Sequence record: PZ049694.1
From: a phage
Direction: 5' to 3' (one strand)
Length of the DNA: 64,000 nucleotides
Shown: piece by piece, positions 1-64,000 of the stretch
Numbering within the stretch: the first letter of the stretch is position 1
Layout of the letters: every line of letters starts with the position of its first letter
Translations under genes and position numbers: made by a program
The notes under the pieces: model-generated
Told to the model about the DNA's origin: nothing
Database searches by the model: none
Seen by the model: only the letters and a program-made list of their open reading frames with translations

Positions 1-28
1 AAAAAAAAAAGGAATCCCGAAGGATTCC
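1..28 (-). terminator. rho-independent terminator downstream of soc
   Basis: Hairpin ggaatcc-cgaa-ggattcc (11-28); on the minus-strand RNA this is a UUCG-tetraloop stem followed by U10 (complement of A10 at 1-10). Confidence 0.7.
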
Positions 29-37
29 TTAAATTAT

Positions 38-274
38 TTAACCACTTACTGGTGTAGGGGTAAACATTGCTGCGTTCTTAGTTTTCCAAGTTGCTGCATC
101 AGAAACGACATCAGAATAAGCTGCCTTTTCTGATGGAAAGATTTGGTAATGAGAATCTGCAATCCGATGTTCGTTTGAATAAATCTCAAACGGTACAGAA
201 ACTTCCATACCTTTAACTTCTTTGCCTTCACCTGCAGGATGCGTAAAGGTTTTGATATTAACGTAACCACCCAT
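38..274 (-). CDS. soc: small outer capsid protein Soc
   Basis: 78 aa; GYVNIKTF and HYQIFPSEKAAYS motifs as remembered for T4 Soc; AAGGAG SD; late promoter upstream, terminator downstream. Confidence 0.8.
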   Translation of the reverse strand: MGGYVNIKTFTHPAGEGKEVKGMEVSVPFEIYSNEHRIADSHYQIFPSEKAAYSDVVSDAATWKTKNAAMFTPTPVSG

Positions 275-305
275 AATTAACTCCTTTGTTGTTTAATTAC
301 AGGTG

Positions 306-313
306 TATTTATA
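306..313 (-). promoter_or_regulatory. T4-type late promoter (TATAAATA on minus strand)
   Basis: Plus strand reads tatttata, about 30 nt upstream of the soc start codon. Confidence 0.6.
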
Positions 314-319
314 ACTTAA

Positions 320-841
320 TCAGTAACCATTATCCTGGCGTTCAAAGTTGTGTTGGTTTTTCAAGTAGTAAAGTTTAAAGATTTCTTCAGCAGAAAGACC
401 CAGACCTTGGAACATGTTCAGAACGAAGTGCAGAATATCAATCATCTCAAATTTAATTTCAAGCTGGTCTTCAGGAGACAGTTCATCGATACGACGATTA
501 CGATATTCAGCATGTTGTGCTTTCCACGGCTTCCATACACTGCTGGCGGCTTTTTCACCATTGCTCATACCACCAAGTGAAGTCAGCAGTTCACGGAATT
601 CATCATCAATATAATCTTTCTGATTACGCAGCCAATCAACAACGTCGCCTGCAGTGGCCAATTCATCAGGATGTTTGTTATGTTCAGGCTTGTCATTTGC
701 CAAACGAACCTGTAAAGATTTCTGCATATCAAGCATTACCTGAAGTGGGTCTTTATCTTCGTGAATCAGAGCATTAAAATAAGCTTCTTCTGCTTTATCA
801 ACACCAGAAATAAGTTGTGAACATTCGTTAAAGTGTGCCAT
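320..841 (-). CDS. 56: dCTP pyrophosphatase gp56 (MazG-like)
   Basis: ExxE (EFRE) and ExxD (EMID) MazG-type motifs; N-terminus MAHFNEC as remembered for T4 gp56; start moved to internal ATG at 841 (track start 856). Confidence 0.75.
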   Translation of the reverse strand: MAHFNECSQLISGVDKAEEAYFNALIHEDKDPLQVMLDMQKSLQVRLANDKPEHNKHPDELATAGDVVDWLRNQKDYIDDEFRELLTSLGGMSNGEKAASSVWKPWKAQHAEYRNRRIDELSPEDQLEIKFEMIDILHFVLNMFQGLGLSAEEIFKLYYLKNQHNFERQDNGY

Positions 842-929
842 TATTTTTCCTTTCAATTCAGTATAAGAGAGTTAATTCTAACATTAATTTTATAAAGCGT
901 AATAAATAATAGGTAACTAAGGAGATATT

Positions 930-1127
930 ATGTTTAAACTTCCATCGTTAATCAATGCTATTAAAGGCAATAAAAAGAAAACTGCTATCGCCGCAATAGT
1001 TGTAGGTGGCATTATTTCATGGAACTTCGGTATCGCACCATTATTAGTTGCTAATGGTATTATAGTTCCTTCTGTTCCATTGGATACTGTAGTCGATTTG
1101 GCCTTTGCTATTATAGGGCTTGTTTAA
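930..1127 (+). CDS. small hydrophobic protein (65 aa), opposite strand to neighbours
   Basis: Strong SD AAGGAG 5 nt before ATG; two hydrophobic segments (AIAAIVVGGIISW, VVDLAFAIIGLV); ends convergent with the primase gene. Confidence 0.45.
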   Translation: MFKLPSLINAIKGNKKKTAIAAIVVGGIISWNFGIAPLLVANGIIVPSVPLDTVVDLAFAIIGLV

Positions 1128-2146
1128 ATCTTCGAATAATGAGATAATCTCATTTTAGCATGCAACCCACTTGAAATATTCTGTTTCATGTATTCTAAAA
1201 TTTCTTGTGGTGTTGCATTTTCTTTCATTACCATATCATTCACGTCCTTTGATCTCCATGGAGCTCGGTCCCAGAACATGACACGTTCGCCTGCATCAAC
1301 TAATCGCTTCATGCGAGCTATAGTGTCTTTGTGTCGCGGTTCATTATCCATTACCCATACCCGACGTTCTTTAAATGGTACCACATCTAAATCTATTGAG
1401 CCGCCTGTAATAGCGATTGCATTGGGTATGAATAAACTATCAATAGGGCCTTCCATTACCCAGACGTCTCCTTCCTTAACACGTTCAACACCGTAAATTT
1501 TTGTTGCAGACTCAAACGCTTTAATAGTGATATATTTCTGAGGAGCATCTTTACGAAGTGCACGTCCTTGGAATGACTCGGCCTTCCCGTCTTTATTAAA
1601 AATAGGAATCACTAAACGTGGTTCGGGAATCTCTTTCTTATACGTACCAGGTTGAATCTTGTTGACCAATTTAGGCCATTCTAATGTGAACCATAATCTG
1701 TTCCACGATTCTTTAGGAATACACCGAGACTTAACATATTTCACAATAGGATGCTCTTCGGGCAGCTTGTCCAGACGAGAACAAGACGGCAAAGAATTTA
1801 TAGTCTTTTTCTCCGGTTCCGGTTTATGTTCAGGAACCTTTTCAATCTTTGGTTCCATTCTAGCTTTTTCTTTACGAACTTCCATTAGATATTCGCGATA
1901 AAGCTCTTCATCATACTCTTTTAAGTATCCGGAAATTGTATTGTGGTATTGGCAATTATAACAATGTACATTACCAGGAGTACCGCCATAATACCATCCG
2001 CGAGCTTTCATTGCATCTGTCTGGGAGTCGCCACAAACTGGACATCGAAATGTTAATTTAAATGTGCTTGAATTATTGATTTGTCTAAAACGAGGTAGGT
2101 GAGAAAACGCGCGATAAGCAAATTCATTATCTATCCATTCAGCCAT
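1124..2146 (-). CDS. 61: DNA primase gp61
   Basis: 340 aa; N-terminal zinc ribbon CPVCGDS...CYNC; position between 56 and 41. Confidence 0.9.
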   Translation of the reverse strand: MAEWIDNEFAYRAFSHLPRFRQINNSSTFKLTFRCPVCGDSQTDAMKARGWYYGGTPGNVHCYNCQYHNTISGYLKEYDEELYREYLMEVRKEKARMEPKIEKVPEHKPEPEKKTINSLPSCSRLDKLPEEHPIVKYVKSRCIPKESWNRLWFTLEWPKLVNKIQPGTYKKEIPEPRLVIPIFNKDGKAESFQGRALRKDAPQKYITIKAFESATKIYGVERVKEGDVWVMEGPIDSLFIPNAIAITGGSIDLDVVPFKERRVWVMDNEPRHKDTIARMKRLVDAGERVMFWDRAPWRSKDVNDMVMKENATPQEILEYMKQNISSGLHAKMRLSHYSKI

Positions 2147-2185
2147 AGTATTCTCCAGAGGCCTTAAATTAATAAGGCCATCTTA

Positions 2186-2680
2186 TCACAACTTATTAAT
2201 ATTTACTTTAATTCGCTTTCTTTTCTTGGAAGGAATTTGTTCTGGACCTTTATTTACTACTGCACCTGTAGTTGTTCCTGATGCAATAGCTTGAGGGCTG
2301 CCACCTGAATCACCAGCAACCATATCCTCAAATAAAGGGAGTTCTTTAAATATTTCTTTCTGCTGTTCTTCCGTAATGTTATAGCGTGAAGCTACAGCAC
2401 TCCAGGCAGACATCATTGAGGCCATTCCATTAAGACCTGGAACAGTGCTCATCATTCGCTTCATTGAACGAACTGAAGCATGAAAAGGTGTATAAGCCGC
2501 TTTCTCTTCAGGAGTGGAAGGACGTTTAAGAACACTTCCACGTTCATCGATGATTTTGGCTTCGTATGCTTTCCATTCGGTAAAAGGTTTTTGCATTAGT
2601 CGAATAAACTTATATGCGTAAACAGAATCTATTGCAGTGTTAATAATACCCATAGGTACCTCCTGAGTATATTTAATCAA
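2186..2680 (-). CDS. hypothetical protein (164 aa)
   Basis: Minus-strand ORF in the 61-to-sp interval, tightly packed with neighbours. Confidence 0.5.
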   Translation of the reverse strand: MIKYTQEVPMGIINTAIDSVYAYKFIRLMQKPFTEWKAYEAKIIDERGSVLKRPSTPEEKAAYTPFHASVRSMKRMMSTVPGLNGMASMMSAWSAVASRYNITEEQQKEIFKELPLFEDMVAGDSGGSPQAIASGTTTGAVVNKGPEQIPSKKRKRIKVNINKL

Positions 2681-2870
2681 TTACAAAGATTGCTTTGTCA
2701 CCATTTATATCTGTGACTTCATATGTAGTGCCTTCATACTGTGGAATATTCCAAATTACACCGTCATTAGCTTTTACGCTAATATGGCATTGGTGTTTTG
2801 AAATAACTTCATAATCTTCAAAACTTGTAAAAACACTAATTTTAGAACCAGTGCAAATTGCAGTAGTCAT
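2673..2870 (-). CDS. hypothetical protein (65 aa)
   Basis: Minus-strand ORF, 8-nt overlap with downstream gene. Confidence 0.4.
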   Translation of the reverse strand: MTTAICTGSKISVFTSFEDYEVISKHQCHISVKANDGVIWNIPQYEGTTYEVTDINGDKAIFVID

Positions 2871-2871
2871 T

Positions 2872-3531
2872 TTAACCTCGATTCATAAATGCATTAAATA
2901 TTTGGTCATCGACAGAAATTTCTAATTCGACTTCAATTGCTTCAGCCTTTTCTTCGGGTGGTAATTCGTATCCACACACTACAATTTTTTCATCGATATC
3001 AAAATATACAGAAGCAATATGATTAATGTTATTTTCAGTTAAGTCTAAATCAACATCAACATCTTTTTGACCTACACTTAGAGGATAACTAATACGGGTT
3101 ATTTTATTATCTTTAACAAAGAGTCCACCAACATACTCTGTACTACGTTTGAAGTTTACACGTTTCCGAATTGAAAGATATGATACATCTTTACCGTGAG
3201 CTCGGCTCATAGGACATAATGAATAGCTAGAATAGGAGATGTCAAATCCTACACCTTCAATATGAACCAACGCGTCATGATTAAACCAATTATAATCATA
3301 TGCCAAATCCATTATATTGTAATATGTGAAAGGCACAGGATTAACATCATATGTTGTACCTTTAAAATCTGCCCAGGCAACGATTTCGTTATCTTTAACA
3401 ATTACAAAAATTACACCAATATGATATCCGTTATTATTTTCATTCGGCGTTATATTATAACATTGCGCATTAGGAAATTTACCATATTTAAATGGCGCAT
3501 TTTTGTGCATGTAATAAATCATGTTATTCAC
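2872..3531 (-). CDS. hypothetical protein (219 aa)
   Basis: Minus-strand ORF between primase and spackle. Confidence 0.55.
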   Translation of the reverse strand: MNNMIYYMHKNAPFKYGKFPNAQCYNITPNENNNGYHIGVIFVIVKDNEIVAWADFKGTTYDVNPVPFTYYNIMDLAYDYNWFNHDALVHIEGVGFDISYSSYSLCPMSRAHGKDVSYLSIRKRVNFKRSTEYVGGLFVKDNKITRISYPLSVGQKDVDVDLDLTENNINHIASVYFDIDEKIVVCGYELPPEEKAEAIEVELEISVDDQIFNAFMNRG

Positions 3532-3817
3532 CTGTGATTTCGGTTACGATATCTTTGTTATCGAAATTAGGGTCACAATACAAAACATAGTTGTACTGCA
3601 TGATACCGCCAGACTTAAGTTGTTCAACAACTTTATTAACCATATTAGGACGGTCTCGTTTAGTGATGTTCATGATATCAGAGAAGATTTGTTGTTCAAC
3701 ATCTTCTTGATTTGCAGTCATTGACCACTCACAGAGGTCTTTATCATAACCTGCCGTAACTGGAGCCGGTGCACATGATACTGCAAGTAAGATTGCTGCC
3801 AATGATAACTTTTTCAT
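3524..3817 (-). CDS. sp: Spackle periplasmic superinfection-exclusion protein
   Basis: 97 aa; signal peptide; AGYDKDLCEWSMTA and LKSGGIMQYNYVLYCD as remembered for T4 Sp. Confidence 0.75.
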   Translation of the reverse strand: MKKLSLAAILLAVSCAPAPVTAGYDKDLCEWSMTANQEDVEQQIFSDIMNITKRDRPNMVNKVVEQLKSGGIMQYNYVLYCDPNFDNKDIVTEITGE

Positions 3818-3846
3818 TTTAACTCCTTAGTTGATTTGATAGGACT

Positions 3847-3875
3847 ACTATACTATAGTCCATCTATAATGTAAA
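3847..3875 (-). promoter_or_regulatory. early-type sigma70 promoter cassette
   Basis: Minus strand: -35 TTTACA, 17-bp spacer, -10 TATAGT; inverted repeat aggacta...tagtcc spans the -10; upstream of sp. Confidence 0.5.
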
Positions 3876-3880
3876 CAAGT

Positions 3881-4129
3881 TTATTCTTTTTCGCGAATAA
3901 TAATTACTTGTTGAGGCTGTAGAGCAGATTTCTTTTCGGCAACGATAGACCAAATTAAAGTTCCAATCCAACCAACCATCGTCCAGTTAAAGAGTAAAGA
4001 TACGAAGAAGATTGCTGTTGTGCTTTTTGTGCCACGAATAAGTGCGATTACCCAAGGCAACATGTAAATGATGATTGAACCAATACCTGCGATTAAAACT
4101 GCTACTGAACTAGCTACGAATAATTCCAT
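3881..4129 (-). CDS. small membrane protein (82 aa, two hydrophobic helices)
   Basis: Hydrophobic segments VAVLIAGIGSIIIYMLPWVIALI and IFFVSLLFNWTMVGWIGTLIWSIV. Confidence 0.55.
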   Translation of the reverse strand: MELFVASSVAVLIAGIGSIIIYMLPWVIALIRGTKSTTAIFFVSLLFNWTMVGWIGTLIWSIVAEKKSALQPQQVIIIREKE

Positions 4130-4190
4130 GTTAATTTCCTCTTGATTTGTTATGTTTATAGTATCTTGGTTTAACTTTAGTGTAAACCAA

Positions 4191-4559
4191 TTAATTAAAT
4201 TTGTTTAAACGTTCAATACACTGGATGTAGTTATTCGCGATTTGTTTCTGGGTAGGCTCTTTACCAGTTGTTTCAACATAGCGAATGAATGCGATTTCAG
4301 TAGCCTGTAAGCAATGTTCTTTAACGCGCTGTTCTTTTGACATAGCTACAGTATCAGAATCACGATAACGTTGAGCATGAGCATCAGCTTGAATCATTCG
4401 ATTACCTACAGTAACCGGGTCTTCCACTTCAACTTTAGGTTGTTCATACTGTTTAACATTCGGATTGTAAATCAGTTGGCCGACGTTATTAGGAATAAAG
4501 CCATGGGCACCACATCCTGTTAATCCAAATACCATTGCTAAAGCGATTAATTTTTTCAT
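4191..4559 (-). CDS. putative lipoprotein (122 aa)
   Basis: Signal peptide with lipobox LTGC. Confidence 0.6.
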   Translation of the reverse strand: MKKLIALAMVFGLTGCGAHGFIPNNVGQLIYNPNVKQYEQPKVEVEDPVTVGNRMIQADAHAQRYRDSDTVAMSKEQRVKEHCLQATEIAFIRYVETTGKEPTQKQIANNYIQCIERLNKFN

Positions 4560-4587
4560 TTCAATTTCCTCTATAGTTGATAGAAAG

Positions 4588-4616
4588 ATAGTAACACAGT
4601 ATGCGATGCTTGTAAA
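4588..4616 (-). promoter_or_regulatory. early-type sigma70 promoter cassette
   Basis: Minus strand -35 TTTACA, 17-bp spacer, -10 TACTAT; upstream of the lipoprotein gene. Confidence 0.5.
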
Positions 4617-4619
4617 CAG

Positions 4620-4745
4620 CTATTTTAAACTTTTGCGAAATTTGCGTTTTTCTTGACGAATCTGTCGTTTAGTCGGACGTACAGCAAATTTAACGAAGTC
4701 CACTTTGCCGTGTGGAAACTTTTCAGATGCTTCACGGTCCATCAT
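4620..4745 (-). CDS. small basic protein (41 aa) with RPTKRQ motif
   Basis: ATG-ATG start; C-terminal VRPTKRQIRQEKRKFRKSLK; paralog of the small ORFs at 32635-32814 and 33239-33436; below the track's 60-aa cutoff. Confidence 0.3.
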   Translation of the reverse strand: MMDREASEKFPHGKVDFVKFAVRPTKRQIRQEKRKFRKSLK

Positions 4746-4832
4746 TAGTTCCATCCTTCCAGAATAAGAGCTTTCCATTGTGTAGTTGATGCAAATTCGT
4801 ATGTTGATGGTTTAAACACAGTTGAATACATA

Positions 4833-5024
4833 TTATCCTCTGAAATCAGCTTCAAAAACTTTCTCGTCATTAACAAATGCTTTAACTAATGCGTTGTTCA
4901 CTTCAGCAAGTTGTACCGTAACCCACTCGATTTCTTCACGGTCACCTGATAACATGATATCTTTAGTGAACATCTCACCACTTTTAAACCAACCAATAAA
5001 AGTAACTTTAGTTAATTTGCTCAT
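4833..5024 (-). CDS. hypothetical protein (63 aa)
   Basis: Start taken at internal ATG that forms an ATGA overlap with the upstream gene stop. Confidence 0.4.
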   Translation of the reverse strand: MSKLTKVTFIGWFKSGEMFTKDIMLSGDREEIEWVTVQLAEVNNALVKAFVNDEKVFEADFRG

Positions 5025-5338
5025 ATTTCCTCGCAAAATGCCCATTCAGCGTGATAAACTGTAGCACCTTTAGTATTATTCATTTGAACTACGTCTACCG
5101 GAGAAATTACTCGATAGAGACGTGGTTCACCTCCATAAGAGCGTGCTGCTCGTCCTGCATAAATCTTTGCTAAACCGATATCTTCAGTAAAGAATACACG
5201 ATCCAAGTTTTTCTTACGTCCGATTTCAGACAGAACTCCTGTTTCCTCAGGAGGACAAAGCATGTTTTCGATGTTAGCTGAACTGCTTGAACCGTGATAA
5301 AAAATCTTAAATTCTGCTTTACAATCGATGGTTTTCAT
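5021..5338 (-). CDS. hypothetical protein (105 aa)
   Basis: Minus-strand ORF with promoter cassette upstream. Confidence 0.5.
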   Translation of the reverse strand: MKTIDCKAEFKIFYHGSSSSANIENMLCPPEETGVLSEIGRKKNLDRVFFTEDIGLAKIYAGRAARSYGGEPRLYRVISPVDVVQMNNTKGATVYHAEWAFCEEI

Positions 5339-5364
5339 TTTGTTCTCCAGTAGTTGATAGGTCT

Positions 5365-5393
5365 ATAATAACACAACTACTGGAGAAGTAAAC
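5365..5393 (-). promoter_or_regulatory. early-type sigma70 promoter cassette
   Basis: Minus strand -35 GTTTAC, about 17-bp spacer, -10 TATTAT; inverted repeat ggtctat...atagacc-like. Confidence 0.45.
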
Positions 5394-5768
5394 TTAAAAA
5401 CGTAATTTAGATATATCTGCGTTGATTTCGTTTTGGTTTGCGTCGTATGCAATTAAACGAACCGCTTTAGATGGGTCATTCAATGCATAGAAATGATGGA
5501 ACATTGCTCGAACGATATCACCATTTACGAGTTCTACCTGGATAGGAGAACCTTTTTCGAGTTGGAAATGTTCATAAGCTTTGATGGTTCGTAGATAATC
5601 AAGTTTTTGATTTCCAGCTCCAACTATTTGTACGATACGTTTGCCTGTGTTTTCCATACGAGATACAATAGTTTTAGGAGCAAGAATAACGTAGGTTGCC
5701 AGCGGAGAAACTACTTCAACAGTTGTGTTTTCGGTGATTGCAGTAAAAATTGCTTGAGACATATTCAT
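5394..5768 (-). CDS. hypothetical protein (124 aa)
   Basis: Minus-strand ORF immediately downstream of gene 41. Confidence 0.5.
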   Translation of the reverse strand: MNMSQAIFTAITENTTVEVVSPLATYVILAPKTIVSRMENTGKRIVQIVGAGNQKLDYLRTIKAYEHFQLEKGSPIQVELVNGDIVRAMFHHFYALNDPSKAVRLIAYDANQNEINADISKLRF

Positions 5769-5797
5769 AATGTTTTCCTCTTGGTTGGTGTAAGTTC

Positions 5798-5826
5798 ATC
5801 ATATCATGCCTAGAGGAAGATGTAAA
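5798..5826 (-). promoter_or_regulatory. early-type sigma70 promoter
   Basis: Minus strand -35 TTTACA, 17-bp spacer, -10 TATGAT. Confidence 0.45.
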
Positions 5827-5834
5827 CCCCGAAA

Positions 5835-5855
5835 GGAGACCGAAGTCTCCTTTTT
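5835..5855. other. stem-loop between gene 41 and downstream gene
   Basis: ggagac-cgaa-gtctcc (UUCG tetraloop on minus RNA); the T5 run is on the plus side. Confidence 0.4.
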
Positions 5856-5856
5856 A

Positions 5857-7299
5857 TTAAAATTTTAACTCATTGGCTAAGCTATCTAGGTCAGCCCGTG
5901 TTGTTTTGGCTTTACCTACGCGTTCCGTACGATTCACCTCTGCCTGACGCATCTGAGCACCTGCGTTTTCATTTACCGTGTTAGGTGTGTTCATTCCTTC
6001 TTGCTCAATCTCAATCCATTTCTGGTTGCCTTTACGTACACCCATTAGGAATTTATTCCATTTATTCTTATCACCATATCGTGATTTGATTTGTTTGATA
6101 AGTTGTTGTTCAGCTTGTGCAAGTTCTTCGGTTTCAATTACAGCCAACATGAAATCTGCCGTTGCCGGTAAACCTGCTGATTCTGCAATATCGCTCATGT
6201 TCATATCCGAAGCATCCCATGCTGCACGTCCTACTTGAGCTGCAGTCCATAGAACTGTTTCAGATTCTACTGCTAATGCACGAAGTTCTTCTGCGATAGC
6301 TTTAACTAATGTGTAGCTATTTTCAGTATAAACTCTGATACGACAAGACCCACAAATACCTAAGTAATCAACCATGATTACGGATGGCACAAAGTTCTTC
6401 TTAAGTTTTAACTCATTAAGCAATGCACGGAATGTATTAGCATTAGCTCCACCAGTAGGATACTGTTTAACTACTAAACGTCCTAATGTGGATTTTGAAC
6501 GCCATTTTTCCATCTTGGCTTTATATTCAGCATAAGATACGTTGCCATCATCGATATCATCGAGCGATACGTCAAGCATGTTTGCATCTATACGCTTAGC
6601 ACAAACTTCTTCAGCCATTTCCATGGAAATATAAAGAACATTATGACCTGTTTGAAGATAATCTGCAGCAAGTGAACAAAGGCCTAAAGATTTACCAACG
6701 TTAACACCGGCCATTAAAACATTCAGTGTACCGGTTTCAGCACCACCTTTAGTGATTTTATTCAAAATGTTTAATTTGAACGGGACCTTACGTGCTTTGT
6801 TCAGATAAGAAAGCCAGCGTGCTTCGTAGTCTTCCATCCAGTCATGTCCAACATAACTATCAAACGAAATTGAAAGTGCTTGACGCATAATATCAGGAAT
6901 AGCTCCTACGTCAGGCATTTTCTTGTTACGTTGTTCTGGAGGTAATTCAGCATTAGACTGAATCTCAATGATTTTGGATGTAGCATTATACATCGCTTTT
7001 TGCTGGACATATTTCTCAGTTTCTTTAACCAACCATTCATGGTCTTCAGGAGTATCAGCCAATTTTTCAATTAGGTCTGAAGTTCCTTTATATTCGGCTT
7101 CAGTTAAAGAACTGTTATCTAAAGCCACCTTTAATGCATTGATAGATGGCATTGCATTATATTCGTTAACGTGGCTCTTTATAATTTTAAAGACGTTTTT
7201 TGCCGGTCCACGCTCAAAATACTCAGAATCCATATAAGGCCAGACCTTAGAAAAATAAGCCTGGTCATATACGAGATGAGACAAAATAATTTCTACCAC
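5857..7299 (-). CDS. 41: replicative DNA helicase gp41 (DnaB-like)
   Basis: 480 aa; Walker A GVNVGKS; extensive match to remembered T4 gp41; GTG start. Confidence 0.9.
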   Translation of the reverse strand: MVEIILSHLVYDQAYFSKVWPYMDSEYFERGPAKNVFKIIKSHVNEYNAMPSINALKVALDNSSLTEAEYKGTSDLIEKLADTPEDHEWLVKETEKYVQQKAMYNATSKIIEIQSNAELPPEQRNKKMPDVGAIPDIMRQALSISFDSYVGHDWMEDYEARWLSYLNKARKVPFKLNILNKITKGGAETGTLNVLMAGVNVGKSLGLCSLAADYLQTGHNVLYISMEMAEEVCAKRIDANMLDVSLDDIDDGNVSYAEYKAKMEKWRSKSTLGRLVVKQYPTGGANANTFRALLNELKLKKNFVPSVIMVDYLGICGSCRIRVYTENSYTLVKAIAEELRALAVESETVLWTAAQVGRAAWDASDMNMSDIAESAGLPATADFMLAVIETEELAQAEQQLIKQIKSRYGDKNKWNKFLMGVRKGNQKWIEIEQEGMNTPNTVNENAGAQMRQAEVNRTERVGKAKTTRADLDSLANELKF

Positions 7300-7308
7300 G
7301 ATAACTCC

Positions 7309-7650
7309 TTAAAAGAATTTAAATTTTTTCTTGGTCCTTTCATTAAAAGCTTGTTGTACTTGCATTGTAACACATTTTTCAACATGCGGTGCAAGTTCTG
7401 CTTTTCTGTCCTGGTCAAGAACTGCAAAGTCCATTACGATTTTACCATCAACCCAGTCTAGTTTTGTAATATAGACTATATGATGAGAACCATCTTCAAG
7501 TGTAATCAGAATCTCTTGAATGACATTTTCCATTGCTGAACGGATAATTTTAAGAGATTCATTAAACACTCGTTCTTTGCGAATGTCTTCCCCTTCCGAA
7601 GAAGGGGATTCATCAACGATTTCTAGATTTAAATCATCGAGATTATTCAT
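7309..7650 (-). CDS. hypothetical protein at the position of T4 gene 40
   Basis: 113 aa after moving start to internal ATG clear of uvsX; assignment by synteny only. Confidence 0.4.
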   Translation of the reverse strand: MNNLDDLNLEIVDESPSSEGEDIRKERVFNESLKIIRSAMENVIQEILITLEDGSHHIVYITKLDWVDGKIVMDFAVLDQDRKAELAPHVEKCVTMQVQQAFNERTKKKFKFF

Positions 7651-8815
7651 CGAAATCTTCCATTTCGTCAAGGTCGTTTTCTATATCTGCTGCAGACGGA
7701 GCATCAGAAGTTTTAACCGGAACTTTAGTTGTTGCTTTGCAATTAATAAGGTCGTTAACAGCATCATCAACTTCTTTAATAGAAGAGATAGCACCTAGTT
7801 TATATTTAGTTTCAATTGCATCTCGGAAAGGTTTGTGTTTAAACAACGGTCCCCAGAATTCTACACAATCAGTAGCTTTAGCACGCCATGATTTTTCTTC
7901 ACGAATCATTTCACCTGTTTCTTCGTCAAGGAATTCTCGAGCATACCAACCAGCTTTAGGCTTAACCACAAAACCGATTTCAGTTGCCATTTCTAACAAG
8001 CCACTGAATGGGTCGATACCACCATCGAAATTAACCGTGATTGGGAAAGTAGATTTCTCTTTAACTGTACGAGATTTTTCTGCTTTCAACGTGAAGTCAT
8101 AACCGGTCAATTCTGTACCTTCTTTAACCTGACGTTTAGAGATAAAGAATACAGTGTTAGCAGAGTAAAGAATACCTGTACCACCACCCATAATCTCTTT
8201 AGGATACAATCCGCCAATTTCCATTGCTGTATGGTTAATTGCAACACACGGAATATCTTTAATAGTCAGATACGGTGTCACAATACGGAAAAGAGATTTA
8301 AGTGCCTTAGCACGAGACATATCACCTACGACTTTCTCGTTCAATGCATCTTCGGTTTCTTTCTTAGATGCAGTATTACCGATTGAATCGATAAAGATAA
8401 TAACTTTATCACCGCGTTCAATAGCGTCAAGCTGATTAGTCATATCAACTTTAAGTTGTTCGACAGATTGAATCGGAGTATGAACTACACGGTCTAAATC
8501 AACACCCATTGAACGAAAATAAGATTCTGAAGCACCAAATTCTGAATCATAGAACAAACAAATTGCATCTTTATATTTCTTCATATATGCTGCAACCATG
8601 GTCAGCCCAAACAACGTTTTAAAGTGTTTAGAAGGAGCAGCAAAAATAGTTAAGCCTGATTGCAACCCGGCATTCAGTGCACCACCTAATGCAATATTCA
8701 ACATCGGAATACGAGTAGGGACTTCATCACGATTATTAAACAGCTTAGACTTAGTCAAGTCTGCAGTCATTTTAGAAGTAGAAGCTTTAATCAGACGAGA
8801 TTTTAAATCAGACAT
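7643..8815 (-). CDS. uvsX: RecA-like recombinase UvsX
   Basis: 390 aa; N-terminus MSDLKSRLIKASTS and core motifs as remembered for T4 UvsX. Confidence 0.9.
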   Translation of the reverse strand: MSDLKSRLIKASTSKMTADLTKSKLFNNRDEVPTRIPMLNIALGGALNAGLQSGLTIFAAPSKHFKTLFGLTMVAAYMKKYKDAICLFYDSEFGASESYFRSMGVDLDRVVHTPIQSVEQLKVDMTNQLDAIERGDKVIIFIDSIGNTASKKETEDALNEKVVGDMSRAKALKSLFRIVTPYLTIKDIPCVAINHTAMEIGGLYPKEIMGGGTGILYSANTVFFISKRQVKEGTELTGYDFTLKAEKSRTVKEKSTFPITVNFDGGIDPFSGLLEMATEIGFVVKPKAGWYAREFLDEETGEMIREEKSWRAKATDCVEFWGPLFKHKPFRDAIETKYKLGAISSIKEVDDAVNDLINCKATTKVPVKTSDAPSAADIENDLDEMEDFDE

Positions 8816-8914
8816 TGTATTTTTCCATAGGCATCATTATATTTTACTCATGTTTAAAAGATAAGACGATTATATACTAAGGGTTATACAGCATTTAAAA
8901 CTTTAAACAGGCTC

Positions 8915-9463
8915 TTAACGAGCCCATTTGATAATTTCTGTAATCAAATAATTACGTTCGCTTGCATTAAATCCTATAACTTTGTTAGCACCGTCATGAT
9001 TAAGTAATTGATACGTTTGGATTTTGTTATGAATTGCAAACTCTTCAAAATATGAAATGACTGTATTAAAACCGAACGAAGACAAAGTAATAAGGTCGTC
9101 TTCAAAACTTTCAGTCATTTCGTTACGTGTTAAAATAATTGTGAACACATCATGGTTTTGGCAAAGACGAACATAATCCTGTTCATAAACGTCAAGAACC
9201 GAGTCCGCATCTTGTCGAATACGTCCATAAACCCAGTTACTAATATATCCACGGTCTAACAGATAAATCTTAGTAGGGTCTAAATAATTCAACATCGTTT
9301 CGAAACAGCCAACTTCATTTCGAGACTTAACATCGAAACGTCCATCAACTGTTCGTTTAGGGAAATCAATCTTTACATATCTTTCACTAATTTCCATTAT
9401 GTCATTAATGAAAGTTGTTTTACCAGCATTATCCGGGCCATCTACTAAAATAATTTTAGCCAT
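8915..9463 (-). CDS. P-loop kinase, thymidylate/dNMP-kinase-like
   Basis: 182 aa; Walker A GPDNAGKTT; LLDRGYISNWVYG resembles the TMP-kinase DRx..S..Y motif. Confidence 0.55.
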   Translation of the reverse strand: MAKIILVDGPDNAGKTTFINDIMEISERYVKIDFPKRTVDGRFDVKSRNEVGCFETMLNYLDPTKIYLLDRGYISNWVYGRIRQDADSVLDVYEQDYVRLCQNHDVFTIILTRNEMTESFEDDLITLSSFGFNTVISYFEEFAIHNKIQTYQLLNHDGANKVIGFNASERNYLITEIIKWAR

Positions 9464-9464
9464 T

Positions 9465-10364
9465 TTATTCCTCGATTACGACATCTTCATATTTAGGTAT
9501 ATTATACGGTGAAGAAATTAAAGCATTAAAGTAGATGAACTCACCAAGACCTGGATGGAATACTTCTTCAGGATTTTCGAAATATTGAATCTTCGGTCTT
9601 CCTTTAAGAATTTGATAGTACTCAGTTTTAGTTGGTTTAAAAATTCGAATCAGTGCTTCTTCAGGATACTTATTTCTGTCGAAGCTATTATTTGGATCGG
9701 TTATATAAAGCGGTTGACCTAATTGAATTGCGCATTCAACCACTTGTTCAAAACGATAACACGGGTCACTAATTCGAAATGGATGAAAAATACCATCTAG
9801 ATGAATAGGGGCCAAATCACCTACAAGACGCTGCATGATGGAAGGACGTATAACTTTCTGCGTTACGATAATCTTATTACCATCTGCACCAGCGTTAACC
9901 AGCACTTCCTTTTGACGTTTATTCAACACAGTAGTTTGAAGTGAACGATTAACCGACAACATATCGGTTTTTAAGAATTCGTCAATATAAAAACGTGGTT
10001 TATTAGGGTCTGCAGTGATATTGAAATTGAATTCCACATCAAAAGCGCCGTCATATCCAGTGATATCTGTGATTAGAAAATCACAATCATAATAAGCAAT
10101 TAATGAATCAACCACAAATTCATTTTCAGACCAGAAATATTTACGAGTGTTATACGCGTTATCTTTATACCATAATGGAACAAACTTAAATTCTGGGAAA
10201 AGACGTTCACATTCTTTAATATCAGATGCATTACGTGGATATGTAATCACATCACCCGGATTAGCACGGTGCAAATGAAGTTGGAAGTTGCCATCCTTAA
10301 GGATAGCATACTGTCCAGTTTCATAAGACCGCATACTCAAGATAGGTACGCGGAAAATAGCCAT
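9465..10364 (-). CDS. hypothetical protein (299 aa), candidate sugar transferase
   Basis: Occupies the slot where T4 has beta-gt; no recognisable motif; start overlaps the 42-like stop (TAATG). Confidence 0.5.
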   Translation of the reverse strand: MAIFRVPILSMRSYETGQYAILKDGNFQLHLHRANPGDVITYPRNASDIKECERLFPEFKFVPLWYKDNAYNTRKYFWSENEFVVDSLIAYYDCDFLITDITGYDGAFDVEFNFNITADPNKPRFYIDEFLKTDMLSVNRSLQTTVLNKRQKEVLVNAGADGNKIIVTQKVIRPSIMQRLVGDLAPIHLDGIFHPFRISDPCYRFEQVVECAIQLGQPLYITDPNNSFDRNKYPEEALIRIFKPTKTEYYQILKGRPKIQYFENPEEVFHPGLGEFIYFNALISSPYNIPKYEDVVIEE

Positions 10365-11080
10365 TAGTCAAGGAATCCTTTAACATAATCAAAATCACGT
10401 TCAAACACATGGGCACTTACCATGGTATGAGTATAATCACCAACTTCTACACCACATTCGTTAGCGATATAATGAAGTAATTTTCCTTGGAGATAAAAAT
10501 CTAACTGCATAACAACAGCACAGTTCTGAGAACGCATATGGCAGTGGGTATAAAGCTTACCATCACGAATATAATAAGTCACTGAGTCAGTACATGGATA
10601 TTCAAGCGTTTCGTCCGAATCAAGCAAAGCCTGATCTGAACTTTCAAGAATTTGAAACACAACTCTTCGTGAATTAGGTTTCTCTTTAAGTTCTTTTAGA
10701 AGAGCTGGTAATTGGGCCGCAATGCGAGGACCATAGAAAGTGTTGAAGTTCGCCGGCAAAACATCTGATTTTGGTTTAGAAATAAATTTAGCGACATTAG
10801 GATATGCCTTAAACGCTTCTTCTGCGTTGGTACCACCAGAAATCATAAACTTCCAGAAGTCTTCGGCATATTCATAAGAGATGCGGTTAATACGTGGGTC
10901 AGTCATTTTGAATGATGACGGAGTGTCAACAACTACTGTCATAGACCCAATTTCATTACAACGTCCAATACGAGAATCAGTTACGAATTCCGGGTTTTCT
11001 AAAATTTCACGATTGACTGCTTTAAATGCGGTTTGAAAATCTGCGGCTTTGATATATTTCATTGTGTTATGTTTTCCCAT
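10364..11080 (-). CDS. 42: dCMP hydroxymethylase-like enzyme (thymidylate synthase family)
   Basis: 238 aa; TS-family active-site region EYPCTDSVTYYIRDGKLYTHCHMRSQN; divergent from remembered T4 gp42. Confidence 0.7.
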   Translation of the reverse strand: MGKHNTMKYIKAADFQTAFKAVNREILENPEFVTDSRIGRCNEIGSMTVVVDTPSSFKMTDPRINRISYEYAEDFWKFMISGGTNAEEAFKAYPNVAKFISKPKSDVLPANFNTFYGPRIAAQLPALLKELKEKPNSRRVVFQILESSDQALLDSDETLEYPCTDSVTYYIRDGKLYTHCHMRSQNCAVVMQLDFYLQGKLLHYIANECGVEVGDYTHTMVSAHVFERDFDYVKGFLD

Positions 11081-11359
11081 GTTTACCTCAATACAATTTA
11101 TTATATACTCAATTCGTAAAGCTTATTTGAATTTCTTGACAATGTTGATATAACGTAAAGCTTCAGCATCGATACTTCCAAGAACACTATGAAGAAATGC
11201 ATCAGCGTAGTATTCCAATTGAACAGGTTTCTTTAATCACTTTAGCCGCTTTAGTTTCAAACAGGCCCATCAGGGCCTTTTTAAGAATTTGTTCATTAGT
11301 GTTCAGTTTCATAGTCAAAATCTCTTCATTAAGTTGGTGGTTAAAAGTTTTTCTAGAAA

Positions 11360-12520
11360 TCATTCCGGGTACCTCAAAGCGTCATCAGAGTTAGTTATAT
11401 CAATAATAGATATAGAGTTTTCTGCTAACCCGTTTTTAGATAATTGACGTTTATAATATCTTTCACAATATGTACACGTCGTCCCGCAGATTTCATTAGC
11501 ACAATCGAAATCTGGATGTCTGAACCACCTTTTTTCTAAAAAGCCATCTAACAAAGAGGTTTCAATATTTACTGTATGTGAAAACTCTGTCTCATTTTCA
11601 AGAGTGAAAATGGTCTCTAAAGGCTTCCACAGTTCTAACAAATTACCTTCAAACTTTTCAGAAGCGTATGCTTCAAGAACTTTCAAAATGTAGTCTGTGC
11701 TACCTGTACGTCCTGAAACTTTGAATTGAGTGATACCAATATCATTATAAAGTTTCAAATCTTGAGGACGAACAAAACGAGTTCTCAACCAGTTAAATGG
11801 ATCTGTATCACGAGCTTTAATACAATGTTGCATTGGATATCCATTTAAAGATTTGGCATCATCTACTGTAACATCGGTGCTATGGAAAATATAGCAAGAG
11901 TCACGATAACTACAATGTGTTGTATACCCTTTACCAGCATTAGAACAGAACTCATTTACAAGAACTTCAAATATTATATTGTTCTTATTACAAAACTCTG
12001 CTGCACGCTTCAGGAAAGAAACTGAACGGTTTTTATGAATTCCGCAGCAGACCTTTTTGATATTATATTGGTCATGCAAGTATTTGATTTGAGTTACAGC
12101 ATCGACATGTAGAATTGTTGAAACTTCAATCTCAATGTCTTTATTGACTTCACGAACAATTTCCATAACAACAGGGTTAGCGATAGTAATACGCCATACG
12201 CCTATTGACCAAAGATACTGAACATAATCCTGAATAGCTTTCTTCTTCCACTCAACTAGTTCTCTTTTTGAACCAGGATTTATCGTGTTGAGTGTATAGT
12301 TAAAGCAAATACCTAATTCGTTACAACGTTTAACGTAATCTTCTAACATCTTTTTGTCAACGTCAGGAAGCCTAAAATCAGGTCTGGCTGCTACAAAAGC
12401 CATTTCTCTTGTAGAGCCGTATACTTCATTTATCAAGCTATTAGGATAAGTTTTATTGAGCTCTACGATTTTATCAAGAAGAGCTAAATCAAAATTCGTT
12501 CCGATTTTAAAAGTATTCAT
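11360..12520 (-). CDS. Cys-rich enzyme of unknown function (386 aa)
   Basis: 13 or more Cys; C-terminal CANEICGTTCTYCERYY contains a C-x3-C-x2-C pattern; possible Fe-S or metal site. Confidence 0.5.
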   Translation of the reverse strand: MNTFKIGTNFDLALLDKIVELNKTYPNSLINEVYGSTREMAFVAARPDFRLPDVDKKMLEDYVKRCNELGICFNYTLNTINPGSKRELVEWKKKAIQDYVQYLWSIGVWRITIANPVVMEIVREVNKDIEIEVSTILHVDAVTQIKYLHDQYNIKKVCCGIHKNRSVSFLKRAAEFCNKNNIIFEVLVNEFCSNAGKGYTTHCSYRDSCYIFHSTDVTVDDAKSLNGYPMQHCIKARDTDPFNWLRTRFVRPQDLKLYNDIGITQFKVSGRTGSTDYILKVLEAYASEKFEGNLLELWKPLETIFTLENETEFSHTVNIETSLLDGFLEKRWFRHPDFDCANEICGTTCTYCERYYKRQLSKNGLAENSISIIDITNSDDALRYPE

Positions 12521-12577
12521 TTTTTTACATCTCGCGTTAATTGATGCGATGGTTTTTTGCAGGTCTTACTTAAATTA

Positions 12578-12979
12578 TTATAGATTCGGTTTATATGATT
12601 TAAATGTTTCGAATTCGCCTTTATTCATAAGAGCTTTGAATTCGTCAGGACGCATAGCTTTGTCGTCGATAATCCAATCATATACTGGTTTATGTGTTAG
12701 CAAATTATGGTACTTCAAGCCAATGTTTGCCAAGTTCTGAATCAGACTTGGGAGAATGTCAATTGCTATACGACCAGGACCTACTGACTTCATACCGCGA
12801 GCAGTGTAAAGCGTTATTGTATGCCCTGCATCATACAGGGCATTAATGGCAGACACCATTTCGACGTCTGGTTTGAAGTTCACGTAATCACGATTGTTAT
12901 TCCACTCTGTTATACAATCATCGACATCAAAACAAAGATTAAGCATGTTTTCTACACGGTGCATTAGATTCGTTCCCAT
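12578..12979 (-). CDS. HAD-superfamily phosphatase (small, 133 aa)
   Basis: Motif I FDVDDCIT (DxDxT); overlaps the upstream gene by 16 nt. Confidence 0.65.
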   Translation of the reverse strand: MGTNLMHRVENMLNLCFDVDDCITEWNNNRDYVNFKPDVEMVSAINALYDAGHTITLYTARGMKSVGPGRIAIDILPSLIQNLANIGLKYHNLLTHKPVYDWIIDDKAMRPDEFKALMNKGEFETFKSYKPNL

Positions 12980-14649
12980 TGATGAGTGATATCGCCACCG
13001 ATTGGACGATAAGAAACACCAGTTTCTTTATCAGTTAGTACCCATTTACCAGGATTTTTTGTAATCAGAGTAGCCGTTACAGGTTCTGCTACGTCATAAC
13101 TAATAGAGCCGTCTTGAAGTACACGGCCCATGTTACGTAATTGTTTAGTCAGAAGTTCCATACCTTTATAATATGCGGCTACCGCTTTAAGTGGATTATT
13201 CTTGAAATAACCACCTAATGCAATCCAGATAATTGCAACTGCCAAATGATGATACTCGTTAAACGAACTCATCTTTCCATATTTGTAAACTAATGGATTG
13301 ATGTTAATAGTCACATTACAAGTTGTTTCATCAATAGTAAACTGTCCCCAGGTCGGATTAGCGTTGAATTCATCATACCCTGAAACAGCATAAAGCACTT
13401 TAGCTTCGTCATACAATTTTGGTCCGTAAATCTTGGTTTCGCCAAAATATCCACGAGGGTCGATAAACTTGACTTCGCCATTATCAGTAATCATAGTATT
13501 ACTGAAGTTCGGGTCACCATGAATAACAGAGTACTGTCCCTGAGAACGGTTATGATAACGAATAAGGTGTTCTAAAGCTTGTTTCAGCATTGGCTTCAGA
13601 CGCCCAATCTTAGTGTAGTTCACATGTGTGATTTTACCAAATGAATCAATCAATGGTTGAATACTTTCACAACGATCAATAACTTTCGTATAGAACTCTT
13701 TAGTGAAATCACGACGAACAGTTTCAGGACTTACAAAATAAGTGTCTGTGCTGAATTTCAGTGCATCTAAAATTGCATCAACAATTTGTGGACGAGCAAG
13801 ACTTGATTTGGATTTAATATATTCAAATGCCGGCTTACCTTTAATGCGTTCCATTTCAAAGTTATTTTCATTAACAGAAACTAACTGAGGAACTGAATCT
13901 GATTTCACTTTAAGATACCATGAAATCTCATCTTTCTGAAGAGCTCGACCCTGTTCGGTTAATGCGAATTTAGTTACAGTTTCTTCACCGATTTCAACTG
14001 CATTAAAACTACGATTAAGTTCACGAACTTCATGAGCTTTTTCAAGTTTAGGCATATCACCTAAATCAATTAGATTCATAAGCTCTGATTTATTGAATGC
14101 ACCGCTGTAAAGGAATTCTACGAAATCACGTCCTTTGCAGTATTCATGAATTTCCTCATCAGTAGAACCCATATAGAATTCCCAGTCTTTGAACTGATAA
14201 ATTCCTACAACATTACCACCTGTTGAACCTACGTTAGTGATATTTTCACCGTCGAAATTATATCGACATTCGTCGCCCTTAACATAGATTGCGTTAACAT
14301 TCCAAGACCATGAACCAAAATCGGGAATAATATCACACCAGTTAACAATTACATTATGGCCGTTTAAATCTTTGTGTAATTTAGCAAGAGCATAAGCAGA
14401 ACCATACGCTTCATCAACTGTACGAATAGTCACATTGAACCCTTCTTGCTCACAATAAGCTCGAACAGTTTCAGCAAATTTTGAATGAACTACTACAATA
14501 ATTTCGTCTGCGCCAAGGTCAGAATAAATTGTATACAAATTGCTCAGAATAGTGTCTTGTTTATAGTTAACAAGCACCTTAGGAATATGATGCGTTATTG
14601 GATACAAACGAGTTGCCAGTCCAGCACCAAGAATAACAGCTTTTTTCAT
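12964..14649 (-). CDS. bifunctional sugar-1-phosphate nucleotidyltransferase / APH-type kinase
   Basis: N-terminal ILGAGLATRL (GxGxR of NDP-sugar pyrophosphorylases such as LicC, MurU, RmlA); C-terminal VIHGDPNFSN Brenner motif and FIDPRG (APH/choline-kinase fold). Confidence 0.75.
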   Translation of the reverse strand: MKKAVILGAGLATRLYPITHHIPKVLVNYKQDTILSNLYTIYSDLGADEIIVVVHSKFAETVRAYCEQEGFNVTIRTVDEAYGSAYALAKLHKDLNGHNVIVNWCDIIPDFGSWSWNVNAIYVKGDECRYNFDGENITNVGSTGGNVVGIYQFKDWEFYMGSTDEEIHEYCKGRDFVEFLYSGAFNKSELMNLIDLGDMPKLEKAHEVRELNRSFNAVEIGEETVTKFALTEQGRALQKDEISWYLKVKSDSVPQLVSVNENNFEMERIKGKPAFEYIKSKSSLARPQIVDAILDALKFSTDTYFVSPETVRRDFTKEFYTKVIDRCESIQPLIDSFGKITHVNYTKIGRLKPMLKQALEHLIRYHNRSQGQYSVIHGDPNFSNTMITDNGEVKFIDPRGYFGETKIYGPKLYDEAKVLYAVSGYDEFNANPTWGQFTIDETTCNVTININPLVYKYGKMSSFNEYHHLAVAIIWIALGGYFKNNPLKAVAAYYKGMELLTKQLRNMGRVLQDGSISYDVAEPVTATLITKNPGKWVLTDKETGVSYRPIGGDITHQWERI

Positions 14650-14690
14650 GTTGTGGTCCTCATTGGTAAGTAGGAGTATTGTACACTATT

Positions 14691-14834
14691 CTAGTTAAAG
14701 CATTCATACTTTGCTTGTAGTCCAATCATAATCCATCCAATTACAAGTGTCGGAATCATTACTGGAGCCGTTAAGCTCCAGTAGATAGTCATGACAAGCA
14801 TCAATAGTAAAAGTCCTATTGTTATTGCTTTCAT
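14691..14834 (-). CDS. small hydrophobic protein (47 aa)
   Basis: MKAITIGLLLLMLVMTIYWSLTAPVMIPTLVIGWIMIGLQAKYECFN; ATG overlaps the SIS gene stop (ATGA); below track cutoff. Confidence 0.35.
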   Translation of the reverse strand: MKAITIGLLLLMLVMTIYWSLTAPVMIPTLVIGWIMIGLQAKYECFN

Positions 14835-15466
14835 TGTTCGCCTCGTAACATGGCACCTAGTGCACCGCCAGGGTGGAACTTAAGGAAGTCATTAGAGGTA
14901 AATCCACGTTCAGACGAAAGGTTGATAGCAAACGTATCGATAAGCGCTAACAACAATGTAGTGGACATGGTCGGAGCCAGAGAATTCTCATCGACCTCTA
15001 CCGCGATGCCTGTACAGAAAGAGTAATCAAAAAGGGCTTCATTTTCTTGTGGAATGTCTGGGTTACAATGCAACAGAATTTGTTTGACGTTCGGACGAAT
15101 CATTTTAAGATGCTTAGCCACGCCTATCATTTCTTCAGTTTTACCAGAACGACTAATATGAATCAACACATCATTAGGCGCAATGAATCCTGCATCACCG
15201 TGAGAATAATGCCCAGTGTTCAAGTACATACTCGGGATACCGAGTGAAGCAAATGTCTCAGAAGCTTTAGTTGCAATATTAGCATTCTTACCAACACCTG
15301 TAATAATTACTCGGCTTTCATAATTACTAAGTCCCGGACGTCGAAGAGTTTCTAGAATAGCATTATAACGAGCAGGGTTTTGACTAATTACTTTGGCCAT
15401 AGCGGCCAAAGAAGAAGCTTGTTTTATGATTGCGTCAATAGCGATAGTAATAGGAGTAGTTTTCAT
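14831..15466 (-). CDS. SIS-domain sugar-phosphate isomerase, arabinose-5-phosphate isomerase-like (no CBS domains)
   Basis: 211 aa; SIS motif ITGVGKNANIA; C-terminal FLKFHPGGALG matches the KdsD/GutQ/KpsF signature. Confidence 0.7.
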   Translation of the reverse strand: MKTTPITIAIDAIIKQASSLAAMAKVISQNPARYNAILETLRRPGLSNYESRVIITGVGKNANIATKASETFASLGIPSMYLNTGHYSHGDAGFIAPNDVLIHISRSGKTEEMIGVAKHLKMIRPNVKQILLHCNPDIPQENEALFDYSFCTGIAVEVDENSLAPTMSTTLLLALIDTFAINLSSERGFTSNDFLKFHPGGALGAMLRGEQ

Positions 15467-15506
15467 ATTTCTCTCATTTAATTAGTTTACCGTCCATGTC
15501 ATTATA

Positions 15507-18218
15507 TCAAAAATCGAACATATCGAATAGAGATGCTTTCTTCTCGTAATCGAGTTTCGCTGCTGATGTGAATCCTTCAAGTGGTTTAATAAATGTCTTC
15601 TCAAGGAGAACAGTGTAGTCCATCCAATGAAGTACGTCGTCTTTAATTAAATCTGTGATTTCAGTACCAGAAGGCCATGCGATACATTTATCACCGAATG
15701 GGTTTCCTTCACGTAAAGGCAGAACATATACTTTTTCACCTTCTACAACTTGCGGCGCATCGATATTACCTTTGATAGCACGGTTATACGTCAGAATTCC
15801 ACGAATATGGAACGGGCATTTGGGACCAGGGAATCCACCTACATCATATTTAGCAATGTTATTCGCAGAAGATACCGACGCGATGCTAATATAATTCAAT
15901 TGACGGAATTCTTTTTCAAACTCTTTAAAATATTCTTGTAATGATTCTTCACCTTCTTGAAGCATACGACGAATACATTCTTTAAGAGCTTTCTGTACTG
16001 CTTTAGGAGTCGAAGATTTCTGCGTTTCAAGACCCATGATTTTAAGCTTAGGTTCAGCGTATCTGGTTCCTTCCATATCCCACACGTTTAATGCATAACG
16101 TTTCTTACCAGTCCAGAATCCACCAATACCTTTAGAACCGAGCGGAGGACCAGCGATAGCTTCTCGGTCCATGAACATTAAGTGTTGTTTATTGTTCATG
16201 TATTCACACATTTCACGGAAACCTCTATCAATAGCTGGTTCCATACGTTCACGAGCGAACTTATCTAAGAAGTCTACCCAATGGTTGGTATCACGGAATT
16301 TAGATTCACCAACCTTATCGATAATTTTATCAGCAGATACGTAAATAGAGTCTGTATCACCATAAAGAACGAAAGCTTCACCTTCTGTACCACAAACTTC
16401 GTTCAGATATTCATTAACTTTACGTTCAATCCACTGTAAAGCCATTTGCCCGAATGTTGTGATTGCAGTAGCATTACGCAAATCATAATAACGAAACCAA
16501 ACGTTGCCAAGTGCACCATAAAGTGAGTTGATAAGCAATTTACGGTTAATTTGGGCAGTCATACCTGCAACTTCAGTACGTTGAGCTCTAAACAACATTT
16601 CATTAAGAGATTTAGCAGACAACTTTTTAATCTTTTCTTTAATCTCATCGCTGAAGTCGAAACGATAATCAACATCTAATGGTTCGTCAACAGAAAGATT
16701 AGGATTATGCAATGCCTCTTTAATTATTTCGCCATTACGTTGAGCCGCAAGCATATAACCTTTATGTTCTTTACGTTGATTAAAGACTTTAGTGATTTCA
16801 GTTGGAACAACACCATCACGGTCTTTATAATACATCATGCCGTTAGGAGAACAACTGTACACATCAGAAGGACGTTCAGCGATTGCGTTAATATAATCAT
16901 GCAATGGAGCTACTTTAAACGTTCCTGCTATTGTTTCTGGGCTAATATTCACTTGGCGAATAATACTTGGATACAGAGATGTAAGGTCGAAACTCATTAC
17001 ATATTTGTATCGATTTGGAATAGGTTCCTTAACAAAAGCGCCAGGATAAGGTTGAACCGGGTGAGAACGACCTTGTGGAATCACCTTGTTCTGCTCTTTA
17101 AGGCTATTAAAAATAATAGCATCCCATGTTTTAATTGGGCTAAACACAGATTGAATCTGTATCTTAGCATAATAACCCATGTCCAAACTCAAGTTGATGA
17201 ACTGACGCTTAGCATCAATTTGCAATACACGATACACGTCGATAATGTTATAAGAAATATATCGTTGGTGATTGCTTTCACGAAGCTTAGAAATAGGGCC
17301 GTCATATTTCAGTTTACCAACGTTCAATTCAAATTCTGAAATGTAATCCAGAGAATATGATGGTTGGTTAGTAAAAGAGAATTTTTTGTAAAGGTCAATG
17401 TAATCAAGAACAGAGATACCGAACAATGTAATGATTTCACGAGAACCATACATGTTTTCGATAACTTTAACACGAGTTTTACGATGTGGTGATAAACGTT
17501 TCGCAGTAGATTCGCCAAAAATATTCTTGATTCGGTTATACACATATGGAATATCAAATGACTCAACGTTCCATCCAGTCAAAATGACAGGAGTTTTCTG
17601 TTGCCAGAAGTTGAGATATTCCATCAACAATTCTTTTTCGTTATCGAACGGCATATAAATGATTTTATCGATAATTTCGGATGGAACTTCATCACCACCT
17701 TGTTCTTGAAGCTTAGCCGCAATTTCGATAGACCATTCTTCTACATTACCATATGGAGAATTCAATAGATCAAATACGTAGAACCTGTCGTCAATTGAGT
17801 CATAATGGGTGATAGCATCAATTGGATGTTTTGCTTGTGACGGCTCAGGGAACCCGTCAGGAGATGTTACTTCGATGTCGAAGTTAGCCACACGAATTTT
17901 TGTATGGTCGTATTTGATTTCATAGTTATAAGTGTCAGACAAATACGCCAATTTGAAATCGTCCATGCCAAGTGCTTCAAGTCCGATATCTTCCATGCGT
18001 TTAATCCATTGGGAGGCATCACGCATATTAGCGAACAACTTACGAGTACACGGCTTACCGTAGATATCGAAATATTTCGTAGCCTGACTTTCTGGACAAT
18101 GAGCAAACAGTGATGGTTTATATTCTACTTCACGAGTACGTTCACGGCCATTAGAATCGATGTAACGTTCAAAAATTGAATCACCAATCTGTTCAACCGT
18201 TAAGTAAAATTCTTTCAT
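15507..18218 (-). CDS. 43: DNA polymerase gp43 (family B)
   Basis: 903 aa; exo motif FDIE; polymerase motif LYGDTDS; N-terminus as remembered for T4 gp43. Confidence 0.95.
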   Translation of the reverse strand: MKEFYLTVEQIGDSIFERYIDSNGRERTREVEYKPSLFAHCPESQATKYFDIYGKPCTRKLFANMRDASQWIKRMEDIGLEALGMDDFKLAYLSDTYNYEIKYDHTKIRVANFDIEVTSPDGFPEPSQAKHPIDAITHYDSIDDRFYVFDLLNSPYGNVEEWSIEIAAKLQEQGGDEVPSEIIDKIIYMPFDNEKELLMEYLNFWQQKTPVILTGWNVESFDIPYVYNRIKNIFGESTAKRLSPHRKTRVKVIENMYGSREIITLFGISVLDYIDLYKKFSFTNQPSYSLDYISEFELNVGKLKYDGPISKLRESNHQRYISYNIIDVYRVLQIDAKRQFINLSLDMGYYAKIQIQSVFSPIKTWDAIIFNSLKEQNKVIPQGRSHPVQPYPGAFVKEPIPNRYKYVMSFDLTSLYPSIIRQVNISPETIAGTFKVAPLHDYINAIAERPSDVYSCSPNGMMYYKDRDGVVPTEITKVFNQRKEHKGYMLAAQRNGEIIKEALHNPNLSVDEPLDVDYRFDFSDEIKEKIKKLSAKSLNEMLFRAQRTEVAGMTAQINRKLLINSLYGALGNVWFRYYDLRNATAITTFGQMALQWIERKVNEYLNEVCGTEGEAFVLYGDTDSIYVSADKIIDKVGESKFRDTNHWVDFLDKFARERMEPAIDRGFREMCEYMNNKQHLMFMDREAIAGPPLGSKGIGGFWTGKKRYALNVWDMEGTRYAEPKLKIMGLETQKSSTPKAVQKALKECIRRMLQEGEESLQEYFKEFEKEFRQLNYISIASVSSANNIAKYDVGGFPGPKCPFHIRGILTYNRAIKGNIDAPQVVEGEKVYVLPLREGNPFGDKCIAWPSGTEITDLIKDDVLHWMDYTVLLEKTFIKPLEGFTSAAKLDYEKKASLFDMFDF

Positions 18219-18276
18219 TTAATTTCCTTTAGACGAGTTATTGTCTTTTGTTTGTTGATGAACTTATTATACTCCA

Positions 18277-18296
18277 AATGGGACCGAAGTCCCATT
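18277..18296 (-). other. UUCG-tetraloop hairpin in the regA-43 intergenic region
   Basis: aatgggac-cgaa-gtcccatt; no adjacent U-run; about 60 nt upstream of the gene 43 start. Confidence 0.4.
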
Positions 18297-18299
18297 GCT

Positions 18300-18668
18300 T
18301 TAATTACCAATTGTATATTTTGCTTTCAAAGTCCAGTCATCTTTCTGTTTAAAAGAGATAACACGGAAGTTATTAGTCAGGCCAAACAGATCTTCACGAG
18401 CAGAGTCTTCAATAACAATCAATCCCCAGTCTTCAAGCAACTGGGCAATCGAATCACGTCGCTGATAGTCTTCACCATCAATATCAACCTGACGTCCGTC
18501 CATACGCAACATTTCTTTAAAGTGGACGATATAGTACTTACCTTGCTTTTGGAGGATATGACAAGACTGGTAAAGGACTTTATCCTTGTTATTAGCGATG
18601 CCCATACGGGTCAAAGTCTCTTTGACTTTTAGAAAATCTTCAGGGTTCTTCAATTTAATTTCAATCAT
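18300..18668 (-). CDS. regA: translational repressor RegA
   Basis: MIEIKLKNPEDFLKVKETLTRMGIANNKDKVLYQSCHILQK is near-identical to remembered T4 RegA; start moved to internal ATG. Confidence 0.9.
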   Translation of the reverse strand: MIEIKLKNPEDFLKVKETLTRMGIANNKDKVLYQSCHILQKQGKYYIVHFKEMLRMDGRQVDIDGEDYQRRDSIAQLLEDWGLIVIEDSAREDLFGLTNNFRVISFKQKDDWTLKAKYTIGN

Positions 18669-18670
18669 TT

Positions 18671-19234
18671 TTACCATTCCAATGCTAATTTTTTAAATTG
18701 TTTTTGTTCTTTCACATTTTTTGTAACTTCTTTGAGAAACTCATCAGTGACCATGGCCTTCAGTTCTTTAAGGACTATTGGCAACTTGTTATTTTTTTCA
18801 AGGAGCCGCTTATACTCAGTAGCATCATTCATGTTGATTGTGTAATGTTTCATCAACAGTTTGATAACTAGTAACTCTGAAGTGTCTTCGACTAGTTTAG
18901 CCCATTTAGAGAATCGACGACCACGCGGAATTGCCGCCATCATATAGTTGAAGTGCGCTTCATCACTTAATTCAGAACCGACTAAGTTCATCATGTAAAC
19001 AGCTGGCATACATTCTGGGAACTGGGATAATGAGTTCTCAACCATAAATTTTGAGTAGTCGACCTGAGCAATTGACATAGATTTCTTTTCATTAATAGCA
19101 TTAATGATTTTAAAGAATTCATTCTCAGGTTTTTCTTTAAACATATCAGCACATTTTTGAATCGCATCAGCGTCATTAGACTTCCATGCAATTTGGTGCT
19201 CGTTAAGCTGGACGTCATCATCGAATAAGTTCAT
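18671..19234 (-). CDS. 62: clamp-loader subunit gp62
   Basis: 187 aa; matches remembered T4 gp62 ([25 protein letters not shown]). Confidence 0.85.
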
Positions 19235-19235
19235 A

Positions 19236-20198
19236 TTATTTCCAAGTCAGTTCACAAGTCAATTGAAGAAGCATATACATAACATGTAATTCAATATTAC
19301 TTGCTAATCCATGAAACTTATTGTTTTCGCCTGCAATTTCATAAAGCGAAATAATACTTTTACCAGGTGCAACTTGGTCATAACATTCTGAAACTAATTT
19401 ATCGATGAACCATGAATAATCTGCGGCATATTTTGGAGCTAATGCACGAAGCTGTTTGATATCTTTGTTTTTCATTGCTTCGATAACATCAGAGACTGTG
19501 CCACGGTCATTAGTTACGATAGACAGAATACCTGCATCAAGAACACCTTTAGACGAGTACTGGTCTAATTGACCAATTGTACGACGAAAGTCCGGGAAGT
19601 TCTTTTTAACCAGAGCTGCAACAACTTTCATATCAGCGATTTCGATATTTTCGTTCTTACAGATTTCAACCATACGATGAATCATTTTCTTCATCATCGA
19701 GATTTTATCTTCTTCGGTTGGACGTCCGAATTCGATAACTCGACAACGACTACGTAATGGTTCAATAATTCCATCGATGTTGTTAGCAGTAATAATAATA
19801 GAACAGTTACTAGAGAATTCTTCCATGAATGTACGAAGGTGCCGTTGTGATTCAGCAAGGCCACTACGGTCAAATTCATCAATAACAATAACTTTAGGCT
19901 TGCCTTCCATTGAGACCGAACGAGCGAATGCAGTTAACGGACCACGCACAAAATCAATCTTACAATCAGAACCGTTGACGAACATCATTTCGGCATTGAT
20001 ATCATTACATAATGCTTTTGCTACGGTTGTTTTACCTGTACCAGGAGATGGAGAGTGCAAAATAATATGAGGAAGTTTTCCTTTAGATACTAAAGACTTG
20101 AATGTTTCATGGTCATACGCAGGCAGAATACATTCGTCAATGGAAGAAGGACGATATTTCTGTTCTAGAATGTGTTCTTTGGAATTGATAGTAATCAT
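19236..20198 (-). CDS. 44: clamp-loader ATPase gp44
   Basis: 320 aa; Walker [11 protein letters not shown]; Walker B VIVIDEFD. Confidence 0.9.
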
Positions 20199-20273
20199 GT
20201 AATTTTCCTCATTATCATTAAACTGGAGGATTTCTCCTCCATAATAGTACTACATTAAACGTAAAGCTTTGAC

Positions 20274-20960
20274 TTAGAAGTCGTGAGTAGAATCGGCTTC
20301 CATCGCAATAACATAACTTACTTGAGAGCTTTCAAACTTAGCTGCAACTTTATCACCAGCTCCCCACAACATTACTTTATAGTTACCTGGCTGGATTTTC
20401 ATATTAGCCATATTGATTACGAAGTTAAAATTGTTAGAACCATCATAATCGGTAAGAGTCAAAGAATACTTAGGACGAGTTAGTCCAGAATCTTCAACTT
20501 TATTGTAACCATTGATAACAATTTTACCATCTTTATTTGTAATAGCAATTGTATCAATCTGGAGACCACGTGAAACTCGAAGCAATTGTTGAAGGTCTTC
20601 AGCTTTAATTTCAGTAATCACAGAAGCCACTGGGAATTGAATTGGCTTATTAGGAAAAACAATGGTGCTCTTGTCAGCGGCAGGCCAATAAACTGTGGAA
20701 CGTGTATCTGCAATTTTAATATTGCCATCGGTGTGCATTGAAATTTCAGCATCATCAGACACTAGACTCAAAATGCTTAAGAAGCTATTCAAATCATAAA
20801 GTGCTACGTCAAAATCAATTTCATCAGAGATATTTGCTTCCGCATAAGTGGTGCCATTAACTGCACGAGTCATAATAAATTTACCTTGACTCAGCAGAAT
20901 GCCGGAGTTAATAGAGGCAAAGTTTTTCAGAATAGCGATAGTATCTTTAGACAGTTTCAT
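20274..20960 (-). CDS. 45: sliding clamp gp45
   Basis: MKLSKDTIAILKNFASINSGI as remembered for T4 gp45; start moved to internal ATG (track start 20975). Confidence 0.9.
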   Translation of the reverse strand: MKLSKDTIAILKNFASINSGILLSQGKFIMTRAVNGTTYAEANISDEIDFDVALYDLNSFLSILSLVSDDAEISMHTDGNIKIADTRSTVYWPAADKSTIVFPNKPIQFPVASVITEIKAEDLQQLLRVSRGLQIDTIAITNKDGKIVINGYNKVEDSGLTRPKYSLTLTDYDGSNNFNFVINMANMKIQPGNYKVMLWGAGDKVAAKFESSQVSYVIAMEADSTHDF

Positions 20961-21002
20961 TTTATTTCCTTTCAAGACAATTCAAAGTTTATAACAAATT
21001 TA

Positions 21003-21419
21003 TTATGCAGCAACCATCTGCTTTTTAATAGCTTCAGGCAGTGATTCAATATATTCTGGAATTTTAGAAGCAACAATTTCGCCAGCGGCAATTAGTTGTT
21101 CGTCAGCATCAACACAGTAGAAATCTTCCAGACGCTCAGAACCGTCTTTATCAAGAACGATTTTTCCGCCAGCTTCAATAGAATCTTTATAGTGCTTACG
21201 CATCAGATGAATCCACATATCAGATACATCGTTATCAATAAAACCATAAATCATAAAACGAGTTTCTTGTGGAAGAGATTGAAGCTTTTTAGCACTTGCG
21301 TCATCACAATGCAGGACCCATGCTTTACGAACACGATTATGGTTATGTGGGTTAGCGTCAGTACGGATAGAAGTAACTTTCAGATCAGCAGCAGTGAAAC
21401 CTTTAGCAGTAGTAAACAT
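21003..21419 (-). CDS. rpbA: RNA polymerase-binding protein RpbA (by position)
   Basis: 138 aa between 45 and 46, as in T4; sequence not independently recognised. Confidence 0.45.
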   Translation of the reverse strand: MFTTAKGFTAADLKVTSIRTDANPHNHNRVRKAWVLHCDDASAKKLQSLPQETRFMIYGFIDNDVSDMWIHLMRKHYKDSIEAGGKIVLDKDGSERLEDFYCVDADEQLIAAGEIVASKIPEYIESLPEAIKKQMVAA

Positions 21420-21431
21420 ATTATTTCTCTC

Positions 21432-21632
21432 TTATTCGTAGAAGTCGGTAACTGTCCATGCGGAATTGCGATTAGACATTATTTTATTATACTCATCTTT
21501 AAAAGCAGATTTGAGCATTTGTTCAGTAACAATATGTTCTTCACCTGAAAACGTATTGGTCAAAACATATTTTTTAATTTCAGGGACAACGAGAAGATGT
21601 TGTCCGGTTGAATACTCCATGTTGTTCTCCAT
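21432..21632 (-). CDS. hypothetical protein (66 aa)
   Basis: Minus-strand ORF between rpbA and 46. Confidence 0.45.
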   Translation of the reverse strand: MENNMEYSTGQHLLVVPEIKKYVLTNTFSGEEHIVTEQMLKSAFKDEYNKIMSNRNSAWTVTDFYE

Positions 21633-21674
21633 TTAATTTGATGTGGTCATTATAACCACATCGTGTTAAAGCGT

Positions 21675-23363
21675 TTATGAAACAGTCATTACCGTAAATC
21701 GTCCAACTTTGCTCATCTGAAGATGTTGTCCATAACGTTGAGGGTCATGGTCTCGATGAGAGATAATGAACACATTAGTATTTTGTAAACTTCCAAGAAT
21801 GGTATCTATAGCCTTAACAGCCTCAGAATCGACAGCACCATCAAAAACCTCATCAAGAATCAGAGTGTTGATTTTAACACCAGAGACCTTTTCAGCAATA
21901 TCTCGCCATGTAAACAACAATGCGATATCGATACGTGCCTTTTCACCTTGACTAAATGAAGCATAACTAAAATCTTCACGACCACGTGATTTTATAGATT
22001 CATTGAATTCTTCGTCAATAGAAAACACGTAATCAGCTTCCATGATTTTAAGATAATGGTTAATCTGCTTATTGAACAAAGGCACGTATTTTTTAATGAT
22101 AGCACCTTTAATACCAGAATCTTTTAACATATCTGTGATAATACCACGATGGTATTTTTCAAGAACGATATCAGATTTTGTTTTAATGATTTTATCAAGT
22201 TCTTTTTGAAGCAAAGCTATCTCATCGGCATGGTCGATAAATTCCGCCGAGGCTTGTTCTATTGCAGCTTTAACTTTCTTAGCTTTATCAATAGTGGCAA
22301 TCATTGCTTGTTTCTTGGTACGAATATCAGATGCAAGGTCCTGTTTAGTCTTAACATTAGCTCTATATTCGTCCACTAGGACACTCAGATTATCTCTGTG
22401 ACATGTAAGTTGCTCGAATGAGTGATTACATTCATGAAGCTTATCGGTAATCTTAGAGACAATAGGATCACCCTGGTGCAACTGTGATGCACAAGTAGGA
22501 CATGTACCGCCGTCATGATACATCTTAATAACTTTGTTATATGAGTCAATTTTAGATTTAATCAAGAATGCTTCTTGTCCTATCTTGTTAAATGCCTCAG
22601 TAGGGTCTTCATCAAGAACGATATTAAGTAGTCGCTCATTAGCTTCTTCAATTTCTGCTTTTAATGAACGAGCTTCTTTGGCTAGGTCGTCATACATATT
22701 CTGTAGACGCGCTACATTATCACCAGATAATTTCTTTTGACGTTCGATATTCTCGTTATAAATCTTAATTTGTTGGATAACACCATCTTTCTTGGCATCG
22801 AGAACTTGTCCCTGGGAATTAAGTTCTCGAACTTGAGACTTATTGATTTTATCCATTTCAGCGAGTGTTCCAACTTCTAATAAGTCTTCAACAAGCTTTC
22901 TGCGAGCAGGGGTGCTAAGAGCCATGAAAGGGGTATACCCTGCCGTCCCAAGCACAACGATTTGTTTAAAAGACGCGTATGACATTCCGATGCTACGTTC
23001 AAATTCTTCTTGGAAGTCACGACTGCTGGCAGATTCATCAAGACGAACACCGTCAACGGAGATTTCGAAAATATTAGGCTTTTGGCCACGTTTAATGAAG
23101 TATTTTTTACCATCAAATTCCATCCAAAGCTCAACTAAGAGCTCTTTCTTGTTCGTGCTATTAATGATTTGTCCTTTCTTAACATCACGAAATGGTTTAC
23201 CGAAAAGTCCGAAAGTAATGGCTTCTAACATCGTAGATTTACCACCGCCGTTTTTACCAGTGATTAATGTCTTTTGGACTTTATCTAATTGGATGTCAAT
23301 AGGATTCCCACCTACCGACATGATGTTTTGATAACGAACACGATTTAATTTAAATGATTTCAT
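21675..23363 (-). CDS. 46: recombination endonuclease subunit gp46 (SbcC/Rad50-like)
   Basis: 562 aa; Walker A GKNGGGKST; central coiled coil; C-terminal ABC signature region. Confidence 0.9.
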   Translation of the reverse strand: MKSFKLNRVRYQNIMSVGGNPIDIQLDKVQKTLITGKNGGGKSTMLEAITFGLFGKPFRDVKKGQIINSTNKKELLVELWMEFDGKKYFIKRGQKPNIFEISVDGVRLDESASSRDFQEEFERSIGMSYASFKQIVVLGTAGYTPFMALSTPARRKLVEDLLEVGTLAEMDKINKSQVRELNSQGQVLDAKKDGVIQQIKIYNENIERQKKLSGDNVARLQNMYDDLAKEARSLKAEIEEANERLLNIVLDEDPTEAFNKIGQEAFLIKSKIDSYNKVIKMYHDGGTCPTCASQLHQGDPIVSKITDKLHECNHSFEQLTCHRDNLSVLVDEYRANVKTKQDLASDIRTKKQAMIATIDKAKKVKAAIEQASAEFIDHADEIALLQKELDKIIKTKSDIVLEKYHRGIITDMLKDSGIKGAIIKKYVPLFNKQINHYLKIMEADYVFSIDEEFNESIKSRGREDFSYASFSQGEKARIDIALLFTWRDIAEKVSGVKINTLILDEVFDGAVDSEAVKAIDTILGSLQNTNVFIISHRDHDPQRYGQHLQMSKVGRFTVMTVS

Positions 23364-23614
23364 ATGTATTCTCTTCGAATGAAGTCCTCTACATATTTTA
23401 ACATGTCATCTCTATCAGCAAAATATTCATCTAGTTCTGCATATATAACAACACCTGGTGCGTACTCACAGGTAACATACATTGTTCCAAAGAAACGAGG
23501 AGTTGATTCCTCGTAATTCTCGGTCCATTCAACGATACCAATATAACCGTCACCAATACTAAATTCATGACGATGGATTTCATAATCAGTCTTCGTCATT
23601 ATACGCGTCCTCAA
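23360..23614 (-). CDS. hypothetical protein (84 aa)
   Basis: Translationally coupled ORF between 47 and 46. Confidence 0.5.
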   Translation of the reverse strand: MRTRIMTKTDYEIHRHEFSIGDGYIGIVEWTENYEESTPRFFGTMYVTCEYAPGVVIYAELDEYFADRDDMLKYVEDFIRREYI

Positions 23615-23843
23615 TACACGCTTCAGCCATTTTAAGAATAGAGCCAGGAGTATCGTTGTCCATTATATTAAAGCTAAATTCAATAGCCCAGTCTGTGCAG
23701 ACATGAACTGCTTTAACTTCATTGCCTTCAACGCGTAATGGCTCAATCCAATACTTGATAGTGTTCTCGAATCCATCATCATCTTTAACGTCCATTTCAA
23801 CTTCAAGCCTGAGTCCGGCATTGTTAAATTCATCTAAAGTCAT
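23586..23843 (-). CDS. hypothetical protein (85 aa)
   Basis: Translationally coupled ORF between 47 and 46. Confidence 0.5.
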   Translation of the reverse strand: MTLDEFNNAGLRLEVEMDVKDDDGFENTIKYWIEPLRVEGNEVKAVHVCTDWAIEFSFNIMDNDTPGSILKMAEACIEDAYNDED

Positions 23844-24859
23844 TGTGTTGCCTCAATATAAAGTTCGTTGGAATATTTGACCAGCGCTTCTCTGTCTTCG
23901 TCTGAGATATCTGGAATCGCGTCAATATATTCTTTAATGATATCTTGAAGTGATTTAATCTCGATTTCCTGGTCGTCATCAGATTCAACACTGTTATCAA
24001 CTTTAGAAACCATACGAAGAGAGTGAACTACTTTTTCAAGTTCAGATTCAAACTTAGTCAACTCTGAATCAATTTCTGATACTATAACACGTACGGCTAG
24101 ATTAGTATAATCAGAATAATTGATTTTGCCTTTAAACGGATAAGTGATTCGTCGATGCCATGTTGTTTCATTAGGAATAAATTCCATACGTTCAACATCA
24201 GTGTCAAATACCCAGAATCCGCGCGGGTCGTTTTCATCACCTGCAGTAAGGGTCCATGGTGTCCCAATATATTTAACGTTAGCAGCTTCAGAGATTGTGT
24301 GGAAGTGGCCGGACCAGACTTGTTTATAGGTCTTTAAGAAATCAGGTTCAAGCCCATGAGACTTCATTCCTTTATAGAAATAAAAGCCGTTCAGTTCCCA
24401 GTGACCAACACAATACGCGGCAGAAGAAGTTTTGATGTGCTCTAAGATTTCACCTGTATTTTCTTCACACATCCATGGAACGATATCAATCAGACATCCG
24501 TCAAAATCTACAGTAGTTGGATGCTCGTAAATAGTAAAGTTTTCAAATTGAGTTAACAATTCAGAAACAGTGTTAGGTGTTATTGTATTCTTGAACGCCA
24601 TGTCATGGTTTCCTATCGTGACATGAACGTGAATGCCTGCTTTAGAAATCATATCAACGATTTCACGATTGAATTCCATTGTACGATGTGTTATTGCTTT
24701 ACGGACGTCAAACCAATCACCGTACTGAATCCAAGTTTTAATCCCGTGTTTCTTAGAGTATTCAATTGCTTGACGAATACCATCACGTTGAATATCTTGA
24801 ACCCATGGGTCGTCTTGTTTGACTCCGATATGGAAGTCGCCTAAGTGCAAAATTTTCAT
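23840..24859 (-). CDS. 47: recombination endonuclease subunit gp47 (Mre11/SbcD-like)
   Basis: 339 aa; calcineurin-like phosphoesterase motifs LHLGDFH, GNHD, GHWE. Confidence 0.9.
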   Translation of the reverse strand: MKILHLGDFHIGVKQDDPWVQDIQRDGIRQAIEYSKKHGIKTWIQYGDWFDVRKAITHRTMEFNREIVDMISKAGIHVHVTIGNHDMAFKNTITPNTVSELLTQFENFTIYEHPTTVDFDGCLIDIVPWMCEENTGEILEHIKTSSAAYCVGHWELNGFYFYKGMKSHGLEPDFLKTYKQVWSGHFHTISEAANVKYIGTPWTLTAGDENDPRGFWVFDTDVERMEFIPNETTWHRRITYPFKGKINYSDYTNLAVRVIVSEIDSELTKFESELEKVVHSLRMVSKVDNSVESDDDQEIEIKSLQDIIKEYIDAIPDISDEDREALVKYSNELYIEATQ

Positions 24860-24903
24860 ATTATTTCCTCATTAGTTAATTCATTCTATCATCCGTTTAT
24901 AAA

Positions 24904-24931
24904 GCAAAAAAAGGAACTCCGAAGAGTTCCT
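24904..24931 (-). terminator. rho-independent terminator
   Basis: ggaactc-cgaa-gagttcc hairpin (UUCG loop on minus RNA) followed on the minus strand by U7. Confidence 0.65.
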
Positions 24932-25103
24932 ATCCACATAGTACACCGTACAGAGGCTCATTTGAACTTTTAAATCGAATGGGCTTGTATGTAATAGTTC
25001 CTTCGGCTTTAGCTTTATCATAAGACTCTTTAAAACGTCTCATTCTTTCTGCTTTGCCTTTACGGATTTTATCGAAATTTTCAGAGGTCAGGTCGTTCGT
25101 CAT
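24930..25103 (-). CDS. small hypothetical protein (57 aa)
   Basis: ORF MTNDLTSENFDKIRKGKAERMRRFKESYDKAKAEG... with GAGGTG SD; stop abuts the terminator; below track cutoff. Confidence 0.35.
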   Translation of the reverse strand: MTNDLTSENFDKIRKGKAERMRRFKESYDKAKAEGTITYKPIRFKSSNEPLYGVLCG

Positions 25104-25142
25104 GCATAATCACCTCTCAGAAAATACCTAAATCGATTTCTC

Positions 25143-25364
25143 TCATCGTTTCCACCATTTCTTAACTTGAAATGAATCAACCCACACGAGTTGTTTTGGG
25201 TCGGCCTTTACAATAGGCGGACAAATTTCTGTAATAGAACCGTCGTGATATTCCTTTTCAGAAATTTTAACACAAAGAGGACCTCCCAATTTAAGGGTGA
25301 ACCCTGCGTTCAGCTTCAGACGTTTAAACTTTGTTTGAACTAGCGCCATTAATGATGTCCTCAA
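25143..25364 (-). CDS. hypothetical protein (73 aa)
   Basis: Minus-strand ORF; start may be internal. Confidence 0.4.
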   Translation of the reverse strand: MRTSLMALVQTKFKRLKLNAGFTLKLGGPLCVKISEKEYHDGSITEICPPIVKADPKQLVWVDSFQVKKWWKR

Positions 25365-25647
25365 TAGCCTGACGAGTAGTAACCCACTGGATTTTAATTA
25401 ACTTGTCATTATATGGTTGTCGTAGAATATCCCGAGATTTCTTAATAGCATATTCGTAAGCTTCGAAGTTGTTTTGAATTGCTGCTTCTTGAGCGTGAGC
25501 ATAAAGACGGTTTAGTTCAAAACGATTCTTTTTAAGAATCTTTTCGGATTTTTTACGTGCTTCAGCTTCATTTTTCTTTTGGATTTCTTGTAGCATTTTA
25601 GCTACTGCATCTTCTGCTTCTTTATTTTCAATAATCTCGGTAGTCAT
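25324..25647 (-). CDS. hypothetical protein (107 aa), coiled-coil rich
   Basis: Minus-strand ORF in the 47-to-55 interval where T4 carries alpha-gt. Confidence 0.5.
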   Translation of the reverse strand: MTTEIIENKEAEDAVAKMLQEIQKKNEAEARKKSEKILKKNRFELNRLYAHAQEAAIQNNFEAYEYAIKKSRDILRQPYNDKLIKIQWVTTRQAIEDIINGASSNKV

Positions 25648-25648
25648 A

Positions 25649-25864
25649 TTATCTCATTAAATTAAAATAAAAACGTCCATCCTCTTCAATACAGAACTCA
25701 TACTCAACCGGAGTCCCATTTATCGAAAATGACACGTCATGTGGGTTCAAAGGGTCGATGTCAAAATTAATTTTAAATTCACGACCCAACAGTTTTACCA
25801 AATAAGGGATTGCTTCGTCAAAAGGTTCTTCTAAGTAGTTAGAGATGTCAATTGTCATCCTCAT
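25649..25864 (-). CDS. hypothetical protein (about 71 aa)
   Basis: Track ORF 25649-25942 trimmed to an internal ATG clear of gene 55. Confidence 0.4.
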
Positions 25865-26405
25865 ATAAAAAATCCAAACTAGGCGAATCGCTAACAACTT
25901 CCTTCTTTTCAGCCCCAGGAGCTTTATAAGCGGATTCTTCATAATGCGTCATTTTATCGTAGATGTCTTGAATAAACGTTTCATCTACCAACGCTACCAT
26001 ATCATCGTCATGACTGTCGTAGACATTATGAACGAAGTAACTATATTTCTTTGCAACTTCCTTACGTTCTTTTTTGATACGTTGGACAAAAGCATTAAAA
26101 CAAGCTCGAGTTATGTATGCATGTGGGTTATTGTACTTAGTTTCGTCGAAATTATGAAGTCCCTTAATAGAGGCTTCAATCCCATCTGCAATCATCTCCT
26201 GCTTCCAAGACTGGGTATATCCTGAAAAGTTGAAACGTTTGGACAGGCCTTCGGCGATAAGCATAATTGCTAAACCGATGGTATCATTCTGACGAATAAT
26301 TTTGTTTGGGTCTTTATTATTTAAGAGCTCCTTTTTCCACTCGATTATAGCGGCGAGAAGCTCTTTATTATTCACATAGTTATTTTTAGGTTTTTGTCCA
26401 GTCAT
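25848..26405 (-). CDS. 55: late-transcription sigma factor gp55
   Basis: 185 aa; [49 protein letters not shown] near-identical to remembered T4 gp55. Confidence 0.92.
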
Positions 26406-26477
26406 AAGTACCTCTTAGCTCAATTCATAGGTCTATTATATCATAATATTTGGAGACCTATCTTAAAGCACGAGATA

Positions 26478-26747
26478 CTATCGGAGCAAACAATAAGCCT
26501 GAAACACTTTTTCCATTAAACGTTTGAACTCATGGATATCGATATAAAGCTCAGTAAGACCGGCATTATAAAGAAAATCTAAAAAGTTCTCATGAGTTTC
26601 GTTATAGTCGCCTTCGTTTAATTGAGATACATGAGTTTCCCAAAAACCAACACCTTTAACGAATGGAAAATACGTGACTTTCATGTATTCGTCAACATAA
26701 AATTCGCCCAGCTTTTCTTCAGTTATACTGATTCGAGTTAATTTCAT
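26478..26747 (-). CDS. hypothetical protein (89 aa)
   Basis: Minus-strand ORF, translationally coupled chain. Confidence 0.5.
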   Translation of the reverse strand: MKLTRISITEEKLGEFYVDEYMKVTYFPFVKGVGFWETHVSQLNEGDYNETHENFLDFLYNAGLTELYIDIHEFKRLMEKVFQAYCLLR

Positions 26748-26971
26748 TCTAGTTCCTTTGCTGCTTCAAGAGCATCATCCAACGAATCAAATTGGTCAAC
26801 GAAATCGATATTCAACGCATCGTCAGCCGTAGCATATAGCCACCATTGTTTGAATTCATATTCTAGGATAAATCCAAGCCCTTCAATCTGAGAAAGACCT
26901 AGGCTATTTGTACCAACTTCGTAACCAGCTAGACGCAGGTCATTAATCAAAGATTCTGTTAATACGCTCAT
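26744..26971 (-). CDS. hypothetical protein (75 aa)
   Basis: Minus-strand ORF, 4-nt overlap with neighbour. Confidence 0.5.
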   Translation of the reverse strand: MSVLTESLINDLRLAGYEVGTNSLGLSQIEGLGFILEYEFKQWWLYATADDALNIDFVDQFDSLDDALEAAKELE

Positions 26972-27300
26972 TTTACCGCCTTAACAATTTTCAGGTCAAC
27001 GAATTTTTTCTTACGTTGATTTTTCATACGACGGATAGTCTTTTCAGAGATTTCATGTTTCTGATAAGCTTTAGATTCAACACCAAATGCAGCAACGTCA
27101 AATTCAGAAAGAATATATTGTACTAGAATTTCACGAATAGAATTACGTCCAATTTTCTGGTCGTGTTTTTGCATGATTTCATAAAGACGGAATTCCCACG
27201 CGTCAAGGACTTGAGGAGTAACAATATTGCCGGATTCCAGAAGAGCAACAACTTTATCGAAAGCGAAAGAATTAACTACGTTTTTGATTTTAGTAGACAT
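26968..27300 (-). CDS. hypothetical protein (110 aa)
   Basis: Track start 27369 lies inside the promoter cassette; internal ATG at 27300 has SD GAGGAAA. Confidence 0.5.
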   Translation of the reverse strand: MSTKIKNVVNSFAFDKVVALLESGNIVTPQVLDAWEFRLYEIMQKHDQKIGRNSIREILVQYILSEFDVAAFGVESKAYQKHEISEKTIRRMKNQRKKKFVDLKIVKAVK

Positions 27301-27319
27301 ATTATTTTCCTCGGTTATT

Positions 27320-27368
27320 TTATTATCCAATGAGAGAGCATTATACTCTGCTCTCAAGAGTTTGTGCA
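27320..27368 (-). repeat. 47-bp promoter/stem-loop cassette, copy 1
   Basis: ttattatccaatgagagagcattatactctgctctcaagagtttgt; near-identical to 57498-57543; -10 TATAAT on minus strand inside inverted repeat gagagca...tgctctc. Confidence 0.65.
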
Positions 27369-27608
27369 TTATTCCGTGATAAGATAATGTAAATAGTTTG
27401 CTTGACGAACACTGATATCAACACCCATATCAAAGATACCTTTATAGAACGGGTATTTGTTTTCAGTAGAATCTAGACTAAAAGCCTTTCCACCACAACT
27501 AACGGTAATAGCATCAGTTAAAGTGTCATATACAAACTTAATAGTTGAGCCATTCACTACGACTTCAAGACGTTTTTTCGATGTAATAATGTCTAATTCT
27601 TGTTCCAT
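27369..27608 (-). CDS. hypothetical protein (79 aa)
   Basis: Minus-strand ORF. Confidence 0.5.
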   Translation of the reverse strand: MEQELDIITSKKRLEVVVNGSTIKFVYDTLTDAITVSCGGKAFSLDSTENKYPFYKGIFDMGVDISVRQANYLHYLITE

Positions 27609-27671
27609 GATATTTTCCTCATTTTAAGACGATAGGAAGATAATAACATGTCTTCCTATCGTTGTATATTA

Positions 27672-27884
27672 TTAACCGAACTTTTTAGCGCCTTTCCAGC
27701 CTTCGTACATAGTTGCGCAAGTCAATAGCACAGCATGTTGACATTCTTTGTATTTGTAAATCCAGAACCAACGTAAAAAGTCTTCATCCTCAACACCGTT
27801 GAGTTTCATATTGGCAAAGAATTCGGCACGTTCTTCACGAAGTTGCCATGACACAATATTTTCAGGATTCATTTTGTGTTCCAC
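27672..27884 (-). CDS. hypothetical protein (70 aa)
   Basis: Minus-strand ORF. Confidence 0.45.
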   Translation of the reverse strand: MEHKMNPENIVSWQLREERAEFFANMKLNGVEDEDFLRWFWIYKYKECQHAVLLTCATMYEGWKGAKKFG

Positions 27885-28096
27885 GCCCCATTTTCATCGA
27901 TGAACTTAATCCAGTCATTTACAGACCATTTAGTTGTATCACCCTTTGGATTAGCATTTAAAGTATATAATCCCTGCTTAAAAAGCATTCGTTTGATGTT
28001 CATAATTTCCTCAACTGTAACGATAACATTCGTTAGCTTTACGTTTGGCTTCAGTATGAGAAGTATTATAATCATAATCTTCTTTACTGTAAACAT
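27869..28096 (-). CDS. hypothetical protein (75 aa), hydrophobic N-terminus
   Basis: Overlaps the 28011-28331 ORF; true start uncertain. Confidence 0.4.
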   Translation of the reverse strand: MFTVKKIMIIILLILKPNVKLTNVIVTVEEIMNIKRMLFKQGLYTLNANPKGDTTKWSVNDWIKFIDENGAWNTK

Positions 28097-28331
28097 CTTT
28101 TTTCAACTTACGAACTTCTTTGCGGAGTTGTCGATTCATTTCGTTCTTGACTTCGGAATCAACGCCTTTCATACGTTTCCATTTATCTGAGCGGAAAATG
28201 TTTTCAACCATGTCTTTGTGGCTAACACCGTCAGGAGCTTTACGTTTACCAAAATAGTCATAATCACGAACTTTCAAATCTTTACGACGATACGTTTTAC
28301 CCATAAGTACCTCAGAGGTTGATTGATACAA
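28011..28331 (-). CDS. hypothetical basic protein (106 aa)
   Basis: Lys/Arg-rich minus-strand ORF. Confidence 0.45.
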   Translation of the reverse strand: MYQSTSEVLMGKTYRRKDLKVRDYDYFGKRKAPDGVSHKDMVENIFRSDKWKRMKGVDSEVKNEMNRQLRKEVRKLKKDVYSKEDYDYNTSHTEAKRKANECYRYS

Positions 28332-28560
28332 TACGTTTGATAAAATTCACTTCACTTACTGAAAGGTCTTTAAGACCGATTGATTCTAAACGCTGAGTAA
28401 GAGTCAACATTGGGATATAGTCCCATTGTGTTTTAGACGTTTGATAAGTACGGACGCCATTAGCAATTTCAACATGCAAATCTGAAATGGTAACGAATAC
28501 TAGACGCTCATCATTAACTTTAAGGGTTAGAACAACTTTCTTTGAATCTAAACTAATCAT
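28312..28560 (-). CDS. hypothetical protein (82 aa)
   Basis: Minus-strand ORF. Confidence 0.45.
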   Translation of the reverse strand: MISLDSKKVVLTLKVNDERLVFVTISDLHVEIANGVRTYQTSKTQWDYIPMLTLTQRLESIGLKDLSVSEVNFIKRIVSINL

Positions 28561-28901
28561 GGCTTAATTTCCTTAGCAATTGAACAGAAGATACCACGGT
28601 CACAAAGCATTTCACCAATTTCTGGATATTTGATTGAACGGTACCAAACATCCAGGCTTGAAACTCTGGTTATCTGTACTGCATTACCGTTGACAGAATA
28701 GTACTGGTCGACCTTAATTTCTTTATCTTCAATTGTCATTTTATTTTCCTCTATAGTAGATGGTTTAATCTTAACACATCTATTGAGGATGTAAACTGTT
28801 TTATGAAAATATTTTTTGATTTGAGAGTGGCACAAGGAGATAGTGAAGTGAAGATTCCAATGGATTATATTAGAAATGAGATAAAGAAGACCAGGCGGCA
28901 C
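28557..28901 (-). CDS. hypothetical protein (114 aa)
   Basis: Minus-strand ORF. Confidence 0.45.
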   Translation of the reverse strand: MPPGLLYLISNIIHWNLHFTISLCHSQIKKYFHKTVYILNRCVKIKPSTIEENKMTIEDKEIKVDQYYSVNGNAVQITRVSSLDVWYRSIKYPEIGEMLCDRGIFCSIAKEIKP

Positions 28902-28905
28902 CTGG

Positions 28906-29229
28906 TCAATCTTCTATGATATCGGAGTCATATCCTAATGAAATCAAGGACTTTTTAAACTCTGCAATATTCTTTTGTTTCTTATCATTTAAAAATATGA
29001 CAGGATAACGAATATTAAGTGAAGTGAATCCTGCACGTTTAGCAAGAGATACGATTAAAGGACGGTCATATTCAATCTTACCATTATTAGTGAGGACTTT
29101 ATAAAATGTATAAGGAGCATTGAGCTCCTTTAAAAGTTTTGTAACAGTATAACATCCCGGACAACGTCCTACTTCTTCAGGGATGCCATAAATTTCAATC
29201 TTGTTCTTTAAGTTCGAGTTTTGTTCCAC
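28906..29229 (-). CDS. thioredoxin-fold redoxin (NrdH/glutaredoxin-like)
   Basis: IEIYGIPEEVGRCPGCYTV with CxxC active site; track ORF trimmed to a candidate GTG start with AAGGA SD; start uncertain. Confidence 0.5.
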   Translation of the reverse strand: MEQNSNLKNKIEIYGIPEEVGRCPGCYTVTKLLKELNAPYTFYKVLTNNGKIEYDRPLIVSLAKRAGFTSLNIRYPVIFLNDKKQKNIAEFKKSLISLGYDSDIIED

Positions 29230-29512
29230 GAGAAATAATTCCTTGGTAAGCCCAATAAGGAGGATTAACAGAATCCTCGCCAGAGTTTTCTTCAGGAAAA
29301 TAAACCTGGATAACAAATCCAGATTCATCAAAGGTAAAATAAACTGTAGGCAGTTCACCTAACAATTCGGCACGAGCATTAATTTCTTCGAGATCTCGTT
29401 CACGTCCAGCCCAAAAACTAGGATTTAGATTACATTCGTAAAAATAATAGTCATTACCGAACATATCAAAACCTTTCCAACTCTCTACCACATACCGCTC
29501 AAAACTAATCAT
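29195..29512 (-). CDS. hypothetical protein (105 aa)
   Basis: Minus-strand ORF. Confidence 0.45.
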   Translation of the reverse strand: MISFERYVVESWKGFDMFGNDYYFYECNLNPSFWAGRERDLEEINARAELLGELPTVYFTFDESGFVIQVYFPEENSGEDSVNPPYWAYQGIISRGTKLELKEQD

Positions 29513-29514
29513 AA

Positions 29515-29730
29515 TTAAGCCTTTTTATCAAGAACAGAATTCAGTTTATTAGTAATTTTGTCCAAACGTTCATTGAATTCGCTGGAGGATAAACCCTTTT
29601 CCGGAGAAATTAAACTAATCAAGAAAAATACAACAGTAAAAGGAATAAGAAAAATAGCTCCAACTGCCATAAACAAAAAGAACGTTACAGTTGTAAGAAA
29701 ATCAGCTAAACCTTTACGAAATTTATACAT
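29515..29730 (-). CDS. small membrane protein (71 aa)
   Basis: Hydrophobic core FLTTVTFFLFMAVGAIFLIPFTVVFFLISLI. Confidence 0.45.
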   Translation of the reverse strand: MYKFRKGLADFLTTVTFFLFMAVGAIFLIPFTVVFFLISLISPEKGLSSSEFNERLDKITNKLNSVLDKKA

Positions 29731-29840
29731 ATTTACCCTTAATTAACTAAGCATTGATAAACACCAAACTATACTGCGAATAAAATTCTGGACCAAAACG
29801 AAAAATCATATCATTTATAGTATCCATAATGTAATTCAAT

Positions 29841-30311
29841 TTAATCATGTTTCCACACCCCATCGGTATTTGACCAAAGTCGCTGATTATCTGATCCTCG
29901 CCACAGTTTTTTGGTCGGAAGATTTTTCTCATACTTCCCATCAATAATAACATCAACATATTTAAGCATTTCTAGTTGTTTAATATCTTCAAACTTATAT
30001 CCTGTCCACAACCAAATGCTTTTATTGGGATAAAGATTTTTTACTGTTTGAGCAATGCAATGAACAACATCTCTGTTATCGGGATAGAGAGGGTCTCCTC
30101 CAGTTATAGTTAATCCTTCTATATAATCATTATTCAAACATTCAATTAATTGCTCTAGTGTTTCACCCGTGAATGGAATACCATTTCTAGCGTTCCATGT
30201 TGATTTATTATAACACCCTTCGCATTTATGCAAACAACCTGTAACGAAAAGAACGACCCTGCAACCAGGGCCATTCACAAAATCGCAAGGATAAAATCTA
30301 TCATAATTCAT
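29841..30311 (-). CDS. nrdG: anaerobic ribonucleotide reductase activating protein NrdG (radical SAM)
   Basis: 156 aa; CLHKCEGC radical-SAM cysteine triad; ATGA overlap with nrdD. Confidence 0.9.
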   Translation of the reverse strand: MNYDRFYPCDFVNGPGCRVVLFVTGCLHKCEGCYNKSTWNARNGIPFTGETLEQLIECLNNDYIEGLTITGGDPLYPDNRDVVHCIAQTVKNLYPNKSIWLWTGYKFEDIKQLEMLKYVDVIIDGKYEKNLPTKKLWRGSDNQRLWSNTDGVWKHD

Positions 30312-32125
30312 TGGTGTTTAACCCTATGCATGATTTCTTTATTTTTGCCGAGATTAAATCCACGTTCATTCGGATTTCCAAGATAACCGCATGTTCTTCT
30401 TATTGTGTTCATCTTTTTAGGATCAGTTTCTCCACAAATAGAACAAACAAATCCGTTTTCGGTAGGAGTCATTTCATGGGTACTTCCACACGTAAAACAT
30501 TTATCTACTGGCATATTAACACCAAAATAATCTAAATGTTGCGCAGCATAATCCCAGACGGCCTCAAGACCTTTTAAGTTATTTTTCATATCAGGAAGTT
30601 CAACATAAGAAATGTGTCCACCGGTCGCAATGAAATGATATGGGGCTTCGCGAGAAATCTTTTCAAACGGAGTAATATTTTCTTCTACTGAAACGTGGAA
30701 ACTATTAGTGTACCAGCCTTTATCAGTAACATCTTTTACACTTCCATATTTTTCGGTATCAAGTTTACAGAAGCGATAGCACAGGTTTTCAGCAGGTGTA
30801 GAATACAAACTAAAAGCAAAACCGGTTCTTTCAGTCCACTGCTTAAGACGAGCATTCATTTTAGTTAAAATTTCCTGTCCAATATCACGTCCGACAAGAA
30901 TATTCAATTCGTGAATACCAATGTATCCTAAAGACACTGAACTTCTACCGTTTTTAAATAACTCAATTATATCATCATCAGGTTTAAGACGAACCCCGAA
31001 TGCACCTTCTTGGTAAAGAATAGGAGCAACAGTAGCTTTAACTCCTTTTAAGGAACTAATTCTACACATCAAAGCTTCAAAACACAGATCCATTCGTTCA
31101 TTAAATAGCTCAACAAATTTCTGTTCATTGAATTGTGTTCCAATATAAGAATCTAACGCAATACGAGGAAGATTCAGTGTTACAACACCGAGATTATTAC
31201 GTCCATCAAGAATTTCATTACCGGTCGAATCTTTCCATACGCTCAAGAAACTACGGCAACCCATTGGAGAAACAGGAATAGATGAACCAGTGATAGCTTT
31301 ATTATTCTTAACTGAAATAATATCAGGATACATTCTTTTGCTTGCACATTCTAATGCAAGTTGTTTAATATCATAGTTCGGGTCGTCTTTATAAAGATTG
31401 ACACCCTCTTCAACGAACATAACAAGTTTAGGGAAAATAGGAGTTATCCCATCGCGACCAAGACCTTTAATGCGGTTTTTAAGAATTGCCTTCTGAATAA
31501 TTCGTTCAGTCCAGTCAGTTCCAGTACCAAATGTAATTGTTACAAAAGGCGTTTGTCCGTTTGAACTAAAGAGAGTATTTACTTCGTATTCATACGCTTG
31601 GAATGCATCGTATACGTCTTTTTCTGTTTTAGATTGGGCATAATTCAACGCATCAGCGATTTGCCATTTTTCTGCATCCTCAATATGTTTTGCATAGGTG
31701 CGTTTAACATAAGGAGAAAGTACTTTATCTACATTAGCAAAAGTCGTTCCGCCGTACTGATGTGAAGCAACTTGTGCGGTAATTTGTGCCATAATTGCAG
31801 TAGCAACGCCAATCGATTTAGGCGTTTCAATTTGAGCATTACCTAGCTTAAATCCGTTTTCAAGCATTCCTTTTAAATCTACTAAACAACAATTAGTAAA
31901 TGGAAGAGCAGGGGAATAATCAATATCATGGAAATGGATAATTCCGCTTTCATGTGCTTTCATAATAAAAGACGGGACCATATTTTTGGCAATGTGCTTA
32001 GACACAATACCAGCCATAAGGTCCCGTTGAGTTGGAAAAACACGAGAATCTTTATTAGCATTCTCGTTTAAAAGGTCTTTATTAGTTTTATGAATCAATC
32101 CTTCAATTTCTTTTTCAATTGTCAT
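30308..32125 (-). CDS. nrdD: anaerobic ribonucleoside-triphosphate reductase NrdD
   Basis: 605 aa, continuous (no intron); C-terminal glycyl-radical region RRTCGYLG and Zn-ribbon cysteines. Confidence 0.95.
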   Translation of the reverse strand: MTIEKEIEGLIHKTNKDLLNENANKDSRVFPTQRDLMAGIVSKHIAKNMVPSFIMKAHESGIIHFHDIDYSPALPFTNCCLVDLKGMLENGFKLGNAQIETPKSIGVATAIMAQITAQVASHQYGGTTFANVDKVLSPYVKRTYAKHIEDAEKWQIADALNYAQSKTEKDVYDAFQAYEYEVNTLFSSNGQTPFVTITFGTGTDWTERIIQKAILKNRIKGLGRDGITPIFPKLVMFVEEGVNLYKDDPNYDIKQLALECASKRMYPDIISVKNNKAITGSSIPVSPMGCRSFLSVWKDSTGNEILDGRNNLGVVTLNLPRIALDSYIGTQFNEQKFVELFNERMDLCFEALMCRISSLKGVKATVAPILYQEGAFGVRLKPDDDIIELFKNGRSSVSLGYIGIHELNILVGRDIGQEILTKMNARLKQWTERTGFAFSLYSTPAENLCYRFCKLDTEKYGSVKDVTDKGWYTNSFHVSVEENITPFEKISREAPYHFIATGGHISYVELPDMKNNLKGLEAVWDYAAQHLDYFGVNMPVDKCFTCGSTHEMTPTENGFVCSICGETDPKKMNTIRRTCGYLGNPNERGFNLGKNKEIMHRVKHQ

Positions 32126-32595
32126 TTTAAACTCTTTCTAAGCTGCTTTTTGAATGAAGCTATTAATTGTGTTTTAGTATCAGATTCATTATATTCAAAT
32201 CCTCTTTGAAGCATCTCAGCCATCATTTCCTCTTTACCTAGTCTTGAGAACTCTTTAGTTTTGTCTGGAACAAAATTAGGATGGATATTATTATCAGAAT
32301 AATCTTGTTTCAAATAAGCAAGAAGAGCTTCAAGCCATTCGAGGTAGTCGACATCACGTCCTTTAAGACCGGAACGGTTGAACTTATGCTTCATTTGACC
32401 TTCTGCTGCGTTGCACAGATTACAGAGTAATCCACGAACTCTACCGGCTTTTGGCCCGTTTAATTCATGGTCGTGGTCAAGATGGTTACCTTGAACATCA
32501 GGGTCTAATTCACGGTGGCAAATAGGACACTTACCATTCTGTGCATCATAAAATTTTTGTTTTTCTTCTTTATATTTTGCGCCTGATAATAACAT
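32122..32595 (-). CDS. 49: Holliday-junction resolvase Endonuclease VII (gp49)
   Basis: 157 aa; near-identical to remembered T4 Endo VII (GNHLDHDHELNGPKAGRVRGLLCNLCNAAEGQ). Confidence 0.92.
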   Translation of the reverse strand: MLLSGAKYKEEKQKFYDAQNGKCPICHRELDPDVQGNHLDHDHELNGPKAGRVRGLLCNLCNAAEGQMKHKFNRSGLKGRDVDYLEWLEALLAYLKQDYSDNNIHPNFVPDKTKEFSRLGKEEMMAEMLQRGFEYNESDTKTQLIASFKKQLRKSLK

Positions 32596-32624
32596 GATAA
32601 ACCCTTACCTTAAATAGATAAGGG

Positions 32625-32632
32625 TATTTATA
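32625..32632 (-). promoter_or_regulatory. T4-type late promoter (TATAAATA)
   Basis: Plus strand tatttata 30 nt upstream of the gene 49 start. Confidence 0.55.
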
Positions 32633-32634
32633 AT

Positions 32635-32814
32635 TTAATAAATGTTATAAAAGTCACGATGGAAACGTTTGTATTGGCGAATCATTCTTTTAGTAGGACG
32701 TGTTACCGAAATGATTGAAGTCCTCATGTTCGGATTGTTTGGAGCACCAATTATAACAAATTTCCAAGATTTTTGACCGTTTGTTCTTTCGCCAAAAAAT
32801 AATGCAGTTTTCAT
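32635..32814 (-). CDS. small basic protein (59 aa), RPTKR family
   Basis: C-terminus ISVTRPTKRMIRQYKRFHRDFYNIY; paralog of 33239-33436; below track cutoff. Confidence 0.35.
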   Translation of the reverse strand: MKTALFFGERTNGQKSWKFVIIGAPNNPNMRTSIISVTRPTKRMIRQYKRFHRDFYNIY

Positions 32815-32823
32815 AATAGGCCC

Positions 32824-33237
32824 TTAACTTAAACGTCTTTCTAAATATTCAATGTATTCCGCTGCGGCTTGCATCAGATTACCTTCATAACCGTCATTAT
32901 TTTCTTGGGCGGCTAATTTAGCTAAAGCATAAGAAATACGTTCACCTTCGAATTCGCCAAGTCCACCATCACAAACTACTTGGTCAATTTCTTCGAGTTC
33001 ATCTATTGAATGGGATTCCCAGAAGCACCAAAGAGAAGTATCACGGTCATAGATGCAAAGTTTCTCACCTGTGTTCAACATCACTTCGATAATGCCATGG
33101 TCGCCATAACCATCTTCGGTAGTAGTACCAATTACCTTGATGATCGTATCTTTCTTTAATTCAGGAAACTTATCTTGGAGTTCTTCGTCTTCTTTAACAA
33201 TCTTGAACCATTTACCGCGAGTTTCAGAAATATTCAT
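32824..33237 (-). CDS. hypothetical protein (137 aa)
   Basis: Minus-strand ORF flanked by the two RPTKR-family ORFs. Confidence 0.5.
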   Translation of the reverse strand: MNISETRGKWFKIVKEDEELQDKFPELKKDTIIKVIGTTTEDGYGDHGIIEVMLNTGEKLCIYDRDTSLWCFWESHSIDELEEIDQVVCDGGLGEFEGERISYALAKLAAQENNDGYEGNLMQAAAEYIEYLERRLS

Positions 33238-33238
33238 A

Positions 33239-33436
33239 TCAATATTCTCTATAAAAGTTACGATGAGAACGTTTAGCTTTGCGAAGCTGACGTTTAGTAG
33301 GACGAACTGTAAATGGTTGTCCAGAGAAAAAATTTGGTTCAGTTTTAATCAACACATACCAATCGTGTTCGCCGCTTTTTAATAAACGATATAACAATTT
33401 AACTTGCATAATAATCTCTTCCCATTTCCATATCAA
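33239..33436 (-). CDS. small basic protein (65 aa), RPTKR family
   Basis: C-terminus FTVRPTKRQLRKAKRSHRNFYREY; DNA about 70 percent identical to the 32635-32814 copy with mainly third-position differences. Confidence 0.4.
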   Translation of the reverse strand: MIWKWEEIIMQVKLLYRLLKSGEHDWYVLIKTEPNFFSGQPFTVRPTKRQLRKAKRSHRNFYREY

Positions 33437-33537
33437 TTAATTCATTTATTGAAGGTTCATCATAACACGTTTCTTCGTCATTGTAAACTGTTTCGACGTC
33501 TGGCTCGACTGTCTCCCATCGAGCCGAATACCACGGT

Positions 33538-33846
33538 TTAACGGTCATACCAATAACTACTTACTTCAAAATCGGGTTCGCCATCTTCCCAGAACCATGG
33601 GCCAACCGGATGCCAATCGCCATGCTTATCTTCTTCATATTCTATAGATTCAAGCCCAACGTATTGCCATTGGACTTCATAAGCAGTGCCGCCGATTACA
33701 ACAGTGTTCTCACCATATGGGTTAGCCACGGCAAAGTCAATACCTTCTTCCTTTGCCAGGGCAACCATGTATTCGTATAGTTTATATTCCAGGTCATCTT
33801 TGTTGCCATCGCCTAGATAAATTGTTTGTCCGTCTAATTCACTCAT
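33538..33846 (-). CDS. hypothetical acidic protein (102 aa)
   Basis: Minus-strand ORF. Confidence 0.5.
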   Translation of the reverse strand: MSELDGQTIYLGDGNKDDLEYKLYEYMVALAKEEGIDFAVANPYGENTVVIGGTAYEVQWQYVGLESIEYEEDKHGDWHPVGPWFWEDGEPDFEVSSYWYDR

Positions 33847-34031
33847 AATTCCACCATAAATTCAAATAGCTGGTCACGTACACAAGTATCAGTCCAACCC
33901 CATTCATTGGCTTCTTCTTTTAACCAATCCGGGAGATTTACCAATACGGTTTCTTTACTAGGCGCAGGAGTATAAAACTCACTTGCAAACTCTCTTGCGC
34001 ATGTTTCATAAGCTTTATCAAATTCGGTCAT
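33843..34031 (-). CDS. hypothetical protein (62 aa)
   Basis: Minus-strand ORF, 4-nt overlap. Confidence 0.45.
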   Translation of the reverse strand: MTEFDKAYETCAREFASEFYTPAPSKETVLVNLPDWLKEEANEWGWTDTCVRDQLFEFMVEL

Positions 34032-34185
34032 TTAAAGTTCCAGAATGAAGCACCAACCAGAAATAAAGGCCAACAAATCATAGACGTCAACCACCAACAA
34101 AAGTCACCTGAATCATCTAATTTAGCTAGGGTCTTAGCATAACCAATACCTATGATAAGATACAAAACAACCAACATTAATTCAA

Positions 34186-34449
34186 TCATTTGAAATACGC
34201 TCGCAGTTGGTCAAATCCACCAATATGACTTCCGTCAGGAGCAAACACTTGAGGCATAGTCAATCCGATTTGTGATTCACGTCCAAGCTTAACCAGAAGC
34301 TCAGCAATTTTCTCATCATCAAAAACACCTTTTTCCGGCATAACATTAATGAATTCGAATGGCTGTTTCTTAACGGTCAGCAATCGTTTCGCATTATCGC
34401 AATAAATGCATTTATGAATAGTAGAGTCATAACCATACACTTTAAACAT
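34186..34449 (-). CDS. nrdC: thioredoxin NrdC
   Basis: MFKVYGYDSTIHKCIYCDNAKRLLTVKKQPFEFINVMPEKGVFDDEKIAELL near-identical to remembered T4 NrdC; start moved to internal ATG. Confidence 0.9.
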   Translation of the reverse strand: MFKVYGYDSTIHKCIYCDNAKRLLTVKKQPFEFINVMPEKGVFDDEKIAELLVKLGRESQIGLTMPQVFAPDGSHIGGFDQLRAYFK

Positions 34450-34855
34450 TATTTTTCCTTTCATCGATTAAATATGCAATGCCAAATACAATACATGTAA
34501 TAAAACCTGTGATACAGATAGAAACCAACAACACTGTACCAAAGAACCAAATCAAGTTATCTTTAGTAGTTTGTTTGATATCCATCTCACGAATTTCTAT
34601 AGCTATCGTATCACCTTTATTCAGAAGCGTATAAAACGACGGTGATACATGCCTGTCAAAAACACGGCCTTGTTCATCTTTATAAACTGCAATAAATTCC
34701 AATTTAGAATATTTTCCTGTAGATTGGCCTGAGATTAATTCCACTACCTCCACAGGAATTACTTTAGTTTCCATGTAAGTATTCTGGCTGTTCCAAATGA
34801 ATGGAATGATGGCAAAAACTAAAGCTGCAATAAAGCAACGAAGGCTATATCTCAT
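34442..34855 (-). CDS. membrane protein (137 aa)
   Basis: N-terminal and C-terminal hydrophobic helices. Confidence 0.5.
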   Translation of the reverse strand: MRYSLRCFIAALVFAIIPFIWNSQNTYMETKVIPVEVVELISGQSTGKYSKLEFIAVYKDEQGRVFDRHVSPSFYTLLNKGDTIAIEIREMDIKQTTKDNLIWFFGTVLLVSICITGFITCIVFGIAYLIDERKNNV

Positions 34856-35160
34856 TATAATGTTCTCTCAAATTTGTGGAAGCATTTACGGCATTTCAAT
34901 TTCAAGTTATCAGTGGTCCAGTTAACCAGTTGGACTTGGATAGTTCCACATTCCGGACATGGATGTTTTGCTGCCGATTTGGCAGCATTTTCACGTCGTT
35001 CAACCATTTTCATTATTTCGTTCCATGCCGGAGGAACGAACTCTTCTTCACCGTGGATTTTATCTCGCTGAACAAATTCAATCTTTGAACTATCGTCAAT
35101 AAACTTAACCAAGCCATGATTAGTGCTCATATCAATATCCTCTAAAAGACGTAGTTTCAT
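34855..35160 (-). CDS. zinc-ribbon protein (101 aa)
   Basis: CPECG...CRKC four-cysteine ribbon at the C-terminus. Confidence 0.5.
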   Translation of the reverse strand: MKLRLLEDIDMSTNHGLVKFIDDSSKIEFVQRDKIHGEEEFVPPAWNEIMKMVERRENAAKSAAKHPCPECGTIQVQLVNWTTDNLKLKCRKCFHKFERTL

Positions 35161-36110
35161 TATAACACCTCAATGGCATTTCGTAAGCCATCCGCTTTCG
35201 CATTCAGAGCTTTTAACGATTTAGTTTGTTCTGCAATCTGGGCTTCGACTTCTTTCAGACGAGATTTGAGATATTCGCGTTCTTCTCTTAAGTTATCAAC
35301 TTTTTCTGCTTTAGGCTCTTTAATAGGCTTAGGCTTATACTCATTAGGGTTCTTCAACTTAATTTGAATGCGAGAACTGTATAACATTGAACCGTTATCT
35401 TCGGTTTCGCTGAACATTTCAACAACATCCATAGTCTGTAATATCATACGAAGTTTATAAGACAGCGAACTAACGGTTTTGTTGCGCTTATTAATTTCTT
35501 CGGCTTTCATGGTACCGAGATTACGTGAGTAGTAATAAGGAACCTGGATATCAATTGACAATGATGCGTTACCATTACCAGTTGGTTTGAATACTGCAGT
35601 AACCCAATCTTTAACATGAACTTTATTTGTACGACCGTCGCCGCCTGTGAATAATTTACGTGAATGTTTAAAAAGCATATTCACTTGGTTATTGAATTCA
35701 CAAGCAAATTTATCAGCAAATTTAGTTTCAGGAATGGTAGATAACCAATCAGCCAAATGAGTCTTTTTAACATCGTTAATAATAGTAAATTCAACTAAAT
35801 CAGTTTTAGATGTCACAGATTTAATAAAGCTCGGCTTCATAAAGTTTTTAATGTTATCGCGAGCTACAGTAGAAGATAATAAACGAGAACGTTTGAACCA
35901 TTGAAGCAGTGTCCCTAATGAATGAGAATACGCATTCTGAGTATCTTTACAGATATGATTTTCTTGGCCTGTGTATGTACCAAAATCGCGAAGAATACCA
36001 CTTACTACAACTCGGTGTGGAACATCAAATCCTAATGAACCAGAAGCACGTTGGGCATGAACGTTAGCGATAAGACCTGCAAAATAATCAACATAATGTG
36101 AACGTGTCAT
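35160..36110 (-). CDS. hypothetical protein (316 aa) with C-terminal coiled coil
   Basis: C-terminal heptad-rich segment REEREYLKSRLKEVEAQIAEQTKSLKALNAKADGLRNAIEVL. Confidence 0.55.
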   Translation of the reverse strand: MTRSHYVDYFAGLIANVHAQRASGSLGFDVPHRVVVSGILRDFGTYTGQENHICKDTQNAYSHSLGTLLQWFKRSRLLSSTVARDNIKNFMKPSFIKSVTSKTDLVEFTIINDVKKTHLADWLSTIPETKFADKFACEFNNQVNMLFKHSRKLFTGGDGRTNKVHVKDWVTAVFKPTGNGNASLSIDIQVPYYYSRNLGTMKAEEINKRNKTVSSLSYKLRMILQTMDVVEMFSETEDNGSMLYSSRIQIKLKNPNEYKPKPIKEPKAEKVDNLREEREYLKSRLKEVEAQIAEQTKSLKALNAKADGLRNAIEVL

Positions 36111-36138
36111 AATATTTTCCTCTCGTTAAGATAGAAAG

Positions 36139-36167
36139 ATTATACTCCAACCATCCTTGGTTGTAAA
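36139..36167 (-). promoter_or_regulatory. early-type sigma70 promoter cassette
   Basis: Minus strand -35 TTTACA, 17-bp spacer, -10 TATAAT; block ttatactccaaccatccttggttgta repeated at 37132. Confidence 0.55.
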
Positions 36168-36172
36168 CTGAT

Positions 36173-37105
36173 TTATGATTTTAATGCATTCATTGCGTTA
36201 AAAAGTTTAGAGTACTGCAACTGGAGCTTGGTAACTACTTGTTGAGCATCACGAAGCTTAGCTTGTGCTTTGTCAAGTTCAACAGACAGTTGGTCCACAG
36301 TGCCTTTGATTTGATTATAATAGTAATCTTCGGCAGGAAGAAGACCGTTAGAGATTTCCAGTTTAGTCGACGGTGTGCCGTTAAACATAACAGGTTGTGC
36401 TGAAGCTGCATTAATCTTACCGATAGTTGGGGCGACAATAATTGACGCTTCGAACGTTGCATTTTCCTTTTTAAGATTTTGATAGTATTCAGAGTCTTTG
36501 TGCCACCATGGCGCAGGAACCTTTTTACCAATAGATACACGAGCCTGGATAGCGATATGGCCCTTATTCTTGATAGGGTTGATAATATTAAGCTCACGAG
36601 AATAAATTGCTTTAATCTGGTGAATATTATCACCTAGCACTTCCAACGCTTGGTGGAATACACGAGCAACGTTATCATTCTTAGGTTTATACGTAAGAGT
36701 GAACTCGTTCTCACTGATAACCATGATTTCCAACTTATCGTAAGTATATTTCAAATGTTTCATGTTAATTGCTTGAGGACGAATACGAGAAGCAATGGCC
36801 ATCAGATTGTTAAGGTTATTCCGGAACTGCTTAGCGAAATATTGTCCTTCACCGCCAATACAAAAATTACGAAGTTTCTGTTTGGCTAATAAACGGCTGA
36901 ACTCACCATTTTTAATGAACTCTTTAACGGGTGTGTTAGTAACGCATTCAAATTGAGTAAACTTACGAGAATTAATCCCATAATACGAACAGATTTCCTC
37001 AATCTCTTCAGGAGTCTTTACAGGCATACGGATAGGATTAGGTCCTGGGGTATATGCGTTCGAGGTAAATTCTTTGATAAGTTCTCTACGTGTAATAGAA
37101 GCCAT
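36173..37105 (-). CDS. hypothetical protein (310 aa) with C-terminal coiled coil
   Basis: C-terminal coiled-coil segment LSVELDKAQAKLRDAQQVVTKLQLQYSKLFNAMNALKS. Confidence 0.55.
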   Translation of the reverse strand: MASITRRELIKEFTSNAYTPGPNPIRMPVKTPEEIEEICSYYGINSRKFTQFECVTNTPVKEFIKNGEFSRLLAKQKLRNFCIGGEGQYFAKQFRNNLNNLMAIASRIRPQAINMKHLKYTYDKLEIMVISENEFTLTYKPKNDNVARVFHQALEVLGDNIHQIKAIYSRELNIINPIKNKGHIAIQARVSIGKKVPAPWWHKDSEYYQNLKKENATFEASIIVAPTIGKINAASAQPVMFNGTPSTKLEISNGLLPAEDYYYNQIKGTVDQLSVELDKAQAKLRDAQQVVTKLQLQYSKLFNAMNALKS

Positions 37106-37131
37106 TTTATATTCCTCATGTTGAAAAATTT

Positions 37132-37160
37132 ATTATACTCCAACCATCCTTGGTTGTACA
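37132..37160 (-). promoter_or_regulatory. early-type sigma70 promoter cassette (repeat of 36139-36167)
   Basis: Identical block tattatactccaaccatccttggttgta; -10 TATAAT, -35 TGTACA. Confidence 0.5.
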
Positions 37161-38156
37161 TCATTCCTTAAGAAGTTTTACTACTTGAATAAGATTAGCT
37201 CGTTCTGTTTTATTTTTACCGTTTAAGCCTGCTAATCGTGAGATTTCATCATCAGTCTGTTGAATAGTTACATTAAGTTCGTTAATCAAAGCTTCAAAGT
37301 ATTTGATTTGCTCAGCATGTTTTGATTCAAATTTTTGAACCGGAATAACGTCTTGGTTTAGTTCATCAATAAGGTCTTTAAGAGCATCTTCTTGGTTGAT
37401 ATCATATTCAACTTCTTTTATTTCTTCAACGAGCTCGTCTTTATATCTAACGTCTTTTAGTCCTGGTGCTGGTCCTGAAATCTCTTCTTTAAGAGTACAA
37501 ACATATCCAATACGGTATCCAATACCGTCTCGCTTGATAACAACTTCGTCAATAAATCCACAATGTTTAAGACCGGAGCCGATTAGGTCAAAATATCCTT
37601 GACGTCGTCCTTCAAACGTTACACGAACTACTAAGACAGTTTTACCTGCAACCTTTTGAAGCTCACATTTATAAAAGTCTGTTGAACCTGAATAACGTGG
37701 ATGAGTTTTAAAGTTCATCTGACGATCTAGACCCATTTGTAAGCGTGCTGATACGGCCATAAAACGTGTTTGGTTCTCGTTAAGATGAGCAACAATCCAT
37801 TTCAAAGGCATTTTACACTGTTCACGACCGAACAAATCAGTACGTCCTAGATTACGCAGGATGTTGTTAGAGTTAATCATCGACAGAACGTTAAGTTTAT
37901 TCAGCGCGCTGAAGATTCCATCGGCCATTGATTTTCCGTAACCTTTACACGCTTTAATAAGCGCTCGCGGTAGATTAGTATAGATTTCAGACGGCATATG
38001 AAAATCAAATTTACTAGTCAGTAATTGATGAACTTGGATAGCAATTTGCTCATAATTAAGTGCTCTGCGATCATTATGGTCTTTAAACCACACTTTAATC
38101 TGTGAAGCACATAAACCGTTAATTTCATGTTTTACCGCATCAGATGTAATGCTCAT
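37161..38156 (-). CDS. hypothetical protein (331 aa) with C-terminal coiled coil
   Basis: C-terminal coiled coil; third member of a tandem set of similarly sized genes. Confidence 0.55.
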   Translation of the reverse strand: MSITSDAVKHEINGLCASQIKVWFKDHNDRRALNYEQIAIQVHQLLTSKFDFHMPSEIYTNLPRALIKACKGYGKSMADGIFSALNKLNVLSMINSNNILRNLGRTDLFGREQCKMPLKWIVAHLNENQTRFMAVSARLQMGLDRQMNFKTHPRYSGSTDFYKCELQKVAGKTVLVVRVTFEGRRQGYFDLIGSGLKHCGFIDEVVIKRDGIGYRIGYVCTLKEEISGPAPGLKDVRYKDELVEEIKEVEYDINQEDALKDLIDELNQDVIPVQKFESKHAEQIKYFEALINELNVTIQQTDDEISRLAGLNGKNKTERANLIQVVKLLKE

Positions 38157-38218
38157 AACTATTTCCTCAGATTGAATTGGAACTCAAAACCATTATAACC
38201 CGTCCTTGGGTAAAGCGT

Positions 38219-38746
38219 TTATGCGTGAACCGTCTTTAAACGTTCTTCAAATTTCCGAAGAGTACTAATACGTTCTGCTTTCTGTTTTGTATAGTTTGCA
38301 ATACGTTCTGAAGTGAGAGCGTATCGTTCGTTTACTGTTTCTTTCATGAAGTCAGGGATTTCACGAGAAGCTTTAATTTCATCAAACTTATCGAGTACTG
38401 CCTGGTCTTCAGCGATTAAATTTTCGTACATCTCGATATCTTTCTTGATAAACTCGATATCTTCCTGGGTTACTTTGGATAAACGAGATGCTTTATCCTT
38501 TTTGTACTGCTCGTTAGTTTCACGAGACCAGAATAATGTACGTTTTTTGTTAGTGTTTTTGTAGACTTCCACAATTCCAACTGAATCGATGATAGCAATC
38601 CAATTCCAGCGAGATTTGAAAATCTGACCTCCGTCCACGGTAATCTCGTTACCATAAGCAACGTCATTAAAGAACTTGCTTTGTGCTTCAGATTTAAATT
38701 TACCGTCGTTATAATTTACCAGGTTGAAAATATCTTTAGCGTTCAT
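38219..38746 (-). CDS. hypothetical protein (175 aa)
   Basis: Minus-strand ORF. Confidence 0.5.
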   Translation of the reverse strand: MNAKDIFNLVNYNDGKFKSEAQSKFFNDVAYGNEITVDGGQIFKSRWNWIAIIDSVGIVEVYKNTNKKRTLFWSRETNEQYKKDKASRLSKVTQEDIEFIKKDIEMYENLIAEDQAVLDKFDEIKASREIPDFMKETVNERYALTSERIANYTKQKAERISTLRKFEERLKTVHA

Positions 38747-38773
38747 GTTTTACCTCCAGTAGTTGATAGGTCT

Positions 38774-38802
38774 ATAATAACATAACCATAGACCTTGTAA
38801 AC
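38774..38802 (-). promoter_or_regulatory. early-type sigma70 promoter cassette
   Basis: Minus strand -35 GTTTAC, -10 TATTAT; inverted repeat ggtctat...atagacc. Confidence 0.45.
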
Positions 38803-38804
38803 AA

Positions 38805-39092
38805 CTAAAAGAAACTTTTTTCGGTATTTTTTCCACTGAACCAAACCGATTTCGGAATTTTCTGTAATTTTTCAGATTTAAGTTTCTCTTCCTGTTCTTT
38901 CTTATATGCATCCTTGTCGTACTGGAACAACTCTAAGGCATTCTTTTGTAGACGGTCTAAGGTAATTAAGGCTTTAGTTTTTCCTTTCAAGGAAGAGTCC
39001 TGGCGAACCTCCTCGCTATATTGCATCGTAGAACTAACCATACGATGTGCATAGAGTTCGACTGCGGCTTTAATTTTTTGCATAAAATCCAT
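38805..39092 (-). CDS. hypothetical protein (95 aa)
   Basis: Minus-strand ORF. Confidence 0.45.
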   Translation of the reverse strand: MDFMQKIKAAVELYAHRMVSSTMQYSEEVRQDSSLKGKTKALITLDRLQKNALELFQYDKDAYKKEQEEKLKSEKLQKIPKSVWFSGKNTEKSFF

Positions 39093-39230
39093 AACATATC
39101 CTCTTTGATTTGTACATCATTATTTTTAAATATTTCTATGCCCTCAGTAGGTTCCTGGTGTCCTTCTTTGAGGTAAGCCATATGATTATTCATCTTTATG
39201 GCTTTTGTTACCTCAGAACTTCCTATAAGC

Positions 39231-40232
39231 TTATTTCAGTAAAGTTACTTCAGAGATTTCCTCCCAACCATCTTTATCAGTTGAAATAAAATCTGCTACG
39301 TAAAGAGCCGTACGTAATGATACATTGCGAAGACGAGATACGTTAGCCTTCATCCAGGACAATGCTTTATACGTTTCTGCATCCGTCAGACCACGTTTCT
39401 GCATCATGTCAGTAGATAATATTACATCTTCAACTCGAACCATAATCTCTTCATTAGAGTGTACTCCAAGGTCGAGATACACTGAACGAGATACTAAAGC
39501 TTGAAGGTGTGGGGCAAGTTTCGAACCGCGTTCTAACTCTTTATCGATATCAACGTTTGTAATGAAAACGATAGTACCTTCAAACTCAAATTCTTTATCA
39601 ATACCCTTATCATCGAGATAAGATGACGCAGTGCTCCAACAAACTTTGCGTTTATCTCCAGTATCTAATGCTGCTTTAAGAAGGTTCAAGATGTCCATAT
39701 CTGAGAATACGTCAACGTCGTCGATTAAGAGAACGCTGTCTGCATCACGGTTGAGCCAAAGTTGTTCGTAAAGGCCGATACCAGAGATTTTACCATTAAT
39801 GCTTTTGTATTTGATGAAACCATTATCATTAGCGTTATTAAGTGCTTTATCCAGAGAATACGTCTTACCAATACCAGCTGCACCTGAAATAATGAGTGAA
39901 CGAATTTTACCATCGATAATGCCATTCGTCATCATGTTCATTACTTTAAAGCGTTTGTTGATACGAGTTTTCATATCTTCAGTGCTTTCAACGACTGCAA
40001 CTGGTGATGTCTCAACTCCTTCCATTACGATGTCTGATTTGAAGACCCATACTCCACGTTCAGAACCGTCAATCATAACGAAGATTTTACCATCACCTAA
40101 GTGGGAACATTCAGGATTAAGCTTTGCCGGGAACCAGGTCTTTGTGGCAACATAAGAACCAGAGATTTCGTTATTACGATAGATACCTTTTTTGATTTGA
40201 ACGTTGAACATTTTATTCTCCAATTTACTCAT
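39231..40232 (-). CDS. P-loop NTPase (AAA-like ATPase) of unknown function
   Basis: 333 aa; Walker A GAAGIGKTY; Walker B VLLIDDVD. Confidence 0.6.
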   Translation of the reverse strand: MSKLENKMFNVQIKKGIYRNNEISGSYVATKTWFPAKLNPECSHLGDGKIFVMIDGSERGVWVFKSDIVMEGVETSPVAVVESTEDMKTRINKRFKVMNMMTNGIIDGKIRSLIISGAAGIGKTYSLDKALNNANDNGFIKYKSINGKISGIGLYEQLWLNRDADSVLLIDDVDVFSDMDILNLLKAALDTGDKRKVCWSTASSYLDDKGIDKEFEFEGTIVFITNVDIDKELERGSKLAPHLQALVSRSVYLDLGVHSNEEIMVRVEDVILSTDMMQKRGLTDAETYKALSWMKANVSRLRNVSLRTALYVADFISTDKDGWEEISEVTLLK

Positions 40233-40309
40233 TTCGTTTCGATAGGTCTATAGTATCATATCCTAAAAGCATGTACACTACTTTTTTAAAAATATTTTAA
40301 CCCCCTAAA

Positions 40310-40325
40310 GGGACCCGAAGGTCCC
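40310..40325 (-). terminator. UUCG-tetraloop hairpin, terminator-like
   Basis: gggacc-cgaa-ggtccc immediately downstream of the 40331-40612 gene; weak U-run. Confidence 0.45.
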
Positions 40326-40330
40326 CACAT

Positions 40331-40612
40331 TTACTTATCGCACTTAGCAACATAATTAGGCATATCACAGAATACGGAGCGAGTAACTACTCGGCCCTTT
40401 GACCATGCTTCAGTTGCTTGTCCGGCTGTGCTATTAATATAGCTTGATCTAATGTTCTCAATACCCTGAGAATGTGAGGCATTTACCGAACCATTAGAAG
40501 ACCCAGAAGACTGGTTACCGCCAGCTCCTGCACTACCGCTGGCTGCACCCGTGGTAGCACCAACAGAGAATGCCATCATTACTGCGAATAAACCAATTAC
40601 TAATTTTTTCAT
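40331..40612 (-). CDS. secreted Gly/Ser-rich protein (93 aa)
   Basis: Signal peptide MKKLVIGLFAVMMAFSVGA; Gly/Ser-rich middle; two C-terminal Cys; late promoter upstream. Confidence 0.55.
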   Translation of the reverse strand: MKKLVIGLFAVMMAFSVGATTGAASGSAGAGGNQSSGSSNGSVNASHSQGIENIRSSYINSTAGQATEAWSKGRVVTRSVFCDMPNYVAKCDK

Positions 40613-40643
40613 ATTTACCTCAAGTTAATGGTTATTTATCTAC

Positions 40644-41657
40644 TTATTTATAGTAAGAATTATGATTTTCGAGATAGACTTGTTCAAGGAAGTCATCCCA
40701 GAAACTCATATCTACTTTTTGTTGCATACCGTTCTTGGCCGCTTGTTCTGACGCATGTTCAACTTGGTCAACGATATCTTCTAGGAATTCTTGTACAGTT
40801 TTAAACGTATGTTTACCAAGCTTAACATCGAGAATAAATGGAGCATCCTGAAGTGGGTAAACCAAGTCACCAGTTTTGTAAATTTCCAATAGTTGGAGTC
40901 CACCACGACAAGCATGACTTAGAGCTTTCCAGTCAATGCCCTCATTCGCTTCAGCCTTACGAGCACGTTCGCCATATTCAGCATCAAGTTTATTCAAAGA
41001 CTGCTTAAGCTCAATAAGAGAAAGTGTTGTCTGATATTTACGACCCAACACGGTATAGAACGTTTGCGGGCCTGTTTTCTCGTGGTTATGGAATACCCAT
41101 TCACAGAACTCGTTTTCAGGGAGTCTGTGTTTGATATCTTCTACCTTAGTACGACGAAGTCTATCAGGGATTCCTTCTTGATAGTCGACCCACTGGTCAG
41201 GGATTTGATTAACTACTTTCAATACATCACGTAATGCGGCCAAACGAGAACCCTTGACACCGTATTTAGAAGCTTGCTTGCGGACATATCCTAAATAGGA
41301 TTTCATGTTAGTTGTATAAAACCGTGAACGATTGTCTTGGATAAATTTCCATACATCAGGCAAATCAGATTTAACCACTAGTTCAGGCGGAGTGTGAAGC
41401 ATATCCAATGCTACAGTTTCACCATCTGCTGCTAATTTAAAGAAATACTTAAGACTGTACAGTTCATGGTCAATATCATCTTTGGTGTTTTTAGATGATG
41501 TGTTGTTAGTGTTTTTACTCATATGCTCTTTAACATTTCCGATAAGAATATCGCGAGCAGGAGGAACAAAGATTTCTTTAAAATCGACGTCAGATTCAGG
41601 AGTAGACGTTCCATAAAGGTGGCTACCAAAGTAGCCTTTCATAATTGTTTTCATCAT
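40644..41657 (-). CDS. Pol-beta-superfamily nucleotidyltransferase-domain protein (337 aa)
   Basis: N-terminal GSHLYGTSTPESDVDF fits the hG[GS]x9-13DhD nucleotidyltransferase signature. Confidence 0.55.
   Translation of the reverse strand: MMKTIMKGYFGSHLYGTSTPESDVDFKEIFVPPARDILIGNVKEHMSKNTNNTSSKNTKDDIDHELYSLKYFFKLAADGETVALDMLHTPPELVVKSDLPDVWKFIQDNRSRFYTTNMKSYLGYVRKQASKYGVKGSRLAALRDVLKVVNQIPDQWVDYQEGIPDRLRRTKVEDIKHRLPENEFCEWVFHNHEKTGPQTFYTVLGRKYQTTLSLIELKQSLNKLDAEYGERARKAEANEGIDWKALSHACRGGLQLLEIYKTGDLVYPLQDAPFILDVKLGKHTFKTVQEFLEDIVDQVEHASEQAAKNGMQQKVDMSFWDDFLEQVYLENHNSYYK
40645..40652 (-). promoter_or_regulatory. T4-type late promoter (TATAAATA)
   Basis: Plus strand tatttata 33 nt upstream of the secreted-protein gene; overlaps the stop of the upstream gene. 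Confidence 0.5.
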
Positions 41658-42127
41658 TTAGCCTTATATTCAAGAGTAGGACAGACTTTTTCTTTACGAG
41701 CTTTAAGGTATTCACCTATTAATGATTTCTTACGTTCAATAGGTCCAAGTCCATTTTTAATTCGTTCTTGGTTTTGTGCAATGAACTCAATTTCTTTATA
41801 ATATTTTCTGTCGTTATATTTGTCTAACAACCAAGACGGACCAATTACCAACCCGGCAGAAATAAAAGCCATGACTGCTACCATTAAAATGCCTACGCCA
41901 ATTGAGGCTGGAACTAATGTCCATAGACTGCTAAAAACAAAGAATCTAGTTAAAATTTCCTGGCCAATGATTGTTACTGCTGCTAAAATCGCAAATCCGA
42001 TAATTGAAACAGACAATACTGGGATTAACGTTTTCCAAAAATAAGCACACAACGTTTTAGGGCGATTCCATGTACTATTGAACGCGGCATAAATTTTAAA
42101 GTGCCAAGAGTTTTCATTGATAATCAT
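41654..42127 (-). CDS. membrane protein (157 aa)
   Basis: Three or more hydrophobic helices; stop overlaps the nucleotidyltransferase start. Confidence 0.5.
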   Translation of the reverse strand: MIINENSWHFKIYAAFNSTWNRPKTLCAYFWKTLIPVLSVSIIGFAILAAVTIIGQEILTRFFVFSSLWTLVPASIGVGILMVAVMAFISAGLVIGPSWLLDKYNDRKYYKEIEFIAQNQERIKNGLGPIERKKSLIGEYLKARKEKVCPTLEYKAK

Positions 42128-42136
42128 AATAATTCC

Positions 42137-42679
42137 TTATTTCAAAGTCGGGATAATAGAATCAAGATAAGCTTTAAGAGCTACAGCTTCGTCTTTGGTA
42201 AATGTAGTAACATGTGAACGTAAATCATCATTTTGGCGAATAGTTACGACATCACCATCTTCATAAGAATTCATGACTGCCAAAGTCGTGGTATAGTTTG
42301 GAGCTATTGGATTAATAATGTAAGCACCACGACTGATACCCCATTTAAGTTTAGCCTTTTCAGGTGGTTCGGATTCCAAGAATTCTTTCACCTTAGCAAC
42401 GAATGTTTTCCAGTTATCGATAGAAAGGCATTTGTCTTCAGTTTCGATATTAGCACCGTTATAAAGCCCATGATAAAAACGAGCCTGAAGGTCTCCACCA
42501 ATATTAATTGCCGATGCATGACCAGGCGGATTGAGTTTCAAAATCTCGTCTAGTTCCATAGGACAAATAGTAATACCATCATCTTCCTGAGTCAGAACGT
42601 ATACATTACCACGTTTTTCGATAGTCAAATCACCGAACAGTTCGGTTGTTTCAATTACAGTTTTCATATTATTCACCAA
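42137..42679 (-). CDS. hypothetical protein (180 aa)
   Basis: Minus-strand ORF. Confidence 0.5.
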   Translation of the reverse strand: MVNNMKTVIETTELFGDLTIEKRGNVYVLTQEDDGITICPMELDEILKLNPPGHASAINIGGDLQARFYHGLYNGANIETEDKCLSIDNWKTFVAKVKEFLESEPPEKAKLKWGISRGAYIINPIAPNYTTTLAVMNSYEDGDVVTIRQNDDLRSHVTTFTKDEAVALKAYLDSIIPTLK

Positions 42680-42983
42680 TTAAAGTTTCAACAAAATTCA
42701 CCAAATCATTCTGACGAGAATCAACTTGTTTTTCATAAAAGTCTCCACAGTCATTTACTGCATGATAAGCTACATCATTTAAATCTGAATCAGCTTCACG
42801 TAAGTCATGGATAAGGTCCATCAATTTATTAGCTTGTTCACGGGTCATTTTACCATACTCGTTTCAATAAGATTCACTATGCCGTTTACCATGTTATAAG
42901 TAAACATCGGATAATTGTATTGTACTACAACATAAGCGATAAGCAAAAGTTTCATTTTGTTCTCCGTTTGTTTTGATAGGACT

Positions 42984-43012
42984 ACTATAACATAGTCCTA
43001 CCAAGATGTAAA
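42984..43012 (-). promoter_or_regulatory. early-type sigma70 promoter cassette
   Basis: Minus strand -35 TTTACA, 17-bp spacer, -10 TATAGT; inverted repeat aggacta...tagtcct. Confidence 0.5.
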
Positions 43013-43249
43013 CTACCGATTGTGTTTTAAATGTTGATAAAGTTCTTCAACTTGTTTAGGGTCCAAAACAATTAGGTCATTTTCTTGGCGAAGATAAATC
43101 CATCCCTTATCCCCAGGACCATTTTTACAAAACATCACCGTCGTCATATCGTCATCTTCAGCGCTTTCAGGTAAAAGTTCAAGTACACCGTCTTCAGATT
43201 TTCCAGTATAATCGTAAAGCATAATATCCTCACATAATCTCGTTAACAT
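43013..43249 (-). CDS. hypothetical protein (78 aa)
   Basis: Minus-strand ORF. Confidence 0.45.
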   Translation of the reverse strand: MLTRLCEDIMLYDYTGKSEDGVLELLPESAEDDDMTTVMFCKNGPGDKGWIYLRQENDLIVLDPKQVEELYQHLKHNR

Positions 43250-43409
43250 ACATTTGCAATTCGGAGTGGGCTTCGGCCATCTTTTTCATAGCTCTGTTAA
43301 TGTCGATGTCTCCATCTTCGCAACCATGAGCATTTTCCCAATCAGATACCGCATTAGCGTACTCTTCAATCAAAAACATTAACTTAGAAATTTTTTCTTT
43401 ACGTGACAT
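43230..43409 (-). CDS. hypothetical protein (59 aa)
   Basis: Track ORF has a TTG start inside the promoter; trimmed to internal ATG with GAGGAG SD. Confidence 0.4.
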   Translation of the reverse strand: MSRKEKISKLMFLIEEYANAVSDWENAHGCEDGDIDINRAMKKMAEAHSELQMYVNEIM

Positions 43410-43436
43410 AACGTTCTCCTCTAGTAAGTAAGGACT

Positions 43437-43465
43437 ACTATAACACAACCTGAGGAGAAGTAAAC
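43437..43465 (-). promoter_or_regulatory. early-type sigma70 promoter cassette
   Basis: Minus strand -35 GTTTAC, 17-bp spacer, -10 TATAGT. Confidence 0.45.
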
Positions 43466-43476
43466 TGATAGATGCC

Positions 43477-43504
43477 AAAAAGCCCCAACCATAAGGAAGG
43501 GGCT
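43477..43504 (-). terminator. rho-independent terminator downstream of rI
   Basis: agcccc...ggggct hairpin followed on the minus strand by a U-run; same architecture as 59326-59354. Confidence 0.6.
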
Positions 43505-43510
43505 AGTAAA

Positions 43511-43813
43511 TTAGATAGATGTAGGCTCTAATTTTATTTTCATGAACTCGGCAAATTGTCTGGCAGTTTTTATGCCTTGTTCATGACATTCAAATGCATC
43601 ATCACAGGGGCTATTTTTGTAATGCTTTACCATATACTTATAGAATTTTTCAGAATTCTCGACATTTTGAATTTCAAACAAAGTATATACGTTTTTAATC
43701 CCTGATTCCATAAAGTTGTCAAAATATGGGTCGGTGTACGCAGTACCAACGATAGGAGTTGTTGCTGCAAAAAACCCCAGCATCGCCATGACAGCTATCG
43801 CTCTTAAGGCCAT
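43511..43813 (-). CDS. rI: lysis-inhibition antiholin RI
   Basis: 100 aa; signal/SAR N-terminus; DPYFDNFMESGIKNVYTLFE and KNSPCDDAFEC as remembered for T4 RI. Confidence 0.75.
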   Translation of the reverse strand: MALRAIAVMAMLGFFAATTPIVGTAYTDPYFDNFMESGIKNVYTLFEIQNVENSEKFYKYMVKHYKNSPCDDAFECHEQGIKTARQFAEFMKIKLEPTSI

Positions 43814-43825
43814 ATAGGCCTCCTG

Positions 43826-44038
43826 TTAATTTTGGCCAGTATTTATTTTTCGCCTTTGGACGGCCTTAACATCTGTGAGGTATTTTTCCAGCTTGCGCTT
43901 GCGTGTATAATCAGCTTTAGAACCAGTTTGACGGATATCCTCGTTTAAATGAGAAATAGAATGTCCTAATTCTCTTCGGATTTCATCCAGTTGGGTTACA
44001 GTAAGATTACGAAGTTGTCTTTCGTTTAATTGCTGCAT
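43826..44038 (-). CDS. hypothetical protein (70 aa)
   Basis: Minus-strand ORF with candidate late promoter upstream. Confidence 0.45.
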
Positions 44039-44062
44039 ATATACCTCTTGGTTAGATATTAG

Positions 44063-44070
44063 TATTTATA
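44063..44070 (-). promoter_or_regulatory. candidate late promoter (TATAAATA)
   Basis: Plus strand tatttata overlapping the tk stop, 25 nt upstream of the 43826-44038 start. Confidence 0.4.
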
Positions 44071-44647
44071 ACAACCCTGTCAAATCATTCCAATGCTTCC
44101 GGCATAATGACACATATCTATCAGTATCACCAATTTCAATTTGACTGCCATCTGTAATTGGAAGTCCGTCTTCCGTGACTCTAGCTACCATTGTGGCCTT
44201 TTTACCGCAATGACAGACACCTTTAAGTTCAACAAGCTTATCGGCAATAGCCATTAATGCTTGAGAACCTTCAAATAGATTACCTTTAAAATCTGTTCGT
44301 AGTCCATATGCCATTACCGGCACATTGTATACGTCAACAATACGACTAAGTTGATACACCTTTTCAGTAGTTAAGAATTGAGCTTCGTCAACAAATACAC
44401 AATGAATATCCTTTTGTGCTGCAGCCCATTTATAGAATTCAAAGATATCCATGTCTTTTGTAATTATATTGGCGTCCTGACGAATACCAATACGAGAGAC
44501 TATTTCACCTTTTGAATCGCGAGTATCAATAGCCGGTTTAAGAACTAATACACCCATGCCACGTTCTTTATAGTTATGTGCGGCTGTAAGTAATGAAGCA
44601 GACTTACCAGCGTTCATAGCGGCATATGTAAAAATTAAACTAGCCAT
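44066..44647 (-). CDS. tk: thymidine kinase
   Basis: 193 aa; P-loop MNAGKSASLL; C-terminal zinc cysteines CHCGKKA...CRKH. Confidence 0.9.
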   Translation of the reverse strand: MASLIFTYAAMNAGKSASLLTAAHNYKERGMGVLVLKPAIDTRDSKGEIVSRIGIRQDANIITKDMDIFEFYKWAAAQKDIHCVFVDEAQFLTTEKVYQLSRIVDVYNVPVMAYGLRTDFKGNLFEGSQALMAIADKLVELKGVCHCGKKATMVARVTEDGLPITDGSQIEIGDTDRYVSLCRKHWNDLTGLL

Positions 44648-44837
44648 AAGAGTCCTTAGTTAAATTTTCTAAATATGTTTCTAAATCATTTTCGGCTTTA
44701 TCGATAGATTTTACTAATTCGTAGTATGTTTCAGCATCTCCATAATCCGAAGCCAATTCAAAAGATAAATCTCGTTCTAAACTAATAATTTCGCTGATTA
44801 AAAATCGTATTTCATTCTTTTGTTCGCGAGTAATCAT
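44640..44837 (-). CDS. hypothetical protein (65 aa)
   Basis: Minus-strand ORF. Confidence 0.45.
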   Translation of the reverse strand: MITREQKNEIRFLISEIISLERDLSFELASDYGDAETYYELVKSIDKAENDLETYLENLTKDSYG

Positions 44838-45040
44838 AAGGAATTTATATAATCAATAAGTTCTTGTTCTTTATCGTCGAAATCTTTACACAGTTCTTCG
44901 TATTCGTCGGTATTAAAAGGACCGCATTCATCGCAAACTTTTTCCAATTCACTATTTTTATCCATAACTTCGTGAATAAGAGAAAACAGTCTGTCTTTTT
45001 GTTCTTTACTTAAACTCATAACCATGTCACCTTTAAGCAA
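44834..45040 (-). CDS. hypothetical protein (68 aa)
   Basis: Minus-strand ORF. Confidence 0.45.
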   Translation of the reverse strand: MLKGDMVMSLSKEQKDRLFSLIHEVMDKNSELEKVCDECGPFNTDEYEELCKDFDDKEQELIDYINSL

Positions 45041-45243
45041 TATTCTTCTACATGTTGTTTACGGCCTTTCTTATCGATAAAAGTATATTCAACGAATGTT
45101 CCGATGTAGTCTTTATCTACATCATGTGGACTATTAATTGGACATTTGGTACGACAAATGCGTTCCCATTGACGAATAATTACTGCCTTATTCTTTGGGT
45201 CATATGGATGTGGATAATGTATATTCATAATAATGGTTCCCAA
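45016..45243 (-). CDS. hypothetical protein (75 aa)
   Basis: Minus-strand ORF. Confidence 0.45.
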   Translation of the reverse strand: MGTIIMNIHYPHPYDPKNKAVIIRQWERICRTKCPINSPHDVDKDYIGTFVEYTFIDKKGRKQHVEEYCLKVTWL

Positions 45244-45722
45244 TCAACAATCACAATTTCTAGTTTAGTGGAATACGTATCTAAAATCTCTTCGATGACA
45301 TCCCAGTTTCCACCACCAATACCTGCACCAATTCTTGGCATATAAATTACAGGCTTTGTTATCTTATTCTTTCCGAATTCATTTAATTCTATTATACAAT
45401 TCATTAAAGCATAGTACTCAAAATTAGGTCCCGGCTCAAACTGTGTATAAAGATTAAAGCAATAAGCTTTATGGGTCTTAAAATATTTTTCATAAACCGA
45501 ATAAGTCCCGAGTTTAGACTTGTCTCCGAATTCGGTTTGAAGTTTATCGGCTTCTAAAATTTTTGGATAAGCCTTTGCTAATTGTCCTGCCACACCAGCG
45601 CCCATTGTATGAAAACAATTACACCCATGAGCAATATTATTACCTTTAGAAAACAGGGCGACAATATCGCCCTTGATATAGTTTTTAATCACTTGCTGCA
45701 AGTCCTCTAGTATAAGAGTCAA
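45225..45722 (-). CDS. macro-domain protein (ADP-ribose binding/processing fold)
   Basis: NIAHGCNCFHTMGAGVAGQLAKA and PRIGAGIGGGNWD resemble macro-domain motifs; TTG start in track. Confidence 0.55.
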   Translation of the reverse strand: MTLILEDLQQVIKNYIKGDIVALFSKGNNIAHGCNCFHTMGAGVAGQLAKAYPKILEADKLQTEFGDKSKLGTYSVYEKYFKTHKAYCFNLYTQFEPGPNFEYYALMNCIIELNEFGKNKITKPVIYMPRIGAGIGGGNWDVIEEILDTYSTKLEIVIVDWEPLL

Positions 45723-46032
45723 CTAGACGGTCCACCATAGAATTGCATGCTGCCTTATCTTTAGGTTCCGCCACCGAGCATTCTAATATTTGCCATTTTT
45801 TATAGTATCTTTTAATTAAGGTAGACGCCTTGAACCTACTAGACGCCCCATCTTTTTCTCCGTCTTTATACGCATATAACAATTTTTGTGAAAAATCTAC
45901 TTTACACTCTTGACTTTGACCACAATAATCAGATGCCGTTCTGTTTGTATACTCCGTTACATCAGTATATGTAGTATTAGCAAGAGCGTTAAATGAAACC
46001 AAGCCAACTATTAAAGCCAACATTTTGGTCAT
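45685..46032 (-). CDS. secreted protein (115 aa, four Cys)
   Basis: Signal peptide MTKMLALIVGLVSFNALA. Confidence 0.5.
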   Translation of the reverse strand: MTKMLALIVGLVSFNALANTTYTDVTEYTNRTASDYCGQSQECKVDFSQKLLYAYKDGEKDGASSRFKASTLIKRYYKKWQILECSVAEPKDKAACNSMVDRLVDSYTRGLAASD

Positions 46033-46571
46033 TCTTTTATTTCCAGTAGTTTGTTTGATTTAAGGTAATTAGCCTTTTCTAGGACTTCAGAAGCATATTT
46101 ACTTCCAGCACTCGTCTTCCATCCCGCATTATATGAGGATATAGCTTTTCTTATATCCCCGTTATGTATATTTAACCAATAAGAAAATTCGATATAAGCC
46201 CATCTGGCTGAATTAGACCGCTTAGATAGCATTTTCTTAATTTGGGCATCAGACATATTATAACCAAGCCGGTTAATTCTTGCCCTCATTGTTGGTAGAT
46301 AATTTTGGAACATTCCATACGCATGGTGACCTTTCTTATCTTTAAGATTAATACCGGCAGATGATTCCTGCCATAGTATTGCGGCCATTATGTATCCAAG
46401 TCCTTTCTTATGCATATTTTCATGCGTTTTAAATTTTCCATCCTTAGAAAACTGTTCCCCAAACTGATAAGCATAATTCAAGTTATCGAGTTGGACATTA
46501 CTAAAAGTATGCTCGGAGCTATGTGCTGATAACGAAAGAGCAAATAGACCAGCGAGTAGTGCTTTTCTCAT
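46029..46571 (-). CDS. periplasmic lytic transglycosylase-like protein (SLT domain)
   Basis: Signal peptide; LWQESS, GMFQ and YNAG motifs of family-1 lytic transglycosylases. Confidence 0.6.
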   Translation of the reverse strand: MRKALLAGLFALSLSAHSSEHTFSNVQLDNLNYAYQFGEQFSKDGKFKTHENMHKKGLGYIMAAILWQESSAGINLKDKKGHHAYGMFQNYLPTMRARINRLGYNMSDAQIKKMLSKRSNSARWAYIEFSYWLNIHNGDIRKAISSYNAGWKTSAGSKYASEVLEKANYLKSNKLLEIKE

Positions 46572-46579
46572 GTTTACCT

Positions 46580-47038
46580 CTAGATTTTAATCACTGCTTT
46601 AGAAGCTTTTCCTGGTAGTCGTTTACTGTTAATAATAGCCATTCTGCATTGAAGAGTCTTCATTTTGAATGCTGGATTTTCGCGACAAACTGTAAGTCCT
46701 AGCCAAAGATTTCCATCAGTTATTTCTAAACGGCCTGGACGATATTCGACACCTTCGACAAAATCTTCATCAACATCTGGACGTGCCGGCATTGATAAAA
46801 ATTCTGCAACTTCTTTAACATGATTTTTTACTTTACGAAATAATTCAAAAACGTAGTTCTCATCTATTTCTCTCTGGATAGCACGATCTAAGAGATGTTG
46901 AGAATACTTGATATGAAAGCCTGGTAGTCCAAGAGACTTTGCAGCATCTTTTATACCGGCATTTATTTTGCGGAACTCCGTTTCAAAGATTCGACGGAGT
47001 TTATTACGGCGGATAAAAACGTCAGAATTGATAGTCAT
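46580..47038 (-). CDS. regB: endoribonuclease RegB
   Basis: 152 aa; YSQHLLDRAIQREIDE and GVEYRPGRLEITDGNLWLG as remembered for T4 RegB. Confidence 0.88.
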   Translation of the reverse strand: MTINSDVFIRRNKLRRIFETEFRKINAGIKDAAKSLGLPGFHIKYSQHLLDRAIQREIDENYVFELFRKVKNHVKEVAEFLSMPARPDVDEDFVEGVEYRPGRLEITDGNLWLGLTVCRENPAFKMKTLQCRMAIINSKRLPGKASKAVIKI

Positions 47039-47067
47039 TTTTGATTTCTCCTCTAGTTGACAGGTCT

Positions 47068-47096
47068 ATAGTAACACAACTAGAGGAGAAGTAAAC
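47068..47096 (-). promoter_or_regulatory. early-type sigma70 promoter cassette upstream of regB
   Basis: Minus strand -35 GTTTAC, 17-bp spacer, -10 TACTAT; inverted repeat aggtcta...tagagg. Confidence 0.5.
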
Positions 47097-47395
47097 TACT
47101 CTTTGAAAGGAATTAACTTTTTAACTGCTTTAGATACTTCGTCACGAACCTGGTGGAAGTTCTTGAGCTGTTCAAGGCGTTGTTCGTAATACGCAATCTC
47201 ATCTTCTTCAAGACAATCGTCAGCGTCTTCTTTCAGATATGCCTTGTACTCATTAAAGAGGGCCCATAGGCGATTCTCAAAGTCATCAAGGCTTTGAATT
47301 TTCTTGTGCTTCGGAACAAGGCCAAAAGGATTGCTTTCAGTTATGCGTCGAGATGCTTCATAATGAGTTCCAAAGCCTGATAGGATTTGAGCCAT
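47096..47395 (-). CDS. hypothetical protein (about 99 aa)
   Basis: Track ORF trimmed to internal ATG. Confidence 0.45.
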
Positions 47396-47661
47396 TAGTA
47401 TTTTTCCTCTGGTCGAAATACCGCACGGCATGCCCACATGCTGGCTTCTTTTAGATGTTGCTTAGCATACTTAAGAGCCTGCACTGCATCCATATCTTCT
47501 TTGGTTTGTTGCTCTGATTCATTTTCTTTCAAGATATATGCTTCTTCAATCAGAGCATCAAACATCAATCCAAGACGGACTTCTGCGTCTTTAATAGCGT
47601 TCACTTTACTGATTTTATCATCGGTATGTGGCTTGTAGCCTTTGATGTCTTCAATCGACAT
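47395..47661 (-). CDS. hypothetical protein (about 88 aa)
   Basis: Track ORF 47395-47829 trimmed to internal ATG with GAGGAAA SD. Confidence 0.4.
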
Positions 47662-47875
47662 AAGGAATTTCCTCATCGGTGGCAAGGTCATATTCAACCA
47701 ATTGGATAGGCTCATTAATACCATATCCGCGTACAGTGATATCAGTTGTCGGATATTTTCCAGTAATATCACCCGTTCTAAATGCTTCAATGAATGATTG
47801 CTCGCCTGAGCAACTAAACCAGGCGGCAAAACATTTTAAAACATCTTCGGACCCTTCTATAATCAATTTAGCCAT
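47651..47875 (-). CDS. hypothetical protein (74 aa)
   Basis: Start overlaps the GrcA-like stop. Confidence 0.45.
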   Translation of the reverse strand: MAKLIIEGSEDVLKCFAAWFSCSGEQSFIEAFRTGDITGKYPTTDITVRGYGINEPIQLVEYDLATDEEIPYVD

Positions 47876-48237
47876 TATAGACTCTCAGTAAAGGTGCGAG
47901 CGATAACGTCGCGCTGCTGTTCCGGAGTCAGAGAGTTAAAGCGAACTGCATAACCAGATACACGGATGGTCAGCTGCGGATATTTTTCAGGATGCTTAAC
48001 TGCATCTTCCAGAGTTTCACGACGCAGAACGTTAACGTTCAGGTGTTGACCACCTTCAATTTTAACTTTAGGTTGTTGTTCAATTTCAATTTCACGAGCA
48101 TTCAAACCGTAGAAAATTTCCGGGTCTACAATATCGTCTTCTTTAAAAGTCTTAGAGACAATAATCCGGGCTTGAATACCGTCTTCAAAATAAATAGTGC
48201 CTTTATGTGCACCTTCAAGAATTTGATATGCTTTCAT
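47875..48237 (-). CDS. autonomous glycyl-radical cofactor (GrcA/YfiD-like)
   Basis: C-terminus [31 protein letters not shown] carries the RVSGY glycyl-radical motif, close to E. coli YfiD. Confidence 0.8.
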
Positions 48238-48243
48238 ATAACC

Positions 48244-48552
48244 TCAATTAGAAAATAAATTTATCCAAGATTTTTCTTTAATCAAAAATGGGTCGGAATT
48301 AAACGCCATTAAACTTTGAGTAATTAATCCCTTAAATGGTCCATCAATAAATTCCATTTTGAAATGCGGAATACTAGTCATCAACCGTGCATTAGGAGCA
48401 GTACAAAGAACCTGCTGACCTGCGAATGGACCTTTAGTCAAACGATATCGTTTAGGTTTAAAATGGTAAATCTCGTAATTTTCTACAAGAGCCCTTTTAT
48501 TGCATACTGGACTGTTATAACAATACTCAAAAACTTCAATAGTGGTCATCAT
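48244..48552 (-). CDS. hypothetical protein (about 102 aa)
   Basis: Trimmed to ATG forming ATGA overlap with upstream stop. Confidence 0.45.
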   Translation of the reverse strand: MMTTIEVFEYCYNSPVCNKRALVENYEIYHFKPKRYRLTKGPFAGQQVLCTAPNARLMTSIPHFKMEFIDGPFKGLITQSLMAFNSDPFLIKEKSWINLFSN

Positions 48553-49088
48553 TGCATTCCAATCACAAAAAATTGAGGACGAGCAGTACCGCCTATGCAA
48601 TATTTGCTTTTGCAGCAGTGCTGTACTGATTTAATATGGACATTGTAAATCTTATCCATATCAGGAGCTTTAATAGGCTCGTCAATTATGTATAGAATAC
48701 GAGAAAGCGTTAATCCACGGAATTTAGAACCTTCATTGCCAATAAAACTACGGACAGAATCAGTAAATAAACGGAATCGAATATCATCGCTAGAATAACG
48801 AGAAAATTCTTTTTTAATATTGCCAACAGAAATTTTAGCATAAGCTGAAGTATTAGAAAGAACAATAACTGTTCCACCGTCGTACAGCCAATTAACAGCA
48901 AAATTAGTTACTGCAGTCGATTTACCTGATTGTCTGCCGCCGTCTAAACGAAGTGTACAGTACTGCTTGAGTACGTCTTCAAATGGCGGGATATAACCAT
49001 TCTTACAAATTTCTTCTACTCTAGCATCAGAATGGTGTGTAAAAGCATTCATCAGGGATAGATAAGGCCCAGTTAAAAATGTTCTCAT
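48549..49088 (-). CDS. P-loop NTPase (about 179 aa)
   Basis: Walker A GGRQSGKST; start placed at MRTFLTG, excluding the GC-rich leader. Confidence 0.5.
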   Translation of the reverse strand: MRTFLTGPYLSLMNAFTHHSDARVEEICKNGYIPPFEDVLKQYCTLRLDGGRQSGKSTAVTNFAVNWLYDGGTVIVLSNTSAYAKISVGNIKKEFSRYSSDDIRFRLFTDSVRSFIGNEGSKFRGLTLSRILYIIDEPIKAPDMDKIYNVHIKSVQHCCKSKYCIGGTARPQFFVIGMQ

Positions 49089-49260
49089 TTTATTCTCTCT
49101 AGGTTGGGGCCATTCCGTGGCACATGTTAGGTCCTTCGACTCGCTATGTAAACCCATTACCGCACTTGGGCTCGACCTTATTACAGGTTGGAAAAGGTAC
49201 ATCACTCAGAGGACTCGACGTTCATAAGGAGAGGTTGCGTTTCCCTTTATTAGGCAAGAA

Positions 49261-49590
49261 TTATACTCTAGGCTTTTGAGCTTGTTTGGTATTGGATTCC
49301 CATGCGGCTTTGGTAATTTTGTTAGCGGCATAACCAAAGGCACTAGATAGAACACCTTTAGAGTTGAATACATCCAATCCAATAAGTACACTTGCTGTGT
49401 TAAATTTAGGAGCAAAGTACGCATTAGTTTTAGAAAGAGCTTTTTTCAATTCAGGGTCTTGAACCAAGCCATCAAAAACGCCTTTACCATTTACTTTATA
49501 TGTTACTTTGGGATTTTTAGCTTCTTCGATAGCAGCTTTCTGTTCCGCAGATAATGTAACTTCAGTAATAAATTCTTGATATGTTTTCAT
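49261..49590 (-). CDS. internal head protein (IPII-like)
   Basis: N-terminal capsid-targeting sequence MKTYQEFITE typical of T4 internal proteins; early promoter upstream. Confidence 0.65.
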   Translation of the reverse strand: MKTYQEFITEVTLSAEQKAAIEEAKNPKVTYKVNGKGVFDGLVQDPELKKALSKTNAYFAPKFNTASVLIGLDVFNSKGVLSSAFGYAANKITKAAWESNTKQAQKPRV

Positions 49591-49620
49591 TTTTGTTTCC
49601 TTGTTTGTTTTGATAGAGTA

Positions 49621-49649
49621 ATTATACCATATTAATACTTAAGCGTAAA
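49621..49649 (-). promoter_or_regulatory. early-type sigma70 promoter
   Basis: Minus strand -35 TTTACG, 17-bp spacer, -10 TATAAT. Confidence 0.5.
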
Positions 49650-49681
49650 CTGTTTAAGCTTTACCATCGCAACCTTTTTCC

Positions 49682-50095
49682 TTAGTAAATTGATTTACCA
49701 TAGTATTTGTACCAAGTAGGACGTTGAGCAATTTTTTCATCTAAACGAGCTTGACTTATCGCAATGGACGCTTCGGTCGGGACATAATTATTACGAAATT
49801 CGGCAGGGATGTCGGAAATATCTTGGACAGTCGTGTCCTTGATTTTGAAACCACGTTTCAAGCATTCAGCGATTAGCTCGATTTGACGTAAACGTAAAAA
49901 TTCGAGTTTGTCGTAAAAGAATGTTACGTGACCTGTGCCTAAGATAAATGCTGGAGAGATTTTAAAATCCTTTACACGTTTACCGTTTTGAACATGTTTA
50001 CGGACTGCACCAAATACGCGTGGTAATTCACGATACTCAGCCATAAGATGTTGGTCGGTCAGTTCAGAAACAAGTGTTAAATTGATACGAGTCAT
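49682..50095 (-). CDS. denV: Endonuclease V (pyrimidine-dimer DNA glycosylase, DenV)
   Basis: [35 protein letters not shown] near-identical to remembered T4 DenV; start moved to internal ATG. Confidence 0.9.
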
Positions 50096-50122
50096 AATTT
50101 CCTCCAAGTAGTTGATGAATGT

Positions 50123-50152
50123 ATAGTATCAAAGTCCTTGGAGGAAGTAAAC
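50123..50152 (-). promoter_or_regulatory. early-type sigma70 promoter cassette upstream of denV
   Basis: Minus strand -35 GTTTAC, 18-bp spacer, -10 TACTAT. Confidence 0.45.
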
Positions 50153-50153
50153 A

Positions 50154-50354
50154 CTATTTTTCTGAAGCGCCTGAAATATATTTTTCAAGACGTTGTTTCA
50201 TCAGCGAACCGTTCTTGGCGATTTCTTCCGGTTTATCGCACATACGCAACAAGGCTTCAAGCTTAACGATATCACTGGTGCGTTCAAATTTGCGAGTATC
50301 TATCTTACTAGCAAGTTCAGAAATACGTGCTAATAGACTTTCGGCTTCAACCAA
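50154..50354 (-). CDS. hypothetical protein (66 aa)
   Basis: Minus-strand ORF; antisense plus-strand ORF also present. Confidence 0.4.
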   Translation of the reverse strand: MVEAESLLARISELASKIDTRKFERTSDIVKLEALLRMCDKPEEIAKNGSLMKQRLEKYISGASEK

Positions 50355-50431
50355 AGCTGCACCTAGCTTAGTTGCAAATGTGTCAGTAGCTTAGTTAAGA
50401 ATAGATTCTGATAAAAATTCACTATATGTTT

Positions 50432-50920
50432 TCATATATACGCTTTCCAAGTTCCTGTTTTAAATGTTGAGATTACGCGTTTAGCGCGATTAGGTGTCTG
50501 ACGATACCATTTAGATTGAGCTAGATTTACTGCCGCTTCATCCCAACGTTTCTGTTGAAGCATACGAAGAGAATTAGTAAAACCAGCGACGCCTGCTACG
50601 CCCATTTGGAAGACCATATTGACCAATGCACATCTACGAACCGCATCTAAAGAATCATATACCGGTTTAAGTTTAGCATTACCCAAGATTCCGCGAACGG
50701 CTTTATCAACGTCTTCATTAAATAGCTTTTCAGCCTCATCAAGGGTAATTGTACCGTTGCATTTACGTCCGATCATTCTGTCAAGTTCAGCTTTAGCTAC
50801 GGCTAAAGACGGGTTCTTTGTTACTAAATGACCTATGCCAATCGTCCAAAAGCCTTCAGTGTCTTTGTATAAAGTCAGTCTAAGACCTTCGTCATTACGA
50901 AGCATTTCAAATATATTCAT
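50432..50920 (-). CDS. e: lysozyme (endolysin, gene e)
   Basis: [32 protein letters not shown] with catalytic E11/D20/T26 context as in T4 lysozyme; start moved to internal ATG. Confidence 0.92.
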
Positions 50921-50954
50921 AATACCTCCCACGTTTATAGGAGGTATTTATTAC

Positions 50955-51413
50955 TTATAGGAGGGTAGTGAGCACCTTATATAATGATTTGCCCATTACA
51001 TATTCCCATTGAGAAGGTTTAATTAAAGCGAATGCATCAAATTCAGGAATCTGACGTCCGTCTGGGAATGTATGATAGGAATTACAAACACTGTTTCTGA
51101 ATTGCTCGTGCTCTACAGGGATGGTATATAGGAACAGATGAATATTCTTATTGTCTGAGTAATGATGTTCACCTAGGTCTTTCAGGAAGGCAGGGTCATA
51201 TTGTGTAAACCCAGTTTCTTCTTCGCATTCACGAATAGCGGCTTCAATAGGAGATTCGCCAGGCTCGACACGTCCTTTAGGAATATCCCACCGATGAGCT
51301 AAAGAACCTTTAGGACGAGAACCAGTTACACGCCCCATGAATAATTCTTTATCTTCGGTAAGGAAAATAATACCGGCTGATAGTTCTTTCACTTTATTTT
51401 TCTTACTCATCAT
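50955..51413 (-). CDS. nudE: Nudix hydrolase (NudE-like)
   Basis: Nudix box GRVEPGESPIEAAIRECEEETGF. Confidence 0.7.
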   Translation of the reverse strand: MMSKKNKVKELSAGIIFLTEDKELFMGRVTGSRPKGSLAHRWDIPKGRVEPGESPIEAAIRECEEETGFTQYDPAFLKDLGEHHYSDNKNIHLFLYTIPVEHEQFRNSVCNSYHTFPDGRQIPEFDAFALIKPSQWEYVMGKSLYKVLTTLL

Positions 51414-51654
51414 CTCGGTCCCATGATTTGACCATTAATTCGGACATAAATTCTTCAATGCGCGTTTCTTTAGATGGACTTTCACTATTAGAGACCGCAA
51501 GTTTGTAATCTGCAATAGGACAGAACATATCAAGGTCCATATTAAGGTCGTCTTTGATTTTTTCTTCTGACACATCTTTATCGTATGTATACAGATAACT
51601 ATCACACGATTCTGATTTAATGTAAATTGCTATACTCATCTCAAATTCCTGCAT
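51403..51654 (-). CDS. hypothetical acidic protein (83 aa)
   Basis: Minus-strand ORF. Confidence 0.45.
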   Translation of the reverse strand: MQEFEMSIAIYIKSESCDSYLYTYDKDVSEEKIKDDLNMDLDMFCPIADYKLAVSNSESPSKETRIEEFMSELMVKSWDRDDE

Positions 51655-52127
51655 TCGGTAATAAAACGTTCAACTTCATTATTCTTGGCTTTTATCTTGT
51701 CTTTATGTTCTTGTAAACTACTTTTAATAAGATTAATAATGATGCCTACAGTACCTCCACCAATTATACCGCCAATTATACTTACGATAGTAGATGCTAA
51801 TAAGATAGCGATAATATCTAGTACAGCAAAGGCACTTACTTTAGTACTAAAAAACCATACCGACGGTACAAATATAATCCATCCTGTTATCCATTGGCAC
51901 TTATTGAAAAACTTTTCAAGCTCAGCTTGAGTTGTTCGTATTACTTCATCGATAGGTTGATATCCATTAATGTATCTATTCACGATAATACCTGCTGGCT
52001 GGTCGATTTTAAATTCTTGGCAAATACGTTTCACTAAGTAGGATGGACATCCTGTCCAATCTACTGAATAGTATGAAATACCTTCGTTGCCATCGTCTAT
52101 ATTAGACCAATATGTTTTGTTAATCAT
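51636..52127 (-). CDS. membrane-anchored protein (163 aa)
   Basis: C-terminal hydrophobic helices. Confidence 0.5.
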   Translation of the reverse strand: MINKTYWSNIDDGNEGISYYSVDWTGCPSYLVKRICQEFKIDQPAGIIVNRYINGYQPIDEVIRTTQAELEKFFNKCQWITGWIIFVPSVWFFSTKVSAFAVLDIIAILLASTIVSIIGGIIGGGTVGIIINLIKSSLQEHKDKIKAKNNEVERFITECRNLR

Positions 52128-52813
52128 TACCAGCCTTCCATAGGGAATTCCAGATAAACTTGAGCGTTGACACGAATTTCATTGGTAATCTTTTTAACTC
52201 GGTCTGTATTACGAGATACACGTCCGAACCAACGCCATCCATTACTAATTGCACGAGAACCAGTGTGCCATGTTTGCCAATCAAACTGAAGAAGAGTACG
52301 GTCCGGAGCTTCCCATTTCTCTAGTTCGCCTTTTTCGATTTTTTCGAGGACTTCTTTGTGCCACTGGCGATAGATAAGTTCGCCATCAGGAATCTGACTG
52401 AACTCCGCAGTTCCTGTTGCAAAATGAGTAGGACACACATCAGCATTAACAAGACCAAGAATATGTTCAGAATGGTAACGAGGGTTGTCATAATCAGGTT
52501 GTCCTGCAGTAATAAAATGTTGTCCTGTTGGAATATCTGGGCGTGGTACGTCATCATGGTGATATCCAGGAATAGCAGGATACCAACCAGGCATCAGCAT
52601 GTGGACTCGTGAATCAAATACTACATCCGAGACTTTCCAATCATCAGGAAGATTTTGGATAAAGCTACGAGTAATCGGGCCGCCATTATCAAAAGCAAAA
52701 TTCAAATCGCAGTTAAAGAACATAGGCTCGTTTTTAATCTGGTCGTTTTTAATCGCATGAGCAAAACCACCTACTGCACGAGCTTGACTATTAAACACTT
52801 TAGAACTATTCAT
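52127..52813 (-). CDS. hypothetical protein (228 aa)
   Basis: His/Asp-rich segment YHHDDVPRPD; possible metal-dependent enzyme, unassigned. Confidence 0.5.
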   Translation of the reverse strand: MNSSKVFNSQARAVGGFAHAIKNDQIKNEPMFFNCDLNFAFDNGGPITRSFIQNLPDDWKVSDVVFDSRVHMLMPGWYPAIPGYHHDDVPRPDIPTGQHFITAGQPDYDNPRYHSEHILGLVNADVCPTHFATGTAEFSQIPDGELIYRQWHKEVLEKIEKGELEKWEAPDRTLLQFDWQTWHTGSRAISNGWRWFGRVSRNTDRVKKITNEIRVNAQVYLEFPMEGW

Positions 52814-52814
52814 A

Positions 52815-53120
52815 TTATTTTCCTCGACATTCTTTAATGAAATTTTCTAGATTGGTAGATTCAATAGCTTTTTTACGAGCTTCTGCGTGTTCTTCTTCGG
52901 ACAATTTACGTTTATAATTGACCCAGACATTATGGTCGAAACCAGTCGTGGCATATAATAACAATGCTCCAACGAATAGCAAAAACGGCGATAAGAATAC
53001 AAAACCAGGAACACCATCCATATCGTAAGCCTTTTGTAATACTGCAACAGAAAGAGCTACGTAAAAAGGTGATGCAAGTATTGTTAAAAGACCAATTCGG
53101 TTGGTTTCTGTTAATTTCAT
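52815..53120 (-). CDS. membrane protein (101 aa)
   Basis: Two hydrophobic helices. Confidence 0.5.
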   Translation of the reverse strand: MKLTETNRIGLLTILASPFYVALSVAVLQKAYDMDGVPGFVFLSPFLLFVGALLLYATTGFDHNVWVNYKRKLSEEEHAEARKKAIESTNLENFIKECRGK

Positions 53121-53146
53121 AATATTCTCCTCAAGTTGATAGGACT

Positions 53147-53175
53147 ACTATAACATAGCCCTATCAGTTTGTACA
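53147..53175 (-). promoter_or_regulatory. early-type sigma70 promoter cassette
   Basis: Minus strand -35 TGTACA, 17-bp spacer, -10 TATAGT; inverted repeat aggacta...tagccct. Confidence 0.45.
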
Positions 53176-53176
53176 C

Positions 53177-53377
53177 TTATTTTGACATTTCTTCGATGTC
53201 ACGACGATACCCATCACGAACTTCACGAAGAGCTTCAAGGCCACACATAGGCTCGATACCAGTAATGTGAACTTGATTAATCTGATACTCTACATCTTCT
53301 AACTGAGCGAAAACATAACGACGTTCTGCTGCACAACCAGGTTTAGCTTTACCGAAACGTTTATTCAAAGTAGTCAT
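53177..53377 (-). CDS. hypothetical protein (about 66 aa)
   Basis: Track GTG start trimmed to internal ATG. Confidence 0.4.
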   Translation of the reverse strand: MTTLNKRFGKAKPGCAAERRYVFAQLEDVEYQINQVHITGIEPMCGLEALREVRDGYRRDIEEMSK

Positions 53378-53415
53378 TTTTATATCTCCATTCACTCATT
53401 TGTTTTGATAGGTCT

Positions 53416-53444
53416 ATAGTATCAACAACTACAGACCTTGTAAA
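53416..53444 (-). promoter_or_regulatory. early-type sigma70 promoter cassette
   Basis: Minus strand -35 TTTACA, 17-bp spacer, -10 TACTAT. Confidence 0.5.
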
Positions 53445-53457
53445 CTGTTTTGTGAAA

Positions 53458-54414
53458 TTATTTGAAAGGTTTTACCATATGGAAATTTTGTTTGAAACGT
53501 TTTACGTAATCGTCGTGTCCTAAGCTTTGGTACATACTTACTACTTTGCTATAATTTTCCCAAGCGAACTCACGGAACCATCCTGATGTGATTGATGTAC
53601 AGACCTTTTCCAATGCCATCATGAAACTGGCTTCAGGGTTAATTTTAAAGTCATTAGGAATCTGAGAACGTTCTAACGCTAGTACACATGATTCTTCATA
53701 TACACCGGCCAATTTGACAATTTCTGGTAACGATTCGAACTTCTCGCGTGAGGTCATGACTTCAGAACCGTCTTTCATATAAAATGTATAAGCCGGACGG
53801 TCTGTTAGTGCAATGGCTTCATGAATAGTATCATGGTCATACGTATAGATGTCATCTTTAAAGAACGCACTTTTAGAAGTGTCAAGAACTGGGTGAGCAT
53901 AGTTCAAGGTTTCTTTCTGGCGTTTCAGCATAATTTCAGTAAGTTCATCGTTCAGTGTAACACCTTTACCACGAAGATACTGAATATGGTTCATAGTCTT
54001 TAAAAAGAATGGATTATTTTTCTTGAAACGATGAGACATCTTAATTGCAAGACATATCTCAGGAGTTGCCCAGTAAAACCCGTTCAAACGGTCTTTAGTC
54101 AAATTTTTCTTGGCGTATTTTAAAAGGTCATAAGAAGACGTGAAATCTTCAGGAGTGAGTTCACCTACTAATTCACGGACATTAGTGATTGCCGGAACAA
54201 TATATGCTTCAAAATGAGTTTCGCGTCCATTATGGAAGCATTTGAAAACTTGGACATCAGGGTTATCTTGGTGAACATATACACCCATCATTTGATTTTT
54301 GAATGCGTTCCAAGAACCTTGGTCCGCAATAAAGTCCCAATCGCTATTTTTGATAGCGCTAGAATCAATAAGACCGTGATAGTGAAGTGCACGAGAACCA
54401 ATAACTAACATCAT
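53458..54414 (-). CDS. hypothetical protein (318 aa), possibly nucleotidyltransferase-like
   Basis: N-terminal GSRAL...DWDF loosely fits the G[GS]...DxD pattern. Confidence 0.45.
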   Translation of the reverse strand: MMLVIGSRALHYHGLIDSSAIKNSDWDFIADQGSWNAFKNQMMGVYVHQDNPDVQVFKCFHNGRETHFEAYIVPAITNVRELVGELTPEDFTSSYDLLKYAKKNLTKDRLNGFYWATPEICLAIKMSHRFKKNNPFFLKTMNHIQYLRGKGVTLNDELTEIMLKRQKETLNYAHPVLDTSKSAFFKDDIYTYDHDTIHEAIALTDRPAYTFYMKDGSEVMTSREKFESLPEIVKLAGVYEESCVLALERSQIPNDFKINPEASFMMALEKVCTSITSGWFREFAWENYSKVVSMYQSLGHDDYVKRFKQNFHMVKPFK

Positions 54415-54438
54415 AATATTTTCCTCGGATTAATTAAC

Positions 54439-54690
54439 TTAAATTTCACGACATGCGATATTATATTCATCCCAGAGGTCATCGTGTGAAGCCTCTACCA
54501 ATGGAACGATTGTACCATTTATGTCTTCATTATAAGGGCAAATTGTACAGTGCGCATCTTCGAATCGGATACCTTTGTGTTCAGATTTTTTATAACGCAT
54601 ATCGAATATCTTTGCAAATTTTTCACGAGTAATGGTTTTACCAACCACTTTGGTTCCGATACTTTCGTAATAAATCATTGTGGACTCCAT
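54439..54690 (-). CDS. hypothetical protein (83 aa)
   Basis: Minus-strand ORF. Confidence 0.45.
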   Translation of the reverse strand: MESTMIYYESIGTKVVGKTITREKFAKIFDMRYKKSEHKGIRFEDAHCTICPYNEDINGTIVPLVEASHDDLWDEYNIACREI

Positions 54691-54706
54691 TTAATTTGAT
54701 AGGACT

Positions 54707-54735
54707 ACTATAACATAGCCCTATCTTGTTGTAAA
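54707..54735 (-). promoter_or_regulatory. early-type sigma70 promoter cassette
   Basis: Minus strand -35 TTTACA, 17-bp spacer, -10 TATAGT. Confidence 0.5.
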
Positions 54736-54740
54736 CTGTT

Positions 54741-54938
54741 TTAGCAAGAATAACTAGACGATACCCAGCCTTGAACAGTGATACTATTGTGGGATAATGA
54801 GATCGCGTCCTGGAGATTCAGACCTGCGTTATCTTCAATCCATAACGTAACTTCTTCGCGTTCTTCTGTTGCAATTTGGAACAGGTTTTCCAGAGCAGCT
54901 ACTGCCGTACGTACAGCACAATCTAATTCACGAGACAT
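54741..54938 (-). CDS. small protein (65 aa), GWxSSSxxC family
   Basis: C-terminus QGWVSSSYSC. Confidence 0.45.
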   Translation of the reverse strand: MSRELDCAVRTAVAALENLFQIATEEREEVTLWIEDNAGLNLQDAISLSHNSITVQGWVSSSYSC

Positions 54939-54947
54939 ATGGTTTCC

Positions 54948-55220
54948 TTAGCAAGTGTGAGAAGATGCGATCCAACCACCAGTTTCGAGGCTTAGGTTGT
55001 AGTCGTATTGGTAAACGTCGGCCCATTCAGCATAGCCGTTTTTTGTACAACGTTCAAGGTCGGCTTTAAGCTGTCCGGGTGAATGATATGTTCCACCCAT
55101 ACCATAAGCTGGATACAAGTCGAATGTTGTGTTTTGTTTATCAGCAATTTCTTTGGCAGCCTCAATAGCTGCATAGATTTTTGCTACAGCTTCGGCCAGT
55201 TCGGTTTGTTCTTTAGACAT
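54948..55220 (-). CDS. small protein (90 aa), GWxSSSxxC family
   Basis: C-terminus GGWIASSHTC. Confidence 0.45.
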   Translation of the reverse strand: MSKEQTELAEAVAKIYAAIEAAKEIADKQNTTFDLYPAYGMGGTYHSPGQLKADLERCTKNGYAEWADVYQYDYNLSLETGGWIASSHTC

Positions 55221-55229
55221 AATGATTCC

Positions 55230-55535
55230 TTAGCACATCGCAGAAGACGAAACCCAAGCACCTTCAGTAATAACGTAACCATTACCTTCACGCTTAACAT
55301 CGCCACCATTATTTTCAATTTCATCTTTCATCCACTGGGATACGATTTCACCCTTAGGATAATAAGTACGACCGCTACCATAATCACCTACAGAAAATGA
55401 TACGGCATATTGGTCCGCGATCTTTGTTGCTTCTTCTTCGATACGTTCAGCTTGATTCAGAAGTTTATAAATTGCATCTGAAGCGGATTTGGCATCATTA
55501 AACTCTGGTACTTTAATTTCAATAATCTTACTCAT
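55230..55535 (-). CDS. small protein (101 aa), GWxSSSxxC family
   Basis: C-terminus GAWVSSSAMC; N-terminus MSK... similar to the 54948 copy. Confidence 0.45.
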   Translation of the reverse strand: MSKIIEIKVPEFNDAKSASDAIYKLLNQAERIEEEATKIADQYAVSFSVGDYGSGRTYYPKGEIVSQWMKDEIENNGGDVKREGNGYVITEGAWVSSSAMC

Positions 55536-55891
55536 TTTCTACATTCCTTAATAAAGTTTTCGATTGTTTCATTTTCACGTCTAGCTAGGAGTTCATTATA
55601 ACTAATCATTTGAGAAGCGTAAACCTTTTTATTTTTCTTGTTATGGTTTATAAAATCGTAGTAAAAATAGACTACAGTACAAAATGATGCGATGGATGCA
55701 AAGGCTTGGGTATACCGTAAGTCCCGCCATTGGTCTATGAATCCGCCAGTGTTACCTATAAATCCTAATACAACTCCGTCAATAAGAAATCCAACTAATC
55801 CAAAGGCAAATCCCATGCCAATACTCATAATAAAAATTAGAATGTTCTCACCAAGAGAAGGCCATACGGTTAAGAGTTGAGGCTTTTGCAT
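55532..55891 (-). CDS. membrane protein (119 aa)
   Basis: Multiple hydrophobic helices. Confidence 0.5.
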   Translation of the reverse strand: MQKPQLLTVWPSLGENILIFIMSIGMGFAFGLVGFLIDGVVLGFIGNTGGFIDQWRDLRYTQAFASIASFCTVVYFYYDFINHNKKNKKVYASQMISYNELLARRENETIENFIKECRK

Positions 55892-56295
55892 CTTATTTCC
55901 TTAACGAATTCCATAGCTTCTTCATATTCATACTTTTTAACAGCTTCATCATACTGAGCTTGGGCTTTTGCGCACTGAACTTTCCACTCACGAACTCGGG
56001 CTCTGTGATGACGGCCTTGGTACCAATATCCCACCCAGTTAATAGGCATTAATAAAAATGGTACAATAAACGACCCGGCTATAATAAGTAAAAACACTGC
56101 ATCAGACGATATAACTTTATTGGAATCTAAAATAGCTCCTATAATCATAAAGATTAAAAATGCTAAAGCTAAAATAGGACCAAACAACACTTCATTAGGA
56201 ATTAATTTACGTTTGTATTCGTATGCCCAGGGCTTAATTGGCATGTACAGGGTTGGCTTTGACATATTCTCTACATTCCATAATAAATTGCTCAA
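55870..56295 (-). CDS. membrane protein (141 aa)
   Basis: Hydrophobic helices; start may be internal. Confidence 0.45.
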   Translation of the reverse strand: MSNLLWNVENMSKPTLYMPIKPWAYEYKRKLIPNEVLFGPILALAFLIFMIIGAILDSNKVISSDAVFLLIIAGSFIVPFLLMPINWVGYWYQGRHHRARVREWKVQCAKAQAQYDEAVKKYEYEEAMEFVKEIRCKSLNS

Positions 56296-56830
56296 GGATT
56301 AAATTGTTAGTGAAATTAGGACTAACAACCATGGTTTCATAAAGCGCATCAATAGCACTTAAAGCATCAACTCTCTTAAGCAAAGGCTTGCCTTCATACA
56401 TAGTTTCAGAATCGACGATTAAAGTGAAGTAGTATTTTTTATTATTGACCAGAACTTCTGTATCAATATAAAACATGTTAGACCTTAAAAGCTTGTCTCT
56501 AAAGCCTACGTAATCATCTGAACGTTCACTGATATATTCCCATTCAGTGTTTAAACAACAAACAGACCACGTAGGAGCAACGAAATCAGTGAATCTAATA
56601 TCATGATCTGCAACTAATTTAGCAATAGCTCCGATATCATGAATCATAATACCTGGGGCTAATAAAGATTTTCGGCGATTTGCATATTCAGTTGTCTCAT
56701 AAGAAGCTGACCAGTACCATTTACGTCCAGTTGCAACATATCGTAATGAATCAACTAAAGACGTAGGTGGATTTACCTTATTTCGGAACTCTTCGAACAT
56801 TGAGTCAATATCATTATTTTGGTTTCGCAT
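56234..56830 (-). CDS. hypothetical protein (about 198 aa)
   Basis: Track TTG start trimmed to ATG with AAGGAG SD. Confidence 0.5.
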   Translation of the reverse strand: MRNQNNDIDSMFEEFRNKVNPPTSLVDSLRYVATGRKWYWSASYETTEYANRRKSLLAPGIMIHDIGAIAKLVADHDIRFTDFVAPTWSVCCLNTEWEYISERSDDYVGFRDKLLRSNMFYIDTEVLVNNKKYYFTLIVDSETMYEGKPLLKRVDALSAIDALYETMVVSPNFTNNLILEQFIMECREYVKANPVHAN

Positions 56831-56853
56831 GTTAACTCCTTTATTATCCAAAA

Positions 56854-56871
56854 GGAGGACCGGAGTCCTCC
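56854..56871. other. intergenic stem-loop
   Basis: ggaggac-cgga-gtcctcc with U-rich flanks on both strands. Confidence 0.4.
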
Positions 56872-56879
56872 GTATTATT

Positions 56880-57473
56880 TTATTTCAAAGAGTTAATATA
56901 TTCTTGTACATCGGCAGAAGTGGTTTCGACACCGGTTGGAGTGCCATTGAACGTTTCAACACGAGTCAGAGTGTCTTCGATATCAACCTTAGTCAGTGCA
57001 GCGATTTCAATTACATCATCAGCCGTAGAGATACCAAGGGCATTAGCTGCTCGAGTTTCACGAATGTATTCGAGTTTGATTGCCAGGTTCTGACGAGCAT
57101 CGTCAAGTTCAACCACCTTACGAGCAATTTCAATTCGCATAGCGGCATACCCGTCAGCTTTTGTATTAAGTTGTTCGGCAGTTCGACGATACAGAAGACC
57201 AAGCTTGGCATGCATGGTAACATCTTGTCCTTCAGCCAGGAGCTTACGAATTTCACGTTCCTTAGAAGCGGCTTGCTTATTCTTTTCAATAACAAGTTCG
57301 CGAATACGTTTTTCTTCATTAATAGATTTAACAGAAGCCGTTTTTAGTTCTTTGATTTGGGTAATCAACTTATCTGCAGCTGCGTTATACTGTTCTTCGA
57401 CAGTCAGATTTTTAGCCATAGCAGTACCCAGTTTAGTGCGGATGAATTCAACAAGTTTCTTCAGTGTGTTCAT
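56880..57473 (-). CDS. coiled-coil protein (about 197 aa)
   Basis: Track TTG start trimmed to internal ATG; heptad-rich throughout. Confidence 0.5.
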
Positions 57474-57497
57474 ATTATTACCTTTCAATTGGTGGTT

Positions 57498-57543
57498 TAT
57501 TATCCAATGAGAGCATTATACTCTGCTCTCAAGAGTTTGTAAA
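57498..57543 (-). repeat. promoter/stem-loop cassette, copy 2
   Basis: ttattatccaatgagagcattatactctgctctcaagagtttgt; minus strand -35 TTTACA, 17 bp, -10 TATAAT; near-identical to 27320-27368. Confidence 0.65.
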
Positions 57544-57771
57544 TTATTTTTTAATCAAATTAACATAAAACTTGGCGTCTTCGGGGTGCATGCCTTCGCA
57601 GTATTCTTCAACCATGAACTTCTTAACAGCTTCATAAGGACCACTCAGATTAAGCTCGGTTGTCCAGAACTTGGAATCTTGGACTGAATCGATACGAACT
57701 TCAGGGTGACGGTTGCGAATAACTTCTTCGGTGTATTCATAATCAACGACATCAATACTAACTGTAGCCAT
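57544..57771 (-). CDS. hypothetical protein (75 aa)
   Basis: Minus-strand ORF. Confidence 0.45.
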   Translation of the reverse strand: MATVSIDVVDYEYTEEVIRNRHPEVRIDSVQDSKFWTTELNLSGPYEAVKKFMVEEYCEGMHPEDAKFYVNLIKK

Positions 57772-57799
57772 TTTGTTTTCCTCTTGATTTGATAGGACT

Positions 57800-57828
57800 A
57801 CTATAACATAAACTTACTTAGATGTAAA
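57800..57828 (-). promoter_or_regulatory. early-type sigma70 promoter cassette
   Basis: Minus strand -35 TTTACA, 17-bp spacer, -10 TATAGT. Confidence 0.5.
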
Positions 57829-57982
57829 TTATTTCAACGTCACCTTTAGCTGCTTTATAACCTTCAGCCCAAGATACAACAGAGTTTTTATCTGAGGATT
57901 CAAATTCAGGCATTGGGCTTTCGCCAATGTTCACACAGTATGTTTCTTCATTTTCGTCAAACCAAATAATTAAAGTAGTCAT
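57818..57982 (-). CDS. hypothetical protein (about 54 aa)
   Basis: Track ORF trimmed to internal ATG with AGGAG SD. Confidence 0.4.
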   Translation of the reverse strand: MTTLIIWFDENEETYCVNIGESPMPEFESSDKNSVVSWAEGYKAAKGDVEIIYI

Positions 57983-58012
57983 TTTGTTTACTCCTCTGTA
58001 GTTGATAAGTCT

Positions 58013-58042
58013 ATAGTAACACCGTCCTTGGCGTTTGTACAT
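58013..58042 (-). promoter_or_regulatory. early-type sigma70 promoter cassette
   Basis: Minus strand -35 TGTACA, about 17-bp spacer, -10 TACTAT. Confidence 0.45.
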
Positions 58043-58545
58043 CATTTATTTTTAATTTTGCAAATTTTTTCTGCTTCAGCAATTGCAGCGTCAATGATGC
58101 TTTGTGCAATTTTATTACTAGTTGACCTGGCAATCACACTAAGAACAATTTCTTTTTCTTCACCACCCCAACCCCAAGTCCTTTGTTCGTGGGTACCTTT
58201 AACTACAGCTGAAACTTCAACAGAACGTCCACCATCAGAAGTTTTAACATCTACAACCCAATCACCATCTTTCTCTTCTACCCTTGATTTATCCCAAGAA
58301 ATACTAATATATGATTCGCTGTCAATAGAAGTCGCCGGGTTTTTCTCTACCGTAAGACCTTCACTTTCCAGCCATTCAATAGTATTTGCGCATAAATCAG
58401 AAGAACACCTCATCGGAAACCGGCAAGATTTTTCACCTTTAGATGCTGCATCGTACATCTTTTCCAAAATACGCTTTTGCACGTTTTTAAAAATAGTTTC
58501 AGCGGATTCTTCAGATTTTTTATTCAGTTCAGTGTAAAGACTCAT
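58042..58545 (-). CDS. hypothetical protein (167 aa)
   Basis: Minus-strand ORF. Confidence 0.5.
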   Translation of the reverse strand: MSLYTELNKKSEESAETIFKNVQKRILEKMYDAASKGEKSCRFPMRCSSDLCANTIEWLESEGLTVEKNPATSIDSESYISISWDKSRVEEKDGDWVVDVKTSDGGRSVEVSAVVKGTHEQRTWGWGGEEKEIVLSVIARSTSNKIAQSIIDAAIAEAEKICKIKNK

Positions 58546-58573
58546 AATATTCTCCTCATGTTTTAATAGGACT

Positions 58574-58602
58574 ATAGTAACACATCTAGGGAAGAAGTAA
58601 AC
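58574..58602 (-). promoter_or_regulatory. early-type sigma70 promoter cassette
   Basis: Minus strand -35 GTTTAC, 17-bp spacer, -10 TACTAT. Confidence 0.5.
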
Positions 58603-58633
58603 AACTTTTTCAGTAAGTTATAGACCCCCTAAT

Positions 58634-58649
58634 GGGGACCGAAGTCCCC
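58634..58649 (-). other. UUCG-tetraloop hairpin downstream of the IPIII-like gene
   Basis: ggggac-cgaa-gtcccc; lacks a clear U-run on the minus strand. Confidence 0.4.
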
Positions 58650-58654
58650 ATTCT

Positions 58655-59281
58655 TTACTTACGAGTTTTTGCATACTGAGCAGCGTCAGCAGCCAAACGA
58701 CCTGCCTGACGAAGTTTTTCTTTAATCGCATCGTGAAGTGGTTGAGTATACTTCAAACCTTCGATAGTCAAATAAAGACGATAAAGGTCTGGGGTATCAA
58801 GGTTGTTGATATGTTGGCCATTACGAAGACTGTTGAATTCACGAACGAGTGAAGATGTATCGGATTCAATATCACGAACAAGCGAAGATAGTTGTTTATA
58901 TTTTTTTTCCAGGCTAGAAGTATCAAACTTAAGAGCAGGAGCTTTAGGAGTTGCTTTTACTTCCGGCTTAGGCTCAGGTTTTGCTATTGCTTTAGGGGTC
59001 GCAGGTTTAGGAACGGTAGGAGCAGGTTTTACTTTAGGCGAACCCGATTTAGCAGAAACACCGCCACTAACAATATCTTTGAATGCTTTAGAAGCTCTGT
59101 AATATTCTTTTTGGCTGGAAGTGTCGATACCATACATGGCTTGAACGTTTTTGAAAAACTCTGTACTAGTTTTTGTACCAGAAATAGCATCGTAAGCAGC
59201 TTGCCATTTCTCTTTTGTCATACGTACACCGGCTTCGGTGATTACTTCCGTTTCGGCTAAAAATTCATTAAAAGTATACAT
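58655..59281 (-). CDS. internal head protein (IPIII-like)
   Basis: 208 aa; N-terminal MYTFNEFLAE capsid-targeting-type leader; Lys/Pro/Ala-rich middle; late promoter upstream. Confidence 0.6.
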   Translation of the reverse strand: MYTFNEFLAETEVITEAGVRMTKEKWQAAYDAISGTKTSTEFFKNVQAMYGIDTSSQKEYYRASKAFKDIVSGGVSAKSGSPKVKPAPTVPKPATPKAIAKPEPKPEVKATPKAPALKFDTSSLEKKYKQLSSLVRDIESDTSSLVREFNSLRNGQHINNLDTPDLYRLYLTIEGLKYTQPLHDAIKEKLRQAGRLAADAAQYAKTRK

Positions 59282-59316
59282 TGATGGTCCTTAGAAAGTA
59301 GGTTTATTGTTTACTA

Positions 59317-59324
59317 TATTTATA
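59317..59324 (-). promoter_or_regulatory. T4-type late promoter (TATAAATA)
   Basis: Plus strand tatttata about 36 nt upstream of the IPIII-like start. Confidence 0.55.
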
Positions 59325-59325
59325 C

Positions 59326-59354
59326 AAAAAAGCCCCAACCTTTCGGAAGGGGCT
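59326..59354 (-). terminator. rho-independent terminator
   Basis: agcccc...ggggct hairpin followed on the minus strand by U5-6; closes the tRNA-region transcript. Confidence 0.6.
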
Positions 59355-59397
59355 ATATACCTTGTCGGGGTTTCCACCTACTAAGGCAAGTGTTTGT

Positions 59398-59489
59398 ACG
59401 AAACGCCGGGATTCGAACCCGGTTATTAAGCAGTTGACGCTACTCAATATTTTTAAAAGGCCATATCTCGACCATATCCGAACGTTCCG
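59398..59489 (-). ncRNA. tRNA-like element (T-arm plus acceptor-like pairing), non-canonical
   Basis: Perfect T-arm CCGGG-TTCGAAT-CCCGG on the minus strand with flanking CGGAACG/CGTTTCG pairing; D and anticodon arms do not fold canonically. Confidence 0.25.
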
Positions 59490-59657
59490 TCAAAAACGCT
59501 ACTCGGCTTACGGCAAAGATATTTCCTCGAATCGGTAATTCTTTGCGCCGTTTCTGCTGTGATGTAAGGGGATATTAACAAATCATAAAGATTTATTAAG
59601 ACAAGTCCTTACTCAGGGAACATCAGTCCGACGACTTGCCGGTAGCGACCCGGCTTC

Positions 59658-60002
59658 TTATTTTGACATATCATCAATTTGTTCTCTACGTCTACGCCAT
59701 AGATTAATTACTTCATCAACACATTCAGCATTTGGTATATGACGACAATAGTATAGTGATTCGCGTTTCTGGAACCGATGTTGTAATGGAATTTCGTTTA
59801 AAAGGTCTTTACGGTCAAAGTATTCAAAACTAGTTAACCCGGAACGGTTTTTAAGAAACTTCCAATGTCCGAATTCATTTTGAAAATAGACATAATCAGC
59901 ATGCTGATACAGCGAATTAATTAACCTATCGGAAATAACTGTTTCACGTTCGTTAAAATAAAACGTTAAGTCATGAACTACCAGATAAATATTGCCTTTC
60001 AT
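59658..60002 (-). CDS. hypothetical protein (about 114 aa) within the tRNA region
   Basis: Track TTG start overlaps tRNA-Arg; trimmed to internal ATG with GAGGAAA SD. Confidence 0.4.
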   Translation of the reverse strand: MKGNIYLVVHDLTFYFNERETVISDRLINSLYQHADYVYFQNEFGHWKFLKNRSGLTSFEYFDRKDLLNEIPLQHRFQKRESLYYCRHIPNAECVDEVINLWRRRREQIDDMSK

Positions 60003-60020
60003 ATTTTCCTCACTTAAAGT

Positions 60021-60097
<77 letters not shown>

Positions 60098-60100
60098 GAT

Positions 60101-60175
60101 TGGTGACCCTGGCTGGTTTCGATCCAGCTACCTATCAGTTATGAGCTGACAGCTCTCCCATTGAGCTACAGGGCC
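60101..60175 (-). tRNA. tRNA with CAU anticodon (Ile-lysidine type or Met)
   Basis: 75 nt cloverleaf: acceptor GGCCCTG/CAGGGTC, D-arm GCTC...GAGC, anticodon loop CTCATAA, T-arm GCTGG...CCAGC, encoded CCA. Confidence 0.8.
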
Positions 60176-60254
60176 TAAATAACTTTCTATTATGAAAGGC
60201 ACTTTAGAGCACCTTTGGTAATAGAGGGTATGAATTAATAATAACACATAATTC

Positions 60255-60770
60255 TTAAAGCAAATCAATCATTTTAACAGTCGGCAAAACAATTTCTTCT
60301 TCAATATAAGCGAATTCAACACGTTCAACTACACGCAAGAAATCATAGTCGTAGTATTCAGAAGCATAGCCAAGAATATCAATAAGGCCTTGGGATATCT
60401 CATCGCCTTTCACAAAGAACAGGTCGAATACACGCGATTCGTCTTCTTCAGATTTATTACCAAGGTCGACTTCAATATCAAAGACCTTTTTAATGAATTC
60501 TGGATAAAGCTGGTCTGAGAACAGTCCTTCAACCAAGTATTCATAGATTAAAAGCGAGCAATCACTGAATGGTGTATTACCACAGTAACGTTCAGCTTTA
60601 GTGCTAGAATGACGACTCTTAAATTTCTTCAAGAGATATTTAAACTGTTGGAGCTCATGCTCTTCTACACCAAATAATGTTTTGGTTTTATAGTTGTCGC
60701 CGTCATTTTCCCAAGTAGTGACATCAATTACGTAACCTTTAGGAATTGTACTGCCTAAACAAATATTCAT
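60255..60770 (-). CDS. hypothetical protein (171 aa)
   Basis: Minus-strand ORF. Confidence 0.5.
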   Translation of the reverse strand: MNICLGSTIPKGYVIDVTTWENDGDNYKTKTLFGVEEHELQQFKYLLKKFKSRHSSTKAERYCGNTPFSDCSLLIYEYLVEGLFSDQLYPEFIKKVFDIEVDLGNKSEEDESRVFDLFFVKGDEISQGLIDILGYASEYYDYDFLRVVERVEFAYIEEEIVLPTVKMIDLL

Positions 60771-60774
60771 TTAC

Positions 60775-61065
60775 TCACCGTACCATATTAATGTAATTAT
60801 ATTCAATGCAACATAATTTCAAAGGATTCTTGAAAATATCATATTCAAGAGGACCTTTTTCTGTTTCAATAAAGAAATCAAAGTTCACACTATTAAATTT
60901 GCGGTCTTCCCAAAGTAATTTAACCTGTGAAGATGAACGGTCGACGTAAACCTTTTCAACTTCAAAGTGGGTCAAAATACCATAGTAATCGACTAGTGCT
61001 TTAGCTGCAGCTCGGTCGCTTTCATATCCATTCTCAACGGATTTTACCTTAGCATAAAGAATCAT
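60775..61065 (-). CDS. hypothetical protein (96 aa)
   Basis: Minus-strand ORF. Confidence 0.45.
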   Translation of the reverse strand: MILYAKVKSVENGYESDRAAAKALVDYYGILTHFEVEKVYVDRSSSQVKLLWEDRKFNSVNFDFFIETEKGPLEYDIFKNPLKLCCIEYNYINMVR

Positions 61066-61442
61066 GAATGTTCCACCATTTCAAAGGTATGAGCATCAAC
61101 AATATGATACCAGTCAAAATTTTCTTCTGCGTTTTTACAAATTTCGCGAAGAGCCTCAACAGTTTTTCCTGTAGCAACAAGGTCGTCAATACCGCCAAGA
61201 GGATAACAGTCGTAACCGGCAAACAGAAGGAAATTAATAGTTTCTGTAGGGGCCGGATGCAGTGTACCATTGTCATCGACTACTTCAAAGAACATATAAC
61301 CAGGCGATTTAGATTTAATCCAAGCCCATGCTTGAGCTGCTGAATCAAATGGTCTGCGTATCAAACGACAATCAGGGTCTTTAGAAGGATTTGCTTCAAA
61401 ATCCGCATATACGTGATATTTCATTTTACTCACCTTTTGCAA
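61062..61442 (-). CDS. hypothetical protein (126 aa)
   Basis: Minus-strand ORF, 4-nt overlap. Confidence 0.5.
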   Translation of the reverse strand: MQKVSKMKYHVYADFEANPSKDPDCRLIRRPFDSAAQAWAWIKSKSPGYMFFEVVDDNGTLHPAPTETINFLLFAGYDCYPLGGIDDLVATGKTVEALREICKNAEENFDWYHIVDAHTFEMVEHS

Positions 61443-61632
61443 TTTTATCCATAACGATAGCGATTAAGCCGATTAGAAATGCTACTACCAATGAGATAGA
61501 ATTTTCTGTTGTTGTCAGTAGTCCACAAATGAATCCTACAAACATCGAAAAACTAAAAGCCATTGAAGCAATTACTACAGCAACATTACGAATCAGTTCA
61601 GCGCGTTTCATTTTATTTCTCCATTTACTCAT
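61426..61632 (-). CDS. small membrane protein (68 aa)
   Basis: Two hydrophobic helices. Confidence 0.45.
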   Translation of the reverse strand: MSKWRNKMKRAELIRNVAVVIASMAFSFSMFVGFICGLLTTTENSISLVVAFLIGLIAIVMDKIAKGE

Positions 61633-61649
61633 TTTGTTTTGATAGGACT

Positions 61650-61678
61650 ACTATAACATAGTCCTATCAGCGTGTAAA
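61650..61678 (-). promoter_or_regulatory. early-type sigma70 promoter cassette
   Basis: Minus strand -35 TTTACA, 17-bp spacer, -10 TATAGT; inverted repeat ataggact...agtcctat. Confidence 0.5.
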
Positions 61679-61682
61679 CTAC

Positions 61683-61970
61683 TTACAGAAGAGTTTTTGC
61701 AATAATTTTAAGCTGAGCTACAGAAATGTGCTTAGCTTTAAACAGTGCAGTCTCTTCAGCCGGAGAGATAACAATAGTAGCGCCATCTTTCTTAGCGGAC
61801 CACCCGTCTCCTAAGTAAACAGTACCTTTTACTTCTTCGCCGTCAGCTAGACTAATCATTGGTTTACCCTCACGGCCTTTGTTTGCTTTAATAACTTCGG
61901 AAGTAAGGGTTGCTTCAGTCAGAGTAGAAACGTTAGCAACAGGTGATATAAATTCTTTATAGGTTTTCAT
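61683..61970 (-). CDS. internal head protein (IPI-like)
   Basis: 95 aa; N-terminal MKTYKEFISP capsid-targeting-type leader. Confidence 0.6.
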   Translation of the reverse strand: MKTYKEFISPVANVSTLTEATLTSEVIKANKGREGKPMISLADGEEVKGTVYLGDGWSAKKDGATIVISPAEETALFKAKHISVAQLKIIAKTLL

Positions 61971-62004
61971 TTTATTTCCTTGAGGTTGTTTATTTGATAG
62001 GATG

Positions 62005-62033
62005 ATAGTAACACACCATCATCCTTATGTAAA
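62005..62033 (-). promoter_or_regulatory. early-type sigma70 promoter cassette
   Basis: Minus strand -35 TTTACA, 17-bp spacer, -10 TACTAT; inverted repeat aggatgat...atcatcct. Confidence 0.5.
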
Positions 62034-62047
62034 CTGTTTTGTGAAAA

Positions 62048-62733
<686 letters not shown>

Positions 62734-62737
62734 TTTA

Positions 62738-63472
62738 TTACCTTAAGATTGTTTCAATTTTAGAATAAAGCTCTTCTAAAGAGCCGTCGTTTGTAATAAC
62801 TAAATCGCCTTCTTCAATAGGCAACCCAGCTTCTGTAATATGTTTATCGGTGGATTCCGTACCAGAGCGAACCACATGAATAACTGTAGCACCCATCGCT
62901 CTAGCGGTTTCCATTTCATGGACTTGACGTGTATCGGTTACGACATAGTAATCGAAATCACTTCCAATATAATCCATATAGTTTAATGCAAAAAGTTTAA
63001 CCCAATACATACGGTCAAATAAATTAACGACAACATCCGTACCGAGGGCTTGCATAAGACGGCGGATTGACCATGTGTCGTTGATATTATTTATAGCTTC
63101 ACGCAGGGCTTCATATGGTTTAATATCTAGATACGAATATCCACCTTCTAACGATGATAATACTTTAACATTATTAATTGGTAAATATTGACTTTGCAAA
63201 TAAATTAGCGCTTCTTCCAATAATTCAATAACATCCAACTTATTGAGATTTAATGGTGTTTCACGGTCGTATCCAATGCCTTCAAAGTATTCGTATTTCA
63301 ACTCTGTGAATACATCAGGGTTTTCAGCATGCCTACGTCCCCAGGCTATTGCTAGAGCGTCTTTAATCGGATATGCCAATTGGTATTTTACGGATTTAAA
63401 GTTTGAATTGATGTAATCGGCAGTGGTGTCTTTACCACTACGTTTGATGCCGCTTAAAAAGATTAGCTCCAT
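62738..63472 (-). CDS. 1: deoxynucleoside monophosphate kinase gp1
   Basis: 244 aa; P-loop LSGIKRSGKDTTAD; RRLMQALGTDVVVN and MYWVKLFAL as remembered for T4 gp1. Confidence 0.9.
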   Translation of the reverse strand: MELIFLSGIKRSGKDTTADYINSNFKSVKYQLAYPIKDALAIAWGRRHAENPDVFTELKYEYFEGIGYDRETPLNLNKLDVIELLEEALIYLQSQYLPINNVKVLSSLEGGYSYLDIKPYEALREAINNINDTWSIRRLMQALGTDVVVNLFDRMYWVKLFALNYMDYIGSDFDYYVVTDTRQVHEMETARAMGATVIHVVRSGTESTDKHITEAGLPIEEGDLVITNDGSLEELYSKIETILR

Positions 63473-63525
63473 AGGTTTTCCTCATATAATTTATGAGTGA
63501 TTATAACATACGGAGCTAGAAGCGA

Positions 63526-63987
63526 TTAACGCAAGGAAGGGTGTCTAGAAATGGATTTAGATTCGACTGCTTGACGTGGTTGTTGAGATACAATGACTTC
63601 GCCATCCTTTTCTATCGTCATATATGCGTAGTGAATAGTTGCTACGCACGTAACAGCAGGGTCAGAGTCTTCAGTGTAACTAAATTCAATTTCACTCAAA
63701 TCAGAAATCCATGGTTTATAGAAATTTGCCGTCAAAACTACTTCGGTCTTATTGTTGTTTAAAATGTGCAAAGTAACAAACTCAGGACCATCAGAGTGGG
63801 CCGTATTATGTCCGGTTATATAGTTATTAGTGCTGAGCATCCATTTATACATGTTCATCCAGGACGTCATGTCTTCATCAACTATAAATCGTACAACAAA
63901 AGGGTCGTATTCAAATGTGGTGCCTGCACGCATCGCACGTCCTAACCCCATTGTGCCTGTCACAGTTTCAACAACAGGAATTCTCAC
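63526..63987 (-). CDS. gene-3-like protein (by position); true N-terminus may lie beyond the window
   Basis: 153-aa ORF upstream of gene 1; start 13 nt from the window edge. Confidence 0.4.
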   Translation of the reverse strand: MRIPVVETVTGTMGLGRAMRAGTTFEYDPFVVRFIVDEDMTSWMNMYKWMLSTNNYITGHNTAHSDGPEFVTLHILNNNKTEVVLTANFYKPWISDLSEIEFSYTEDSDPAVTCVATIHYAYMTIEKDGEVIVSQQPRQAVESKSISRHPSLR

Positions 63988-64000
63988 ACCTGGTAATGGA

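Follow-up and report, generated by a model that had tools for sequence, protein, structure and literature searches.

What lies between the internal-protein-like gene and vs.8 in a Mosigvirus-type T4-like phage, and does it act as protein, DNA or RNA? We addressed this question in the window, by which we mean the whole 64-kb stretch of phage DNA that was analysed, and whose nearest relative is JQD51 (97.5% identity over 1.3 kb). An earlier note had pointed out a GC-rich segment in AT-rich surroundings, placed between a P-loop gene and an IPII-like gene. Both observations hold. The segment fills the gap between the two genes exactly, its ends being set by the stop of the internal-protein-like ORF (49261) and the vs.8 ATG (49088-49086), and its GC content of 0.471 compares with a mean of 0.371 (standard deviation 0.038) over all 172-nt windows of the 64 kb, just 0.64% of which equal it. 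All genes near the block are located on the minus strand and are transcribed in the order nudE, e, a 66-aa ORF, denV, the internal-protein-like gene, the block, vs.8, vs.7 and vs.6. In the window phage, the block is the 5′ untranslated region of vs.8.

50955-51413, minus strand: nudE
50432-50932, minus strand: e, lysozyme
between e and denV, minus strand: 66-aa ORF
49682-50107, minus strand: denV
49261-49590, minus strand: upstream internal-protein-like gene (phrog_3966, weak internal head protein match)
49089-49260, minus strand: non-coding block of 172 nt, defined from the ORF map, GC content and conservation in T4-like phages
48549-49088, minus strand: vs.8, the downstream P-loop gene (phrog_1488, E 1e-77), not part of the RNA

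The protein encoded by the internal-protein-like gene carries the capsid-targeting sequence MKTYQEFITE, and a promoter-like site is located upstream of the gene at 49649-49621. The locus is plastic, and relatives contain 0.3-1 kb insertions of ip-like genes at this site. The product of the downstream gene, which is annotated as vs.8 in relatives, shows weak matches to the terminase large subunit and resembles the terminase ATPase domain. Vs.8 has been described as a terminase-ATPase-like protein with toxicity upon co-expression with Avs2 (2026 paper, PMC13601566), and Vs.3, encoded by the same gene cluster, as the anti-Thoeris sponge TadIV-1 (PMC13243611).

One reading is that the block encodes the N-terminal end of Vs.8, as in the reference genome of T4, where vs.8 is annotated with a length of 219 aa and a start inside the homologous block. 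The frame is indeed open in the window, in T4 and in L403. In the window it stays open up to a GTG at 49205, which gives a 218-aa ORF (48549-49205) containing the in-frame extension that the earlier note had quoted and considered non-coding (...SSPSAVMGLHSESKDLTCATEWPQPREN-MRTF...). In a set of 22 distinct T4-like versions, the spacing between the conserved core of the block (described below) and the vs.8 ATG falls in frame 0 in five, in frame 1 in eight and in frame 2 in nine, the indels are not multiples of three, and an in-frame stop codon interrupts the stretch between the core and the ATG in 19. In JQD51, a TAA directly precedes the ATG. The family profile begins at MRTF: the 177 positions of phrog_1488 align to residues 3-179 of the 179-aa short form and to residues 42-218 of the long ORF, which leaves the first 41 residues uncovered. 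Furthermore, the core in FV3, read by eye, has no start codon in the corresponding frame. The start codon and its ribosome-binding site are placed as follows.

49093-49100, minus strand: ribosome-binding site AGAGAGAA, ahead of the vs.8 ATG
49086-49088, minus strand: real vs.8 start codon ATG, with MRTFLTGPYLSLMNAF-type N-termini conserved across phages

The comparison of these versions shows that the block is not coding and is not an N-terminal extension of vs.8. The coding reading is contradicted by the data and is extremely improbable, in agreement with the earlier note, for which translation as part of the P-loop protein would have counted against a non-coding role.

A distant BLAST search with a 181-nt version of the block matched 1,033 phage records. 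The Mosigviruses match it at about 95% and the T4-like phages of Klebsiella, Enterobacter and Yersinia at 80-88% over most of its length, while the similarity in the Tequatroviruses, including T4, is about 82% and confined to the 107 nt proximal to vs.8. A stretch of about 40 nt is 92-97% identical in unrelated phages, namely the rV5-like FV3, magaca and the 45-kb phage Ivi. Of these, FV3 and Ivi were inspected, and in both the stretch is placed in long intergenic regions and is oriented as the flanking genes. The 46-nt core is present in 1,064 of 50,697 phage records, among them T4-like phages, Vequintavirus, Phapecoctavirus, N4-like phages and two siphovirus-like groups, and the sequences that flank it are unrelated between lineages. 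Pattern scans of IMG/VR and metagenomes added further lineages; loose half-patterns in IMG/VR were dominated by chance matches, and filtering was applied.

We also considered a host origin of the core, which was rejected. Searches of 5,426 complete E. coli genomes gave no match. Nor did a pattern scan that covered 185,579 bacterial and archaeal species, with a single genome for each, give a true instance; the matches were coincidental ones in coding sequence, for example in a Rhizobium gene and in groES-like genes. The element thus seems to occur in phages only, nearly all of which infect Enterobacterales. A few records with the core are labelled Campylobacter or Pseudomonas, and their genome sizes are those usual for the same phage groups. 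Within the 64-kb window, neither other copies nor antisense targets of the core were found. The suggestion that the block is a remnant of an acquired element is partly right at the RNA level, since the motif is a portable module that is common to unrelated phages.

For the analysis of structure, 44 distinct core instances were aligned (alignment A1) and a covariance model, R1, was built from the alignment. R1, which derives from other phages, has a single match in the whole 64-kb window. The core of about 46 nt consists of two helices, P1 and P2, a mini-hairpin, P3, and the near-invariant joining strands C-N-A and GGUAA.

49145-49200, minus strand: core with short flanks, match to R1 (77.2 bits, E 1e-22)
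49189-49191, minus strand: 5′ strand of P1, CCA, which abuts P2 with zero joining nucleotides
49175-49188, minus strand: P2 hairpin ACCU-GUAAUA-AGGU, fully paired in 44/44 instances
49157-49174, minus strand: junction strand CGA-GC[CCAAGU]GC-GGUAA, with invariant or near-invariant columns
49153-49156, minus strand: 3′ strand of P1, U-(G)-G-G, in which G49155 is an invariant bulged G

The CCA of P1 pairs with U49156, G49154 and G49153, so that the nucleotide between GGUAA and the bulged G pairs with the last base of the 5′ strand. P2 follows the family consensus [A/G]CCU-GURRNA-AGG[U/C], with a 4-bp stem and a hexaloop G-U-R-R-N-A. The junction strand is composed of J2/3 (C-N-A), P3 and J3/1 (GGUAA), and P3 is formed by the pairs G49171-C49162 and C49170-G49163 around CNAAGN; in some variants, it is instead a 3-bp stem with a loop of 3-4 nt. 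The joining strands are thus 0, 3 and 5 nt long, plus the bulged G. Almost all lineages also have a hairpin that we call P0, read by eye, which is unrelated in sequence between them and ends 0-8 nt before P1.

The evidence for this structure comes mainly from P1. Its three innermost pairs occur as two to five pair types each with 0-1 unpaired sequences (columns 12-45: AU 24, UA 8, UG 7, CG 4, GC 1, unpaired 0; columns 11-47: CG 28, GC 7, UA 7, AU 1, GU 1, unpaired 0; columns 10-48: CG 36, GC 7, unpaired 1), while the outer columns 9-49 are paired in 29 of the 44 instances and unpaired in 15. Altogether, 88.8% of the cells are paired compared to 76.8% in column shuffles, and 0/500 shuffles reach 88.8%, a significance that overstates independence since the instances are mostly from related enterobacterial phages. 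A slid register is the fairer control: a shift of the 3′ partners by 1-3 columns leaves 28-43% of the cells paired (36-41% for one column). Changes on both sides of a pair are seen in 52 cells, where 19 are expected. The instances in A1 were required to have at least 3/4 P1 pairs. This filter did not create the signal, because extraction without it added one extra regex match, with an unrelated junction strand.

P2 and P3 are supported by few variants, since most nucleotides of the core are invariant. The closing pair of P2 is A-U in 42 instances and G-C in two, and the remaining P2 pairs do not vary among the 44. Variants of P3 that keep the hairpin are GCC-UUUU-GGC (L386), GCG-CAA-CGC (L418) and GCC-CGU-GGC (L431), as well as GUC-CGC-GAC and GCC-CGC-GGC in second copies (L021, L025). 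The bulged position is a G in every true instance, even with search patterns that leave this position free. The instances were gathered by sequence patterns and BLAST, by which divergent members are missed, so the invariance is partly an effect of ascertainment, and the conservation could partly reflect recent horizontal transfer among enterobacterial phages. Two other pairings were considered and rejected. The first is P1 without the bulged G, and the second a local GNRA hairpin, GCG-GUAA-CGC, which is possible in Ivi and L335 only; it is only the register with the bulged G that pairs in every lineage.

The strand can also be read from P1, which contains G-U pairs at three positions (UG 7, GU 11, GU 1). 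On the opposite strand these would be A-C mismatches, and the G-U pairs fit the minus strand alone, which indicates that the selected molecule is RNA of the gene strand. In the loci checked, the motif points in the same direction as the genes or tRNAs next to it. The minimum free energy of the block on both strands, and of 12 homologous segments containing the core, is no better than that of shuffled sequences (z-scores from -1.2 to +1.7). The earlier note had proposed RNA folding with covariation analysis; energy-based folding does not distinguish the block from shuffles, and P1 covaries across related phages. The case for structure is comparative, not energetic, and tertiary contacts or a bound partner are probably needed for the fold. 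The comparative data show that selection maintains the pairing of the predicted three-way junction, as RNA of the gene strand. Of the structured RNA suggested previously, the part that stands is this covariation-backed junction of about 46 nt together with lineage-specific hairpins, rather than the whole 172 nt; a lack of conservation or stable structure had been named as a refutation, and the core is both conserved and supported by covariation, with an unremarkable stability by energy.

In T4-like phages, several further elements surround the core.

49201-49234, minus strand: variant A 5′ domain CCUCUCCUUAUGAACGUCGAGUCCUCUGAGUGAU, CUCA/UGAG around a small GAAC...GUYC hairpin
49147-49151, minus strand: UUACA, candidate pseudoknot partner of the P2 loop UGUAA (49181-49185), in T4-like phages only
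49122-49149, minus strand: candidate hairpin P4, ACAU...AUGU, read by eye in alignment A2
49109-49121, minus strand: hairpin P5, GCCA-CGGAA-UGGC, immediately before the ribosome-binding site
49124-49152, minus strand: sigma-70-like promoter match TTTACA-17-TAACAT (9/12), downstream of the core

Variant A is located upstream of the core, has the consensus CCUCUCCU(C/U)AUGAAC...GUYCCUCUGAGUGA and is represented by 33 distinct versions. Its pairing is kept in L244, L375 and L401, where one base is lost on each side (CUA/UAG). In the Tequatroviruses (T4), the same position is occupied by variant B, a plain hairpin CCUCAU...AUGAGG, which covaries to CCUUAU/AUAAGG in L314. The pairings of both variants were read by eye. 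Downstream of the core, the P2 loop and its partner, also read by eye, are UGUAA/UUACA in 19 versions, UGUGA/UUACA (a G-U pair) in two and UGUGA/UCACA (a compensatory change) in one, and the partner is absent from the non-T4 lineages. This tally weakly suggests the pseudoknot as a candidate.

The loop segment of P4 is conserved as (A/G)AUGGA, with GAAGGAC in the window, and its stem changes from ACAU/AUGU to ACAA/UUGU in L244. RNAalifold gives an alternative in which AUGU and GGAC do not form P4 and pair instead with the 5′ domain (ACGU, GUCC), as part of a long-range closing helix between the 5′ domain and the 3′ GGAC/AUGU/GCCA segments that is almost without variation. P5, likewise read by eye, is kept in all T4-like versions as GCC-ANGGAAN-GGC, with an unvarying stem and hence without covariation. 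Sigma-70-like matches are not enriched (4 found, 2.3 expected from shuffles), and no terminator-like site was found in 48900-49800.

Outside the T4-like phages, the motif is placed on the tRNA strand beside tRNA arrays, or in small stand-alone units. Its neighbours are tRNAs of the same strand in Pylas, DE16, FV3, L018, L306, L383, L431 and L381. The settings, together with unusual arrangements in T4-like phages, are as follows.

DE16 (Phapecoctavirus): between tRNA-Thr and tRNA-Gly, same strand
Pylas (N4-like): in a largely non-coding stretch of 1.5 kb after six tRNAs
FV3, L018, L290 and L416 (Vequintavirus and relatives): upstream of the tRNA array
L018 (Vequintavirus relative): flanked by strong promoter-like sites, one 76 nt upstream (11/12) and the other 47 nt downstream (10/12)
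L383 (metagenomic): same strand as a tRNA, which it follows at about 130 nt
L431 (metagenomic): 33 nt downstream of tRNA-Ser, followed by a terminator-like hairpin (by eye)
L381 (metagenomic): same strand as a tRNA, which it follows at about 160 nt
Ivi (45-kb phage): downstream of the endolysin gene, with a strong promoter-like site 12 nt later
L335 (metagenomic): after an endolysin-like gene, with a 13-bp intrinsic terminator about 50 nt later
SF (T4-like): two copies that flank an extra ip-like gene
PEi20 and L025 (T4-like): two tandem copies

Comparison of these genomes shows that the junction behaves as a portable module that at least six phage lineages have in common and that typically travels with tRNA genes.

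We next compared the element with known RNAs. At the gathering threshold, the only Rfam 15 matches in the window are two tRNAs near 60 kb, and with permissive filters at E below 10, the block (551 nt searched) and the FV3 locus (461 nt searched) give only chance-level matches to snoRNAs, lncRNAs and sRNAs. The Rfam scan that the earlier note had asked for, extended to the FV3 locus, thus gave no family that matches the junction. ARAGORN and the Rfam model RF00005 place tRNAs at 60021-60175 only and none at the block. Literature searches by sequence, vs.8, T4 non-coding RNAs and tRNA-cluster RNAs did not turn up a description of the element, which may be present unnamed in one of the large computational catalogues of viral RNA motifs (e.g. 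PMC10690425). By these searches the element appears to be new, and its kind, small structured non-coding RNAs of phages, to be already known. Closest in kind are rnaC and rnaD (species 1 and 2 RNAs) of T4, small structured RNAs that are co-transcribed with the phage tRNAs and have been described as “RNAs of yet unknown functions” (PMC9697503). Outside the T4-like phages, the motif occupies the same kind of place. However, rnaC and rnaD are unrelated to it in sequence and structure: R1 finds nothing in the tRNA/rnaC/rnaD region of T4 (69000-74000), rnaC has a tRNA-like T-arm, which the motif lacks, and the T4 motif is located 6 kb from the tRNA cluster, in the vs.8 leader.

Short similarities to host RNAs were also noted. 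The P2 sequence CUGUAA equals what we take to be positions 32-37 of the anticodon loop of E. coli tRNA-Tyr, and the motif CGAGCC-AAAG resembles what is presumably the D-arm of the same tRNA, CGAGCGGCCAAAG. The variants of P2 keep G-U-R with a purine after it, equivalent to a GUA (Tyr) or GUG (His) anticodon and R37. However, P2 differs from tRNA-Tyr in that C and U are paired, which leaves a loop of 6 nt rather than 7 nt, and the order of the elements in the motif is permuted relative to the tRNA. The association with tRNAs and the resemblance to tRNA-Tyr suggest, as a lead only, a link to tRNA handling or to tRNA-directed defences. The motif GCGGUAA resembles what we assume to be the 530 loop of 16S rRNA, and GUAACAAGGU the 1492-1506 region; these similarities to short stretches of 16S rRNA were set aside as likely due to chance. 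A functional domain can be released from a tRNA precursor, as illustrated by 3′ETS-leuZ of E. coli, which base-pairs with small RNAs, and the motif in L431 is similarly placed, 33 nt after tRNA-Ser and before the terminator-like hairpin, the latter read by eye. For the motif, no complementarity to a target was found.

We consider it probable that the junction forms an autonomous RNA domain, portable between phages and recognised by a factor that is itself conserved, a function that we infer from the conservation and placement of the motif. An independent RNA domain is the most likely reading because about 30 near-invariant nucleotides persist while the surroundings change, and because the motif also occurs without a downstream ORF. 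The folded junction would present its invariant nucleotides to a conserved partner, which, speculatively, may be a host or phage protein or RNA tied to tRNA handling or translation. It would act as RNA itself, either within the mRNA or after excision, and its likeliest roles would be those of a binding site or decoy, or of a recognition signal for processing. In T4-like phages, it would do so from the 5′ untranslated region of vs.8, sometimes from a place before an internal-protein gene or as a tandem pair, and in other families it would be transcribed with tRNA arrays or from small stand-alone units.

Judged from the T4-like phages alone, the motif could also be taken for a cis-regulatory leader or riboswitch, in which a metabolite or protein aptamer controls the downstream gene (vs.8 or ip) through P4 and P5. 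It is always placed 93-119 nt upstream of the start codon and is followed by conserved hairpins, the ribosome-binding site and the gene; the two exclusive pairings of AUGU, in P4 or with the 5′ domain, are of the type seen in an expression platform, and near-invariant junction nucleotides are typical of aptamers. This reading is unlikely when the other lineages are considered, at least six of which have tRNAs, a promoter or a terminator after the motif rather than an ORF. Riboswitches are found consistently upstream of functionally related genes, whereas the downstream content here differs by lineage, the genes that do follow code for functionally unrelated proteins (a terminase-like ATPase, internal head proteins), and no Rfam riboswitch matches. 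The regulatory leader proposed by the earlier note is thus probably not specific to vs.8. The small junction with its invariant core is also reminiscent of hammerhead and twister, and it lies between cistrons and beside tRNAs, a setting common for ribozymes and processing signals. The motif is often followed by a promoter-like site, which places it near the ends of upstream transcripts. It could accordingly be a self-cleaving ribozyme, or a site at which a host RNase cuts polycistronic or tRNA-array transcripts. Hammerhead, twister and twister-sister RNAs and purine-type riboswitches are indeed comparable in size (about 45-60 nt), in their multi-helix junctions and in their near-invariant joining strands, and there is a superficial resemblance between GCC-N-AAG-N-GC in the motif and what we take to be the twister loop, CCCAAGC. 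However, joining strands of 0, 3 and 5 nt plus a bulged G are unlike those of any such ribozyme or aptamer core, and the hammerhead, twister, twister-sister, pistol, hatchet and HDV-like models gave no match even at E below 10 in the 551 nt and 461 nt searched. No cleavage site can be named, and in L335 and L431 the motif is placed inside short units that already end at terminator-like hairpins, which makes cleavage, by itself or by an RNase, quite unlikely as its role.

A different reading is that selection acts on the DNA, with the block serving as a recombination substrate at a hypervariable locus, as a promoter region or as the relic of a mobile element. The PeSL/PmSL of T4-type phages are promoter and stem-loop modules that mediate modular shuffling (PMC2839356, PMC4122927), and the block is similar to them in being a conserved intergenic module before variable small genes in hyperplastic regions of T4-type genomes. 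The insertions of ip-like genes in relatives and the duplication of the block around the extra ip-like gene in SF are in line with this. A PeSL consists of a terminator-like stem-loop followed by an early promoter, TTTACW-N17-TAYWAT in T4/PST, and is present in many copies (PMC4122927), and the TTTACA-17-TAACAT in the block is of similar form. However, the promoter match is weak (9/12, with TAACAT as the -10 element) and not enriched over shuffles, the terminator-like site is missing from 48900-49800, and there is one copy in the 64-kb window rather than many. The motif is a three-way junction with RNA-level covariation, and the same core is present in unrelated non-T4 families without common flanks. 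Compensatory changes and strand-specific G-U pairs indicate selection on RNA pairing, by which the DNA-level shuffling cassette is contradicted and, in our view, highly improbable.

We also consider, as a speculative and not very likely reading, that the junction represents a new type of RNA for anti-defence or host takeover, either as a decoy for a tRNA-directed factor or as a previously unknown class of self-cleaving ribozyme. As a decoy, the P2 loop C-U-G-U-R-R, with its similarity to the anticodon loop of tRNA-Tyr/His, and the tRNA-Tyr-like junction strand would capture a host factor. Candidates for such a factor are an anticodon nuclease, an effector of the retron-Eco7 type and an enzyme that modifies tRNAs and recognises U-G-U. 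The retron-Eco7-type effector depletes tRNA-Tyr, and phage tRNA genes counter tRNA-directed host defences (PMC11555353). A decoy or a new ribozyme would explain why the motif travels with tRNA arrays, as well as its position in T4-like phages at the head of the vs cluster that encodes TadIV-1 (Vs.3). Under the autonomous RNA domain that we favour, a decoy would be one of several possible roles.

The role of the non-tRNA RNAs in phage tRNA clusters has been a standing question since the discovery of rnaC and rnaD. If our reading is correct, about 2% of the sequenced phage genomes, including those of T4, T2 and RB-type, rV5-like, phi92-like and N4-like phages, carry an undescribed and strongly constrained RNA domain, which moves between unrelated phages together with tRNA arrays and which would provide a concrete, mutable target for studies of this question. 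Even in T4, the best-studied virulent phage, the element is annotated in the reference genome as the first ~40 codons of vs.8. The gene models of vs.8 would then need to be corrected, which is relevant as vs.8 is now studied as an activator of Avs2, and the junction itself would become a candidate, either for counter-defence by RNA or for a new fold with catalytic or ligand-binding activity.

When the window is compared with its relatives (L002, L003 and L004), the interval between denV and vs.8 (window 49261-50400) emerges as a hot spot where gene content varies. Depending on the close relative, it contains from one to three different genes for internal-protein-like (ip-like) products, and the interval differs in length by 0.3-1 kb among them at a flanking identity of 95-97%. 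Nearby, vs.6 (window 47875-48237, minus strand) encodes a 120-aa stand-alone glycyl-radical protein with an RVSGY motif, which the T4 annotation names autonomous glycyl radical cofactor GrcA. In the T4 reference, vs.8 is annotated as a protein of 219 aa (NC_000866 64253-64912; T4 locus L005 3254-3913) that starts within the RNA block, as does the annotated ip-like gene of phage SF (L003 2362-2754). The conserved starts, MRTFLTG... for vs.8 and MKTYQEF... for the ip-like gene, are located about 40-55 codons downstream of these annotated starts.

The three-way-junction motif is duplicated in some phages. PEi20 and a related contig contain a tandem pair about 113 nt apart, and phage SF has an extra ip-like gene with one copy on each side:
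L021 (PEi20) 5089-5255, tandem copies
L025 9016-9183, tandem copies
L003 (SF) 2247-2301 and 2742-2797, copies flanking the extra ip-like gene
In the second tandem copy, the junction strand is shortened to CAG[U/C]CCGCG[A/G]CGGUAA, and the P2 hairpin is closed by a G-C pair.

Some motif-bearing records in the core match list have non-enterobacterial host labels, for example:
MG065666, "Campylobacter phage A12a", 135 kb
PsgM02F, PsgM04F and vB_PSGBLB0006, each labelled "Pseudomonas phage"
The oddly labelled records have the genome sizes expected of coliphages of the Vequintavirus, T4-like or Phapecoctavirus groups, and the labels may be unreliable.

In phage Ivi (L007, about 2364-2480), a promoter-like site (2480-2452, minus strand) lies directly past the motif, followed by a unit of ~60 nt with CACCUCCU that closes in a terminator-like hairpin and a U-run. 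Although its annotation is a CDS of 38 aa, this unit has the appearance of a small RNA gene. In the N4-like Klebsiella phage Pylas, the motif shares a tRNA array with a tRNA of anticodon CUA (L339 1836-1911; ARAGORN and the record), labelled tRNA-Pyl and putatively an amber suppressor.

A loose pattern scan of IMG/VR contigs also returned a recurrent element, ..CCUAAG CCUGUCGCAAGG CGGUUGGAUGACC UGCGGUAACGCA GUUAGACC.., that is unrelated to the motif and looks like a four-way junction of three small hairpins with a CUAA/UUAG closure. It is found in:
L351, L380, L356, L423, L357, L368, L370, L352 and L343

Long inverted repeats, ACAACAGGUAAGAGCAUUG ... CAGUGCUCUUUCCGUUGUG, flank the motif in Pylas, the Phapecoctavirus phage DE16 and related contigs:
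L339 (Pylas), about 2500-3300
L340, 2430-2700
L011
L306
Each repeat encloses an insert of 45-80 nt, one of which has an end that resembles a tRNA T-arm. The motif RNA may be enclosed by an outer stem, GUUGUGAC/GUCACAAC in L011 and GUUGUGAA/UUCACAAC in DE16. These inverted repeats and outer stems could be processing stems, or a portion of a larger RNA.

Follow-up and report, generated by a model that had tools for sequence, protein, structure and literature searches.

Small phage proteins with a W-x-S-S-S-x-x-Cys tail encoded upstream of a nucleotidyltransferase-fold enzyme: a candidate module of virulent phages

A stretch of phage DNA of 64,000 nucleotides (sequence record PZ049694.1; "the window" in the following) contains three adjacent genes for small acidic proteins that end in the same short, Cys-terminated tail, or tag. 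Tag-bearing genes and a downstream gene for a DUF7277-DUF7275 protein with a nucleotidyltransferase (NTase) fold are found together in many phage loci. As judged from sequences and gene order, this points to one previously undescribed phage module, and some direct functional link between the tagged small proteins and the enzyme is highly probable. In full-text literature searches, neither these genes nor the tag or the enzyme linkage were found to be described; queries with RB69 ORF names, with identifiers of the DUF and PHROG families, and with a C-terminal Cys in combination with a phage nucleotidyltransferase yielded nothing relevant. The protein families themselves are already catalogued: the window proteins are clear members of phrog_899, phrog_4882, DUF7277, and DUF7275, entries that carry no function and in which no mention of the tag or the linkage was found. 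New is the linkage of the genes for the tagged proteins to that for one NTase-fold enzyme. Many early genes of large virulent phages have no known role, and phrog_899, phrog_4882, and DUF7277-DUF7275 are joined here into one module, whose enzyme has a defined fold and whose tag of 8 nucleophilic residues is sharply delimited.

The tagged genes and their common tail

The initial annotation had described three ORFs of 65, 90, and 101 aa with characteristic tails, and all of them were found as described (Table 1). The spacers between the ORFs are 9 nt long, and the TAA stop overlaps the AAGGA Shine-Dalgarno sequence. Compared to three Mosigvirus relatives, changes in these ORFs are mostly synonymous, with pN/pS values of 0.02 to 0.15 in the overall comparison and, gene by gene, of 0.04 to 0.5 for the 101-aa gene, about 0.1 for the 90-aa gene, and 0.0 to 0.15 for the 65-aa gene. 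This substitution pattern indicates that the three ORFs are translated and constrained, as had been assumed, and are real genes under purifying selection.

Table 1. Features of the tagged-gene block and its surroundings in the window
Feature	Position	Strand	Basis	Remarks
Gene, 101-aa acidic protein (pI 4.6), phrog_899	55230..55535	−	ORF call	Tail GAWVSSSAMC, ...TEGAWVSSSAMC
Tag codons W94-C101 of the 101-aa protein	55233..55256	−		
Gene, 90-aa acidic protein, phrog_899	54948..55220	−	ORF call	Tail GGWIASSHTC, ...ETGGWIASSHTC
Tag codons W83-C90 of the 90-aa protein	54951..54974	−		
Gene, 65-aa acidic protein (pI 4.2), phrog_4882	54741..54938	−	ORF call	Tail QGWVSSSYSC, ...TVQGWVSSSYSC
Tag codons W58-C65 of the 65-aa protein	54744..54767	−		
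Promoter-like TTTACG-17-TATAAT	55595..55623	−	Consensus scan	Within the e.3-like gene, 60-90 nt upstream of the 101-aa ORF
11-bp hairpin (54698-54725) overlapping T4-early-promoter-like GTTTACA-17-TATAGT (54707-54735)	54698..54735	−	dG −16 kcal/mol, z −3.9	
83-aa ORF, phrog_3723, untagged	54439..54690	−		Between the tagged genes and the enzyme gene in Mosigvirus
Gene, 318-aa DUF7277+DUF7275 protein, NTase-fold	53458..54414	−	Pfam match	Conserved downstream partner
Flanking ORFs with a second C-terminal motif	51636-52127, 52815-53120, 55532-55891, 55870-56295, 56234-56851	−		e.2/e.3/e.4/e.5-like

Three instances of W-x-[SAP]-S-S-x-x-C directly before a stop are present when all six frames of the window are read, compared to a mean of 0.003 in 300 shuffles, and no further ORF of the 64 kb ends in this way. 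The tail codons of the three ORFs differ at synonymous sites (GTA/ATC/GTT; TCG/GCA/TCG; AGT/TCT/TCT), which indicates that conservation acts at the protein level. An RNA element as the cause of the tail conservation was rejected on the basis of a synonymous bias of the substitutions and a search of Rfam that gave no match. A recent DNA duplication or gene conversion was also rejected as the origin of the shared tails, the sole DNA repeat being a 48-nt junction with 73% identity and the proteins being 24 to 31% identical to one another.

The 101-aa protein, which has orthologues across the T4-like genera, starts with an N-terminal helix, followed by a GDYGSGRTYYP loop and the tail. Its AF2 model has a pLDDT of 91, and most of the tag is placed by the monomer model into a strand plus a short helix (pLDDT about 89). 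The 90-aa protein, with the loop PAYGMGGTYHSPG, is a paralogue of the 101-aa protein; both matched the phrog_899 HMM (E values of 1.9e-18 and 2e-23, respectively) at profile positions of about 134 to 221 of 221. The 65-aa protein matched phrog_4882 over positions 1 to 65 of 65 (E value of 7.7e-37). Scans of the three small proteins against Pfam, NCBIfam, and PADLOC gave nothing significant, and PDB sequence searches with both profiles gave no match.

The three genes had initially been regarded as one tandem-duplicated family. This holds for the 90- and 101-aa paralogues, which align throughout, but not for the 65-aa protein, which has only the last 14 residues in common with them. The hhalign probability between the 65-aa family and the family of the 90- and 101-aa proteins was 86% with the tail and dropped to 2.4% after removal of 9 residues. 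The "MSK" N terminus that two of the ORFs share, which had also been pointed out, is without significance. In sequence terms, the tail is thus a portable short motif on at least two sequence-distinct bodies in the window. When the tails were removed from the tagged ORFs of related loci, the remainders fell into 17 BLAST-level body clusters. The tail is therefore not the end of one simply duplicated family. The most informative feature, which the initial annotation had missed, is the near-obligate linkage to an NTase-fold enzyme encoded downstream.

An exhaustive profile search led to a tagged family of 202 clusters at 50% identity, nearly all representatives being 70 to 120 aa long and the match extending to the last residue. 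Alignment and profile search confirmed that the Cys-containing tail is retained in homologues, with 174 of 190 examined proteins ending in Cys and 7 of 190 carrying one extra residue beyond it. Position −8 (W) and positions −5 and −4 (both S) are essentially invariant, and S, A, or P is found at −6, in agreement with the consensus W-x-[S/A/P]-S-S-x-x-C. The spacing between the Ser pair and Cys is 0 to 2 residues in relatives (WQSSSC, WDSSTC, WNSSNC) and can be as short as 0 to 1 in distant members. Full copies of the tag are also located internally in 8 of the 190 proteins, where 0.14 would be expected, within acidic linkers and in forms such as W-D-S-S-G-C; internal W..SS motifs are present in 29 of the 190 (1.8 expected).

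The initial annotation had considered the tail as a possible processing, lipidation, or metal site. A function in lipidation or proteolytic processing is extremely improbable, its sole support being the invariance of the terminal Cys. The proteins are acidic, predicted to be soluble, and cytosolic in appearance, and their N termini are polar (MSKIIEIKVPEF.., MSKEQTELAE.., MSRELDCAVR..), with neither a signal peptide nor a lipobox. Moreover, Cys is the last residue of the tagged proteins, at −1 and not at −4, which agrees neither with CaaX prenylation nor with a bacterial lipoprotein, and no lipid-transfer or protease gene is linked. A T4 prohead-protease capsid-targeting sequence, of the form we assume for its consensus, is not evident at the N termini of the small proteins.

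Two further observations concern single genes. The orthologue of the 101-aa gene in RB69 (NC_004928, 69737-70040) is split into RB69ORF139c, 71 aa without the tag, and ORF138c, which suggests that the RB69 copy is frameshifted and this tagged protein dispensable in RB69. A 65-aa ORF of the window (44640-44837, minus strand) weakly matched the small-protein profile (E value of 0.0018; ..SDYGDAETYY..) but lacks the Cys tail, so that this match may be due to chance or the ORF may be a degenerate relative.

The DUF7277-DUF7275 enzyme and its linkage to tagged genes

The 318-aa protein encoded 0.3 to 1.1 kb downstream of the three tagged genes matched the Pfam families DUF7277 (PF23942) and DUF7275 (PF23940) with 265 bits and 97 bits, respectively, compared to gathering cutoffs of 27. 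Among 40 diverse enzyme sequences, residues G6, S7, D25, D27, and E69 never vary, and they are kept in nearly all of about 130 loci, a few of which carry D, N, or P instead of E69. The enzyme thereby contains the pol-β NTase motif, which was searched for as hG[GS]-x(9-20)-Dh[DE]h together with a third carboxylate that the whole family retains, and it has the NTase fold. By signature and fold, it matches a nucleotidyltransferase of the pol-β superfamily, with catalysis predicted. The 40 homologues had no match to any Pfam NTase family, including DUF1814, at E values up to 1. A second invariant set is composed of H128, H174, H194-D195, H198, E240-E241, E248-R249, and C272, and DUF7275 forms an extra, His/Asp-rich helical domain. 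Some enzyme homologues (P0199, H88, H122, H124, H125) carry the GenBank labels "prohead assembly scaffold protein," "baseplate hub subunit," or "putative nucleotidyltransferase," and the last of these is the only one that agrees with the fold.

The enzyme was found in 734 phage records, and the enzyme clusters number roughly 2,250 in all. A pattern scan of 185,579 species genomes, which detects close relatives only, retrieved 6 MAG contigs with the module; the module had no match in 5,426 complete E. coli genomes, and plasmids yielded 3 weak partial enzyme matches only. According to these searches, the enzyme is essentially absent from cellular genomes and plasmids and the module confined to virulent phages.

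When IMG/VR was searched with the small-protein profile, the enzyme gene was located 0 to 2 kb downstream in 32 of 34 loci, and the other two were cut by contig ends. Starting from the enzyme profile, tagged ORFs were found upstream in 73 of 80 loci, and three more were added by eye. After de-duplication, about 87 of 91 enzyme loci had between 1 and 6 tagged ORFs (mostly 2 or 3), which lie upstream of the enzyme gene and share its strand, and four to eight enzyme loci were without a detectable tagged ORF. No tagged ORF was located away from an enzyme gene among the contigs that allowed this check. In phages of the Phapecoctavirus group, enzyme homologues with 37 to 45% identity come directly after a tagged ORF, and the same arrangement occurs in distant metagenome contigs, Pseudomonas Otagovirus, and Acinetobacter Lazarusvirus. 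The linkage persists across lineages with otherwise unrelated neighborhoods and at small-protein identities down to 30 to 35%.

Short-form homologues of the enzyme (248 to 270 aa) lack Cys243 and Cys272 and come from actinophages and a Vibrio phage. Tagged ORFs were found in 0 of 16 short-form loci (L127, Streptomyces phage Wakanda; L128, Gordonia phage JonJames; L131, Vibrio phage K412; L132-L144), a pattern that is confounded by phylogeny. This is also true for the correlation of residue 243 of the long form with tail positions −7 and −6 (odds ratio of about 4). In the three short-form loci with ORFs read (L127, L128, L131), an ORF of 99 to 127 aa follows the enzyme gene, and a polynucleotide-kinase-like gene is located upstream in Wakanda. 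tRNA genes are present within 4 kb in 7 of the 16 short-form loci; they are common only beside the actinophage short forms and rare near the tag-associated long form, and a link of the enzyme to tRNA biology on the basis of this proximity would be a weak lead.

The window is 96 to 97% identical to Escherichia phage JS09 and other Mosigvirus (RB69-type) genomes, and the tagged-gene block corresponds to RB69 ORFs 136c to 139c. The block sits between homologues of e.2 and e.3 in the region from gene e to the tRNA genes. It is missing from T4, where e.2 abuts e.3, which indicates that the whole block is an accessory insertion. The promoter-like site upstream of the 101-aa ORF is likely the start of the three-gene transcript, judging from its consensus match; a middle promoter is annotated at this place in phage SA79RD. 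Directly after the 65-aa ORF, the hairpin with the overlapping early-promoter-like site marks the downstream boundary of the three-gene unit. It resembles what we take to be the promoter/stem-loop cassette boundaries of T4-type phages, and SA79RD has a terminator annotated at the equivalent position. Since an unrelated ORF and the hairpin/promoter separate the tagged genes from the enzyme gene in T4-like phages, the two need not be co-transcribed.

This division into two transcription units fits an alternative in which the small proteins are independent effectors, the tag serves in binding of a metal or host factor or in the formation of disulfide-linked oligomers, and the enzyme is a mere neighbor in a co-inherited cassette, the form in which T4-like accessory genes travel. 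The terminal Cys is moreover the sole Cys in 81 of the 174 Cys-terminated proteins, so that any metal or disulfide site would be intermolecular. Such an independence of the small proteins is nevertheless unlikely when the persistence of the linkage in unrelated neighborhoods and at low small-protein identity is considered, together with the absence of tagged genes beside short-form enzymes without Cys272 and of tagged ORFs apart from an enzyme gene on the contigs checked.

Possible relations between the tagged proteins and the enzyme

Tentatively, we favor a reading in which the small proteins are dedicated clients of the NTase-fold enzyme, as substrates or regulators and preferably as substrates. 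We infer interaction, modification, and biological role, and this reading as a whole is possible but still falls short of being probable. It is favored because there are several divergent tagged proteins per enzyme, because the tag sits on unrelated bodies and is repeated internally in some proteins, and because Ser, Ser, and Cys, the invariant residues, are nucleophiles. The clients would be small, acidic, cytoplasmic early proteins in which an amphipathic helix at the N terminus is followed by a small beta unit and the portable tag W-x-S-S-S-x-x-Cys-COOH. The enzyme would recognize this tag via the Trp residue and the acidic context, possibly near the clade-specific Cys272 helix, and may then transfer a nucleotidyl or phosphoryl group to the Ser-Ser pair, perform thiol chemistry on the terminal Cys, or both. 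This would mean that several different small effectors are matured or activated by one enzyme, comparable to a modifying enzyme with multiple precursor genes in tandem, with a downstream role that could be, for instance, in host takeover or counter-defense.

Several points speak against such clients. The tag may be partly structural instead of a free tail, according to the AF2 monomer model, and the evidence from co-variation rests on few independent lineages. Some enzyme loci have no tagged ORF, and in T4-like phages the ORF and hairpin/promoter intervene. To our knowledge, all known pol-β-type protein NMPylators target Tyr and not Ser or Cys. The RB69 frameshift indicates that at least one client would be dispensable. 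MntA-HepT of type VII, GlnE, GlnD, and DrrA are similar insofar as an NTase-fold enzyme is encoded beside the protein it acts on and covalently nucleotidylylates a side chain of this partner, and they serve as a model for the substrate hypothesis only; these enzymes modify Tyr, their partners are HEPN RNases or metabolic or GTPase proteins, and the gene order is different.

The most far-reaching form of the substrate hypothesis would be a phage-specific protein-tagging system, in which the pol-β-fold enzyme covalently modifies the portable W-x-S-S-S-x-x-Cys tag on small effectors, by nucleotidylylation or phosphorylation of Ser or by formation of a thioether-capped end, and in which hundreds of large virulent phages that infect Gram-negative bacteria have this module in common. 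Taken with all its parts, this proposal is quite unlikely. Should the enzyme indeed modify the tag, phage-infected cells would be home to a new kind of post-translational chemistry, which could possibly also be used in protein engineering.

Within the substrate model, a special case would be a cyclization similar to that of ribosomally synthesized and post-translationally modified peptides (RiPPs), in which elimination of an activated Ser of the S-x-x-C-COOH tail yields dehydroalanine, to which the terminal Cys is added in a lanthionine- or AviCys-type ring. A Ser three residues before the C-terminal Cys, as present in the three window proteins and most relatives, has what we take to be the spacing of the AviCys-forming end of epidermin-type peptides. 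RiPP systems also resemble the module in having tandem small genes, here several and precursor-like, which differ except for a common recognition element and are located beside one enzyme, and the invariant His, Cys, and Glu residues of the enzyme could hold a thiol-activating metal. This chemistry is nevertheless very unlikely: the distance between the Ser pair and Cys varies among the relatives and a residue may follow Cys; the family consists of folded domains of 65 to 170 aa and not of leader-core peptides; and the enzyme has another fold. No dehydratase, cyclase, or flavoprotein decarboxylase, that is, no family of the LanB, LanM, LanC, or LanD type, is encoded in the neighborhood, the genes of which match only DUFs and PHROGs of unknown function.

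The main alternative to the substrate model is that no covalent modification takes place and that the small proteins act like antitoxins, either holding the phage NTase in check as stoichiometric inhibitors or serving as its timers. The precedent is MenA1, a 68-aa helical protein that is encoded upstream of menT1 and blocks the active site of MenT1 (PMC10435456). The long helix and the acidic body of the small proteins would then cover the nucleic acid-binding face of the enzyme, and the tag would plug the active site as a pseudosubstrate. We regard an inhibitor of this kind, including these details, as conceivable but rather doubtful. Two to six divergent tagged proteins per enzyme and internal tag repeats are unexpected for a 1:1 inhibitor, there is no translational coupling of the tagged genes and the enzyme gene in the window, and a module limited to virulent phages does not show the behavior of an addiction module. 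In comparison to MenA1-MenT1 of Mycobacterium tuberculosis, the enzyme is not a sequence member of DUF1814/AbiEii, its catalytic motif is a canonical DxD and not the S/T-x-D of MenT, and it contains the additional DUF7275 domain. There are 1 to 6 partners per enzyme here, in virulent phages only, which carry the invariant W-x-SSS-x-x-Cys tag, whereas MenA1 has not been described with a tag. The residence as a two-gene system on chromosomes or plasmids, as for MenAT and AbiE, was likewise not found in the species genomes, E. coli genomes, and plasmids searched. If the small proteins do act as inhibitors, however, phages would carry in this module a relative of the MenT toxins, which modify tRNA, and its control would be of a new type.

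Genes flanking the tagged genes

The 83-aa ORF between the tagged genes and the enzyme gene contains Cys/His-containing stretches (..DAHCTICPYNED.. and ..NIACREI) and is under strong purifying selection, with a pN/pS of 0 to 0.05. It is missing between the tagged gene and the enzyme gene in loci L003, L004, L005, and L129 and, by this comparison of gene orders, is no constant part of the module in other lineages. The label "sulfurtransferase" that the e.3-like neighbor carries in phage F31 was discarded, since neither Pfam nor PHROGs supported it.

A second common C-terminal motif, ..(N/R/Q)F(I/V)xE(C/I)R.., was observed in the five ORFs flanking the block that are listed at the end of Table 1. 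Their endings are ENFIKECRGK, ENFIKECRK, EFVKEIRCK.., EQFIMECREY.., and ERFITECRNLR, and several of these ORFs apparently contain hydrophobic segments, as judged by eye. The motif is also present in tandem ORFs of Enterobacter phage CC31 (L062).
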